A stretch of DNA of 64,000 nucleotides from Octopus sinensis (lineage: Eukaryota). Positions 1 through 64,000 of this stretch are shown here, piece by piece (position 1 is the stretch's first letter; every line of letters starts with the position of its first letter). The position numbers were made by a program, and so were the translations under genes. A model generated the notes under the pieces. It saw only the letters and a program-made list of their open reading frames with translations, had not been told where the DNA came from and did no database searches. Location of the stretch: contig NC_043003.1 in assembly GCF_006345805.1 (NCBI RefSeq), positions 25,420,001-25,484,000 on the forward strand. The letters are read 5' to 3'.

Positions 1-1248
1 GTATCTAGACACAGCTCTGCAGTTTGTCAAACAGCCCAACCCTTGTCAGCGTGGAAAATGGATATTAAATGATGAAGATGATGATCATCCACAGAGAAAA
101 TACTAAGAAAAAAGTATGGCAGAATATACTAAACTCCTAATATCACAATCCCTCACATCTCACTTAGAGGTATACCAACTACATATTCACCCAAATGCTA
201 TATCAGGTTATCAATCATCCCTCATAAATCCCAAGAAATTCAGTTCATAATGTCCATGGTCATATCAATTCCTGCCAGAATTTTTTTATCATTCTTGAGT
301 TGAAAGACATCAGATGAGATTCACATTTTGAAAACCAAACAACTGCACATGACAAAAACGGTCTTCACATTACCAGATTACATTATGGCATATTCAAGGT
401 ATTTCAAAAATTAATTTGGTTCAAAGTACCCCATTACACAGAATTCCCAATGAGGAGGAGTCTAAGTGGTCATTCAATTTGGTAGAAATAGCAACCAAAT
501 CTCCTTACAATAATCAAAACCAAAGGAAGTCATATAGGACTATGTAGTCCAAAAGAAACTACATCTGAAATGATGAGATGGTTGTAGCTAGAAAGTCTTT
601 GATAATAGGTCGGTTAACCCTTTAGTGTTTACATTATTCTGCCAAAATTAATCCCTTTTCATCCACATTGTTTTGAACTAATCATGCATTATCTTGTAGT
701 ATGAGCTGTTAATTTTTAAAACGATATTGTAGGGTTGGTGTGAGAGACCAGATCTGGCCTGTTTGAACATAAAACAGGCAGAATACTTTTGGCCGGATAT
801 GGCCGGTTTAAATAAAGGACTGAACAACAAAATAACTCTGCACATTTTGCAAAACATCCTCCCCTATTTTATAATCTGAATGTACCCAGCTGGTTGCTTT
901 CATCGTTCTAGCAAGATATTTTGCCTTAGTTACCAACATTGATTAAAAAAAGGGACTAGTAGAGCCTCTGTCTGCTAGAAACAGCAACCAAACCTTGTTC
1001 AAATCATACTCTAGAAAGGACACATTGGATACACTCTACTTGGTGAATAAAGAAAGGATGATCTGGTACTAAATAACAGCAAATGAATACTCAAGTCAAC
1101 AAGAGATGTTCTGCGTGACAGTGCAACCTGTAGGATATTAGTAACCAAATCTCACCTAAATCACACCCTACAATCATATAATAGAAAGGATACATAAGAG
1201 ATTATATTCTCAGATAAGCTATGTCAAAAGGATGAGTAGAATGTTTAT

Positions 1249-1520
1249 AGGTGCAGGAGTGGCTGTGTGGTAAGTAGCTTGCTTACCAACCACATGGTTT
1301 CGGGTTCAGTCCCACTACGTGGCACCTGGGGCAAGTGTCTTCTACTATAGCCTTGGGCCAACCAAAGCCTTATCAGTGGATTTGGTAGACAGAAACTGAA
1401 GGAAGCCCGTCGTATATATGTATATGTATGTGTGTCTGTGTTTGTCCCCCTACCATCGCTTGACAACCAATGGTGGTGTGTTTACTTCCCCGTAACTTAG
1501 CGTTTCGGCAAAAGAGACCG
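1249..1520 (+). mobile_element. tRNA-derived SINE family 1 (octopus OK/OR-like), 3' truncated
   Basis: Head with A box (TGGCTGTGTGG) and B box (GGTTCAGTCCC), then a CORE-like GGGCAAGTGTCTT segment. Matches the copies at 12659 and 51079. Confidence 0.85.
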
Positions 1521-1909
1521 AACTTAACACACAGCCACTCCTATGCCTATGTTGAGTACTTTTCTTTCATGTGTACACATTTATGCATTATACAGGTATA
1601 TCATCGTTCCATTCTTGCATGAGTCAGACTGAATTTGTTGAGGTGGGTTTTCTATGTAGCCATTCTATCTTTCATTAAGACATAGTTTGCCTAGGACTAC
1701 ATTTTCCAATGTCTTTCCTTGTAAAGTGATTTGAGGGAGATTTGTACCATATAGAGCCAAGTGAGCAGAGCTGTAATAAAAAAATGTTCCAGCTTTGACC
1801 AGTAGGATCTGATTTAAGGAAAATTTGGCCACTATTTCAAGCAGGTAGAGTGTAGAGGCTGAAGTTTCATATAACAACCAACATCCATCTAATAGAAATA
1901 GCAGTTAAA

Positions 1910-2314
1910 GGTGGCGAGCTGGCAGAAGCATTAGCACGCCGGGCGAAATGCCTAGCAGTATTTCGTCTGTCTTTGCGTTCTGAGTTCAAATTCTGCCGAA
2001 GTTGACTTTGCCATTCATCCTTTTGGGGTCGATAAATTAAGTACCAGTTACGTACTGGGGTCGATGTAATCAACTTAATACCTATGTCTGTCCATGTTTG
2101 TCCCCTCTATGTTTAACCCCTTGTAGGTAATAAAGAAATAGGTATTTTGTCTGTCTTTGCATTCTGAGTTCAAATTCCGCCGAAGTTGACTTTGCCTTTC
2201 ATCCTTTCGGGGTTGATAAATTAAGTACCAGTTATGCACTGGAGTCAATGTAATCGACTTAATCCCTTTGTCTGTCCCCTTTATGTTTAGCCCCATGTGG
2301 GCAATAAAGAAATA
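1910..2314 (+). mobile_element. tRNA-derived SINE family 2, internal dimer
   Basis: Head GGTGGCGAGCTGGCAGAA, B box GAGTTCAAATTC, core GCCTTTCATCCTTTCGGGGTCGATAAATTAAGTACC (resembles the Meta/MESC-type SINE core, recalled from memory). Body repeated twice. 16-bp TSD AGAAATAGCAGTTAAA (1894-1909; 2315-2330). Confidence 0.88.
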
Positions 2315-2968
2315 AGAAATAGCAGTTAAATCTCTCTTAAATTACGCTCTGTTATGAGAGGGCTCATTAGAGAAAAAAGACAAAATAGTCACTACAAGAA
2401 AGACTTTCACCATAGGTCTAACCTGAAGCTAAAAAAACTGAAGTAATGCTGTGATATATATTAAAACCTTGTGAACAGATACTGTAAATAAGAATGACAG
2501 ATACCTTTATTTAGTATTGGAGAACAAGCCAGTCATTGACAGACCTTGATATTTGGTTGCATGACCTGTCATGGATGTGGTTCAACTGTTGTTTAGCCCT
2601 AGGTCAGCCGTCATGAGGTAAAGCTATGATCATCAATGACATTCCAGCATTGATTAGTTTTCTTTCTTTCTTTTTTATAGGATAACATTGTCCAATTTGT
2701 CCCTTTCCCTGAAGACAGTAGTATGTGATTTGAAGGAGAGTTTTCTGTTATTTCCAGCGAGTCCAGATATACTGAACAGATGCTCTCGTTGACACTACAG
2801 CCATGGGAGATGTATGTCTGACGTGTGACCAGTAGAAATGTCCAGTTCTGTTTACATCGAAAGAATGCAGCATGCATGGCTAACTTAACATTATTACAAA
2901 TTGTTATTTACATAATTGCACTGCATAAATTAAATGTGACCATTTGCATTAATTAAATATTACACTTA

Positions 2969-3895
2969 CTAGACAGGATACAATCTACTTATGGTCATTA
3001 ACAAGTGGCCAAAAGGTTTCTTTTTCACCTTATTTTTCCACAAAAATTCGTGGAGATACGACGAAAATAATGCATCACTGGTGCCGCATTGCTTTTTTAA
3101 TTTTCTTTTCGCTCGCATCCATGTATTCTCGATAATCTGTGCGTGTACATTCGGATCGTTTTGGTTCACGATATCCCGTTCGTGCACCACAGAGTCGTTC
3201 GAGTACAATCTAAAATCGATATCTTTCAGCAGATCGAAAGATACCCATGCATCAGCAATGATGCGGCTACCCGGAAGGATCCATTGTCGGATGATAGGCT
3301 CCAACGTTTGCTGTTTTCTGTTGGGGACTTCAACCATACAGCACTTACCACTCCGGCGTTCAATCGCACCAAACACCCAGTGACCAGCCCTCCACTGGCC
3401 CTTGTGGTATCTGCTGTTTAGAAATTTCGATTCACCCAGCTCTACCACAATGGGAGTACCGTCCTCGCCCACACCTCCAAGTACTGTGGGTGATTTCTGG
3501 AGATCCCATTCCACTACTTCTCGCAGAAAATTACACCAGTCTACAATTGTGTTCTTATTCACATGGAGTTGCTCCATCATTTCTTTCTGCTGGTAGTCCT
3601 CAACCCACATGTTAATTAAAAGAAGAAGGTCCAGTAACGACATGCGACTTCTTTCAAAAAAAGACCCTTTTCGAATGGATTGGGTAAAATTGTGCCGGCG
3701 ACAGTTCCAAATCTTCTTGTCGAGTTTCTTCGTCAGAGTAATAAGTGTACACGGTTCGCCACACGTACCACAGTTGACAGAGTTACTTAAGAGTCTCCGT
3801 TTTGCCATCCATTCAATTGCTGAATCTATGTCCATTGTTTGAGTGGCTAACTCCAGCAGTGTACATGATTCTTCTTTGATTTCATCTTCATCCAT
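2969..3895 (-). CDS. Merlin/IS1595 (ISXO2-like DDE) transposase-derived protein, 308 aa, intact ORF, first catalytic Asp replaced by Gly
   Basis: N-terminal CGTC...WNCRRH zinc-ribbon-like motif, SIRKGSFF, TIVDWCNFLREV, VVELGESKF (family consensus VVEIDESKF), WVFGAIER, VPNRKQQTLEPIIRQWILPGSRIIADAW and HAQIIENTW. Probable ATG at 3895, just after a TTGTAG acceptor (AG at 3922-3921). The ORF-track extension to 4021 is probably intronic. Confidence 0.88.
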   Translation of the reverse strand: MDEDEIKEESCTLLELATQTMDIDSAIEWMAKRRLLSNSVNCGTCGEPCTLITLTKKLDKKIWNCRRHNFTQSIRKGSFFERSRMSLLDLLLLINMWVEDYQQKEMMEQLHVNKNTIVDWCNFLREVVEWDLQKSPTVLGGVGEDGTPIVVELGESKFLNSRYHKGQWRAGHWVFGAIERRSGKCCMVEVPNRKQQTLEPIIRQWILPGSRIIADAWVSFDLLKDIDFRLYSNDSVVHERDIVNQNDPNVHAQIIENTWMRAKRKLKKQCGTSDALFSSYLHEFLWKNKVKKKPFGHLLMTISRLYPV

Positions 3896-4791
3896 CACTT
3901 TGTCCGCAATTCTTTTTCTTCTACAATACGTCATTACGAAAGAGTAAATTGAAGTGGAGTGAGAACAATAAATTTCCTTCGAACTGTTTTCATTTACTGT
4001 GTGAAAGAAAGGATGATACAAAGCCAGTTACATGGAACATAATAGTTATTGATTAGTTATATAATTTTAAAAATGAACAATCAGAAGTTAAAAAATAAAG
4101 AAAATAGATTTTGAATTATTTTTTATTGAATACGTACGTACAAGAAAGTTTAATTAAATATACAAAATTCGGTGAATGTTTATCAAAGTTCGAAAACTTC
4201 CTACCGGAAATGGGATTTCAGATTTCGGAAAACTGAATGAAATCAAAACTATACAATCAAAGGAGAGAACAAAGAAAAAAGGATTTACATGGAACTCTAA
4301 AGTCAAAATACAACTTCGTAGTATTATGACATTTAATAATGTTAATAATGTAACGTGATGGACTTAAACAAAAATGTTAAACTTGAAGTTGTATGAGTGT
4401 TTTTTTCTCCTTTCCTGCTAAACACCATACCTTATGGTGAGCCTTTACTCCTTCAGAATTGTAAATGACCTGACGCAAATGAAATTTCCAAATATGCAAA
4501 CGATTTCTCAGGGTTTTTTTGTTTTTTCTTCTTCTCTTGAGACAAATTTGAAAGTTTCGACAAGTTTACACAATGGAACTCTTGTAACAAGGGGAGTTAA
4601 TTCATTTAAATAGTAACAGAAGAGTTTCTTCTCACTCTTAGCAACGAAGGTGAGGCGGGGGGGGGGGCTATATAGTCGTTCGGTAAGTAGCAGACAAATA
4701 TCCTCCTTAGATACATCGGACTATGATCAATGGCTAGACCACTTGATCATATGTGCCTTGACGAGGAAAAGTCTCCAACAATTAAATTGTC

Positions 4792-5244
4792 GGCGATATT
4801 TCGCTTGTCGTAGCACAAGTTTCCGTCGATTTCCGTAAAAAACTTTTATTTTTTTACATAAGTAATGAGAGCGAAAGAGACTAAGAGGAAGCGATTTTAT
4901 GACGAGGAAATTTCTCTTTGAAGTCCCCGTGTGTGTGTTTGATGGGGTGTGGGAGACAGACAGTATGTTGTGTAAGTGAAGTGCTTCTGTTAGTGTGTGC
5001 GAAGAGACAGAGAGAGTAATGTGTGAAAGAGAGAGATAACTGAAATTTTTTACTCGGTGTATGTGTATATGTATGTCTGCATGTATGTGTGTGTGTGTAT
5101 GTATCTATGTATGTGTGTGTGTATGTATCTATGTATGTGTGTGTATGTATGTATGGCCGATTCAGTGTTTACATTTTTTACGGAAATCGACAATCGACGG
5201 AGGAAATCGACGGAAACGTGTGCTACGACAAGCGAAACTTCGCC
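4792..5244. mobile_element. Merlin-like MITE (453 bp)
   Basis: ~43-bp TIRs (GGCGATATTTCGCTTGTCGTAGCACAAGTTTCCGTCGATTTCC at 4792 and its near-perfect reverse complement ending at 5244). Flanked by an 8-bp near-duplication, AAATTGTC (4784-4791) / AAATTGGC (5245-5252). GG-starting TIRs with an 8-bp TSD are Merlin hallmarks. Internal (GT)-rich microsatellite. Confidence 0.8.
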
Positions 5245-8215
5245 AAATTGGCGATATTTCGAGCAGCCTTTAAACGATCTGGACGGAGACTTCGTGGTCA
5301 TTTGACAATTAGTGGGCCGCAGGTGTTAATGTGGTGTTTAACATTATTATACTTGATTGCATTGCTTCTAAACACCAGACGAGAAATGTTTGGGTACTTA
5401 CGGAGAACAGAGCTGTATCATGAATACAAAATAACAGGGCTTGTTGTGGGTGTCCAGGCAGTTATACCGCACACCAAGAAGTTGGTTATACTATCAATAA
5501 GCCTTCTGCGTTTAACATCTACTGAGAAGCTGAAATAGCGAAGGAAATCAGCTCCTAAAATTGGAATCAGCTAGTTAGCGAAGATGAAAACCTATTGAAA
5601 AGAATGATAAAGGCCTAAATCCAGAATAAGAGACTGTTCACTGATTGTTAGAATCAGTGAATGATCGCCACTTGCAGAAATATTGGCGTAGGTTTTCTAA
5701 TGTATTAGGGAAACTGAAATTTTGCTTACCTCGGTACCCAAATTGACAAGGAAACATGTACCTGATAGTTTGTCACTACTGAAAAAGAGATGGTTTTGTT
5801 TATTGGAACCAGGCATATTTGCTGCCCTTAATCCCAGGCTGCTTTGTCTCCTGGAATAGGAGTCTTTTCAGAAAAAGAACAGGGTGGCTCACAGTTGCAA
5901 TTGTACTTGACAAATTTGTAGTGACACCAGGAAATCCAATCAGGCTGTGGAGTACAGATGGAGCTTTAAGTACATCAATAATTAAAATACCAAGAAGCGA
6001 TCTAACTTGAAGCAATGTGAAAATCAGTGCTGGGTTGTGTAATCAGAATGGTGATACTTGCAAAATAACAGTTGCCATATCTATGACAGAAAAGGGTACT
6101 GATATGTCATGCTCTGATTAGAGTACTAGTAGAAAGTCCAATTGTTGGTTTCATGTGGTTTGATTTGTCTCAAATCATAACAGAGCTGTGCAGTTTGTTT
6201 CTTTATGGAGATCACCAAATGTAACAGATGATTGATTACTAGCCTTCAATAAAAGCATACTATAATGCACCTGGAGCATTAGTAGAAATGATTTATATAA
6301 AACCATAGTCAATGGAACTTTAAAGATTGGATTTTTTTCAAGTCCCTGTTGAACAATGAGGAAATTCAAGTGATGGGCCCGTGGCTTCTTGTTCACAAGA
6401 CTACTTTCACTCACAGCCTGACTTCTCACTATGCCAGAGTGACAATCATCTATGAGAGCATCTAGAACTTGCTGAGTTCAGTTCCTCCAACAAGATGACA
6501 TCATGCTCACTTCTGTGAAACCAGAGTTAAGTCGATTTCCAGTAGAGCTTGGTCTTTCAGATGGTTCTATATCTTCATCTGAAAAAATATCTATTCACCC
6601 ATCTAATTATTTGGAATGAACATATTGATGAAGAGTGTTGATGTTAAATAAGATGGACTGTTGGATCATATTTGTTAGGATTCAACTGTCTCAGTAAAAC
6701 TTCACCATATTCAGAAAGCCAGTCAGGTAAAGATTGCAGTGCTTAAATATAAGTGGCCTGGTTAGTCACTGTGCAAAGGAGGGGGCCGAATCACAGAGCA
6801 ATTCCCATAAAGCATCACTCTATCATTTGTCTGGTGAGTGTTATTATTTTCCTAAGACTATCCTTTTAGACAATCTACTTGACTGTATCCTGGAGGATAG
6901 TATAGATGGATTGGTCATAGTTCGGTCATTTTTATTGATCCCCACTAAAAGTACAAACATCTCAATACATAAATAGAGATTGTTGGTCTGAATAGACTGA
7001 AGCAGGAGACATGAAGAATATATTTTAAAGACAATGAACTAGTGTAGAAACTGTCATATGTGAACATGAAAAGTGTAAAAGGATGCCTTAAGTATTCATC
7101 TATAACAACAAACAAATAGAAAAAAAAAGGTAGACTATGGCAGAGTACCTTTGAAGTTGACATGGAGATTCACAAATGGCTTTATGGATTTGATAAGTTT
7201 AGCATGAGAAGAATGAAAAAAAATCATGATTTCATGTTTGATATGACCTTTCTTTTATAAGATGGTAGGGTGAAATTTGAAGGAAATTTGACTGCTATAT
7301 CTAGCAAGTCAAACAACCACATAGTGGCTGCTTCTTGTTGGTTTTGTATATTACAATTATTGCTTACTCAATATTTCCCATACTGTGTCTTTTCTATATC
7401 GTCATCTTTTAATGTCCATTCCCCATGCTGGCATGGATTTCACTGTTTGACAGGAGTTGGCCAGTTGGAGAGTTGTTTGGGTGCCATTTGTCTGTTTTGG
7501 CATGGTTTCTACAGCTGCATGCCCTTCCTAATGCCAACCACTTTACAGTGTACTGGGTGCTTTTAATTCAAAACACAAACTAGGGATCTTTTCCTTTTGA
7601 ACGGCACTTTGTAACATAATTTCTAGGTAACTAAAAGGTTTTAAACTTCGTATACTGGTAGAATGTGTTTATAAAACATCATTTTCTCTTGGCTTTATTG
7701 AGAAAATTCTATATGTTGTAACATATTTCGTCTTTAATTTCGAGCATTTCGGCAATTTTAACCAATCACTGGCGTCCATTTAGGTAAATAACATTCTGTG
7801 CATAATGAATATGTCCCTCCTTTAAGAAACAGATTGGGTTTATTTACATTTGTGAAGAAAAAAGATACCCTTCGCACACAATACGATAATGACGACCCTT
7901 GTGTAATAACATTCTTCACCACATGGTCAAATACATCAAAAATATTCTTTCCTCTTTCTGTAAATATATCTGACAACATACATATTTATTCTGAAAGAAT
8001 ACTTTTATTAAAAATAACTAGGTGGTAAGTATAGTGTGGATAAATTTGTGGTTATATAATAATGCAGTGGGATAAGCTACTACTCAGAAAAATGACTTCC
8101 CACGAATAGCTTGGCAATATCAATTTTCTCCTATGTAAGCATTATTATGACATCATAACAATATTTGTTGGATGTATTTTGTGACAGATAGAACAATGTT
8201 ATACTTTCTCTTTAA

Positions 8216-8437
8216 CCTTTTAATATTCGGAGTACTCCATCAAATTTAATGCTTTTTGATTCACACTCTTTTTAGAGTAATCATGCATTATCTTGTAGCT
8301 TTAAGATTTTGATGATGTGGTTGCTCATTTTTAGAATGACATTGTAGGGTAGGTGTGAGAGGCTGAATATGGCCAGTCTGAACATAAAAACATGTAGAAT
8401 ATTTGGGCTGGAAACGGCTGGTTTAAATACTAAATGG
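8216..8437. mobile_element. piggyBac-like MITE (TTAA-flanked)
   Basis: TTAA|CC...GG|TTAA ends. Same family at ~618-815, 32541-32762 (reverse) and 62886-63052. Confidence 0.7.
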
Positions 8438-8489
8438 TTAATGTAAAGTTATTTCTTTGATGGAATTATTTAATACAGTTATCACAATG

Positions 8490-9011
8490 TTATTGTTTCT
8501 CTCCTGTATGAACACGTTTATGACAAGATAAAATATTACTTCTGGAAAAAGTTTTACCACAAATATCACAGTGATATGGTTTCTCTCCTGTGTGAATACG
8601 TATATGGGTATATAAATTAGTATTATGAGAAAACATTTTACCACAAATATCACAGTGGTATTTTTTCTCTCCTGTGTGAACACGTTTATGAGAAGATAAA
8701 TCACTATTTCTAGAAAAAGCTTTACCACAGATATCACACTGATGTGGTTTCTCTCCTGTGTGAATTCGTTTATGAACAGATAAACTACTTCTACGAGATA
8801 ATGACTTTCCACAAATATCACAATAGTAATATTTCCCACCGGTGTGAATATGTTTGTGGCAAGCTAAATGATCACTCCGTGAGAAAGATTTGCCACAAAT
8901 ATCACAGTGATATGGTTTTTCATCTGTGTGAATACGTTTGTGTTTCGTCAAGTTACTCTTTAAAGAAAATGTTTTATCACAGATATCGCAGGAATATGGC
9001 CTTTTCTCCAT
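8490..9011 (-). CDS. C2H2 zinc-finger protein A (173 aa, 6 tandem Kruppel-type fingers)
   Basis: Six CxxC-x12-HxxxH repeats with TGEK-type linkers. The upstream region (9012-9220) is a disrupted homologue of the paralog's N-terminus. Confidence 0.85.
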   Translation of the reverse strand: MEKRPYSCDICDKTFSLKSNLTKHKRIHTDEKPYHCDICGKSFSRSDHLACHKHIHTGGKYYYCDICGKSLSRRSSLSVHKRIHTGEKPHQCDICGKAFSRNSDLSSHKRVHTGEKKYHCDICGKMFSHNTNLYTHIRIHTGEKPYHCDICGKTFSRSNILSCHKRVHTGEKQ

Positions 9012-11235
9012 ATGAATATATTAGTGAGAAATTGGACTATTTTTAATGAATCTTTTAGCACAAATTTTTCACATATAAAATGTCAATCTTGTGTGAATTA
9101 ACTTATTGGTTTTCTTCTGAAAATGACATTTTATAGATCTCACAGAGGTTAGACTTTTCCCAAGAAATTTTCAGTCTCCTCAGAACATCAATCTGATTCT
9201 CACACAATTCTTTCTCTATTACTCTTTTTTATCTTCCAACATTAAGGTATCTTTTCTTTCTTTTCTCATTTTAATTTACAATATAAATATATTTAGCACC
9301 AAGTGATATTTGTCAAAATGAGAGACTATTTCAGTTCAAGATTAATCAATCACATAAGGATTAATTTAGCTAAGATAATATTTTATTAAAAGAAATTAAA
9401 TATTAAAGGATCACTGAAATAACTCCAGTTATTAAGTAACATCTGTATGACTATCCTTGCAAAGAAAGTGGTTAAATCTTTAGCTGAGATTGTTCCCAGC
9501 TTAATCTCTCCAGAAAAAATGTATAACATACATTTCCATTCAATAAAGTTTGTAATTAATTTCAATAAGAATAAAATCTTTCTTTGAAAGTTGCTATATA
9601 TATTGATATATTTGATGTGAAAAGTTCTTTTAATGTCCAAGCCCTGTAATATCCTGAAATAAAAGAAAAAAAGATATAGTTAAATATCAATATAATTTTT
9701 ATTTTGTTAGAGAGAAGAAATTGAGAAGATATAGGAAACAATTCATTGTTATGGAAATGTGCTGGAAATGGTTGATGAAAACTTTGCACAAGTGGTGAAG
9801 ATATGAATGTATTTATGAGATTAGCAAGCCAAACTTACAATATATAAAGCTGTAATAATAATGTTGCAAGGGGACACCAAAATTGTAATGATTTACATGT
9901 ACCCAATAAATGAGAGGAAAATATTATTAGTTGAAATGGCCTTTTATTATATCATTACAATGTAAGACACAACTTCTTTGAGTTGTTGTACACAGAGGAA
10001 TTTTAGTTCTATAGTGCGTCTTGTAGGTAGTTATATTCATCTTTTGTTGACTGTTAGAAGATGGGTGGAAAAAGAGAAGAGAGTCTACTTCTATGGGCTG
10101 ACAAGTAGAGAGGGTGAAAGTTGTATTGTTGTGCACAAGCCATACCTGATGTGAGAAACAAACAGATGTGCTCTTCCAGTGATGGGCCAAGTGTAGAGGT
10201 AGAACCGATTTTGGATTCCATATTTATAATTTTTCTAACCAAATTAAGTTAAGCTATACAAATGATTTTCCATCTCTTATCTGCCTGAATCCTATTTAAC
10301 CTAAGAATGTTAAACAATAGAACTGTGGTGTTATGAGCCAGGCTGTGCTGTAGGGAAGGACTAGAAATGAGGGAGTACACATATCCTGTGAGTGTGTGGA
10401 GTTGGCGATGTGTGAGCGGTGAGTTGGCAGTGGACAGTGTATGAGAGCAGACCTGTTAGACAGTACAGTGGTAGACAGAGCACATAGACGTTGTGAGGAA
10501 CTCCTTCCACATAGACGGTGAGCTGGCAGAAACGTTAGTATGCCAGGCGAAATGCTTAGCGGTATTTCATCTACCATTACGTTCTGAGTTCAAATTCCGC
10601 CAAGGTCGACTTTGCCTTTCATACTTTCGGGGTCGATTAAATAAGTACTACTTATGCACGGGGGTCGATATAATCGACTTAATCTGTTTGTCTGTCCTTG
10701 CTTGTCTTCTCTGTGTTTAGCCCCTTGTGGGTAGTAAAGAAATAGGCATGGTGGCAGACAGAGCATGTGGACATTGTGAGTGACCCTTCCAGATAGACAA
10801 GTAAGATTACTGTAATTCACTCTGTGCTTCTGTCTTTTCCTCCTTCACATCGCAAGCTATTTCAGCTCACAAAAAAAACAAAACATGATGGGTATAGTCC
10901 ATGTTTGGAATGAGACAGTTAGGCTATTTTGCAGTTATGGAGACATCACCGCTTGGTTGAAAAAAGTTAAGTTGGTGGCAAGACTCCATGGTATAGATGA
11001 CCTAGTGAGTTTCATACCATTGTACCTTGATGGATTGGTGTTGGCGCTACACCTCAAAATGGAGGAGTAGGACCAGATAAGCACAGAAAAAATAGAAGTC
11101 CGGCTGTTTCCTCATAACTTTCTTTAAAATTGCATGTCTTTTAATGGAATGCTCTAGAGATACATTTTAGTTGTCATAGAATACGATAATGTGATGGCAA
11201 AGTTTTATAAGAGAAGTGTGCTCCAAAGACAAGTT

Positions 11236-11682
11236 TATCTTTTACTTGTTTTTGTCATTTGATTGTGGCCGTGCTGGGGAGCCGCTCTGGGGTTTTTGGT
11301 CGAACAAATCAACCCCAGTACTTTTTTTTTCAAGTCTGCTACTGATTCTTTCGATATGTCTTGCTAGCGCAGGTAAAGAATACGCACACCACCCATTTTC
11401 AGCGTAACCCTAACCCTAACCCGAAACACCGGGTGTGAGTATTCTTTACCTTCGCCCGCTTTGGTGGTTGTGAATCGGTGATGGGGACAGACAGACAAAC
11501 ACACATACGTACATTTACGATGGGCTTTTTTCAGTTTCCGTCTAACAAATTGACTCACAAGGATTTGGTCGGGCCGGGGCTATAGTAGAAAACACTTGGC
11601 CAAGGTGGCATACAGTGGGATGGAACCCGGTATCATTTGGTTGGGAAGCAAACTTCTTACTACATAGCTATGCTTGCACCTA
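11236..11682 (-). mobile_element. SINE family 1 copy (carries the telomeric-repeat MITE)
   Basis: Reverse complement of the family-1 consensus from head to tail. Confidence 0.8.
11366..11456. mobile_element. 91-bp MITE-like hairpin with internal (TAACCC)3
   Basis: ~24-bp TIRs GCGCAGGTAAAGAATACGCACACC / GGTGTGAGTATTCTTTACCTTCGC, with telomeric repeats at 11405-11422. Sits inside a SINE. No clear TSD. Confidence 0.7.
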
Positions 11683-12658
11683 TAAACACAGCCAAGAAAT
11701 TTTCCAAATTCAGTTAAGATAATCTTAACCTACTCCCTCTCTGGAAAAGTTACTTGAAGATAAGCATTTTAAAGAAATTTACGAGGGAAAGAAAATCGGG
11801 TGGGTGGGGCGTACTTTTGAAGTTAGGTCGTTATTTATGCACCACTCTCTCATTTCATCGAAAAATCACGCTGCAATTTTTCACATCTACCTTTTTTCCC
11901 TTCAGAATTCCGATTCTTTAATGCGATTGCTCACGATATTTTCCAATTTCATTTTGTGATCATAAACAGAAAGAAATGTTGTACAAATGAAATAATACGG
12001 CACTGAACGATTAAATAGTGTTTACATATTGAAGTGAATGTTGTAGATGTCACCGTGTGGTTGGATTCACCATAACTTCTAACTTTAATTTCTTCCAACG
12101 ATAAAGTCATAAAGAAGCTAACATCAATATCTTTATGTTGTTACTTACCAGAATGAAAACTGAATATATAACAACTACATCAGTAGTGAAACTTTCTATA
12201 AAATTGGATGAGTATATCAAACCATAAAGATTCGAATATTAGAAAAAAAATCTACATTAAACTATCAGGGGAACTAACTCTTACTGTTTTAGATCTCTTT
12301 TCCATTCATGAAATAACTGAAAAGGTTTTATTCTGTGTCCTGTTCGTTATACAAGGATTTCTAAGTCTAAAACTGTCTTGGACAACCTGCGGACCGTGGA
12401 ACATTCTGAGTGACACACCTAACGAAAAACTACCTTTTTTTTTTTATAGTAATACGGCCCACATGATGATGAACCATGTCACATGCGGCCCGCTTCTCGA
12501 TAAAGGTTGTCCGTATTTGGCCTTGAGCCTACAAGAAATAGGCAGTCGAATCGCCCTCAAATCATATCCTACAGATGTATTTTTCCCTCTTGAATTATGA
12601 GCTTTGACGCCTTTCTTTCATTAGACACGAAAAAACATGACGGAAATAAGAAAATGAA

Positions 12659-12812
12659 TAGGCGCAGGAGTGGTTGTGTGGTAAGAAGCTTGCTCCCCAA
12701 CCACATGGTTCTGGGTTCAGTTCTACTGCGTGGCAGCTTGGGCAAGTGTCTTCTCGGGCCGACCAAAGCCTTGTGAGTAGATTTGGCTGACGGAAACTGA
12801 AAGAAGCTCGTC

Positions 12813-12854
<42 letters not shown>

Positions 12855-13065
12855 GTGTCTGTGTTTGTCCCCCCACCATCGCTTGTTAACACACTACAAC
12901 CGATGTTGATGTGTTTACATTCCTGTAACTTAACGGTTCGGCAAAAGAGACTGATAGAATAAGTACTAGGCTTACAAAGAATAACCCTTGTGGTCGATTT
13001 GTTCAACTAAAGGTGATGCTCCAACATGGCCACAGTCAAATGACTGAAACAAGTAAATGAATAAA
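12659..13065 (+). mobile_element. SINE family 1, near full length (~410 bp)
   Basis: tRNA head, internal (TA)n, and a tail ending ATGACTGAAACAAGTAAA. Confidence 0.88.
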
Positions 13066-13650
13066 CATAAAAGCCTCGCATCTCAAGAAAATCCCACTGA
13101 ATTGCTTTGAGATATTCAGGTCCTAGGGAATCTGCACTCAGGGCTGAATAACAAATCTACTTGCATAAATATTACAAAATCTGGAATCATTTTAAAGCAG
13201 CATCATGCGTCCTCTTTGGTCTTCAGTGTACATATATATTAAAATATAATAAAAGCTAAGAAGGACTCATTCATGACAAAACATATCCACTCCTAATTCA
13301 CAAAATGTATTTAGACCACTATTTTCTATAACAAGCTTACAAACAAAATATATCGAAAGATTTGTAATGTTTGGATTAAAGTGGTTGTAGTAACTAAATC
13401 TAAGTTCCCATTAATAAATCTTAAATGATTAAAATCTGTGTTATAAACTTTCGAAGGCTAGTGCAGAGCCACAATACATGTGTAATAGTATAGTTTTAAT
13501 ACTCTTTATTACAACTTCAGTTAAACGTGGAAGGATTAACACAATTGATTAATTTTGTAGGAAACCAACAGATGAAACTTTTATATCTAAATTTTTATGA
13601 TGTATTTTTTAAAATTTCTCTAATGAAAGTAAAACGGTAATTTATTTAAT

Positions 13651-14075
13651 CTTTATTGGCTCAAAAAGCAAAAGTAAGGCCATGTAGGGGGACAGGGAGT
13701 TATGTACATGGAGGGTGCTCATACAAAGAGTTCAGGCCATTTCTGGTCAAGAGAGACTTTGAACAAAGCGGCCGTCGGCATCTTCACTATCTCGTCCGGC
13801 AGCTTATTCCACAGATCTGCAACCCGGACGGAGAAAGCCCCTTCCTTCAATTGAAATGAAATCATCGTAGATAGAGCTTTTCGGAGTGACCCTGCAGCCC
13901 ACGCTCTGGAGCAGGAGTGAAGAACAGCTCTTTCGAGAGGTTACACTTTCCACTTATGATGTTGTGAGCAAGAATGAGATCACCATGGCGTCATCGTTTT
14001 TCGAGAGAAGAAAGGTCGAGCGTCTTCAGCCTTCCTTCATAAGACAAATGCTTGAGACCAAGAACCATGCGGGTA
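13651..14075 (-). mobile_element. 5'-truncated CR1-clade LINE (ORF2 C-terminus and 3' UTR)
   Basis: Minus-strand translation RMVLGLKHLSYEGRLKTLDLSSLEKR*RHGDLI...QGHSEKL...AFSVRVADLWNKLPDEIV...FKVSLD matches the typical CR1 ORF2 tail. In-frame stops present, followed by AATAAA. Confidence 0.85.
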
Positions 14076-14770
14076 GATTCAAATATAATGTCAGGTGACA
14101 TAGTAAACCTTGGAAATTACTGTCTTGTAATATCTTTCATTTTTAACATCATATATAGTACACACTAGGGATTTTGACCATTAAATTTTGGGGAAAAAAA
14201 TGCAGATTATACTCAAGGATTTACGGTATTCAATTTTTGTTTTAGTCATTAGGCTGCAGTCCTGATGAGGTACCACTTTGAATATTTTAGTCAAACAAAT
14301 CAACCAGTACAAGCCTGGTACTTATTCTATTGGTATCTTTTTGTTGAACCACCAAGTTATGGTATGTAAGCAAACCAAAGCCAGTTGCAAAGTAGTAGTG
14401 GGGGGTCTAAGACACACATACAACAGGCTTCTTTCAATTTCCTCCAAATCTGCTCATAAGGCTTTGATCAGCCTGGGGCTATAGAAGACACTTGCTCAAA
14501 GTGGACCTGGGATCATGTGACTGAGAAGCAAACTTCTTACCGTACAGCCACACCTAACAGCTGCGAGGTCTTTTCTGAAGTTTGACAGATGTACTATTGT
14601 CATATTACATAGTAGGCATTCATTGGTTTTGAGAGATCATGGATCTGTGCTTGAAGTTGTATAAGTTGCTAATGGTGGTGCAGTATCTGCTGTAGTTGCA
14701 GAGGTCCACTCAGGAGTGGCAGTCACACATACAGCAAGTGCATTTGAAGGTGTTCTCTACCAGTGCTACT

Positions 14771-16610
14771 GGTTTCCTCCCAGGTCACCTCAACAAATGT
14801 ATATGCCCAAAACTATTGTGTATCCTCTACATTTACAGCCCCTATTCTCTCCCTTCTCAAATGCCTACTTCTGGCATTGCTTCTTCTATTCCTCTCCGTA
14901 GGCTACCAAGAACTTTAGTGATGGTGCCACAAGAAAATGTACAGAGTATATTCTGTAAAGTGTGCTATTCTTTATGTATGCAAGTGTCTATATATATTTA
15001 TATATAAATACACACACACACACATAATACTTATAAATATAATGTACATATCACAAACAGTATCATATTTATTTATTCTTTTCTACTCTAGGCACAAGGC
15101 CCAAAATTTTGGGGGAGGGGGCCAGTCAATTAGATTGACTCCAGTATGCAACTGGTACTTATTTATCGACCACAAAAGGATGAAAGGCAAAGTCGACCTC
15201 CGCAGAATTTGAACTCAGAACATAAAGACAAATGCAAACGAAATACCTATTTCTTTACTACCCACAAGGGGCTAAACACGGAGAGGACAAACAAGGACAG
15301 ACAAATGGATTAAGTCAATTACATTGACCACAGTGCATAACTGGTACTTAATTTATCGATCCCGAAAGGATGAAAGGCAAAGTCGACCTTGGTGGAATTT
15401 GAACTCAGAACGTAGCGGCAGACAAAATACCAAGCAATTTGCCCGGCGTGCTAACGTTTCTGCCAGCTTGCCACCGTATCATATTTATTGGTTACTGAAA
15501 AAAGAAGATGGGAAGGTCATAGGTGGAATACTTTTCATTATCAGTCTACTGGATCAGAAACAACAGCAGTAACTTGCTTCAGGGTTGCATACATGATTTG
15601 ATGTACTAATAGCAAATATGTCCTCATAAGCACATGTTTGCTGTTAAAGTCTGTAGAAATATTGAAGGTAATCTTTCATTTTCTGATCCAGAGACTGAAA
15701 ATAAAATAATGTTCAGCAGTATTCAACTAAAACTTGACAATAAAATGACAAAAGAAGAATATTCTTTGACACTGAAAGTTTATTTCAACACTGTTTATAT
15801 ATATATATAGAAGAAATGGTTGGCTGTTACATGACAAGCACCAGTAAGAACTGTAGACAACCTTGTAACATGCAGAATATTCACAACAAATAAACATGTT
15901 CTAGAAAATATAATATAAAATCATAAGCTATAGATTCGTTTTATTTTAATGGTTCTTTTCATTTTCCACAAATTAACTGTGGTTACATGTATCTATAGCG
16001 AATGCTTGTATATGCATATCTATTTAGTTCCCTGCCAAACCTACCTTCCTGGCCCATCAATTTACATCCTAGCTCCCTCATCCTTGTATCTCTTCACATA
16101 TAAACCTCCATCTTTTAATCACCTTGTCAAACTTCATCTATATTTCAACCCTCTCCCAACTTTTCTTTAGGCCCCACAAATAAGGAGCTGGATTGAACCA
16201 AGCTAATCAGAACATTCTAGCTTCAACCTGTTCTAGTACCAGCTAGCACTCTGAATCCTCTGGGTCAGTTTATTGCCACCCAAAATCTATCCTTACTTTT
16301 ATCTCATCATTCACTGTTACCTTCATGTACCACCACCATTGCAAATAACCTCCTCTAACTCCCCATACATATCCGTTTTTCCCTTCCACTTTCTCATCCA
16401 TTCTTGCCCTCCTTGTTTGGTTTCCTCCTAAGTCACCTCAACAAATGTACATGCCCAAAACTATTGTGTATCCTCTACATTTACAGCCCCTATTCTCCCC
16501 CCTCTCAAATGCCTAGTTCTGGCATTGCTGCTTCTATTCCCTTCTTTAGGTTACCAAGAACTTTAGTATTGGTGCCACAAGAAAATGCACCTAGTATATT
16601 CTGTAAAGTG
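14771..16610 (+). repeat. ~190-bp direct repeat pair (14771-14961 and 16419-16610)
   Basis: Shared GTCACCTCAACAAATGTA...TATTCTGTAAAGTG, with high identity by eye. Confidence 0.8.
15073..15475 (-). mobile_element. SINE family 2 dimer
   Basis: Two tandem bodies on the minus strand, flanked by the TSD GTATCATATTTATT. Confidence 0.85.
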
Positions 16611-17644
16611 ATTGACAACAGGAAGGGCTTTCAGGTGTAGAAATTATATTAAATGGCATGTCCAGGCACTACATTTAGGGAAGAAATAGCTCCCAATAAG
16701 AAATTACTCAGATAATGATGACTCGTCCAACATATGCCAGCATGGAAAGCAGGCAAATGATGGCAAGGATATTTGTAGGATTATTGTAGATTTATTTTTA
16801 AGTGTTCACAGCAACTTGTTCTTTTGATAATATTTCTCCAAATAGATATAGTTATTACCATGGAAAGAACTAATGAAATTATGCTGACATTAATTCTAAA
16901 TAATGACACTATAAGGAAATTGTAAAATATCAATGGTAACCAAACAATGATATAACTGCTTTTGTAATCAAACTGGAGGTTATAGTCAACCTAAAGTGAA
17001 ATTAACAAATATCAAAATATTTCATGCCAAAAAAAAAAAAAAAAAAATCCAGTGGAAGCATAATATTTTTCAATAAATAATTTTGACAGCTTACACTATG
17101 ATATTTATACAATAAAATAGATTGTGCATTTGTCCTTTCACTGTCATTTAATGTCGAATTTTCCATGTCCGCACAGATCAGATGGAATTTATTGAAGCAG
17201 ATTTTCTATGTCCCAATACCTTTCCTGTTGCCAAGCAAAGTAATATTTTTCTATAGCCAGACGTGTTTTCATAGATTGGAAATAAACAACACCGATTTTA
17301 TGATGGTGACACTCATTTAAAACTATCCTGCAATGTCAAGATAAGGAGACACAAACACACACATATATATCATTATTCAATGCTTGTTTTCCATGCTGGT
17401 ATGGAACCTAGAGAACAGCACTAGGTTCCAGTCATGTGTTTTGGCTTGGTTTCTATGGCTGAATGCCGTTCCTAATGTCAACCACTTTACAGAGTGTACT
17501 GGGTGCTTGTTACATGGCGTCAGAACAGGTGCTTTTTATGTGACACTAGCATCAACAGGGTCGCCAAGTAACTTCAAAACAAAAAACCCTTCAACCGGGA
17601 GGGGGCCATTAACCAAGATAATTCATATATATATATATATATAT

Positions 17645-17810
17645 GGCACGTAAAAGCACCCACTACACTCTCGGAGTGGTTGGCATTAGGAAGGGCATCC
17701 AGCTGCAGAAACTCTGCCAGATCAGATTTGAGCCTGGTGCAGCCATCTGGTTTGCCAGTCCTCAGTCAAATTGTCCAACCCATGGAAAGCAGACATTAAA
17801 CGATGATGAT
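17645..17810 (+). mobile_element. SINE family 3 / RTE-related 3' segment
   Basis: GGTTGGCATTAGGAAGGGCATCCAGCTG...CCAACCCATG...TTAAACGATGATGAT tail. Related copies at ~1-85, 42225-42392 and 46424-46660 (+), and 7405-7565, 17385-17600 and 53705-53940 (-). Confidence 0.7.
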
Positions 17811-18742
17811 ATATATATATATAAAAACATACATATATACACACACGCGACCATTTCTGTCAATCAAACTCACTGACAAGACTCAGGTGTTATAGAAGAC
17901 AAGGTGTCACACAATGGGAGCAAACCTGAAATTGTGCAGTTGGGCAGGTCTAATTTGTTTCTTTACTACTGAATAAGGTCCCTTTGTGATAATATTCCTC
18001 AGTTGTCAAAAAAAAAAAAAAAGAAAGAAAAAAGTATCATTTCTTTATCATCATTTTTATGTCACATTAGATAAGACTTTTTGAAAAAGTATTCTACAGC
18101 TTGATGCACATCCAAATTTCACTCACAACCAACATAAAGGAAGAGTAGAAGACATTTGCTCAAAGTGCTGCACAGTGCAACTGAACCGGAAGCCATGTGG
18201 TTGTGAGTCAAACTTCTTAGCCATATAGCCATGCCTTAGAAACAATGCATTTATTTAAAATATCAGAGTATTAAGTTTAATGTGGATGCATTTGCTGTTA
18301 TTTGGTTGATGAAGCTGACAGGCAAAGTTTGCTGTTCCAGCCAAATTGATCTTCACAATAAATTTGACTCTTCTCACAGTACAGATTCTGCCAGTAAATG
18401 TTCCTTCTCTCAATATTCATGAACTTGCTTTAAAATAACAGCCTTATTTTAACATTTACATTCGTGGCTGTATAATATTGTAGTGATATAAGAGAAAGTG
18501 AATTTACCACTTGTAACTCAACCATATTTACTCTCTTCTGAGCAAACACGTGTATGACATATATCATGTGTAGAAAATATTTTGCCATTGATGTTGCAAT
18601 GTCATAGATTTTCAGGTGTGAAGATTTTTGCATGCAGTTAAATTATTTCTTTGAGAAAATGATCCAACACAAATAACAATGTCTATAAATATGTTTGGGT
18701 TAATGTAAATTACTCAGCTGAAAAAATATTTTCCTACATATT

Positions 18743-19597
18743 TCAGGGTGGGAGGGATTTTCCTTCTGAATGAAGATATTTGTGTCTTGTTAAATTGCTA
18801 CTTCGAGAAAAGGCCTTCCCACACATATCACAATCATATGACATCTCTCCTGTGTGAACACGTTTATGAGTCAATAAACAACCACGACTGGAAAATGTTT
18901 CGTCACAAACATGACATTGGTGTTTCTCTCCAGTGTGAATACGCATGTGTTTGTGGTAGGTAGCATTATAAGCAAATTTTTCACTACAAATATCACACTG
19001 GTATGGTTTGCCTCCTGTATGAACACGTTGATGCCATGCCAGATAAGAAATTCCAGAAAAATTTCTACCACAGATTTCACACTTATATGGTTTTTCACCT
19101 ATATGACGGCGTTTGTGCTGGAATAATTTATCTTTGCATATAAACATTTTCCCACAGATATGACATTCATACGATTTCTCTCCTGTGCGAATAGGTTTAT
19201 GGCTAGTTAAATCATTACTCTGAGAATCTGTCTTGTCAGAGTGATATAGTTTCTCGTCTGTGTGTGTATCATTGTGTGTAGTTAAGGCAATATCTGGAGA
19301 CACTGTTTCATCAGTGATATCACAGTGATATGACATTTCTCCTGTCTGAACACAATGGTGGGAATTTAACAAACTATATTTAATAAATCTTTTATCACAA
19401 ATTTGGCACTCATAAAATTTTGATCTTATGTGAAATAACTTATGTTCACTTAATTCACTTTGTACTATGAATGCTCTTCCACAGATTTCACAGAGATAAG
19501 GTCTTTTCGGAGATATTTTCAGAGTTTCTTTAGAATATTCTGTTCCTTTAAACTGTGTTATACCTTGAATCTGACTCTCACAGAATTCTTTCTCCAT
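18743..19597 (-). CDS. C2H2 zinc-finger protein B (284 aa; 6 intact and 3 degenerate fingers)
   Basis: MEKEFCESQ leader followed by C2H2 repeats with TGEK-like linkers. Fingers 2-4 have lost zinc ligands. The coding exon acceptor (TTTCAG) is at ~20100, homologous to the one at ~9654 in ZNF-A. Confidence 0.92.
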   Translation of the reverse strand: MEKEFCESQIQGITQFKGTEYSKETLKISPKRPYLCEICGRAFIVQSELSEHKLFHIRSKFYECQICDKRFIKYSLLNSHHCVQTGEMSYHCDITDETVSPDIALTTHNDTHTDEKLYHSDKTDSQSNDLTSHKPIRTGEKSYECHICGKMFICKDKLFQHKRRHIGEKPYKCEICGRNFSGISYLAWHQRVHTGGKPYQCDICSEKFAYNATYHKHMRIHTGEKHQCHVCDETFSSRGCLLTHKRVHTGEMSYDCDMCGKAFSRSSNLTRHKYLHSEGKSLPP

Positions 19598-21440
19598 TGC
19601 TTTTTTTAATTTTTTTATTTTATGTCACAATAATAATATATCTTTCTGTCTTTTCGAGCATTAAATTACACCATTAATATATCTTCTCCACTAACAGTGA
19701 TATTTATTGAAGTCAGAGACTATTTCAGATCAGAATTAGTCATTTGCATAAGGACTGGCTTAGGTAAAAACCCTATTTCAGAAGAAAGCAGAAACTAAAA
19801 TATCACTGAAACTACTCCAGTTAAAAAATTACATCTGTATGAAAATCCTAATAGAGGAAGCAGTTATGTCCGCACAGTAAGTTTTTCCAAGTTTAATCTA
19901 AAAAAAAAAATCCTTTTACACATACTTCCAGTCAATAAATATGTTTCATAATTAATTTCAGGTCAAAAGAAATATATCTCTTTATATCAATCAAAGAATT
20001 TTGTTAAAGTTAGTTTTGCTCCTGATAGTTCTTCACAGTTGTTAAGTATGTTGATATATCGTAAGTGTAAATGTTTTTAAGTCCATGCCATGAGGTATCC
20101 TGAAATATAGACCAAAATGTATATATGAGATATTTAAATGATGTGATTTAAAAAAAAATTATTAGAGTGAAAAGAGCCAGAAGAAATATGGGGAACATCT
20201 TTCCTACAATTTTCTATGCCTCTTTACTCAGAGATTCACTCTGCCATATACAACCAAACATTGATCCTCATTGAAAATACTGTTGTTTCTACATAGCACC
20301 TGGGCAACATTGAGTAACTCTACTAATAACTGATAATCATCATCAATGTTTTATCTTTTATTTGCTTCTGTTCACTGTAGTCATGCTGGGGCACCGCCTT
20401 GAAGGGTTTTAGTCACACAAATTGACCCCAGGACTTATTTTTTAAAACCTAACCCCAGTATGTAACTGGTACTTAATTTATTGACCCCCGAAAAGATGAA
20501 AGCAAAGTTGACTTTGGTGGAATATGAATGCAGGACATAACGACAGGCGAAATACTGCTAAGCATTTCGCCTGGTGTGCTAACAATTCTGCCAGCTCACT
20601 GAACTGCTAAGTTGCAGGGACGTAAATACACTAACACAGGTTGTCAAGCAGTAATGGGGGACACAGAGATACATTCACATAGATGTATGATAAGCTTCTT
20701 TCAGTTTCAGTCTGACAAGCTTCTTACCATCTAGCAAATCCACTCACAAGGCTCTGGTCGGCCCAAGTCTATATGAAGAGTGAATGGTTTTTCTGAGACA
20801 ACATTTTATGGTCAAATGTTCTTCCAGTTGCCTCTTATGACATTTCTGATCAAAGCTGTTCCTGTCATGACTATCCTATCTTCTTGTACATCTATGACTT
20901 TTCTTGGAATATCATCCAGAAGGATGTGATTGGTGTAGATTTTTGACCACTAATTCTTGCAGGTGGAACGACTTGTTTTAAAACAAAGTCTATCAGATAA
21001 GGGAAAACAAACAAAAAAGTACTGATATAATTAAATGTAAACGAAATGGTGGAATACAAAGTAGAACACATAATTAGGGGTATTATATTCCTAAAATTCA
21101 ATGAAATGGCTTCTACAAGATAGCTAGATCTGCTTAATTAAGACCGATTTACATCAGCTCAATTTTTTAGGCGGGTGTGGTGAAGTTCGATCATGTCCGC
21201 CACAGATGACAATAGTACAGTCCTGTTCTGTAACAGTTATTACAAGACTAGGGGATTTGACTTGGAATATTTTTGAAGAGGGTGTTAAAAACTAATAAAT
21301 AACCTCATTTTATTAAAAGTTTTAATAAGGGTATCTGCTGGGTAGCATAGTATGAGAAATATAACTGCGAAAAATTAGCTTGATTCATTAGAATATTTAA
21401 TCACTTTACAGTAGAAATCAGATATACATCCAAAACTTAC

Positions 21441-22330
21441 CAATTTCATTAGCCTTAATTGTGGAAAGCAGTTTTATATATACCAAACTATCCTTTGCTG
21501 AGAAATATAATACATGAAACTATTATTTTGTGTATGTATACGTGTTTATGTGTATTTGTTTGTTTGAAATTATAACCTTCGGTCTGAAAGAAACATACAT
21601 TAGACAATGCAGTCTCCAATGTACTGGGGTGGAGTTTCGGAATAGTTGTTTCCCTAAGTCTCATACATCACAGGAAAGGGAAAGGGTTGAATTTTATCTT
21701 CACTTTTTACTATTCCTGTGTTTCGTGCAACGGAAATTATGATCCTGGGATTTTTTTTTTCCCAAAGATATTTCAATTTTTCTTTTTTACAAATTATCTC
21801 CACTTCCGCACATTTTGCCTGTTTTCTATGAGGAAGCTTCGTAGGGCAGCTATTCCAAAAACTCCGCTAATACTAGATAGACAGTTGTAGTTGGAACAAA
21901 CTTAAACATAGTAAAAAAACAAACAACCAAAACGGATTTAGTTTTAATCTAAGAAAAAAAAAAAGAAAACTTACATATTCACCCTTAAACATCGCAGATC
22001 TGCACAGAACTCTTCGCCACAACTTTCACGACTTCAATTTCTTTCCAGCATCAAAAATGATACAGAAGTCCAATATCAATGTGTTTGTGTAGCAATTCAA
22101 CCACAAAGCTGGACATCAGTCAACCTCATACGTCTTCATTAAAAGACAAAATATGCAAAAATTGCTGGCAGGGCTAACAAATACGTAATCCCAGAGAAAA
22201 GAGCGACATAAATAACAAATTTTTCAAAATGGAAAACAATACGTCCTGATTATCTGCGCATGCGCCGACGAGCAAGAGGGTATGAGGACGCTCACGATAC
22301 TTAAATCTGAAACGCGCAATGTGCGTCTCT
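21441..22330 (-). promoter_or_regulatory. Probable promoter and 5'-UTR exons of ZNF-B
   Basis: Candidate exon 21497-21441 (CAG acceptor, GTAAGT donor) and a GTAAGT donor at 21974. Locally CpG-rich patch with an NRF1-type TGCGCATGCGC motif at 22255-22265. Confidence 0.45.
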
Positions 22331-22641
22331 TGTAAATGCCTTTCTTTACTGGAAGACGTTCCAACCGTGACTATCTTTTTTTTTAAAAGCGTTACGTCCG
22401 TAACCATCCCATCATTTTTTTTTTTGATGTGCATCATATTTTCCCCCTTTTTCATGCCTCTCAATATTTTTTCTTCTCTCTGATGAAAGGATGACGGGTG
22501 TCACTTGAAATGTTAGATAAATATCGAACCATGTAAGACGTTTTCTCAGTTAATCATCCAGTCGTAAATGTATTCACACTGGAGAAAAACTCTAACACTA
22601 TGATAAGCTATTTTCACACTATGAAAAACTATAACACACTG

Positions 22642-23210
22642 ATTAGCACGCCAGGCGAAATGCTTAGCAGTATTTCGTCTGCCGCTACGTTCTGAGTTCA
22701 AATTCCGCCGAGCTCTACTTTGCCTTTCATCCTTTCGGGGTCGATTAAATAAGTACCAGTTACACACTGGAGTCGATGTAATCGACTTAATCCATTTGTC
22801 TGTCCTTGTTCGTCCCCTCTGTGTTTAGCCCCTTGTGGGTAGTAAAGAAATAGGTATTTCGCCTGCCGTTACGTTCTGAGTTCAAATTCCGCCCAGGTCG
22901 ACTTTCCCTTTCATCCTTTCGGGGTCAGTCAAATAAGTACCAGTTACACACTGGGGTAGATATAATCGACTTAATCCGTTTGTCTGTCCTCTCTGTGTTT
23001 AGCCCCTTGTGGGTAGTAAAGAAATAGGTATTTCGTCTGCCACTACGTTTTGAGTTCAAATTCCGCCCAGGTCAACTTTGCTTTTCATTCTTTCGGGGTC
23101 GATAGATTAAGTACTAGTTATGCACTGGGGTCGATGTAATCGACTTAATCCGTTTGTCTGACCTTGTTTGTCCCTCTATGTTTAGCCCCTTGTGGGCAAT
23201 AAAGAAATAA
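22642..23210 (+). mobile_element. SINE family 2 trimer
   Basis: One partial head, then body units starting GTATTTCG at 22670, 22854 and 23028. Confidence 0.88.
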
Positions 23211-23544
23211 GAAAAACAATACCATTTTGATGTTTGTGGTAAGACATTTTTCTGACAATAGTGAGTTCTCCCACCACAAACGTATTCATGCAGACGTGAT
23301 GCGTGTAGTAAAAGCCTTTATTTGCAAGAATGGGCTTTCTTGTCACAAATATATTTACAGAGAAAGAAAATTCTGTGAGTACGACATCTGTGATAAAGCA
23401 TTTTTTAGTAATCACAGAGAGATAGAGAATCCATACGGCTATGTTATCTGTGGTAAAACCTTATCTCATTGCAGTAATTTCATTTTTCTACAAACATATT
23501 CCCATGGAAGAAAAAAAGATGTGATTGTGAAGTTTGCGGTGTTA

Positions 23545-23772
23545 TGTAGGGAGAATTTGCCATCTTTGTTGTAGTGATGACTTGCTAGTGTATGTTGTTA
23601 AAGACCATCGTTGTGTGGTCGCCGATCTAAGCTGGCTGTGCTTATAATAAACTCACGAACTTTTAACTTATTTATTGATGGAAATGAATTACTGTATTGC
23701 TATCTAGAAAAGAAACACTGCTGGCTGGGATAACAGCCGCGTTGCGTCTTGTTGAAGGCTAACTCTGGTACA
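23545..23772 (+). mobile_element. Possible solo LTR inside the ZNF pseudogene
   Basis: TGTA...TACA ends, internal AATAAA, flanks GTGTTA / TTGTTA (6 bp, 1 mismatch). Confidence 0.4.
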
Positions 23773-24589
23773 TTGTTAGTGAGTATTTCACATGGCCTCT
23801 TGCTCAAACATACATCTGTGATGTTTCTGAGAAAGCATTTTCAGAAAGTAATTTATTGTGCTAAAATGTTTAACCACTACATCTTCCTCAAATTATACTA
23901 CTATCTTAATAAAGAAAGATATGTTAGACAACCCTAAAATGATGTGATGGTCTTGGCTGGAAAACCTTGGATCAGAAATTGCCTTGATCAAAATTGATCT
24001 CAGGCTAAGTAATGACAACTATAGGAACTAGGAACTAATGATCCAACAAGGAAGCCTATGTCTTGTAGCTGCTAGAAATCTCAATTAAATCCCCTAAATC
24101 ATACCCTATCATCTTTAAAGAAAGAACACATTGGATAGCATAGTTTTAGATAAGCCTTGTCTGAAAAAAGACGGGATGATCACCATCTGAAGGGCTTTGG
24201 TCATATGTTTTAGGGATAAATAATTAGCAAAGTCCTAGATGCACTATGTCAGAAAGAAAGAAGAGATGAGAACAACTGGAATATCTTTGATCATAAGATC
24301 TGCTTGATCAGTTCTGACCAGGGACTAAACAACCATACTACAGTGTTATCTTGGATTAAACATTTTCTGGAAACAGAGTTTTATCTCCCTACACTTGACT
24401 AGAAAACCATAACACTTATGCTGTCCCTTTTCAAACATTCACAAAAACAAGATATATATTACTGTAACAGTTGAAAAATATTTCCTTTCATTTCTTCTAT
24501 TGTATTGTCACATTTCTCTGTTCTTTATTTTTTTTTTGCAACTTATTTGCAGAGAAATGATACAATTGACATATGTAGTCAAAATATTT

Positions 24590-25331
24590 TGTTGTGGCAA
24601 GAGTCATTGACACCCCTGGTGGATTGGAGAATGGACTAGCTGAACTCTTATAAAGAGTAATAGTTGGAGAGAGCGTTTTTGTAGTCTTGCTAAGTACATC
24701 ATGTGAATACGTTGATTAAACTTCCGTTGCATAATTTATTTACACCAACCTGTGGCAGGATATAAAAGTGGCGACGAGAATGAGATAAAGGTTCAGTTCC
24801 CCTGCTCACAATATATCAGGTGCAGCTGTCCAGTGTTAACCAGCTAGAAGAGATGTTTTCTTGGGGTTAAAAAAATCACACTAACGTTTGTTTTAACAAA
24901 AAACAAGAATGCTTAGTACAACAAAAAACAAGAATGCTGTGTGTAAAAAACGAACAATACTACCTAAGAGTCAGGTAACAATTATGTTACAACATCAGGC
25001 AATGAATCATCAGGATATAAAAGTTCAAATTATTAATTCCAAATTCCAGGCCGATGATACTGTGTGAAAAAGCCAATATTGTGCAAAGATACTAGAAAAA
25101 TAAATATATACAAATATTAACTTCTAACAGAAGCCAATCTCAAAGGGGTAGATGTTATGGCAAGAGTCATTGACACCCCTGGGGGATTGGAAGAATGGAC
25201 TAGCCAAACTCTTATAAAGAGTAGTAGTTGGAGAGACCATTTTGGTAGTCTCACAAAGTACATTGTGTGAACACATTGATTTAATCTCCGCTACATAATT
25301 CATCTATACCAACCTGTGGCAGGATATAAAA
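24590..25331 (+). mobile_element. TRIM-type non-autonomous LTR retrotransposon (742 bp)
   Basis: Direct repeats 24590-24767 and 25153-25331, both starting with TG. PBS TGGCGACGAGAATGAGAT at 24769 (close to the complement of the tRNA-Ser(GCU) 3' end). PPT AAAGGGGTAGA before the 3' LTR. 5-bp TSD TATTT (24585-24589; 25332-25336). No ORF. Confidence 0.88.
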
Positions 25332-26039
25332 TATTTTGAAGAAAATATTTACAAGGCAGACAGATGTTTTCTCTAATATATTCTATTTAAAAGGTCTAAG
25401 ATATCACCCAATGAAGTACTGAAACCATGTTCCAAGATCTTACTTATTGAAACCACACTTGGCAGTGGTGAGAGACAAAGAAATACTTCATTGAAGTCCA
25501 TGATCAGAATGCTATTGTAAGGTAATCATTTTGTAAACCTACTGTTATTGGTTCTTTCTCTAGAAAAACAAAAAGCAAAACAATGACAGAATTGTTAGAG
25601 TATCATACAAAATGCTTGGCATTTCATTACATCCTTTTCACATTCTGTGTTAAAATTTTTTGAGTTTTTTTAAAATCCTAAATTAGTAACCTACAAATTC
25701 TATTGGGGAACAATGTTTTGAACCATTCTCAAGTGAGATGACCAAAAAACTACTATATTGTTTTCTACAAAGAGTGGTGTTCATGACTAAGGTGGCTGTT
25801 GGGGTCATGGATCATTGTGCAAATGTTGCACAAGTCAACTAAATCCATTTGCTTAGTATATAGCTGTGAAGTACCTAAGTTATTACAACATTAGATGAAA
25901 TGCCTCACTATATTTGTTCCAATCCTCTGAGCTCTGAGTTCAAATCTCAGCAATGTTAACTTTCATCCATTCAGGGATTGATGAAAAAATATTAATCTGG
26001 AGCAGTGGATTGGAGAAACTGTCAGAACTCTAGATTAAT

Positions 26040-26440
26040 AGGGTTGGTGTTCAGTTTAAATAGCTGTAAGTTAATTGCATAAAAAACGCAAGATAGAAAG
26101 GATTTCCAGATAGTAGATGTTCTGGGGAGAATTGATTGGAGATAAAGGTAAAGGCTAGTGTGAAGATTGAGAGATGACTAGAGGAAAGGCTGGTGTGGTG
26201 CATGTGATTTCCAACCTCTCCCCTCCAAAAGTTCTATGGAGGAAGGATCAGAAATAAAAGCTAATGTGGAGACTGAAAGGAGAGACAGCATGAATAATAA
26301 GAGGATAGGCTGATGTACCATGCAGGCTTGGGTAGATCAGAGACCACAGTAGCAGTAACAAAAGGTAGAGTGAGGATACAACACATCCGTGGGCTAGGGG
26401 TTGGAGTGATTCCTTGTAAATCAGTCAGCTGTGCTGTTTT
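26040..26440 (-). mobile_element. Highly decayed LINE (CR1/L2-group) 3' fragment
   Basis: Remnant RTSTIWKSFL resembles the RT..WN.LP tail motif. Heavily frameshifted. Confidence 0.3.
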
Positions 26441-26817
26441 TGGCTGCAGTTTTGAACGTTTTTATGAGTAGCAGCTAAATCGGGTCTTGCTTAAGTTTTG
26501 TAGAAATTTAGAGCTATCTGGAGCTGATATATACAATTATGACATAATAATTCTCAGAGCTTTGTTGGTAAAGCATGAAAAATTATCTTAGGAATTCATC
26601 CTCATCATTTTAACATCCATTTTTATGGTTCAGATATTTTATCGGGATAGATTTTCTATGCCTACCTGTTGTCAACCCTCACCTGCTTCCAAGCAAAGTA
26701 ATGTTTCCCCGTGGCTGGACATGTTCTCACAGAATATTGGAAATGAACGACACTACTTGTATGACAGTGACAATTATTTTACAATGATCATGCAATGTCA
26801 AGACAAGGAGAGATATA

Positions 26818-28060
26818 TTATGTTGGCAAGAAAGTAATTTCATTTTTCACTAATAGAGTTACGATTTTTTTAAATGACATTTGTCAATATTATGATTTTT
26901 TCCTTTTGACATTTGATAGCTGTTACTTTAAGCTTACTTTAAAAGCAAATTGTGCATAATTTTGTTTACATCTGTTAGTTCAGTGTCAATTTTAACATGG
27001 AGTTCAAAACCAAATATTTTTGCCAAATATTGCTTTTTTTTTATTTCTGTAAAGACAAGAAAGCTGCTGAGGCTTTCAAAGAGATATGTGAAGTCAATGG
27101 TGTTGATTGCTTAACAGAACACACATGTCAAGAATGGTTTTAAAAAATTCTGTTCTGGAGATTTTTCACTTAAAGATGACCGAATCAAAGCTATAATTGA
27201 ATCTGATTGTCATATAACTGTGTGAGAGATTGCAGAGAGGTTAACTGTATCACACACAATTGAAAATCACTTAAAATGTCTTGGACTCATTAAGAAGCTC
27301 AATATTTGGGTTCCACATAAATTGAAAGATTGATTTAACACAATGAATCAATATTTGCAATATGCATCTCAAACACAATGAAATTGACCTTATTTTAAAC
27401 GAATCCTCACTGGTGATGAAAAATGAATTGCCTACAATAACATCAATCAAAAATGACCATGGTCCAAGTGTAATGAACCAGCACAAGTCACATTGAAAGC
27501 TGAATTGTATAAAAAAAAAAAGGTCATGCAGTCAATTTGGTGGGATTATGAAGGTGTTGTGTATTTTGAGCTGCTTCCAAGGAACCAAATGATTAATTCA
27601 GATGTTTACTGTCAGCAGCTAATGAAACTGGAGGAAGCAATTAAAGAAAAACGACCAGAATTGGCAAATCATAAAGGGATCTTGTTCCACCATGACAACG
27701 CTAGACCACACACGTTTTTGCTAACTTGTGAAAAATTATTGGAGCTTAGTTGGGAAGTGATGTCACATCCACCGTATAGCCCTGACTCAGAACCATCAAG
27801 TTATTTATTTTGAAGTTTGCAAAATTCTTTGAATGATAAAACTTTAAATAATGATCATTTGAAATCACACTTGCATCAATTTTTGGCTGATAAAGATCAG
27901 AAATTCTATAAGCACAGAATCATGAACATACCAGAAAGATGGCAAAAGGTCATCAACCAAAATGGAAAATATATAATTGATTAAAGTTCATTCTTTGTAT
28001 GAAAATAAATGACTTTTATTTTACACTAAACAACCCAAATTTACTTTCTTGCCAACCCAA
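26818..28060 (+). mobile_element. Decayed mariner transposon (mellifera-subfamily-like)
   Basis: TA-flanked TIRs TTATGTTGGCAAGAAAGTAA / TTACTTTCTTGCCAACCCAA. Broken transposase 26997-27984 with WVPH, LTGDEK, SIWWDYEGVVYFELLP, FHHDNARPH and HPPYSPD motifs. Frameshifts, stops and an internal deletion. Confidence 0.93.
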
Positions 28061-28192
28061 TATATATGTGTGTGTGTGTGACAGGCTTCTTTAAGTTTGT
28101 CTACCAAATCCACCCTCAAGGATTTGGTTGGCCCAAGGTGCTATGCAATGGCACTGAACCCAGAACCATGTAGTTGGGAATTTAACATCTTA

Positions 28193-28386
28193 TTTCTTTA
28201 TTGCCCACAAGGGGCTAAACATAGAAGGGACAAACAAGGACAAACGAATTAAGTTGATTAGATCGACCCCGGTGTGTAACTGGTACTTATTTAATCAACC
28301 CCAAAAGGATGGTGGAATTTGGACTCAGACAGGCGAAATAGTGCAAAGCATTTTGCCCAGCGTGCTAATATTTCTGCCAGCTCGCC
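28193..28386 (-). mobile_element. SINE family 2 nested in a family-1 SINE
   Basis: 16-bp TSD GGAATTTAACATCTTA (28177-28192; 28387-28402). Other monomers at ~10517-10745(+), 20452-20600(-), 29650-29868(-), 34865-35075(-) and 50695-50900(-). Confidence 0.82.
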
Positions 28387-30699
28387 GGAATTTAACATCT
28401 TACCACACAGCCACTCAACAAAAACTAATATAAAACCTAAAAGAGAGAGAAAGATGACAAAGTTACCAATGTTACTTAAATGTTAATCAGAAAGAAATTT
28501 CAAAGGTTTCCAATTATTTATTAAATTCTGTAGTGAGATACTTTGGTAAAATTTATTAAATGTAGTTATTGTTTTTCTTTTTTCTTTTTATTCGCTTTTT
28601 TTTTACCCAAGAAATTGAGAAAAAAAAAAGAAATTTTATTAAGACACAACTGGAAATTTCAAACAATTGTTCATATTGCAACTAATTTTTTGAAATTTCA
28701 GGCAATTGTTAAAATATTTGGCAATTTTTGGAGATGTTCATATTTCATTGCTGCAATCAAAGTCTGTTTCGTTTTCTTTTAATACAAATTGAAGAAAACC
28801 ATGTAAACCATCAAATGAAATTGTTAATATTAATCACAATTACTCGAGTTATTGACAAACCATAGAAATTGTTAAAACTGCAAGCAATTGTTGAGATTCT
28901 GGCCAGTTGTTGGAATTACAGACAATGATATAACAAGGTGGGAAATTGAAGGCAATAATTAAAATTGCAACCAGTCATTGGAATTACTACAAACAACTCA
29001 TAATTGTAACCATTGTTAATTCAGGATGAAAATGTTTAATAAATTGCTTGTAAGTTACAGGAACTATAGCCAACCATAAGAATCAGTGATAATTACTGGA
29101 AATAGCCTGAATCTGTTCCAATTACTGTTATATTGCAATATTAACAATCTCTGATTATCTAAAAGAGTGGATTTTTTTTGTGCATTTCAAGGCAACTTCT
29201 CTTTAAAGCTTGAATATTGTGTAACAAAAGTTTAGCAAAATGCAGAAAGACTTGGTGTTACCCAGGGTAAAAACTGGGATTTATATAACAACTGTATATG
29301 TATTTAAGAGCATTTATATGTATATAAATATATGTGTGCGTGCATGTGTGTATGTATGAAAATTATTATATATATATATTAATTCTTGATAGAATAGGTA
29401 TCCAAATGTTTAAAGGTACAAACAGTTAACAGCAACTTAGAAACTCAATATGGGAATTATGTGAATTATTAAAAAAAAAACTATTTTACTTACTAGTTAA
29501 TCTGTTCATATTGTAAAAAATCCATAGATTAATAAGATATGTAAGTAAAGGGATTTATTTAGATAACCCTTTTATATATATATTTCCATAACAAATATTT
29601 AGTTTGTGTTCTTCAAACTGTAATAATAAATGATGTATAGTTTATTAATTATCCTTTACTATTATAGGTGCAAGGCCTGAAATTTAAGGGGAAGGGACTA
29701 GTTGATTTCATCGACCCCATGGTTTCACTGGTACTTAATTTATCGACCCCAAAAGATGAAAGGCTAAGTCAACCTTGATGAAATTTGAACCCAGAATGTA
29801 GTGATGGGCAAAATACCGCTAAGCATTTTGCCCAGTGTGCTAACAATTCTGCCAGCTTGCTGCCTTATGCAGTTTATTGATAATGAGATTGAGAATGCAG
29901 TGTAAGGTCAAGATTTGTTGATCCCGCCTCAATGCTGATGATTTTCTTTGACCACATGCCAGCTTTACACTGAGAATAGTAACGTACATTCTTCTATTAT
30001 TATTTTTTTATTGATTATATTGAACCTTATCACCTCTACTCAGGTGTCAATAAGGTAAGATTTAGGTTATTTATTTATGTTCGTAAAATATCTTATAATT
30101 ATTGTTGCACTTACAGCTATCTCTGGCTGATAGGTTGTGCACCAGTAGATATTTCTGCTGAGGCACATTAGAGCCTCATAACCTAATTAGCTATAATGTA
30201 GTTTTAGATATATATCACCATTATCACTATTTACTTATTTACAAATAATTCCATGGTAAAACAATTATTGAAAATAATTCGCAAATTATTAGGAAATGTG
30301 GAAATGATACCAGTTAACTATTATTTCTTCACTGACACAGGAACCTAAAAACTTAATGTTTGTCAAAACAGCAGTGCTAATTATAAATTTCATACATTGG
30401 TACAAGGTCCTAAACCTATAGAGAAGTTCAGTGAGGTATATTATCGATTTAATTACATTACTGGAGCATACTTTGTTTTATAAACATCAAAAGAATAAAA
30501 ACAGTGCAGAACTACTTTGAAACAATGTAACTAAGTACTGTACTTGACTGTGTCTGTCTATAAATTTCACTGCTCAGAATCATAAACATTTACCATTGAA
30601 CTTGCTTGTAAACATTGATGAAAGAATTAAAAAAAAAAATCTTCATTTTCAACATCTATTTAGATTTTAATTGCTGAGGAGATGACAGGTATTTGTTTA

Positions 30700-31079
30700 T
30701 CTCTCTCTATATAAAGCTGAAGTTGTCTGTGTATGGCAGGTTTGGGAGCCTTCAACTAACACTATCTCCTCCGAGACCCTGCGGTGCAAGTTGACCAAAA
30801 TTGAGAGTATGATAGAAGAAGGCTTGCTCTTCCTTCCGTAGAAGAAAAAATTCAAATCGGACCATGTTAATACCAAAAATTATTTACATCAAAAAGGTGC
30901 TTTTTTTCTATGAGAATCCCTATTTTTTTACTATTTTTTTTACTGCTGTGTCACCATTTTTCTGTGTATTTCAACCAGAAAAATGTTCACTTAAAGAGAA
31001 TATCAAGCTTTTTACTTTTCAAAAATTCCAATTCTAAAGGGCAGAAACAAACCCGAGCAACGCTGGGCGATACTGCTAG
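30700..31079 (+). mobile_element. Non-autonomous Helitron (380 bp)
   Basis: 5' TC, 3' CTAG, subterminal hairpin CCCGAGCAACGCTGGG (31052-31067), inserted between A and T with no TSD. Confidence 0.85.
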
Positions 31080-31257
31080 TTTTGAGATATTTTTCATCTA
31101 TCTATTATGGAAATCTATATACAAGGGTCATCTAAATAAATCCTTATATTGATATAATATTATACATATATTTTGTATTTGTATCTGGTTTGCAAGATTC
31201 TTTATATGAATTTGTGTGTTGAAACAAATTAGCATAATGACTCTCCCTAGACACAAC

Positions 31258-31300
<43 letters not shown>

Positions 31301-32784
31301 CTTTTGTCTATGTTGTGGTTTAAAAACACAAAGGTAACCAGTACAATTTTTATGTTAAAAGTGCTTAGACCAGTGGCTTTCAAATGGCGCACCCATGGCA
31401 CACCACGAGGGGTATCCAAGTGTGCTGTGGATTTGAAAAATAAAATTTAAGGCTTTAGAAAATCCATATGAATGCTTGAGTGTCTTGAAAAATCATGCTA
31501 TTCGTAATTTTGTTATACTCAAGCATGATTAATTAAAAAGAAATTAAGCAAAAGGTTTTTATATTATTTTTTTCTAAATAATTAACTTTAAAGCAGTTTT
31601 TGTTTTTAAGCTTTTCATGCAAAGTAAATTGGTTATTTTTTCTTCAATTTTTAGTGTACCATAATATCAGATGAACAGAGAACCATTGGGATTTAAGCTT
31701 TATATATGTTATTTTATGTGAAATATATGGAGATGTTGATGTTAATCAATTGACCTAACAGATTGACAAACCAAAAGTTCAGGAGTAAAGAACATGTAAA
31801 TTAACATATATATCACATAAATTAACATATATATATATGTGTGTTTGTATATACACACAAGTGTTTGTATTTGTGTGCTTATATGTGTGTGTGTGTGTGT
31901 ATACGAATGTGTGGGGGTTTATAGATAAGTTGTATATGGCATCTATTTATATAAAAAAAAAAGTTCATGTTCACCATATTGTTTCAATACCAACAATGTG
32001 ACACACACACACCCACACAAACGTGACCATATAACAGGAGGTAAAGGAAAAGTACCAGAATTTTGTATAGAAACATGTTCTGTTTGGAGCTCAATGAACA
32101 AAAGTTCCAGGCATTCAATCTGGATTCTTCAGATATTTATAAATAGGGCTTTATGTCTCTAAATCCAAGTAGCAACAATAGTAGTAATGATAGTGTGAAG
32201 CACTTTACAATACAGTGTTACAAACAGAAGAAAAAAATGTGAATTATGTAGGCAGTTAGAAAAAACACTAATTAAAGTTTAAATGAAACATAATTACTAT
32301 TTGTTCTGTTAGGCTGAAGGTCAAGAAGACTATTTTTTTTTCCAGTTGTGCCATTGTGAAAATGTTTGGATGCAGAAGAGTGTATCCTTATGTGGCTATC
32401 AGATGCAATTTATCTGTTGTAACCAATATCTTATCATTGGGTATTACAGTGATTGTCAGTTTACTAGATATGGTGTATATTATTTTCAGAAATAAAATGT
32501 GTTAAAAGCAGAAATATTAGTGTCATATGAAATATATCAACCCTTTAGCATTTAAACTGACCATATCTGGCCCAAATATTCTACCTGTTTATTTTGAAAC
32601 CAAGTAGATCTGGCCTTTCACATCTACCCTATGATGTCATTCTAAAAGTAAACAACCACATTATTGAAATCTCAGAGCTATGAGGCAATGCATGATTAAT
32701 TCAAAACAATGTGAATAATAAATAAGCATTACACTCAAGTGAGTAATCTGAATGCTAAAGGATTAAGCTAGTCATCAAAAAAAA

Positions 32785-32816
<32 letters not shown>

Positions 32817-33630
32817 AGCATCAAAGTTAATTCCGGTAAAGTTAGTTGTATCTTAAACTGTATTTATATAGTTGAAGTGAAGGTGAAGAGAAAATGGTTG
32901 TTGCAAGTAAACTCTATGATAATGAAGTTGCAGTCCATGGGGGTTTTTTTCTCGGTGGTGGGGGTCTCACATTTTACTCACTAACGAATTGAAAGATCAT
33001 ATGAACACTGTAGAGTGGTGGTAAGTTCTTAGCAAGCTGACAAATATTTAGTTCTTGCTTGGAGTCATTCTGCTTCGTTTATACTACTTGAGTGTTTGAC
33101 TAGATTAGCCAATAACTTGGGGAAAAAAACAAGTTCCAAACCTTGGCACTGGGACTTTATTTTGGGTCATCAAATTTAACATAATCATTTGTTTCCATAA
33201 AGAAGCAGCCTAAAACATAAGACATGTTATGCATTCAACACAGGCAGATTTTCTTTTAGTAGTGGCTCCTATATGTGACAAGGTCAGCAGCTTTATTAGA
33301 AGTGAATGCCGACAGATAGATAATTATCATTAACTTGTGAAATGCTTAGCTTCTGCAAATTCTATTATGTTCTTGAAAGCATACAATATCAATCTTCTGA
33401 GCACTTGCTTTTCCTGCCAAAATCAATACTTTGGGTTCAAAGAATAAAACAAGGAAACGTGTGAAAGTGGTAACTAACCATGTGATAATATTGCAACGGC
33501 TGTTTCTGATAGTTTAAAAAATGTTATTCTTGAGGTATTAGACATAGTGTTATTACAATTAACAATTATAAAATGACAAGTCTAACAAAAATGATAATAG
33601 ATTGGGTATTGAAACCAAGCACGTTGAACA

Positions 33631-33787
33631 TTAAAATAAGGTTATTGCCAACATAATTTAATAAATAAATTACTATATACTCAACGGTGGTGCGTCAGCA
33701 TGGCTGTTGAAGATTAAAATAAGGTTATTGTCATCATAATTTAATAAATGAATTACTATATACTCAACGGTGGTGCGTCAGGATGGC
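33631..33787 (+). repeat. Tandem duplication of ~75 bp (period ~83)
   Basis: TTAAAATAAGGTTATTG...CTCAACGGTGGTGCGTCAG occurs twice. Confidence 0.8.
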
Positions 33788-36562
33788 TACAGCTATGAGC
33801 TGAAACTACAGCAAAAAAAAAAAATGTTGAAACAATGTATTGTAATTAAATGCCCAGAGCAGAAAATTCAAATAATAATTTTAAAAAAAACAGGATAATT
33901 TTTTTTACCCAAAATAGCAAAACACCTTAAGCTTTAAGTTTAAAAATTAATTTAAAAAAAAAAAAGAAAAAAAAAAGCAATTTCCACATCGACAGAATAT
34001 AGAGAAACAATATTGAATATCTGCTTGGCTTGATTTCATGTGGTAGTGGTAAAAAGCCCGACTCCACTTCTGAAACATAACCCCTTTTTCTTGGTACTTC
34101 TATAAAAACAAATGGAGGGGGATAACTCAATCCGGCTGTATATACTAAAAAGTAAAATTTCTATTTTAAAACGTGTAAAACCTTAATTTACAGAGAATCT
34201 ATAATGAATTATAAAAATTACTAACTGGTAATTTATTTATGATTTGATAAACAATTCATACTTGTGATAAATACATTTAGTAAATCCTCATTCAGTGTTT
34301 GATAAGGTCAGGTGTTACACGTAAAGTTAAACCCAAAATATACCAGTGTCGTAAAAACCATCAGGATCGATTGACACTGAATACACTAATTTTATTGCAG
34401 ATAACTATTTATTGTTATTTATTTATTTCCTATCACAACAAGTTTCTAATGGGTCAATCACAGGTTCACCACATTTCTAAAAGTGAGAGTGACAAGGGAG
34501 TATCTATAGCTCAAGGTAGAACAAATATCATAAGGGGCTTGGTTTGAAAAGCACTTTAATTGTTCCCTCACCAAGGTTTACACATTATGAATGTGTTTGA
34601 ATATTTCACTGATATGCACCAGCAAAACACACACACACACATGATAAACTTTCACAGTTTCTCTCTATCAAATTTCACTCACAAGATGTTAGTCAACCCA
34701 AGGTTATAGTAGAAGATGTATCACTGATGTATCATTTAGTGCAATCAAACCAGGAATCATGTGGTTGTAAAGTGAACATTTTAAGTACACACCCAAGCTT
34801 GCATCCACAATGGACTAGATGTTTGACATACAAGTGTTACATCAAATGTAAAGTAATACTAGTTCAAAAATTTTGGCATAAGGCCAGGAATTTCAGGGGA
34901 GGGGGTAAGTCAATTACATCGACCCCAGTGCTCAACTGGTACTTATTTTATTGACCCCGAAAGGATGAAAGGCAAAGTTGACCTTAGTGGCATTTGAACT
35001 CAGAACCTAAACACAGACAAAATACTGCTAAGTATTTTGCCTGGCATGCTCGTGGTTCTGTCAGCTTGCTACCTTAAAATATATAGTAATATTAACATAG
35101 ATTAATTTTTAAAATACCAACAAACACTCTAGTTTTTAAGATAGCTAAAGAAGGCAATAAATATTACTATACATTCCAGCTAGCTGATGGTAATATCAAC
35201 ACAAGTTAACAAGGGAGTTCCTATGTGGGAGCTCCACCTACTGCAAGTAGCAGCCAAATTTACCTTAAATTACAAGCTGCTATTTAAAAAAAAAAGAGAA
35301 GGGTACACATTGGATCATGTGGCTTTAAATTCATGAAAGGCAAACTCATTCCAATTGGAACACCTTTGATCATAGGACTCAGTTTGGGCTCACCTGATGC
35401 TAAATAACAAAAACAGCAGTAACCAGGTCAGTTGCTTTTAAGTGCTTTAGTCAGTTATGGAAGAAAATATGTCTACATCATATTATCATCATTTTTATGT
35501 GTTTCTTCCACACTGGCATTGGTTAGACAAGAATTTGAGGCTGTATTCTACAGCCTGATGCCTTTTCTGTCAACAACTATGACTTGTTATGTATATGTAT
35601 ACGCACATTACATATAATGGTTAGTTTTTAAAAAGAATTAGCATCAGAAAAGTATTATAGTCCTACAGCTAAATTTTGGTAATGCAATTCCATTACTACT
35701 GCTAGTTCAGAAGTAAAGGTCCCTACATTGAATCTAATGAGGTACAATGCACATGTCCAAGAATAAGGACACCTGCTGATGATCAAAGATCAAACCAAGA
35801 GTAAAATAGTAATCTTAGACACTTACACATTTAATCAGCATTATTCAACTAGAACTATGAAAACGACTAGTTTAGGTAAAATACCATCTAACCAGCACCT
35901 TGTCCCATTCAGAACTACATATTGCACTTGCCTCTTTTTACATGTTCTTACTTATATTTTGTTTCACTTCCCAAGCTCTTGTATGTAGTCATCATCTCCA
36001 AAGTCTCAATATTTGAATAAACCACTAGCATCCAACTCTTTAGATTCTGCATTAACCAAATCAATATCACATCTCCATCTGATGTCAGTGAACCCTCAAG
36101 AAATTGAAGCAATATCACTATTCTTCAAAGGCAAAAGTTAAAGAGAAAGAAAACTAAAATCTGCTATGAGTGAGTAAATTACTACTATTGTATCTAAAAC
36201 TATTCTATGTATCTACACCATTATTGCTGTGTAATAAAAGAATCATTTCAATAAGTATTCTTTACAAACTACTTCATGAAGAAAAATGGAAACCATTGAT
36301 AAAATGACTATAACTAGTTTATTGATAATGATATCATCATTATCATCATCAGTTATATATCTATTTTTCCATGTTAGAATGAGTTGGTTACGGTTACATT
36401 AAATTTTTTTATGCACCTCTATGAGCACACCTTCTGTGAACAGTACCAACAATAAACATTTGTTAGTTAACACAATGGGGTAAGTAGAATACCATATAAT
36501 ACCAGATAAAACTGAAGAGAAATGTTGAAATTTTGTACAAGTTTGCAATCAAATTTAATTAA

Positions 36563-36784
36563 CCCTTTCGTTACTGTATTCATTTTAAGATGCTCTGTGT
36601 TTCTTTCAATTAATTGTAAATATAACAAAGAATTTAGTAAAATAACTTAGTTATCATTAAGCTACTGTTAGGATCATAAATTGGGACTAAGGTTTGGTGG
36701 TATATTTTAATGAAAAACTTATGAAAACAAGACATTTATACTACAGAGCCAGAGCCGGTTTTGGCCGGGTTAGTATCAAAAGGG
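36563..36784. mobile_element. piggyBac-like MITE, second family
   Basis: TTAA|CCCTTTCGTTACT ... AGTATCAAAAGGG|TTAA. Confidence 0.78.
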
Positions 36785-39770
36785 TTAAAAATAAATATTT
36801 TAAAATATTTGGAAACTTGTGAAACTTACCCCTGAGACATTAGTTTAAATCAAGTCATATCTGAACAAAATAACAAACACAAACAGCACTTTGATAATAT
36901 AAGTGCTGTAGTTAACCTATTGTAATAGGACTGTGTTAAAATCTGTTAACAGTGATTATAACCTGTAGGAAATAACAATACTGACTGCCGTACTAAATAA
37001 CCAGTAGTAATTACAGCAATTAACAATTTGTTTAGAATGTGATGACAACTCAAGTGGTAACTAAAGCTTAATCCATATAGAAAAATATAAAAAGAAAAAA
37101 AAAGAGAATCAATAGTTTCCTTAATACATATACACACAATTTGCTGCTTTAGTTAGTAGTGAAACTTCATTGAAATTGAATGAAAGTGTTATGGTAGACT
37201 TTAGTAATAACTGAAAAAATATAGGTATTCTTATTTTGGGCAAGTTTAAAACCTCCACCTGGTCTTTCAATGCCTCTCTTAGAGCTAAGTCTGTTGCAAG
37301 CATTCAGACTAGGTCTCCAACTTGAGGATGACTTCTTTCCTTCTTCCACTCATCTTGTAGGCTCTGAACAGAGTAGTAGGTACTGTCCTTCTGCCTATGA
37401 CTAAGTTATAAGACAAAAGTTACTTGGTAGTTTTTGTATTTGATTTGCAAAATTCTTTATGTGAATTCGTGTGTTGAAACAAAATTTATTGTGTCTAGGA
37501 AGAGTCATTATGCCAATGCTAATAACACATGCACTAGTTCAATTCCACTCCTTTATTTCTAACCAAAAATAAATAAAAAAACAAAAAAAAACAAAACAAA
37601 ACAAATGACTGACTGTTTAACCAAGTTAAACAAATGATTAATTAATTAGTTGGATAGATATTTAACCAATTGACAAATAATAAAGAAGCGAAATTGAACC
37701 AGCGTGTGTGTTATTAATAATGGTGTAATGATTCTCCCTAGTCACAACAAAAATTACTTACATATATCTTTCAAACTGTGAAATAACATTGATTTATGTC
37801 CCTATTTCTTCAGTGATCCTTCAAATATTTCTTTGAAATTCAGTAAATATTAAAACAGTTACCACTTAATAAGCATTTCTTTTGATTAGGTTTGAAGTGA
37901 ATTTTGTAGGGCAGAAAATATAGTTGACTGAGTTAATTTCTTTAAAGGGTGTCTCTCATCTATAGAAATGGAGAAACCTTCTCTTGCTAATGGCATTACC
38001 AATGTTTGTGAAAGAGGTCCCGATTTATGATCACATCCAGATTATGTATTTGGTCTGTCAAGAACTTGCCTATTAGGACAAACATCAAAACTGATCCCTT
38101 ATCAGATTTTACATAAAAACAATGGGATACAGTAGCAGGTAGAGTAATGTATCAAACCTCGCTTCCAGCAGTCTTTATCAAATCCTTCAACCTTGAAATG
38201 ATAATTTTAAAAAATACATAAAATGCAAACAAAATATATATATATATATATAATGTATACATACTTTTACATAAATAAAGTAATATATATATATATTTAC
38301 TTAAAAAAAAAATTAACAAAATGTACATTTAAACATTTTACAAGCAAAACTAAAGCAAAACACAGAAACCATTGATTTACAATAAATGAGGGAGCTTTAT
38401 AAATTAAGAGGAAGCGGATTAAGTCTGTAAGTGATAAACACTCAAAGGACCCTAAACCATTTTGGGCAAACAGATCTTCACATTAAACAGAGTTTTTTTC
38501 AGGTTTATGACAACCACCCTTATAATTAAATAGCTGGATACAATTATTATATTACTAGTACTTATATCAACCCCAGTTGATTTGAACCTCATAGCATTTG
38601 AGAATAGACCAGTACAATATGTAACTAAATGGGTTAAACCAAATTTATAGAGGAAAGGGAGTGATGTGTTGTAATATTTATCATTCCCAAAGACATTATG
38701 AGTTGCAACTGTGTATCAGAACCATTTCAGATTAATCAGGTAAGAATTTACATGTATACCCAAACTTATCTATACACACATTCATACAATTGGTTTTGCC
38801 TGTTTTTCCTGTATCTATACACACATTCATTCACATAATTGTTTTTTCCTGTTTTATATTTGTTTATCGAATTAGTTCATAGATACATATTCATACACAA
38901 ATACCTTTATAATTACATGTGTAACCTACACTAAGTCACTGACAACTCGGGTAAAAAAAAAAATCATGAAGTTTTGCATACTGATCAACATAAAGTTTTA
39001 GATCAGTAAGTATGTACACAAACTCCAACAAGAATGGCTTAAAATGGGTACAACCTATCACTGAGTCACAGGCCAAAAAAAACTGATAAAGTAAACTAAG
39101 GTTTAAAATCAAAAGCAAATATGATTCAGTCAAACGTTACATCCAGCATGAGACCAGCAAAAGAGATTTAATCACAAGAGAAGATGAACTCGACACCTCA
39201 TAACAAATCTCCTCAGGGGAAAAGAGGTCACTGAGCTTTGTTTTGAATCACTGACCTAAGCCTTTTATACCGACATGACATCGAGATATGTAAGTTTGAT
39301 CACAAAACAGAATGCAGCCAACTTTTCATAGCAAGCTTTCTGGTTTGTGTGGTCTGCCTTAAGTCACTGGATTTTAACTTCTGAACCAGTGACTTAAGGT
39401 CTAAAACCAAATAGGTCTCATGTATTGATGTAACTGAGACTGACAAAACAGGAGAAAGAATAGAATGAGATTGCTGATTTTTTTTTTTTTTAATGAAAGG
39501 AAAATCTCCGTCCAGTCAATGCTACCAACATCACTAACCTTGACCTTAAGTTTGACCACCATAAACCAATAGTAGAAAACTATTATACAAAGTGAAAAAA
39601 ATATATTAGGAAGAATTCTTCTGTATGCTGTATCTTGTTTCATTTTTTTTTATGTCCATTTTTCCATACCATTTATTATACAAGTATAATAATAATGAGG
39701 TATTGTTTTATAGCCTGATGCTCTTCCTGTCACTAACCCTTGTTTTTCAAAACGTATATTTTATTTTAAT

Positions 39771-41020
39771 TGCATGATATCAGGGATAAGCCAATGATTT
39801 CAACATGAAATCTTTGACTTTATAAAAGACTACCATTATTTAGCTTACTCTATATTTCTTTCATGGTTTACATAAACCATTTACAAGAAATCAAAAGTCA
39901 TCATCACTATCATAATCATCCACATTCTTATTAATATTAAGTTGGTGAAATGCTGATATGAAATGTTAGATCAATTGCCTTTCGGTATTTGGTTCTGTCC
40001 ATCTACATTATGAGTTCAAATCCTGCCGGGATCAACAAAAACAAATACCAATCATATGCTACAATGATTCAATCAATTATATCTCACTCTTAAAAATTTG
40101 TGACCTTATGACAGAGGGAGAAATCATCATTATCATTGTTGCCATCATCATCATCTTGTATTATATCTTATGTGCATGATATCAAGAACAAACCAATGAT
40201 TTCAACATGAAACCTTTGACTTTATAAAATCTAAAATGATATAATTCAGGAATAGAGAATGAAGTTGGAATAATTCTACTTTGTAAAATAGCTTTAAAAA
40301 ATGTTTTCTAACCACTGTCCCAAGATAATGCAGTAACTTCTGGAAAATATTTCCAGTAAACAATCTCAAATTACAAACCTAAAATCTTTTGACACCAATC
40401 CACCTGAGACCAACCCTACTTCTATGATACAAACTTATTGTTTTAAAGCGGCCTAAATTAAAATCTTCTATCAAATTTTCACAATCATTTAAGTTCTAAA
40501 TACCAGTTTAATAATGACAGAAATATAGTTACAAAGGTTAAACCATTTTACTCAATAATATTTAATATATTGGTATTCTAAATTGTTAACCATATTATCA
40601 TTTTCATTGCAGTTAATAGAGCAGAGAAAATGAAACATTATAGAGCTTTGCTTATTTTCTGTTCAGTCAACTGAAGAGAGACCACCATTATTTAGCTTAC
40701 TCTATATTTCTTTCTGTTTTACACAAACCATTTCTAACAAATCAAAAGTCATCATTGCTATTATAATCATCAACAATCTTATCATTATTAATATTAAAGT
40801 GGTGAAATGATGATATGAAATGTCAGATCAGTAGCCTTTCATATTTGGTTCTGTCCATCTATATTATGGGTTCAAATCCTGCTAGGGTTGACAAATAACA
40901 ACTACTAGCCATATGCTACAATGACTCAGTCAATTATATCTCTCTCTTAAAAATTTGTGACAGTGGGAGAAATCAACATCATTATCACCACCACCATTAT
41001 TATCATTATCATTATTATTA
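39771..41020 (+). repeat. Local segmental duplication downstream of THEM6
   Basis: 39832-40150 is repeated at 40684-41020, and 39771-39827 is repeated at 40173-40229. Confidence 0.8.
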
Positions 41021-41239
41021 TTATTTGCTTCAAAAAGCAAACCAAAAGATGATCTTTCCATAAGAAAAAATATATTTGATATGTTAATGTATGAGTTAAT
41101 AACATATGTTGGTCAACAACAACAACAGAAACATTAAACATTTAAAAAACAAAACCAAAAAAATAAATAGTAGAGAGGTGGTCAAAAGTTTCTAAGACCT
41201 CACTGGGAAACTTAATTGGTTAATTAATTAGGTAATTAA

Positions 41240-41473
41240 TTAATTAGTCTTCCGTAGCTTTTCACTTGACAGTTGGTTACTCTCAATCCATTTTTGTAGT
41301 TCTGGACTCACATTAGGAGGGTCAATATTTCTTCCTTCAATTTCATAAATAAGGTCTTGTGGCGTGACTCCCAACAAAGCCAGATTTATATAAACAACAG
41401 CACAGATGAACTTATCTTTTTGTCGTTCAAATACGTGTTGCAAATATATAGCTTTATTGTCCCAGCTGAGAAT
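41240..41473 (-). CDS. THEM6: THEM6-like thioesterase, coding exon 3 of 3
   Basis: TAG acceptor, ILSWDNKAIYLQHVF...DKFICAV...PPNVSPELQKWIESNQLSSEKLRKTN*. The spliced CDS is 190+200+234 = 624 nt, giving 207 aa. Confidence 0.92.
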   Translation of the reverse strand: MLSWDNKAIYLQHVFERQKDKFICAVVYINLALLGVTPQDLIYEIEGRNIDPPNVSPELQKWIESNQLSSEKLRKTN

Positions 41474-41562
41474 CTACAAGAAAAAGCAAAAGATATGAGA
41501 GAGAGAGACAGAAAGGGAGTATCTGTGTTTGTTCATCACTCACTACATACATCTGTGTGAAG

Positions 41563-41880
41563 GCACATGGCTTAGTGGTTATGATATTTGGGTTGCAATC
41601 GTTAGGTCATGAGTTCAATTGCTGGCAATGCACTGTGTCCTTGAGCAAGACATTTTATTTCACATTGCTCTAGTTCATTCAGCTGGCAAAAATGAGTAGT
41701 ATCTGTATTTCAAAGGGACAGCCTTGCCATATTCAGTGTCATGCTAAATCTCCCGGAGAACTACATTAAGGGCACACATGTCTGGAATGCTCATCCATTT
41801 GCACGTTAATTTCACATTAAGCAGGTTGTTCCATCGATCAGAGCAACTGGAACCCTTATTGTACCCAATGGAATGTCAGC
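41563..41880 (+). mobile_element. tRNA-headed CORE-like SINE (family 4)
   Basis: A and B boxes, then GTGTCCTTGAGCAAGACA..TTTATTTCACATTGCTC. A related head is on the minus strand at ~54780-55092 with a different 3' body. Confidence 0.7.
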
Positions 41881-42710
41881 TACATCCATCTCTAACCATC
41901 TACCATTCTCTGCTCACACTGTTATGATATTACCTACCTTTCTTTCCCCACAAATTCATTGCCTATATTCTCCCTTATAATTTACCTTCTTGTACCTTGA
42001 AAGTATGCTCTGGCACCCTGTCCCCATTAACTTTATCTTCCTTTCACATGGAGTAACCATATATCTCATCTGTAGCAAGACACCTGTGCTTGTTTCTTTA
42101 TCTTTCAATACCTCTTCCTCTCTCAAATATACTCCCACTCAATAAAGAGGGCTTTTTCTTCCTTTTCTTTGTCTTACAAGTAAGTTCATGACTTCACTAC
42201 TGCTGATGTTACGGAAAAAGCATCCTGTACACACTGTGTAGTGGTTGGCATTAGGAAGGGCATCCAACCATTGAAACCATGCCGAAGCCAACACTGGAGC
42301 CTGATGCAGCTCTGCAGTTTGTAAGATCCTGTCAAACCATCCAACCCATGTCAAGATAGAAAACAGATATTAAACGAAGAAGATAATGATGATCTTACAC
42401 ATATGCATAGACATTATTCTGTAATTGTAATGTGTTCAGGCAAGTGCCCTCTCCTGTAGCCCTGTACCAACCAAAGTCTTATGATTGGATTTGGTAGAGA
42501 GAGACTTAAAAAATCCTGCCATATATATAAATATATATATCACACACACATGACACACAATCACACACATATACATAGAATGCCTTTGACTATAGATTAA
42601 CTTATCCCTCTCCGAAATTTCAGGACTTGTGCCTCTATTAGTAGCAATTATTGGTCTGTTGGATCAAGGCTAACCAAGGGTTGAACAACAACAACAACAA
42701 CATATTTTAC

Positions 42711-42910
42711 CTTTGTCTTAATTGTGTAAATATCAAACAACTGGATGGAGCGCCTGTATCGGATGGTTGAAGCCTTCACTAACATTCGACCTCTTGTCTT
42801 CAAGCCACTGTTACGGATCCAGAATGAAAAGCGTGCCCAGTCACACTCACGGAGGTAACGTGCATTGTTCATATGCCATTGAAAATCCATGTCTGTAGTG
42901 AGGCAGATAG
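42711..42910 (-). CDS. THEM6: THEM6-like thioesterase, coding exon 2 of 3
   Basis: CAG acceptor, (A)ICLTTDMDFQWHMNNARYLRECDWAR...STIRYRRSIQLFDIYTIKTK, GTAAAA donor. The hot-dog-fold D-x-D-x3-HMNNARYLRE motif is present and the phases match exons 1 and 3. Confidence 0.93.
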
Positions 42911-44443
42911 CTGAGGGAAAGAAAACAAGAAGTCAAAGATGGTGACATAAAAGCTAGCAGTGGTAATGGTAACGGCAGTTATAGTAAATATCCATATAAC
43001 TACACATACATATACACAATCACACTAACGGGAAGACAAAAACTGTGCAAAAGCCCATCTGATAAACTGTACCTTTTCTTGAATGGTTTAAAACCAGCAC
43101 CTCACCTTTACAGAAGTGATACCCAACCTATTTTGCATTATGAATTAATTTCATGCAAGACAATTTTTCCACAGACCAGGGGATCACATGCATAACAAAA
43201 CACAATAAAGTGCATGATATATGATTTAATCATTACATATATTATACATATCTATTAGATCTAAAATACATATAAAATGCAAAAACACCTGGCAAACTGC
43301 AGTAGTCAATGAAATAGAAATAAAATTTTAAAATTCATTCTTTCTGTATAGCCCAGTAGCAAATGATCCATGGGCTGGTGGTTGAAGATCATTGCTTTAA
43401 TAGATAACCCATAGAATCTGCAAAATATTTTTTTTAAAACACTCAAGGGAAATAATCCATTTCATTGTTTATGTTGAATTACTTTGAATACAGATTTTTT
43501 GTGTGTCCAATTTCTAATTTTTGCAGATAATATCACTTTATTTGACATGTGAGTAGAACTCATGTATGGAAACCTCATGACACTTAGATTGTTGAAAAAA
43601 ATCGATAATAGGGCTCCTCCAATGGATCCTTCTATCTACTACATATCACTAATATTTTATTTAAACAACCCAAGGGAAATAACCCATACCACCTGCAGAT
43701 TTTAGCGAAGCGATCAATATTTGATTCTCATGAATGGCCAACCTAATTCTGCATTTCACTACTCACAGTTTTGAACTGCTAAACATTATTATTGCACTTC
43801 CTTAATTTGAATCTTAAATGTTAAAGACTTCATTCATACATTTCTATACATACATACTTATCTGAATGCCCATTACTCTGATAATTCTGCAGTTTTACAG
43901 TTACACTTTTACCATGACAGTAGATACATTTTTTAATCCCACAATGTATTTGTAGTGGCTTCATGCAGGCATAGCAAGGATTCGATCCTCAATTGCCAAA
44001 TTCCACTCAACACTTCAACAGCGCTTTTCTCACAGTAAAACAATAGTTTTTCTGTGAATGACAACAGTTATACATTTCCCAGCTGCCTTCACTAAGCAGA
44101 ATAATATCTTTGCTGCTTGACCCTTCTAACCTCTTCTAGGCCACCAATGGCTGGAATGAAGATAATAGACCTCCAACGAAATTATTTGTTCTCAACAATA
44201 TGTCTATTCTTCTGGCTGCTTTTTGATAGTTATAAAAACCAGAACTTCATAAGCTAAAGGCATACATATATATGTATGTGTATGTAATACAATTTTTCTG
44301 AATTTTCAGATTTTATATATACTAGGCTACTGGTTTTAATTTGATGTTAATTAAATTAATATTCAATTTATCACCCTCATTATGTATGTATGTATGTATA
44401 TATACATATATATATATGTTTGTGTGTGTGAATATGTGTGTGT

Positions 44444-44479
<36 letters not shown>

Positions 44480-44644
44480 TTACTTATATATAAAGTATAC
44501 TAGCCATCTCAATATGGCTAACCACTAGGGGTGGGTGTTACTGTAGCTTTTTAGCCCAGGAGATCATCGTCTCCAGCTGGCTTTAGACACAATTTCTGTG
44601 CCCTTATGATATTTGCAAAGGGAGGTCATCCCTCTTGTAAACCT

Positions 44645-44707
44645 AAGTGATACGCATGGACTGCAGTTTCGAGATTATTGTCTCTTGTCAACACACGATA
44701 ATCACCG
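44645..44707 (-). ncRNA. Type I hammerhead ribozyme, U3-A8 core variant (second copy)
   Basis: Reverse complement reads GGUGAU-uau-CGUGUG UUGACAA GAGA-caauaa-UCUC GAAA C-UGCA-G UC CAUGCG-u-AUCACU. Core identical to the plus-strand copy. Predicted cleavage between 44659 and 44658. Confidence 0.85.
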
Positions 44708-45034
44708 GTTTTCGATGAGGAGAGACCTGTTTGCGAATATCTATTTAATGTTTTTCCCAGTAACCACTGACACTGATTTCGAAAAACGGTCTGAAAGCAA
44801 TAATAAATCTCTGAATGAGATGTAAACAGTAAGCGCTTGACAACGTAAAGTATACTAGCCATCTCAATATGGCTAACCACTAGGGGTGGGTGTTACTGTA
44901 GCTTTTTAGCCCCAGGAGATCATCGTCTCCGAGATTTATTATTGCTTTCAGACCGTTTTTTGAAATCAGTGACAGTGGTTACTGGGAAAAACATTAAATA
45001 GATATTCGCAAACAGGTCTCTCCTCATCGAAAAC

Positions 45035-45097
45035 AGGTGATTACCGTGTGTTGACAAGAGACAATAATCTCGAAACTGCAGTCCATGCGTATCACTT
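45035..45097 (+). ncRNA. Type I hammerhead ribozyme, U3-A8 core variant
   Basis: AGGUGAU-uac-CGUGUG [stem I] UUGACAA [core, C3U/G8A] GAGA-caauaa-UCUC [stem II] GAAA C-UGCA-G [minimal stem III with palindromic loop] UC, cleavage after 45083, then CAUGCG-u-AUCACUU [stem I 3' strand]. Confidence 0.85.
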
Positions 45098-45372
45098 AGG
45101 TTTACGAGAGGGGATGACTGCCCTTTGCAAATATCATAAGGTCACAGAAATTGTGTCTAAAGCCAGCTGGAGACGATGATCTCCTGGGGCTAAAAAGCTA
45201 CAGTAACACCCACCCCTAGTGGTTAGCCATATTGAGATGGCTAGTATACTTTACGTTGTCGAGCGCTTACTGTTTACATCTCGTTCAGAGATTTATTATT
45301 GCTTACTTATATATATTTATCCACTAATGCAGTGTGAGCACTCATTCTCATTGATGAATATTAGCATTTATA

Positions 45373-46423
45373 TTGAGTCATCTCAAATAACGCGGGTTTT
45401 TCATTTGCATGAACTAACAGTCGGATGGGGACAGGATAAACTACCTGGACCAACTAGCTATAAAAGCAGGTAGTGACTTTACCTTGAACTTATTCTTAGT
45501 GCAAGTTTTGAAGAGTGCAGTTCAATTTTAAGTTATTTTTACAAAGCTATAATGGAAGTGACAAAGGAGCATATTCAGCATATTTTGCTTTATGAGTTCA
45601 ATAAAGGTAACTATGCAAATGAAAGTGAGACATCTGCATGCCATTGGAAAAGTCAGCAAATTGGGTCAATAGGTTCTTTACAAATTTTCTGAGTCTAACC
45701 ATATGCAGAGAGCAGATGTATGCTCTTCTTTGTTGTCACGTCTCACAAATGAACTTTTTTCAACCGAATAATGACTGGTGACGAGAAATGGGTTCTCTAT
45801 AAATATGTCAAGTGCTGAAGACAGTGGGTAGAGAAAGGAGAAATACCAGCACCCCCGGCTAAAGAAGGTTTTCACCCATGTAAGGTGTTGTTATCTATTT
45901 GGTGGGATATGAAAGGTTTAATCCACTTTGAGCTTTTAAGCCCAAACCAAATGATAACAAAAGGGATCTACTGCAAGCAGCTTGAGTGGCTTAAGTCAGT
46001 GCTAGAAGGAAAATGACCATCCTTGGTTTCAAGATAAAAGGTGTTCTTCCATCAAGATAATGCTCAGCCACATGCAGTGAGAATGACATTACAAAGGTTG
46101 GAGCAGTTTGAATGGGAAACGATGCCCCACCTGCTACATTTACTGGACATTGCCCCATCTGATTATTGTTTATTCCGTAGTCTTCAAAATCATTTGGATG
46201 GAAAAAAATATGATTTCTGTAGACGATGTCAGAACAGTACTGGAGGAATATTTTTCGTCATGGACAAGTGAAATTTGGAAGAGGGGCTTTGCAAGTCTAC
46301 CAGAGAGATGGAAGAGCATTGTAGAAAATGAAGGAGAGCATATTTTGGACTAAAAAAGAACTTTGTTTATCTTAATTTTGAAAAATAAAAGCATAAAAAA
46401 CACATTATTTATGGGATGATCCA
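45373..46423 (+). mobile_element. Decayed, internally deleted mariner transposon (second family)
   Basis: Degenerate TIRs TTGAGTCATCTCAAATAACGCG / CACATTATTTATGGGATGATCCA. Transposase remnants from 45552 (MEVTKEHIQHILLYEF), MTGDEKWV, FHQDNAQPH, DIAPSDY.LFRSLQNHL and LPERWKSIVENEGEHI, ending at 46353. Confidence 0.88.
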
Positions 46424-49400
46424 CTCGGAGTGGTTGGTGTAAGGAAGGGCATCCAGCTGTAGAAATTCTGCCAGATCAGAGTGGAGTCTGGTGCAGCCAT
46501 CTGGTTCACCAGACCTCAGTCAAATTGTCCAACCCATGCTAGCATGGAAAGTGGACGTTAAACGATGATGATATATATATATATATATATATAGTGTATC
46601 CCGGTCGAACCGTCCAACCCGTGCTAGCATGGAAAATGGATGTTAAACGATGATGATGATGATATATATATATATACTGTATATACATACACACTTATAT
46701 ACACGTGTATTTGTTCCCCACCTCCACTTGACAACCATTGTTCATTTGTTTACTTAGCAGCAGCTTAGTAATTTGGCATAAGAGACCAATAGAATAAATG
46801 CCAGCCTTAAGAATAAGTACTGGGGTTGGTTCATTTGACTAAGAGCCTTCAAGGTGGTACCACAGCATAACTGTAGTCCAATGACTGAAACAAGTAAAAA
46901 AGTAAAGGGTTAATGTTGAAGAGTTTTTGAAACATAATCACAGAAGAGATAATACTGTGATGGTATAAGGAAACTATTCTCTTTACTGGAGCCTATATAA
47001 CTCTTTTAATATCAACCCTATCCTGAAACTTCCCTTGTAAGGCTTTGACTGAGATTCACCAAGCAGTGATTTAACATGATTGGATGCTTAAATTTCTAAT
47101 GACCATAGTGATTACATTTGTGTTATCGTTAAATTATAAATATGAGAAGTGAACATTATGTGTGTGTATATATGTGTGTGTGTGTGGGTGACTTTGCAGT
47201 TTCAGTTTGAATTCACAAATGAGAGATTTATCTAGAAACTGATTAGACATTGTGCTTCACTTATGACTATTCCATAAAGATTTTTGGTTAAAAAAGAAAT
47301 TTCAAGAAAACTCAACAAAACCATATCCTTCTTACCTTTCCAGAAAGCTGATTCTGAGAACATGCATTCCTCATATTGATTTGGTACCTATTACTAACAG
47401 TAGTTTAGTCTTTGAACTTACAAGTGAAATGTTCTCTATAGTACACCTGAGCATTGTATACAATAAGATCATTATCATTATTTCTCAAATTGATTTGGTC
47501 CTCATTACTGACAGTAATAGGAATCAAATTATTGGTAGGCTGTGGTTTGAGGCCGAAAATTCTCCATATTGATCTGGTATTTATTCCAAACAGCCATTAC
47601 TGGTAGACTCTTGCCTGAAAATCTACATTCCCTAGATTGATATGACAGCTTCCCTTTTAGCTAATTTAGTGTCTGGTCTGAAACAGAATATATTGATCTT
47701 GTACCTATTCATCAAATAATCTAGTATCTATTCCTGATAGCTAGGTGAACTGACAGGTAGAATCTATTTTGAAGCTGAACAACCCCACACTGATCTTGTG
47801 TCTACACCTGACAATAAGATAATATTCTTGTTTAGCTAGATCATCTTTGATTGAGTAGAACTGTGAGCAGAATTATGTTCCAGTTTCGTCTTTTTATATA
47901 TTCAGGACAACATTAACCTATGTGTCGTACTTTTTAGCTACTAACCCTACTTTTTAAGACAGAGAGCGAAATTTGGGCGCTGTTTCTACCAGATGAAGCC
48001 ACTGATTAGAGACTCATTTGTTCCTCTGTGGTAACGTAGATGTAATAAGCATTCTGCTTAGACTCTATGAAAAACAGCACGATTTGAAGTTCAGAACCAT
48101 GTGTGTGCATACAGTGGAAATAAACAGGTATATGAGTTGTCTGCTACATAACAAACGGCAGAAAGATGTCGAGTAGGGGTTAACAAATGAGAGCGGGAAG
48201 GAGGGAAGGAAGAATAGACGTTATCAAATAAATAGAAAACAACGGAAAGTTGCATTGAACTAAATGATAAAACGGTATATTGATCGCCTTGCCAGATATA
48301 GCCTTATATACATCCGTATGCATGCATGTATGTATGTATGTATGTACGTATCTATGTATGTATGTATGTATGTGTAAGTGTGTGTGTGTATGAAAGAGGG
48401 TCATCCAAGGTAAGCGTGAGCGATAAAGGAAACGAACGAAAATAGTTGATCAGTTAAAGAGAAAAACATGAATACTTGAGAAAATACGTACATTCATACA
48501 CACACACACACACACATTTCTACACAGTTTATATATATATATATATATATATGGGGCTTTATATATATATATATATATATATAGCACCAAATGTTTTCCT
48601 TTTTATTTCTCTTTGCTACCTGCATGATGTTTTTAGCGCAATGTTATGAGATATACCGTGTGTGCTTAGCGAGAGGGAGACAGGGTGAGAACTAAGACAT
48701 GCTGCGAATGATGACTGCGACACTTACATCACCACTAAGATAACATGAGTAACAACTGATCGGGGGTTTGGGGTGCAACCCCATAATACTTGTTTTGTTA
48801 CTTGTAGGTGCCTAGCAGGCTCTAATTAGATCGAAATAATTCGTAGTAGTTTTTAGAGGTTACAGTTTAATTGCTTCTCTCTCTCCGATAATATCTGAAA
48901 CAGCAACCTTCTATAATGATTTATTATTATTTTATTACATAGGCTAGCATTATAAATAGGATATGGCAAGTTCCAGCGCACCTCATACCTTCTATATTTT
49001 GTTTTTATCGATCCCATCGTTTTCTGACGGAAGAAAAAGGATATAATTTCTCGGTGAGGTTTGACCGAATCAGTTGTAAAAATAAAATAAGATAATTTCA
49101 AGTCTAAGATGGGGTAAATAAGGTAGTATTAAATTCATGTCCTTTCCTAAGGGCAATACAGTAGCAGGGGTAAGTAAAATGATTCTAACCAGAACTGGAA
49201 TGCACGCCGGAAGCTTTAACTTTACGCTATTGTAGAGTCGAGACAACCCTTTATGCTATGGTACAGACGATGATTTCAGCTCTAATAATAACAATATTTA
49301 AAAAATGGTGGTGATTATTTTAAACCCCCAGATCAGTCTTGATCGAGCAGACCAATGATCGAAAACATTGTAGCTATTACCATCCTTGTAGATATGACCC

Positions 49401-49653
49401 TATTATCTTTCTTTCGTTCTTTCTTTCTATATGTGTGTATATCGTTTATTGTCAAATGTGTCAAGTCATTATTTAAGACGGTGGGGTGTGATTTGAGGGA
49501 TATTTGGCTGCTGTTTCTAGCAAATCGAGGAACCGTATTATGATGAGATTAGTAAGAAAAAAAAAAGCACTAATCAATGATAGACACTAACAACTGCCGT
49601 GGTTATAAGAACAAAAAAAAAAGGTTTACTTTTTTTCTTGATACGAAACATAC

Positions 49654-49843
49654 CTTTGTAACCATCTTCCTCCATCACGTCTCTCCTGCCGATCAGCTTG
49701 GTAAGAAGGACATTTCCAGTGACGACCAGCACTGTCCGAATAAAATAGTGGACATCGAAGAGGACATAGGCTGCCAGCACGATGTAGCAACTGTAGTTCT
49801 TGAAAATGCCGCCGATTTTGGCAAAAGACATTTCGTAAATCAT
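49654..49843 (-). CDS. THEM6: THEM6-like thioesterase, coding exon 1 of 3
   Basis: MIYEMSF...AYVLFDVHYFIRTVL...EEDGYK, a hydrophobic N-terminus with the D-V-x-Y-x-x-R motif of THEM6. GTATGT donor at 49653, phase 1. Confidence 0.85.
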
Positions 49844-50995
49844 GGTCAGACGGCGATGCGAACCAGGGGCACAGGACAGTTGGGTGGCATGGAGGGAGAA
49901 ATAGAGCTGTAAATTAGAAAGGTATTAGTTATTCGTTAGCTACGGAGTGTCCGGCTGAGCTGTTCGTTCATGGCTTCTAGAGGTTGATTTACAATGAGCC
50001 GGTATTGTGAGGTGAAGGAAGAGCAGGAACGTCCGCCTGAGATAGTGTAATGATGAATGATGAATGAGAAAGAGCCATCCAGTACAATAGAGAGAGAAAT
50101 ACGAGAGAAGCAGATTGGTGGTGCGAGGTAACAGGCCAGCAAATGAAAGAGGCAAGAATGAGCAAATGAAGGAGAGAGACAGAGAGGAGAGAGAGAGAGA
50201 GAAAACAAGAAATGGGGAAAGAGAGAGAAATAGACAGAGTGAAAGAGCTAGAGAGAGAAGATAGAAGGAGATTGGTGGAGATGAGAGGTAACAGGCCGGT
50301 AAATAAAAAAGGGGGATTGGCACGAATAAAGGGAGGGAGAAGGAGAGAGAAGAAAGTGCGAAGTTGGGGAGTGCGAGTGAAAGGAAGAGAAACAGACAGA
50401 GTAAAAGAGAGGTCAGAGAAATGCACGGATAAGGTGAAGAGAAGGCAGAGAGAAAATAGAAATATAGAAAGAGACGAGGGAGAGAGAGTAATACTGAGAG
50501 GTAATATACCGGCAAGTGAAGCGGTATGGAAAGGTGGGGCGGGGGAACCGCTGCGGTAAGAAAGATAATATGATAAAGGAGAGGAGTGGGAGGAGACGGT
50601 ATAAAGAGAAAGTAACTTTCCGTTTATTCCGACTGATGTACTATTGTAGAGTTTTTTAATAGGAAAGTGAAAGAGGAAATATTGCTTTCAAGTTTTGGCA
50701 CAAAGCCAGCAATTTTAGGAGAGGGCGTAGGTCAATGTAATCGACCTCAGTTCTTGACTGGTACTATATTTGATCGACTTCCATAGGATGAAGGGCAAGG
50801 TTGACCACAGGCGAATCTGGACTGAGAATGTAAAGAGCTAGAAGAAATGCTGCTAAGCATTTTCTCCAATGCGCTAACCATTCTGCCGGTTCGCCCCCGC
50901 TTGAAATCAGAAATATTGTACTGTCAGTAGTTGTCATTCAATTCCAGGTCAGCCTCAACCGAACAGATCTACGATTCAGAATCAGACCATCAGTA

Positions 50996-51047
<52 letters not shown>

Positions 51048-51078
51048 AGCACAACTTAGCCCAATATATATTTTTCTT

Positions 51079-51453
51079 AGGAGTGGCTGTGTGGCAAGTA
51101 GCTTGTTTACCAACCACATGGTTCCGGGTTCAGTCCCACTGCGTGGCACCATGGGCAAGTGTCTTCTACTATAGCTTCAGGTCGACCAAAGCTTTGTGAG
51201 TGGATTTGGTAGACGGAAACTGAAAGAAGCCTGTCGTATATATGTGTGCGTGTCTGTGTTTATCCCCCAACATCGCTTGGCAACCGATGCTGGTGTGATT
51301 ACGTCACCATAACTTAGCGGTTCGGTAAAAAGAGACCGATAGAATAAGTACTAGGTTTACAAAGAATAAGTCCTGGGGTCGATTTGCTCGACTAAAGGCA
51401 GTGCTCGAGCATGGCCACAGTCACATGACTGAAACAAGTAAAAGAGTAAAAGA
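51079..51453 (+). mobile_element. SINE family 1, near full length
   Basis: Best-preserved copy, ending in GTAAAAGA tail repeats. Further decayed copies at ~14240-14555(-), 20350-20780(-), 28070-28415(-), 46700-46905(+), 53341-53510(-), 57855-58208(-) and 63350-63480(+). Confidence 0.88.
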
Positions 51454-54400
51454 ATGGTTTAGTAAATTGCTAATATGTATACAAAAATTAATATAAACAG
51501 CCATGTGCAATGTGTTACTGTAAAGGAAAACTATAATTGCAACTAAATGCGATGAAGGGTGTTAGGACACCTACATTGCTAGAAATAGGAGCTAAAATGT
51601 TCTAATGCTGTAGTTAAAGCACATAATTATAAACATATATGCTGACAGGGGCTGTAATTGTCCAAAACACCAGTTGAGAGTTTCTTATACTGAGTGATCA
51701 GTTGAGCTATTTTTGTAGTGTCGTCAGTAAGGACCACTTGCTCGGCTGATTCCAGGCTTAATTGCCAATCAGCATATATGTAATCACCATAAAAATTCAT
51801 GGATGCATTTCTAGCAATGTAGATGTTCTAACATCCTTAGCTGCATTTAGTGACAATTAGAGTTTTTCTTTATGGCAACACATTGCGCATGGCTTTTTCG
51901 GCAAACCTATAATGAAAATTTGTCTCCTTTTTCTTTTTCAATATACTATATCTATGCATAATTCAATGTGTTATAGTGCAGTGTTGCTATTTAACACCAG
52001 GTCAGTGTAGACTGAGCAGCTCTATGATCAGCTGAGCTATCTTTTGTTTTCTGGCATAGTGTATTGAGGATTGCCTCACCAAATGTGTCCTTCCTATTTT
52101 TCAAGACTGGAGTTGATATAAAGGAGATTCAGCTGCTATTTGCAGTAGGTCAATTTTTTGCTTTCAAGCATAGTATATCTAGGACTTACCAAATGTGTCT
52201 TCCCTCTTTTTCAAGACTGTGGATGAGATTCAGCTACTATTTCTAACAGTTTGAGTGACTATGTAGAACTTTCCTTGTTGACCTGTGTGCTGTAATCTGG
52301 TGTTGCTAATTGAGCAGACTTATGATCAAAGGAATTCCAGCCATGACCATTTCCTCTATATTTTAGAAAGTGAATCTAGCTTTGTTGTTCAATGTGTCAT
52401 AGGACTTTTTAAGCCAGTAGACTATGATTTTGATAAGAGGGAGATTTGAATGCTATGTCCAGCAGATTGGATGAATGTGCTTTTGTAGACAGTACTTTCT
52501 TATGGTTGTTGTTTAACAACAGGTCACCTTAGTGAACAGTCCTACAAACCAAAGCCTTTTGCCTGTTAATCACATCTTTTGTTTCAAGTAAAAGCACATC
52601 CTGGATGTATGTCTTTCATTTGTAAGACTGCTGTTTCAAGCTGCTTGAGCAACCCTGTAGGCTGTTTATATACCTTGTGGAAACACTCAAATATTTTCAT
52701 ACAAACAATTTGATTTGTTCTTTACGTGATATTCGTTCAATTCTGTTTAACACCTCGTACACTCATATAGGTAGGAAATTTGCCAAATGCAGACAATGAC
52801 TTTTTTCTTATCTTTTTTTGTAAGTATGTGTGCGGGTAAGATGCCAATATAAAAAAAGAAAAAAACCATTCTCATCTGATTTGGTGCTGGCATCACAATA
52901 CTGACACCACCTCTCCACTAACTTCAAAGGAATTGATCTCAGCATTTACAAGTCAGCAAAACATTGGTAAGTTATTTAATGCCAACGTAAACAGCACTTC
53001 TCCATTAGCTAATAGCAGCATAGCCATCTTATTACTAACATTAGACCTTGGATAAAGCAATGTACTAGGGCTTATAGCATATATTTATTAACAGTAAATC
53101 ACAGCATACATATATTAACACTGGGTCCCTGGACAGCCTCTATGCAATTGTTTGATTTGCTAAATCAAAGCAAATCTCACTCTATTCACATCCTAAAGGA
53201 AAAGAAGAAACTTACTAGTTATGGATGAAAAAAAAAAGACAAAATCAAATGATCCTTGTTGAAATGTATTTGATCATAAGCCAACTTGGTTAGAGCTGAT
53301 TTGGGGCTTACTAACCAATACTCCATTTTTTTAGTAAGTTACTCTTTTACTTGTTTCAGTCATATGACTGTAGCCATGCTGGACCACCGCATTTAGTCAA
53401 GCAAATCGACCCCAAGACTTATTCTTTGTAAGCCTAGTACTTATTCTATCAGTTTCTTTTGCCGAACTGCTAAGTTACGGGGAAGTAAACACACCAGCAT
53501 TGGTCGTCATTTCATTTCATGTTGCTCCAGCCCATTCAGCTGTAAATGGATGTAACCCTGTGAGGGAATAGTCTTCCAATCAAGGGGAACAATGGCCTGG
53601 TGGCCTAGTTCAGAAGCTAAAGCAATGCAAAGTGCATTGTGACCATCTGATAATCTGGTTGATACCATGATTTTATATATATGTATATATATATATTGTA
53701 ATCCTCATCATCACTTAACGTCCACCTTCTCTGCTGGGATGAGCTGGAAAATTTGATAGAATTTGATAGGTCTGAGGACTGCTATGTACACCAATGTTTA
53801 CTTTGGCATGGTTTTTACAAGTGGATACCCTTCTTAATGCCAACAATTTCACAGAATATACTGGATGCTTTTATTGTGGAACCAGAACTAGTGAAATTGC
53901 CTTGCAGCTTGCAAGACTAATATCGCTTTCCTCTCAGTGGAGTGATAATAGAAAGTGAGGTGGCTTTATCCTATGAGATGAGGAGCTGAAATATGAATGA
54001 AGGGGCCTTTGCAGAACAGTTTACTTACTGTAGAGAAGCTATATGGCTACTCACATTATGAATGAGTGGGTAGGAGTAACTGGGGTGGAGCTGGAGAGAT
54101 GAAAATAAGAATGATAAAGTGTCAAGGTGGACCCTCAGAATATGAGCTGAGGAGAAGTGAGTGGGAACAGAAGAACAGAGAATGTGGGTAAGTAGAGGTT
54201 GCTAGAGTGTATGGGAAGAGTGAGAGATGGGGAATAAGTGAGTGGGTGAAAATAATGAATAAAGAAACAATGGTTGTAAGATGAAAATTATACATTGGAT
54301 GACAGGCAGAGAAGAGCAGTTGATGACTAGAGAATGGTAGGGCTGAGGAGTGAATGTAATGAATGGGGGACAAGTGTGAAGGAGTGATTGATGATATGTA

Positions 54401-57386
54401 TGAGATGAAGGGCAGTAAGGGAGAAATGGTGATAACTGACAGTGCAGAAAGAGTTGAAGAGTAACAGAATAGAAATAATAATACAGTAAACAGAGGAAGG
54501 ATGAGAGAAAGGGAGATGATGTGTGTGAGAGGAGGTTGCAAAAATGTGAGGGAGAAGTAAGCACAGAACATAGAAGTAGTAAGAGATGAATGATAGTGGA
54601 GCAGAATTGATAAGTTTGTGGCACAGTAGGGAGATCAATGCAAAATGTGAGTGGAGAGGGACAATATTAAGAATGAAGGATGTATATTGAGTGAAATACA
54701 ACAGGTTGAGGAAATCTCATAAAATCCACAATTAATGCAACAAAATACTGCAGTTAGGTAGGTAATAGAGCAGGTCAGTAAGGTAAAGACCCCTTCAGTC
54801 ATGAATGACAATGGAACTGCACCTAGAAAGTTACCCTCTAAGGCACAAGTCTGGGCAAGGTTGTTTATGAAAGACCAGCAGTCACCCATGCATACCAACC
54901 TCCCCTCTCCATGCCACTGTTATTATCCAAGGGAAAGGCAAGCACTAATACAGCTTGGCACCAGTGACATTGCAACTCATTTCTACAGCTGAGTGAACTG
55001 GAGCAACATGAAATAAAGTGTCTTGCTCAAGAACACAACCCAGTCCAGGAATCAAACTCACTACCTCACGCTCAAACCGTTGAGCCATGCACCCAGTGAT
55101 ATATGTATATATGATGGGCTTTGTACAGTTTCTGTCTACCCACAAGGCCTTAGTTGGGCTAGAGTTATAGTAGAAGGCTCTAGCCCAAAGTATACAGTGG
55201 GACTGAACCCAAAACATTGTGATGTCAAAGCAAACTCCTTAACCACACATCCATGACACTGCCTACCATCCATATTGCAATCTTTCGAAAATGATTACCT
55301 ACAGTCCTGTATGGTACACATTCCAGATCTTTATTTTTTATCACTAACATGATGGTCAAGAACAAAATTGATCCAGTGGAGGAACAACACCAGTTTAGAA
55401 AATACAAGTGATAAGACAAGCTATTTGGGAGCATTAAGTTTCAGGTTCAAACCCTACCATAATAAACGTCACCATTCTACATGGATAGATTTTGAGCATA
55501 TTGCAAATAAGCTACCGAATAACCACATCAGGACATCTATTTTCTTAATTGCTTTGCCAAGGAAAGATCTGGAGTATCCTTGACTATTCCCAAGCCTTTT
55601 GCGACTAGTAGGAAAGGGAAAAGACAGGAAGTTATACTTTGACTAGAAATATGGCCTAAATGCTTGAAACAGTGAGGCAACAAAGGGACAGATTGTGGTA
55701 TTAAACCAGACAACAATGGTTTATGTCTACCACAAATAATAGCTGGTGAACTGCCAATGATTCAGCTAAAGGGCCTACAATCAAACTATTATTACTACTA
55801 CTACACAATACGTAGTAGTCTAGACAAGTGGATGCAGAAAAACTTTAAAAAAATGAATAGATTTTGTAAGTTAACAAAATTACATAAGGGAAATAATTTG
55901 TATAAAATTAAGGGACGTAACTCTTTACTTTGCACGCTACATAGCGCGAAAGAACCTACTTAAACTATTTTCTATTGTTTAAAGAAAAAAAAATAATTAA
56001 AAAATGAAATGACTCCAAACAGCATTTAACCCAGGGTACAGAAAGGCCACAAAAGTTTTGGAGCGATTATGTTTGGAACGCTAATCGACGGAGAAAAAGT
56101 AACTATGACCAAACTCGGAACAAAAGTTGACTCACAACAGTCCGTGCTACAACTATCTCGTCCTGCAACATTAACTTGTATACATGAATGACAGGTGTAT
56201 AAGGAATTACATATAATATCCACAGCACATATATAAGACACAATAATGCACGCAATATGCCACAGAAACGTACTTAATGCACTTACAGTTACCATATTAG
56301 ACCAACACAAAGAAACAAGAGCAATGATGTACAAACAAATGCATTAGATCCACCATGGATGATATCATTCTTATATGTACATACACCCACATATAAGTAG
56401 TTGAGCATTATTAGTGTTAGTGGCTCAGAACTCTATTTAATCAACAGGCCCTACAGAAGTAGAATGCATTGAGGAATTAGACTCAATGTGTAATATGATC
56501 CTCAGATGGATGCTTAGCATTTTGGAGTAATGGATCACTCCTAACAAACAGACTCAAAATAGCACTTGTAAAATCCACTGGAGATGGTAAGTGAGGTTTA
56601 TATCTACATTTGAGTCTCTCCTGATTATTACATTCATATTAAGCTTTCATATACCACCACCCCTCTCCTATCAAAGTACCACTCTATTATCACTGTATCT
56701 CTCTTCCATCATGCCACCATTGTAATAAGAGATGATAATGTATGACATTTGTTTTTAACATCACACACATCTCTTTCCTCCACTACTGTCTGACCTATTA
56801 TTGCTCATTATCAATATCCACTATGTCCATTTTCTTACCATCACTATTTACCATTCTCTCCACATTATCACTATATTACTAATTCTTAATATTCACTGCC
56901 CTCTCACTTCCACCAAACTGTATCTCACTTTGGTCTCTGTCACTTCAGAACATGCAGTTTCTTTTTCTCTAACCATCACATAGCTATCTATAAACCTCTC
57001 TTTCTCTCTCCCTTTACTCTCTGCTCCAGCATTGTGGTTCTTCTCCTTTATGCTTCTATCATTCATTCAGTTGTTTCTTCTATCCAATGGTCTTACCAAC
57101 AACCATCATATAGTTGTCTAACACCTTGTTGCTTCTATCAGTTTTTTGTTTTTTACTCTTATCACCCTTAAACTCTGGCTTTCTCACTCAATTGTAGGGG
57201 AAAGAAAAAATGCATGAAGACAATGTAGGGGAAGAAGGGACTTCCTTTGGTTTTATCGGGGATGAACAATGTGTGTGTGTGTGTCTGTGCCTACATATAT
57301 ACTCACAAGCACACTAATTAACCACCATTTACAAAACCCAATATCTTTAATCAAATACACTAGCATTAAGATACCTTATGCTAGAA

Positions 57387-57640
57387 CAGTGATTCCCAAA
57401 CTTTTTGGGCTGCCACCCTCTTGACACTCAGGCCGCATTCCCAGTTCTCCCACCCCAAACATAGACCTCTTTCTGAAGCAAATTCAGAGCAACTGTATTT
57501 CACAAATAAAATTTAACCTAACAAACCAATTTTGTTTTTTTTACACGAGTCACCTTCTCATTATCACCCCACTTTTTTCAATGCCCCCTTGGAACATCCC
57601 ACCACCACAGGGAGGCAATACTGCCCACTGTAGGAACTGC
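57387..57640. mobile_element. Decayed hAT-like MITE
   Basis: CAGTGATTCCCAAAC start with CTAGAA on both flanks. Similar decayed hAT-like MITEs at ~12375-12520, 31371-31688 and 43115-43395. Confidence 0.5.
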
Positions 57641-58737
57641 ACTAGAATATAATACTAGTATGCCCACGGTCTTAAAGACACTGCTTTTAACAGTGACATA
57701 AGCTCATATGTATATGACAGTTATCTTGCATCTTAATGCAATAAAGTGTTCCCTGATGATATATTGTTGTGGCTGAGTACTTGTAATAATCAATGCAGAG
57801 TGCTATTTGCTCTGTAGTTTATAATACAACTCAATATGGAAGTCACAAATATCTTTTACTTGCTTTAGTCATTAGACTGAGTCCATGCTGGGGCACCACT
57901 TCAAAGAATTTTAGCCGAAGAATCAAGCCCAGTACTTATTCTATTTTTTAAAGCCAATTACTTATTTTATCAGTCACTTTAGCTGAACCACTAAGTTATA
58001 GGAACGTAAACACACCAACATCAGTTGTCAAGTGGTGGTGGGGAACAAACACACACAACAGGTTTCTTTCAGTTTCTGATTTGCCAAATACACCCACAAA
58101 GTTCATTGGCCCAAGGCTGTAACAGAAGACACTTGCCCAAGGGATTGAACCCAGAACCATGTAGTTTGGAAGCAAACTTCTTACTACACAGCCACACCTG
58201 CACCTATACACACAAAGAGACTTCTGTAGTTTGTCAACCAAATTCTACTCACCAGTATGATCCAAAGCTATAAGAGACACTTGTTCAAGATTGCACACAG
58301 TTGGACTGAACCTGGAACCACATGATTGAAAAGTGGTCTTCTTAACTACACAGCATGATCTAAAGGAACCAATGCCACTCAACGTTGATATTAAAAATAA
58401 AAACAAATGAAAACAAAAATGCTATTTTAGTTAAGGAGAACTTAAAAAGGTTTAATAAAAGAGGGAAAAAAAGTTATTTTTATATATATTTACATGTGTA
58501 TACATAGAATATATAGTTTTATATACACACTCACTGTGTGCTTGTATATACACACACACACATATATATATGCACACGCACACACACATTTACAATTTTG
58601 AACAAAGAGAAATATGCAAATACAAAGTATGTTCATATGATAATAAAATTCTTAAACAGGTTTTGCTTTGTTTAAAAAATATAAACTTGTATTTGTCATT
58701 CAACTCTAAGTTAACCAACAATATATATATATATATA

Positions 58738-58796
<59 letters not shown>

Positions 58797-59689
58797 GCTT
58801 GTCTTTTTTTTTCTTACAAAAATTATTTTTGGAAATTTTTCTTTTATGACTATGTACAAAATTTGAACCAATATCCACACATTATTGCTCAGATTAAAAT
58901 ATAGGATATATATGTATGTATCTTATTAAGGAGACAATAAAAAAAAAAGATATATATATATATATATAAATGAAAAAAAAAATAATAGCTTCTAAGTCGA
59001 GGTGTGGAATTAAAAATTTTCAAGTTTACTATAAAAATATGTGTCCATGTCTATACATATATACATCCACATATATGTAACACAAACACACACTCATAAA
59101 TATTTCTTATTCATTCATATATCAAAAGGAGATATTCATGGTCAATGTTTTTTCAACCAGTATATTGAAGTTATATGACTAAGGGTAGAGGGATATTACA
59201 TCAAAGTCTGTTTTATTTTGCCCATCACAGCATGTGATATACTTAGCACAGATTATATATATGTATATATATATATGCACACACACACATATTCATACAC
59301 ACAAGAACAATTCACTTTTCTTTTTGCTTTCACAAACTTGTTATTCACTGTTAACACCATTCAGGTTTTGTAGTAATACAGGGCTACCACTGCCTTTTTG
59401 CATAGAGTCTGTACCTGACTCACCCATTTTGCTTTATCAAACATTTATAAGAAAAAATTTGCCAGTGATTTTGAAGCTTTGGCTTCATCACCTTTCTCAG
59501 ATAGAAAGCAATGAAGCTCTAACTTCAAACTCACTTTCAACATTTTTCTCATTACATATATATATACATGTATTGTCTTGCAGGATTTGCACTGAAAGTT
59601 TTTATTACATATATTTATATATTTTGAAGAATGATTTCAAAATATTTATATATTTTTAAATTCAAAAAAAAAAAATGTTCATTCAGCTC

Positions 59690-60950
59690 TGGTGGGATTT
59701 GAACTGCAGTATGTAAAAGGATATAACTGGTCACAAGCAATTTTGTTGAACATGCTACTGATCTCACTAGCTTATAGGGATTTCTATCATTGAAGAATGT
59801 GTTTAACCAGATGGACCCTAGAAGGATGAAAGACAAAGACAACCTATAATAATGGTTTCAAATTTGGCACAAGGCCAGCAAATTCAGGGGACGGGGCTAG
59901 TTGAATACATCAACCGCATTGCACAATTGGTACTTATATTATCTACCCTGAAAGAATGCAAGGTAAAGTCAGCCTCAGCAGAGTTAGAACAAAGAACGTA
60001 AAGATAGATGAAATGCAGCTAAACAGTTTGCCAGGCGTATTAACACCTCTGCTAGCTTACTGCCTTATGACAAACCACGATAAATAATAATATTGTTTCA
60101 AATTTTGGTGAGGCTAGTCAATTTTTAGGGACAGGGTTAGTCAATTACATCGACCCTGGTACTGTATTTAATCAACCTAAAAAGAATGAAAATTTTTTTA
60201 CCTTGGTGGGATCTGAGCTCAGGATGTAAACAGCCAGAAGAAATGCTAAGCATTTTGTTCAATGCACTAACAATTCTGCTGGTTCACCAGTTTTGTAAAT
60301 AATGATAATAATTTATAATAGAAGCTCAAAGCCAACATTTTGAGAGGATTCTACAGCCAATTTAATTGATTTCAGTAGTCTTGGAAGGAGAAAATGCCCA
60401 GTCAATCTCAATAGCAGTTTTGAAATTAGAAGAGAAAGGGTTATAATGCCACAAAAAAAAATTTCTCAAAGCACTTCAGTTTGACAATGTACTAATTCTG
60501 CCAACCTATTACCTTAGAATATTAAGAGGGATTTCACAAGGTCAAATATCATTATAAGTCAATGAAACCAGTTCTTATTCAACAACTCAAGAAAGATGAA
60601 AAGTTGAGTTATGGCTGGATTTGAATTAAGAATGCAAATGATGAAACAAAGTACTACTTAGCATTCTATTTGCTACTTTTCTGATTCTACCATCCTTGAA
60701 GTGATTGTTTGTAATTTAGGTACATGGCCAACAAATATAAGCGGATGGGACAAGTCAATGTCATCAATCTCAGTACTTTACTTTTCCAACCCGGAAGGGA
60801 TCTGAACTCATAAGGGACCAGAACAAACACATGGAATTTGTCTTACAGTTTGTGGTTTGTTAAAGTGTAAGGACATGCCTGTTATTTATTTCACATACCT
60901 CAGAGGGAAGAAAGGCAAAAAGCAATCCCAGCAAGATTTGAACTTGGAAC
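59690..60950 (-). repeat. Cluster of about 6-7 co-oriented, variably decayed family-2 SINE copies
   Basis: Recurrent GGCACAAGGCCAGCAA...GAATGAAAGGCAAAG...TTTGAACT...AATTCTGC segments roughly every 200-240 bp. Confidence 0.65.
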
Positions 60951-63140
60951 AGATGCATCAATCTTTAAAATACTGTAAAGAATCTACAAAATAAGAGGCA
61001 CTGTTTTTTGGAATACTGAAGAGCCTCTACACCACTCTTGGGTGAGCCACAGCTCAAGATTTTCTGAATGGCATGCCAATGAAAATTACCTTAAATTTTT
61101 TTTAGTAGTGCAGCTCACCTGAAGATGCATCATCTTTCATGCAGTCTGGTTCTTGAAAAATGTTGCCAATGCCCGATTTAAAAGAACAGAGACACCATTT
61201 TTTGGCTAACTGAAGAGCATCTAAGAGAGAGGTGCCATTGCTTGAAATACAGAAGAGCACCTAAGAATGGAGGCTTGATTCTTTGGAAATGTAGAGCATC
61301 TAATAAAACAGAGGTATCATTATTTGGAATATTAAAGAACACGAGGACCAATACAACTGCCTATTCCACCAGCATTGCTTTAACTCATGATACTAACCCA
61401 CCCAAGACTACACTTGGTCCTATGATAGCAAACTTCCTGTTTTAAAGCGATCTAATTTAAAACCATCCATCTTTCTTGTTCTAAACACCAACTAAAGAAT
61501 GACAGTTATTTTACTAAACTGAACCCCCCCCCAAAAAAAAACACTGAAACAAAGGCAGTGCATTCGAATACATATTTCGTAATAGCTAATGGTGATAACA
61601 AAAACCTTAGTGATTTATTAGGCACAAAAGCTTCAAAATAGGAAAGTGCAGAAGCATTCATGCCTGTTCCAAAGGCAGAGTTTACTGTCAAAATATTCCG
61701 AGCATGATGACAATAGCAAATAGTAGAACGAGTGATTTAAAAGCCAAACCAGTACTTGATATAATAATAGATATATATTGACAGTGAAGGTATAAAACGC
61801 AATAGTAGAAGTTAGAAATTGAATAGGGGATCCAAGCAAAATTAGGGTTTCTAGTATTTTTAATCTTAGTATAAGCACCAGATTCAGAAACAATCTTGTC
61901 ACTGGATCTATTTCTTTCTTCTGCTTCAAATTGCTGCTCATAATGTCAAACAATCTTATGTTGTACATTATCTATTGTTTATCCTTGCACCGAATGATAA
62001 CCAAAGTTAGCATCACCATATTTTGTACGAGGAGCATGAAAAATCTCTTTTTAGTAATGTTGTGATGGAGAAAAAAACCTCATTAGCTCAAATCATTTTA
62101 ATAATTTCAGCAAACAGAGATAACTCACTGTTTTAGTCTTATTAGACCTCTTCAGCAAAGCACAGACTTCACCATGCTGGAGTACAAAATCAATAAGTAG
62201 ATATAAAATACTGTACACACACAGGCTTGAAAAATTAGCATATTTACAAAGGATAAAATCACTGGTAACTATCTACCTTCATATATTATATTGCAAATAA
62301 GCAAGGCTACACCAAGCTAACAATTTTCTCTGTGTAGCCTGCAACGGCCACTTGCAAATACACTGTATCAACAATGTTCTCCCTTACCTGAGGACAGGGC
62401 TGCAAACAGTTGGGTTGAATCTAATGCCTTGACCTTACTTCCCCAACCGTTTATAGATGTAACAAGAAGCCAGTGTTCTGCAGGAATTGGCCCTTTTAAC
62501 ACCAACCCTCCTGTTTTAAGCCTGTCATCGATATATTTTCAGTTGCAATACACTTTCTTTCAGTTAATTTCAAAACTAATGAAAGATTATAGAATAACTA
62601 AGTATTAGGATGATGTTTCAAACAAAATTTTAATGTTTAGTTTTAGATTACTTTAAAACAGATCTGTATCAGAATCAAGTGTAGTCTTCGGTGGTTTAAT
62701 ATTAAGTGTCAAAGCAATCTATACTAAAACCTTCCATCAAAATTTTGTATCAATTTATATTCCATACCCCAGCTTCATAATGAAAAATCTATGTTACTAA
62801 CTTCTTCCCTATTTCTGAATTTAACTGGAACAAAGGCAACATATTTTGACAGAATTATGGTAAAAGATCTAAATCCAGAACTTAACACCTCAGTGTTCAA
62901 GATAGCCAGATCAGGCCTCTCAAATCTCTCCTACAATGTAATTCTGGAAAGTATACTACCACATTGTTGAAACCTTGAAGCTATGTGATAATTCATGATA
63001 AATTCAAAATAATAAGCACTATATTTGACAGAGGAATCTGAATGGTAAAGGGTTAATGGAACTGCATTAAATATTACAATGCATTTAAGTAGTCAATAAT
63101 TCTTGTCAATCCAATACTTGATAACTTTTTGGAACACATA

Positions 63141-63175
<35 letters not shown>

Positions 63176-64000
63176 ACTAAGAATGAGCTTATTTCAGATT
63201 TAAACGTTATGCTTTTAAAATTTTCCCTTTACATACATAGGGACGCTGAGCCCACCACTGTATTTTAGGCTACATAAATGATTTAGAGCAGCAGATTGCA
63301 GTAAATTCATTTGGTTCACCAATTAATCCTAATAAGAATTTACAGCCATATGAATTTGGGTTCAGACCTACTCCACAGCACTTTAGATAGGTGTCTTCAA
63401 CTATAGCTCACAAGCCAAACAGAGCCTTGTTTGTGGATTTGATAGAGGGAAAGTGAAAAAAACCTGTCATATACATGTTTGTATGTTCCACTATCTTAAC
63501 ATATTGTAATGATTATTCATTTCCAGTCTTTCATGGTCTGAGTATAAAGAAATATTACCTAGCTTGGAAACAAGGGCACCCAGCTATAGAAACTCTGCCT
63601 CAACAAATTGTCTTCCATGGAAAAAAAAAAACCCCTTTTCTGAGTGTTCAAATTATTTTAGTCTCTTTCTCTACTCCACTACCTGGCCAGGTAAGTAAAA
63701 CAAAGTAACAGGGTATCTAGATGAAACACCATTGTACCACAAACAATATGCCAACACATTATCTCCTACTGAACTAATATAATAAAAAGAAAGCTTCTTT
63801 AATAAATAACCAGGTACTGCCAAACTAAACCTTCTTTCGTTACCAAATTTCTGTTGAAATATCTTGCCTTTTCAATTATAAAAATAAAACATTTAGTAAA
63901 ATAAATTTGCTCTTATTTAAGTCTAGACCTATACATAGGGAAAAAATTGATTAGCCACCTCTGAGCAAAACTATGTTGAAAAGCATTCCAGCAGCGATCA

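Follow-up and report, generated by a model that had tools for sequence, protein, structure and literature searches.

The minus-strand open reading frame (ORF) at 2969..3934 of the Octopus sinensis sequence studied here encodes a protein, P0001, that derives from a Merlin transposase, and we estimate the probability that it is a gene domesticated by its host at about 0.95. The gene is under purifying selection, and its transcript uses a dead zinc-finger coding exon as 3' UTR. Judged from its residues, the protein has probably lost its transposase chemistry, and we somewhat favor that the host keeps it as a DNA or chromatin binder that does not cut. We infer a nuclear location and any regulatory role. 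Throughout, "the window" is the whole stretch of DNA that was analyzed (64,000 nucleotides), to which positions refer unless coordinates of the genome (G000) are given.

A single-copy Merlin-derived gene and its surroundings

The gene lies within a cluster of C2H2 zinc-finger genes:
2969..3934, minus strand: single-exon coding sequence (CDS) of 321 aa for the Merlin transposase-derived protein P0001 (ORF list, Pfam, one 90% cluster with the orthologues P0002, P0113, P0114 and P0115)
8490..9011, minus strand: C2H2 zinc-finger ORF of the surrounding cluster (ORF list, Pfam)
18743..19597, minus strand: C2H2 zinc-finger ORF of the surrounding cluster (ORF list, Pfam)
4792..5244, no strand: young Merlin-type MITE (GG...CC, 43-nt TIR, 8-bp TSD with one mismatch), inserted separately

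The ORF runs from an ATG at 3934 to the stop codon at 2969 and counts 321 codons. A preliminary description had given it as an uninterrupted ORF of 308 codons; the frame is indeed open, and the shorter length results from counting at M14. M1 is the homologous start, as 43 of the 46 outgroup rows having a residue there show methionine, and the 321-aa record of O. bimaculoides agrees with it. A short upstream ORF (3934-3993, minus strand), whose stop overlaps the main ATG (TAATG), may be due to chance. Pfam DDE_Tnp_IS1595 (PF12762) matches P0001 with 61.7 bits and an E-value of 1e-16 (cut-off 27). The other transposon ORFs of the window had been described as shattered, and no further long one was found among its 12 ATG ORFs of at least 100 aa.

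Records of O. vulgaris and O. sinensis match proteins of the 2.72 Gb genome at 96-100%, which places it in the vulgaris group of octopuses. Searches of this genome at the DNA level returned one full-length match, this locus, and 12 others of 47-70 nt. At the protein level 131 matches were obtained, the next best at 40-43% identity. Thus, the gene is present in a single copy, which settles the copy number that the preliminary description had proposed to determine. Employing the intact-DDE outgroup protein P0003 as query, we retrieved this gene first at 51% and then a match at 44%, so the genome yielded no intact member of the source family.

Active Merlin elements were recognized by TIRs of 24-462 bp starting with GG and a TSD of 8-9 bp; Merlin TIRs and TSDs are defined in passages of PMC8101967. 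Scanning all GG...CC pairs from -3000 to 9000 yielded five weak candidates, none with a TSD, and no inverted repeat was found around the ORF, in agreement with the earlier remark that no TIRs bracket it. Our positive control on C4 (L016) displayed 421-nt TIRs and an 8-bp TSD, and a locus on an unplaced contig (L011) showed 106-nt TIRs. The MITE at 4792..5244 was considered as the gene's own end and rejected, because a TSD of its own flanks it and its copies are young. Its family comprises 1258 candidates, of which all 40 scored ones are 95-100% identical; among ten copies with both ends, seven show a TSD. A second TIR-like start is located at 5250-5265, just after the MITE, and older copies of the MITE (74-78%) are located close to L019 and L021, which are Merlin-derived genes as well.

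Further Merlin loci were observed in the course of these searches. Three intact-DDE Merlins on C2, C3 and C6 (L002, L003 and L004) are 99% identical over the entire 3.8 kb retrieved. Their mobile unit should hence exceed 3.8 kb; no ends were found within that length. At C18:28.003-28.007 Mb (L014), two Merlin ORFs sit in a long perfect inverted arrangement with arms of 899 nt and 368 nt, which represents either a fold-back element or an assembly artefact.

The transcript and its zinc-finger-derived 3' UTR

The transcript was traced in assembled contigs of sequencing runs whose type was guessed; five are RNA-like (X1, X2, X9, X13 and X17) and one is DNA-like (X19). The following features were delineated:
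3935..4032, minus strand: 5' leader, covered unspliced; contigs of the ORF end at 3968-4032 in five runs (contigs)
2505..2968, minus strand: initial part of the 3' UTR, up to the donor AAG/GTATCT (contig breaks at 2505)
1..2504, minus strand: 3'-UTR intron of 2593 nt (GT-AG), extending past the window start (exact match of the loose letters)
G000:C7:25391203-25393119, opposite strand: intact 19-finger C2H2 ORF L043, paralogue of the decayed exon
G000:C7:25400289-25402079, opposite strand: intact 19-finger C2H2 ORF L042, paralogue of the decayed exon

In X2 and X9, which stem from two studies, the contigs depart from the genome at 2505 and continue with the same 30 letters. X13 carries 59 loose letters at this position, X17 ends there and X1 halts before it, while the large DNA-like run X19 reads through 2505 unspliced. 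The 30 letters have one exact match in the window and the 40 kb beyond its start, and a polypyrimidine tract and an AG precede the exon start at G000:C7:25419911. The splice donor lies 464 nt past the stop codon, and the intron was absent from the preliminary description. An intron at this distance from the stop could invite nonsense-mediated decay. The gene is thus transcribed as a processed mRNA, as far as the guessed type of the runs holds.

At the 5' end, an intron from 4204 to 3921 had been proposed that the contigs do not show: RNA-like contigs read across 3921 in five of five runs and across 4204 in four of five, and this joint is absent from those listed for X2, X9 and X17. An alternative pair, with the donor AG/GTATGG at 4430 and an acceptor at 3998-3997, looks stronger and was likewise not seen spliced in the contigs, which drop rare forms and might miss a minor isoform. 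All five RNA-like runs share a gap in cover at ~4030-4110.

The exon that begins at G000:C7:25419911 is a decayed C2H2 zinc-finger coding exon, and its closest paralogues are the two intact 19-finger ORFs 20-29 kb away. The 380-aa model of O. bimaculoides (P0113) and the model of O. vulgaris (P0002) attach parts of the same exon to the ORF, which indicates that both are adjacent in those genomes as well. With respect to this one neighbor, the position of the gene is conserved, the orthologous decayed exon following the ORF in the models of both species. We considered a Merlin-zinc-finger fusion protein, as these two models would have it, and rejected it: their acceptors are weak and differ from each other, the joint occurs in no contig and the exon is broken. 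Moreover, the internal donor at 3029 is crossed unspliced by contigs of X1, X2, X9 and X17, and a weak search for a longer homologue carrying such a fusion found none. Hence, both fusion models are likely prediction artefacts.

The layout suggests that the gene took over a zinc-finger transcript. A Merlin element, of a family for which no intact copy was found, would have landed ahead of the coding exon in a duplicated C2H2 gene. Transcripts would then have read the Merlin ORF first and spliced onto the zinc-finger exon, which would have lost its reading frame and come to serve as 3' UTR. The ends of the element would have eroded and the active site changed (D1 to G and 14 more conserved core positions), after which the protein would nearly have frozen for at least ~34 million years. 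We infer the order of these events. Since no homology was found between the upstream DNA of the gene and the intact zinc-finger paralogues, a capture of their promoter is unproven.

Conservation, an altered catalytic core and its possible function

To place the changes in P0001, we compared it with outgroup homologues at 90 family-conserved sites, i.e., those shared by at least 90% of the outgroup. P0001 is changed at 19 of them, while outgroup rows have 1.5 changed sites in the median and never more than 7. The changes concentrate in the core (residues 156-270; 15 of 45 sites) and are rare in the N-terminal half (2 of 26) and the C-terminal helices (2 of 19), and the core differs from the remainder (15/45 vs 4/45) with p 0.009. 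In our trees, the stem branch measures 0.72-0.76 changes per column and the crown ~0.03. A long phase of change was thus followed by near stasis.

The 90% cluster contains five members, namely P0001, one O. vulgaris model, two O. bimaculoides models and one Logan protein, and 18-19 of the 19 derived residues are common to them (19 of 19 in O. bimaculoides). None of the other proteins among the 280 with a match shares more than 4 of the 19. The O. bimaculoides protein differs from P0001 at 4 of 321 residues (98.8% identity) and the Logan protein (P0115) at 11 of 308 in addition to one insertion; both keep the glycine at position 167. A passage of 10.1101/2023.05.16.540928, citing Jiang et al. 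2022, dates the split of O. bimaculoides to ~34 Mya. No orthologue was found outside this one octopus cluster, and no match falls between 96% and 58% identity. A protein of Argonauta hians (P0015) was rejected as orthologue on account of 45% identity, an intact DDE triad and fewer than 4 of the 19 derived residues.

As a local neutral control we employed the decayed downstream zinc-finger exon (69 codons; 95% interval 4-20%), whose broken fingers are the same in O. bimaculoides and here. Between the species, 5/55 and 2/14 of its residues differ (7/69), with at least one frameshift between both parts. Against this control, the 4/321 differences of the ORF yield a Fisher p of 0.0007, in a test that operates at the protein level and is not a codon-model dN/dS. 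Simulated neutral change at the level of the control (2000 runs) produced 34 differences and a stop codon in 88%; at the lower 95% bound it produced 14 differences, with a probability of 0.001 for four or fewer. Furthermore, all four allelic variants of the ORF are synonymous third-position transitions (p ~0.012, six runs). The gene is therefore under purifying selection. The preliminary description had called it host-co-opted and had proposed to look for orthologues and synteny; no near-identical TIR-flanked family exists in our searches, the orthologues exist, keep the glycine and share the downstream neighbor exon, and their divergence is far below that of the neutral control.

The catalytic and structural features of the protein are as follows:
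3434..3436, minus strand: G167 (GGT), position of the first catalytic Asp, in strand 163-171 (alignment, model; G in 5/5 orthologous records)
3251..3253, minus strand: D228, second catalytic Asp, kept (D in 58/58 outgroup rows; one synonymous allele here)
3128..3130, minus strand: E269, catalytic Glu, kept (E in 57/58 outgroup rows)
3692..3772, minus strand: predicted zinc ribbon C55-x2-C58...C78-x2-H81 (C55, C58 and C78 invariant in 83 rows)
3494..3637, minus strand: predicted three-helix HTH-like bundle, residues 100-147 (helices in model, pLDDT 94.9)
3005..3469, minus strand: predicted RNase H/integrase-like core, residues 156-310 (structure comparison of the model)

The substitution of the first catalytic Asp by Gly, reported before, was recovered in the motif VVELGES, where 56 of the 58 outgroup homologues carry Asp; IIAD228 and QIIE269 preserve the other two residues, also as described. 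The triad thus reads G167-D228-E269, and an intact DDE triad is absent. Of the 215 non-octopus rows in which all three sites are aligned, 181 show DDE and 5 a Gly at the first site, so that this change, a single transition, is weak evidence by itself. Alignment with the 58 outgroup homologues also bears out the described drift of two motifs to SRYHKGQW and NDSVVHE, and the altered core motifs include the F-H-R-K-Y-x-R loop, S-D-G-W-x-x-Y and H246. At the sequence level, these residues support the view of the protein as probably non-catalytic.

In the N-terminal half, 24 of 26 conserved sites are kept, among them the zinc ligands and HTH positions. The zinc-ribbon region had been described as retained, and its three cysteines are invariant in all 83 alignment rows; the position of H81 holds Cys in 44 and His in 8 of the 58 outgroup rows. 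Atlas features of the predicted ribbon resemble those of Zn_ribbon_IS1595 clusters (score 0.93). Across the Merlin clade of alignment A2, residues 55-81 carry a CxxC...C motif that does not vary and is reminiscent of the zinc ribbon of IS1595, and Pfam Zn_ribbon_IS1595 matches weakly in 3 of the 83 rows. Passages of PMC8101967 present the described Merlins as being without a Zn_ribbon_IS1595 domain.

The full-length model of P0001 (pLDDT 87) agrees with the Pfam assignment, in line with the two comparisons suggested beforehand, and places G167 in the first strand of a predicted integrase-type core. This core superposes to 6rwl_A with a Z-score of 14.5 and an rmsd of 3.0 over 129 aligned residues, and Foldseek retrieves integrases at an E-value of 6e-5. 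As the first aligned residues are 160 and 57, residue 167 would fall on what we take to be D64 of integrase. The N-terminal half is modeled as a Cys-rich ribbon and three helices (pLDDT 94.9). Its helix bundle best matches homeodomain/HTH domains, weakly, with Z up to 4.5 where the mark of the tool is 8, and Foldseek matched nothing to this half at E 0.001. A sequence search of solved structures revealed no relative, and a homodimer prediction scored 0.24.

Several alternatives to a non-cutting DNA or chromatin binder were weighed. The protein might be a domesticated repressor of Merlin elements, in which a dead transposase occupies Merlin TIRs or poisons active multimers and recruits silencing. 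Potential targets are at hand, as the genome holds intact Merlin ORFs with TIRs and the young high-copy MITE, passages of PMC13282606 give two recently active Merlin families in O. vulgaris, and the full-length fold appears retained in the model. However, identity to the intact families is at most 40%, and the source family itself yielded no intact copy. An arms race also fits a sequence nearly frozen over ~34 My less well than a fixed host partner does. We therefore regard such a repressor as unlikely. We give still less credence to a domesticated nuclease with a rearranged site and a role in nicking or repair, in which either E165 or E168 stands in for D167, or a single metal is bound by D228 and E269. 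All orthologues preserve D228, E269, E165 and E168; this exceeds what a complete loss of chemistry requires and speaks against it, and the core is predicted to fold as an integrase-type RNase H domain. Yet G167 occupies the catalytic position of the first strand, 15 of 45 conserved core sites are changed, and E165 and E168 are no compensations, since they are invariant in intact transposases too. Conservation over the whole length including the C-terminal helices, together with the altered basic loop after D1, might also reflect a protein scaffold that does not bind DNA and keeps its fold for a partner interface; the preserved zinc ligands and HTH positions and a net charge more basic than that of four intact relatives (K+R 49, D+E 41) render this very improbable. 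Finally, a frame kept open by mere chance in a neutral relic or young insertion would fit an intronless CDS in a genome with many open Merlin ORFs and is nonetheless scarcely credible, given that sister copies and TIRs were not found, the allelic variants are all synonymous, 98.8% identity over ~34 My stands beside a control at ~90%, and O. bimaculoides shares the same 19 derived residues.

Related octopus genes and comparison with known systems

Besides the present gene, further Merlin-derived loci of the octopus genome carry altered catalytic sites:
G000:C7:107.49-107.53 Mb (3), C14:12.17-12.21 Mb (3), C15:54.755 Mb and C7:89.71 Mb: loci of a two-exon family
G000:C12:49678109-49679077 and C12:51548453-51549415: intronless Merlin ORFs L012 and L013, D1 to A
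G000:C3:144937780-144938736: intronless Merlin ORF L019, D1 to G, eroded core

The two-exon family (L005, L009, L015, L021, L024, L028, L029 and L060) has a common intron after ILPG, and the second exon was found for seven of the eight loci in the DNA fetched. In this family the catalytic Glu is Asp or Ser and the KY-x-RG loop is lost; D1 and D2 are each changed to G in one locus, and one locus has a stop in the present assembly. An orthologue of L005 in O. bimaculoides is 96% identical. L012 and L013 have O. bimaculoides records in the same 90% cluster (299/313 identical for one), while an exact look-up, by which 2 of 10 proteins were found, returned no cross-species counterpart of L019. For the intact element L002, the cluster comprises records of O. 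vulgaris and O. sinensis only. L002 also forms a group with the C3 and C12 genes, supported at 100/100, from which P0001 is separate; this indicates at least two origins. P0001 and the two-exon family are sisters in a quick tree of 92 rows (SH-aLRT 82) and not in a careful tree of 35 rows, which were picked by closeness, with long branches omitted. From their sequences, about 11 further genes would thus be Merlin-derived with altered catalytic sites, with at least two origins counting P0001, and the genome likely contains about a dozen tamed Merlin genes, P0001 included.

A broader scenario would see in these about a dozen octopod nuclear regulators, tamed at least twice, duplicated and deprived of cleavage in parallel, which form a silencing or transcription network at thousands of Merlin ends and MITEs beside the C2H2 expansion; P0001 would have taken over a zinc-finger transcript and turned its exon into a 3' UTR. 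We consider this scenario doubtful. In other organisms, four full-length Merlin-like proteins (P0079, P0089 from Arctopsyche grandis, P0163 and P0185) are possible further domestications. In three of them D1 is changed to G and the basic loop is eroded; in P0079, Merlin is fused to a zf-AD (PF07776) domain.

Few cut-and-paste superfamilies have been studied as little as Merlin, and the cases of its domestication found otherwise are suggestions from protists, as made in passages of PMC8101967. The same passages give the number of Merlin sequences in O. bimaculoides as 191, make no claim of domestication for them and name DNA binding, chromatin modulation and TE repression as services of domesticated transposases. 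No domesticated Merlin is described in passages of PMC13282606, PMC12988792 and PMC5753468, and our literature searches, with subscription papers and supplements outside their scope, found no paper on such genes in cephalopods. The contribution of transposons to octopus genome novelty is debated (PMC12988792, in passages that mention neither Merlin nor domestication nor transposase); P0001 and its related loci point to a small octopus gene class and offer this debate named protein-coding candidates. The gene is also a clear example of a transposase ORF with a dead host exon as UTR.

Compared with Merlin/IS1595 (ISXO2-like) transposases, P0001 has the same domain, three motif blocks and a length of ~320 aa, and its intact-DDE relatives P0003 and P0005 (sea spider Pycnogonum litorale) are 51-52% identical to it. 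Unlike such elements, it shows no TIRs or TSD, a single copy, D1 to G, an eroded core, a spliced 3' UTR and conserved orthologues. The putative domesticated Merlins of Stentor and Symbiodinium (passages of PMC8101967) likewise have a conserved ORF without TIR or TSD, a DDE triad that is not conserved, and some synteny. They differ in being protist genes proposed on the basis of ORF conservation, whereas P0001 is an animal case of Merlin domestication with evidence from selection, splicing and a neighbor; the words 'purifying' and 'intron' are absent from the text of PMC8101967. A possible further case is C. elegans MAB-31, a nuclear developmental regulator (passages of PMC2921377, according to which it resembles no other protein): a Hydra PF12762 protein (P0084) is named 'mab-31-like', and this name is a lead that MAB-31 may be Merlin-derived. 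The octopus TE-derived transcription factors of PMC10027918 are alike in the lineage-specific co-option of DNA-transposon proteins, in text portions with zero occurrences of 'Merlin' and 'IS1595'.

Domesticated transposases are known as a kind; within it, P0001 is well supported and its function is predicted. CENP-B (PMC4231638), ALP1/ALP2 (PMC7282668), the Xenopus Kolobok genes (PMC6004289) and PiggyMac-like proteins (PMC6143343) are immobile, conserved, transposase-derived host genes like the one described here, and several of these catalytically altered domesticated transposases arose repeatedly from one superfamily. They differ from P0001 in descending from the pogo, Harbinger, Kolobok and piggyBac superfamilies and in that function was tested in some.
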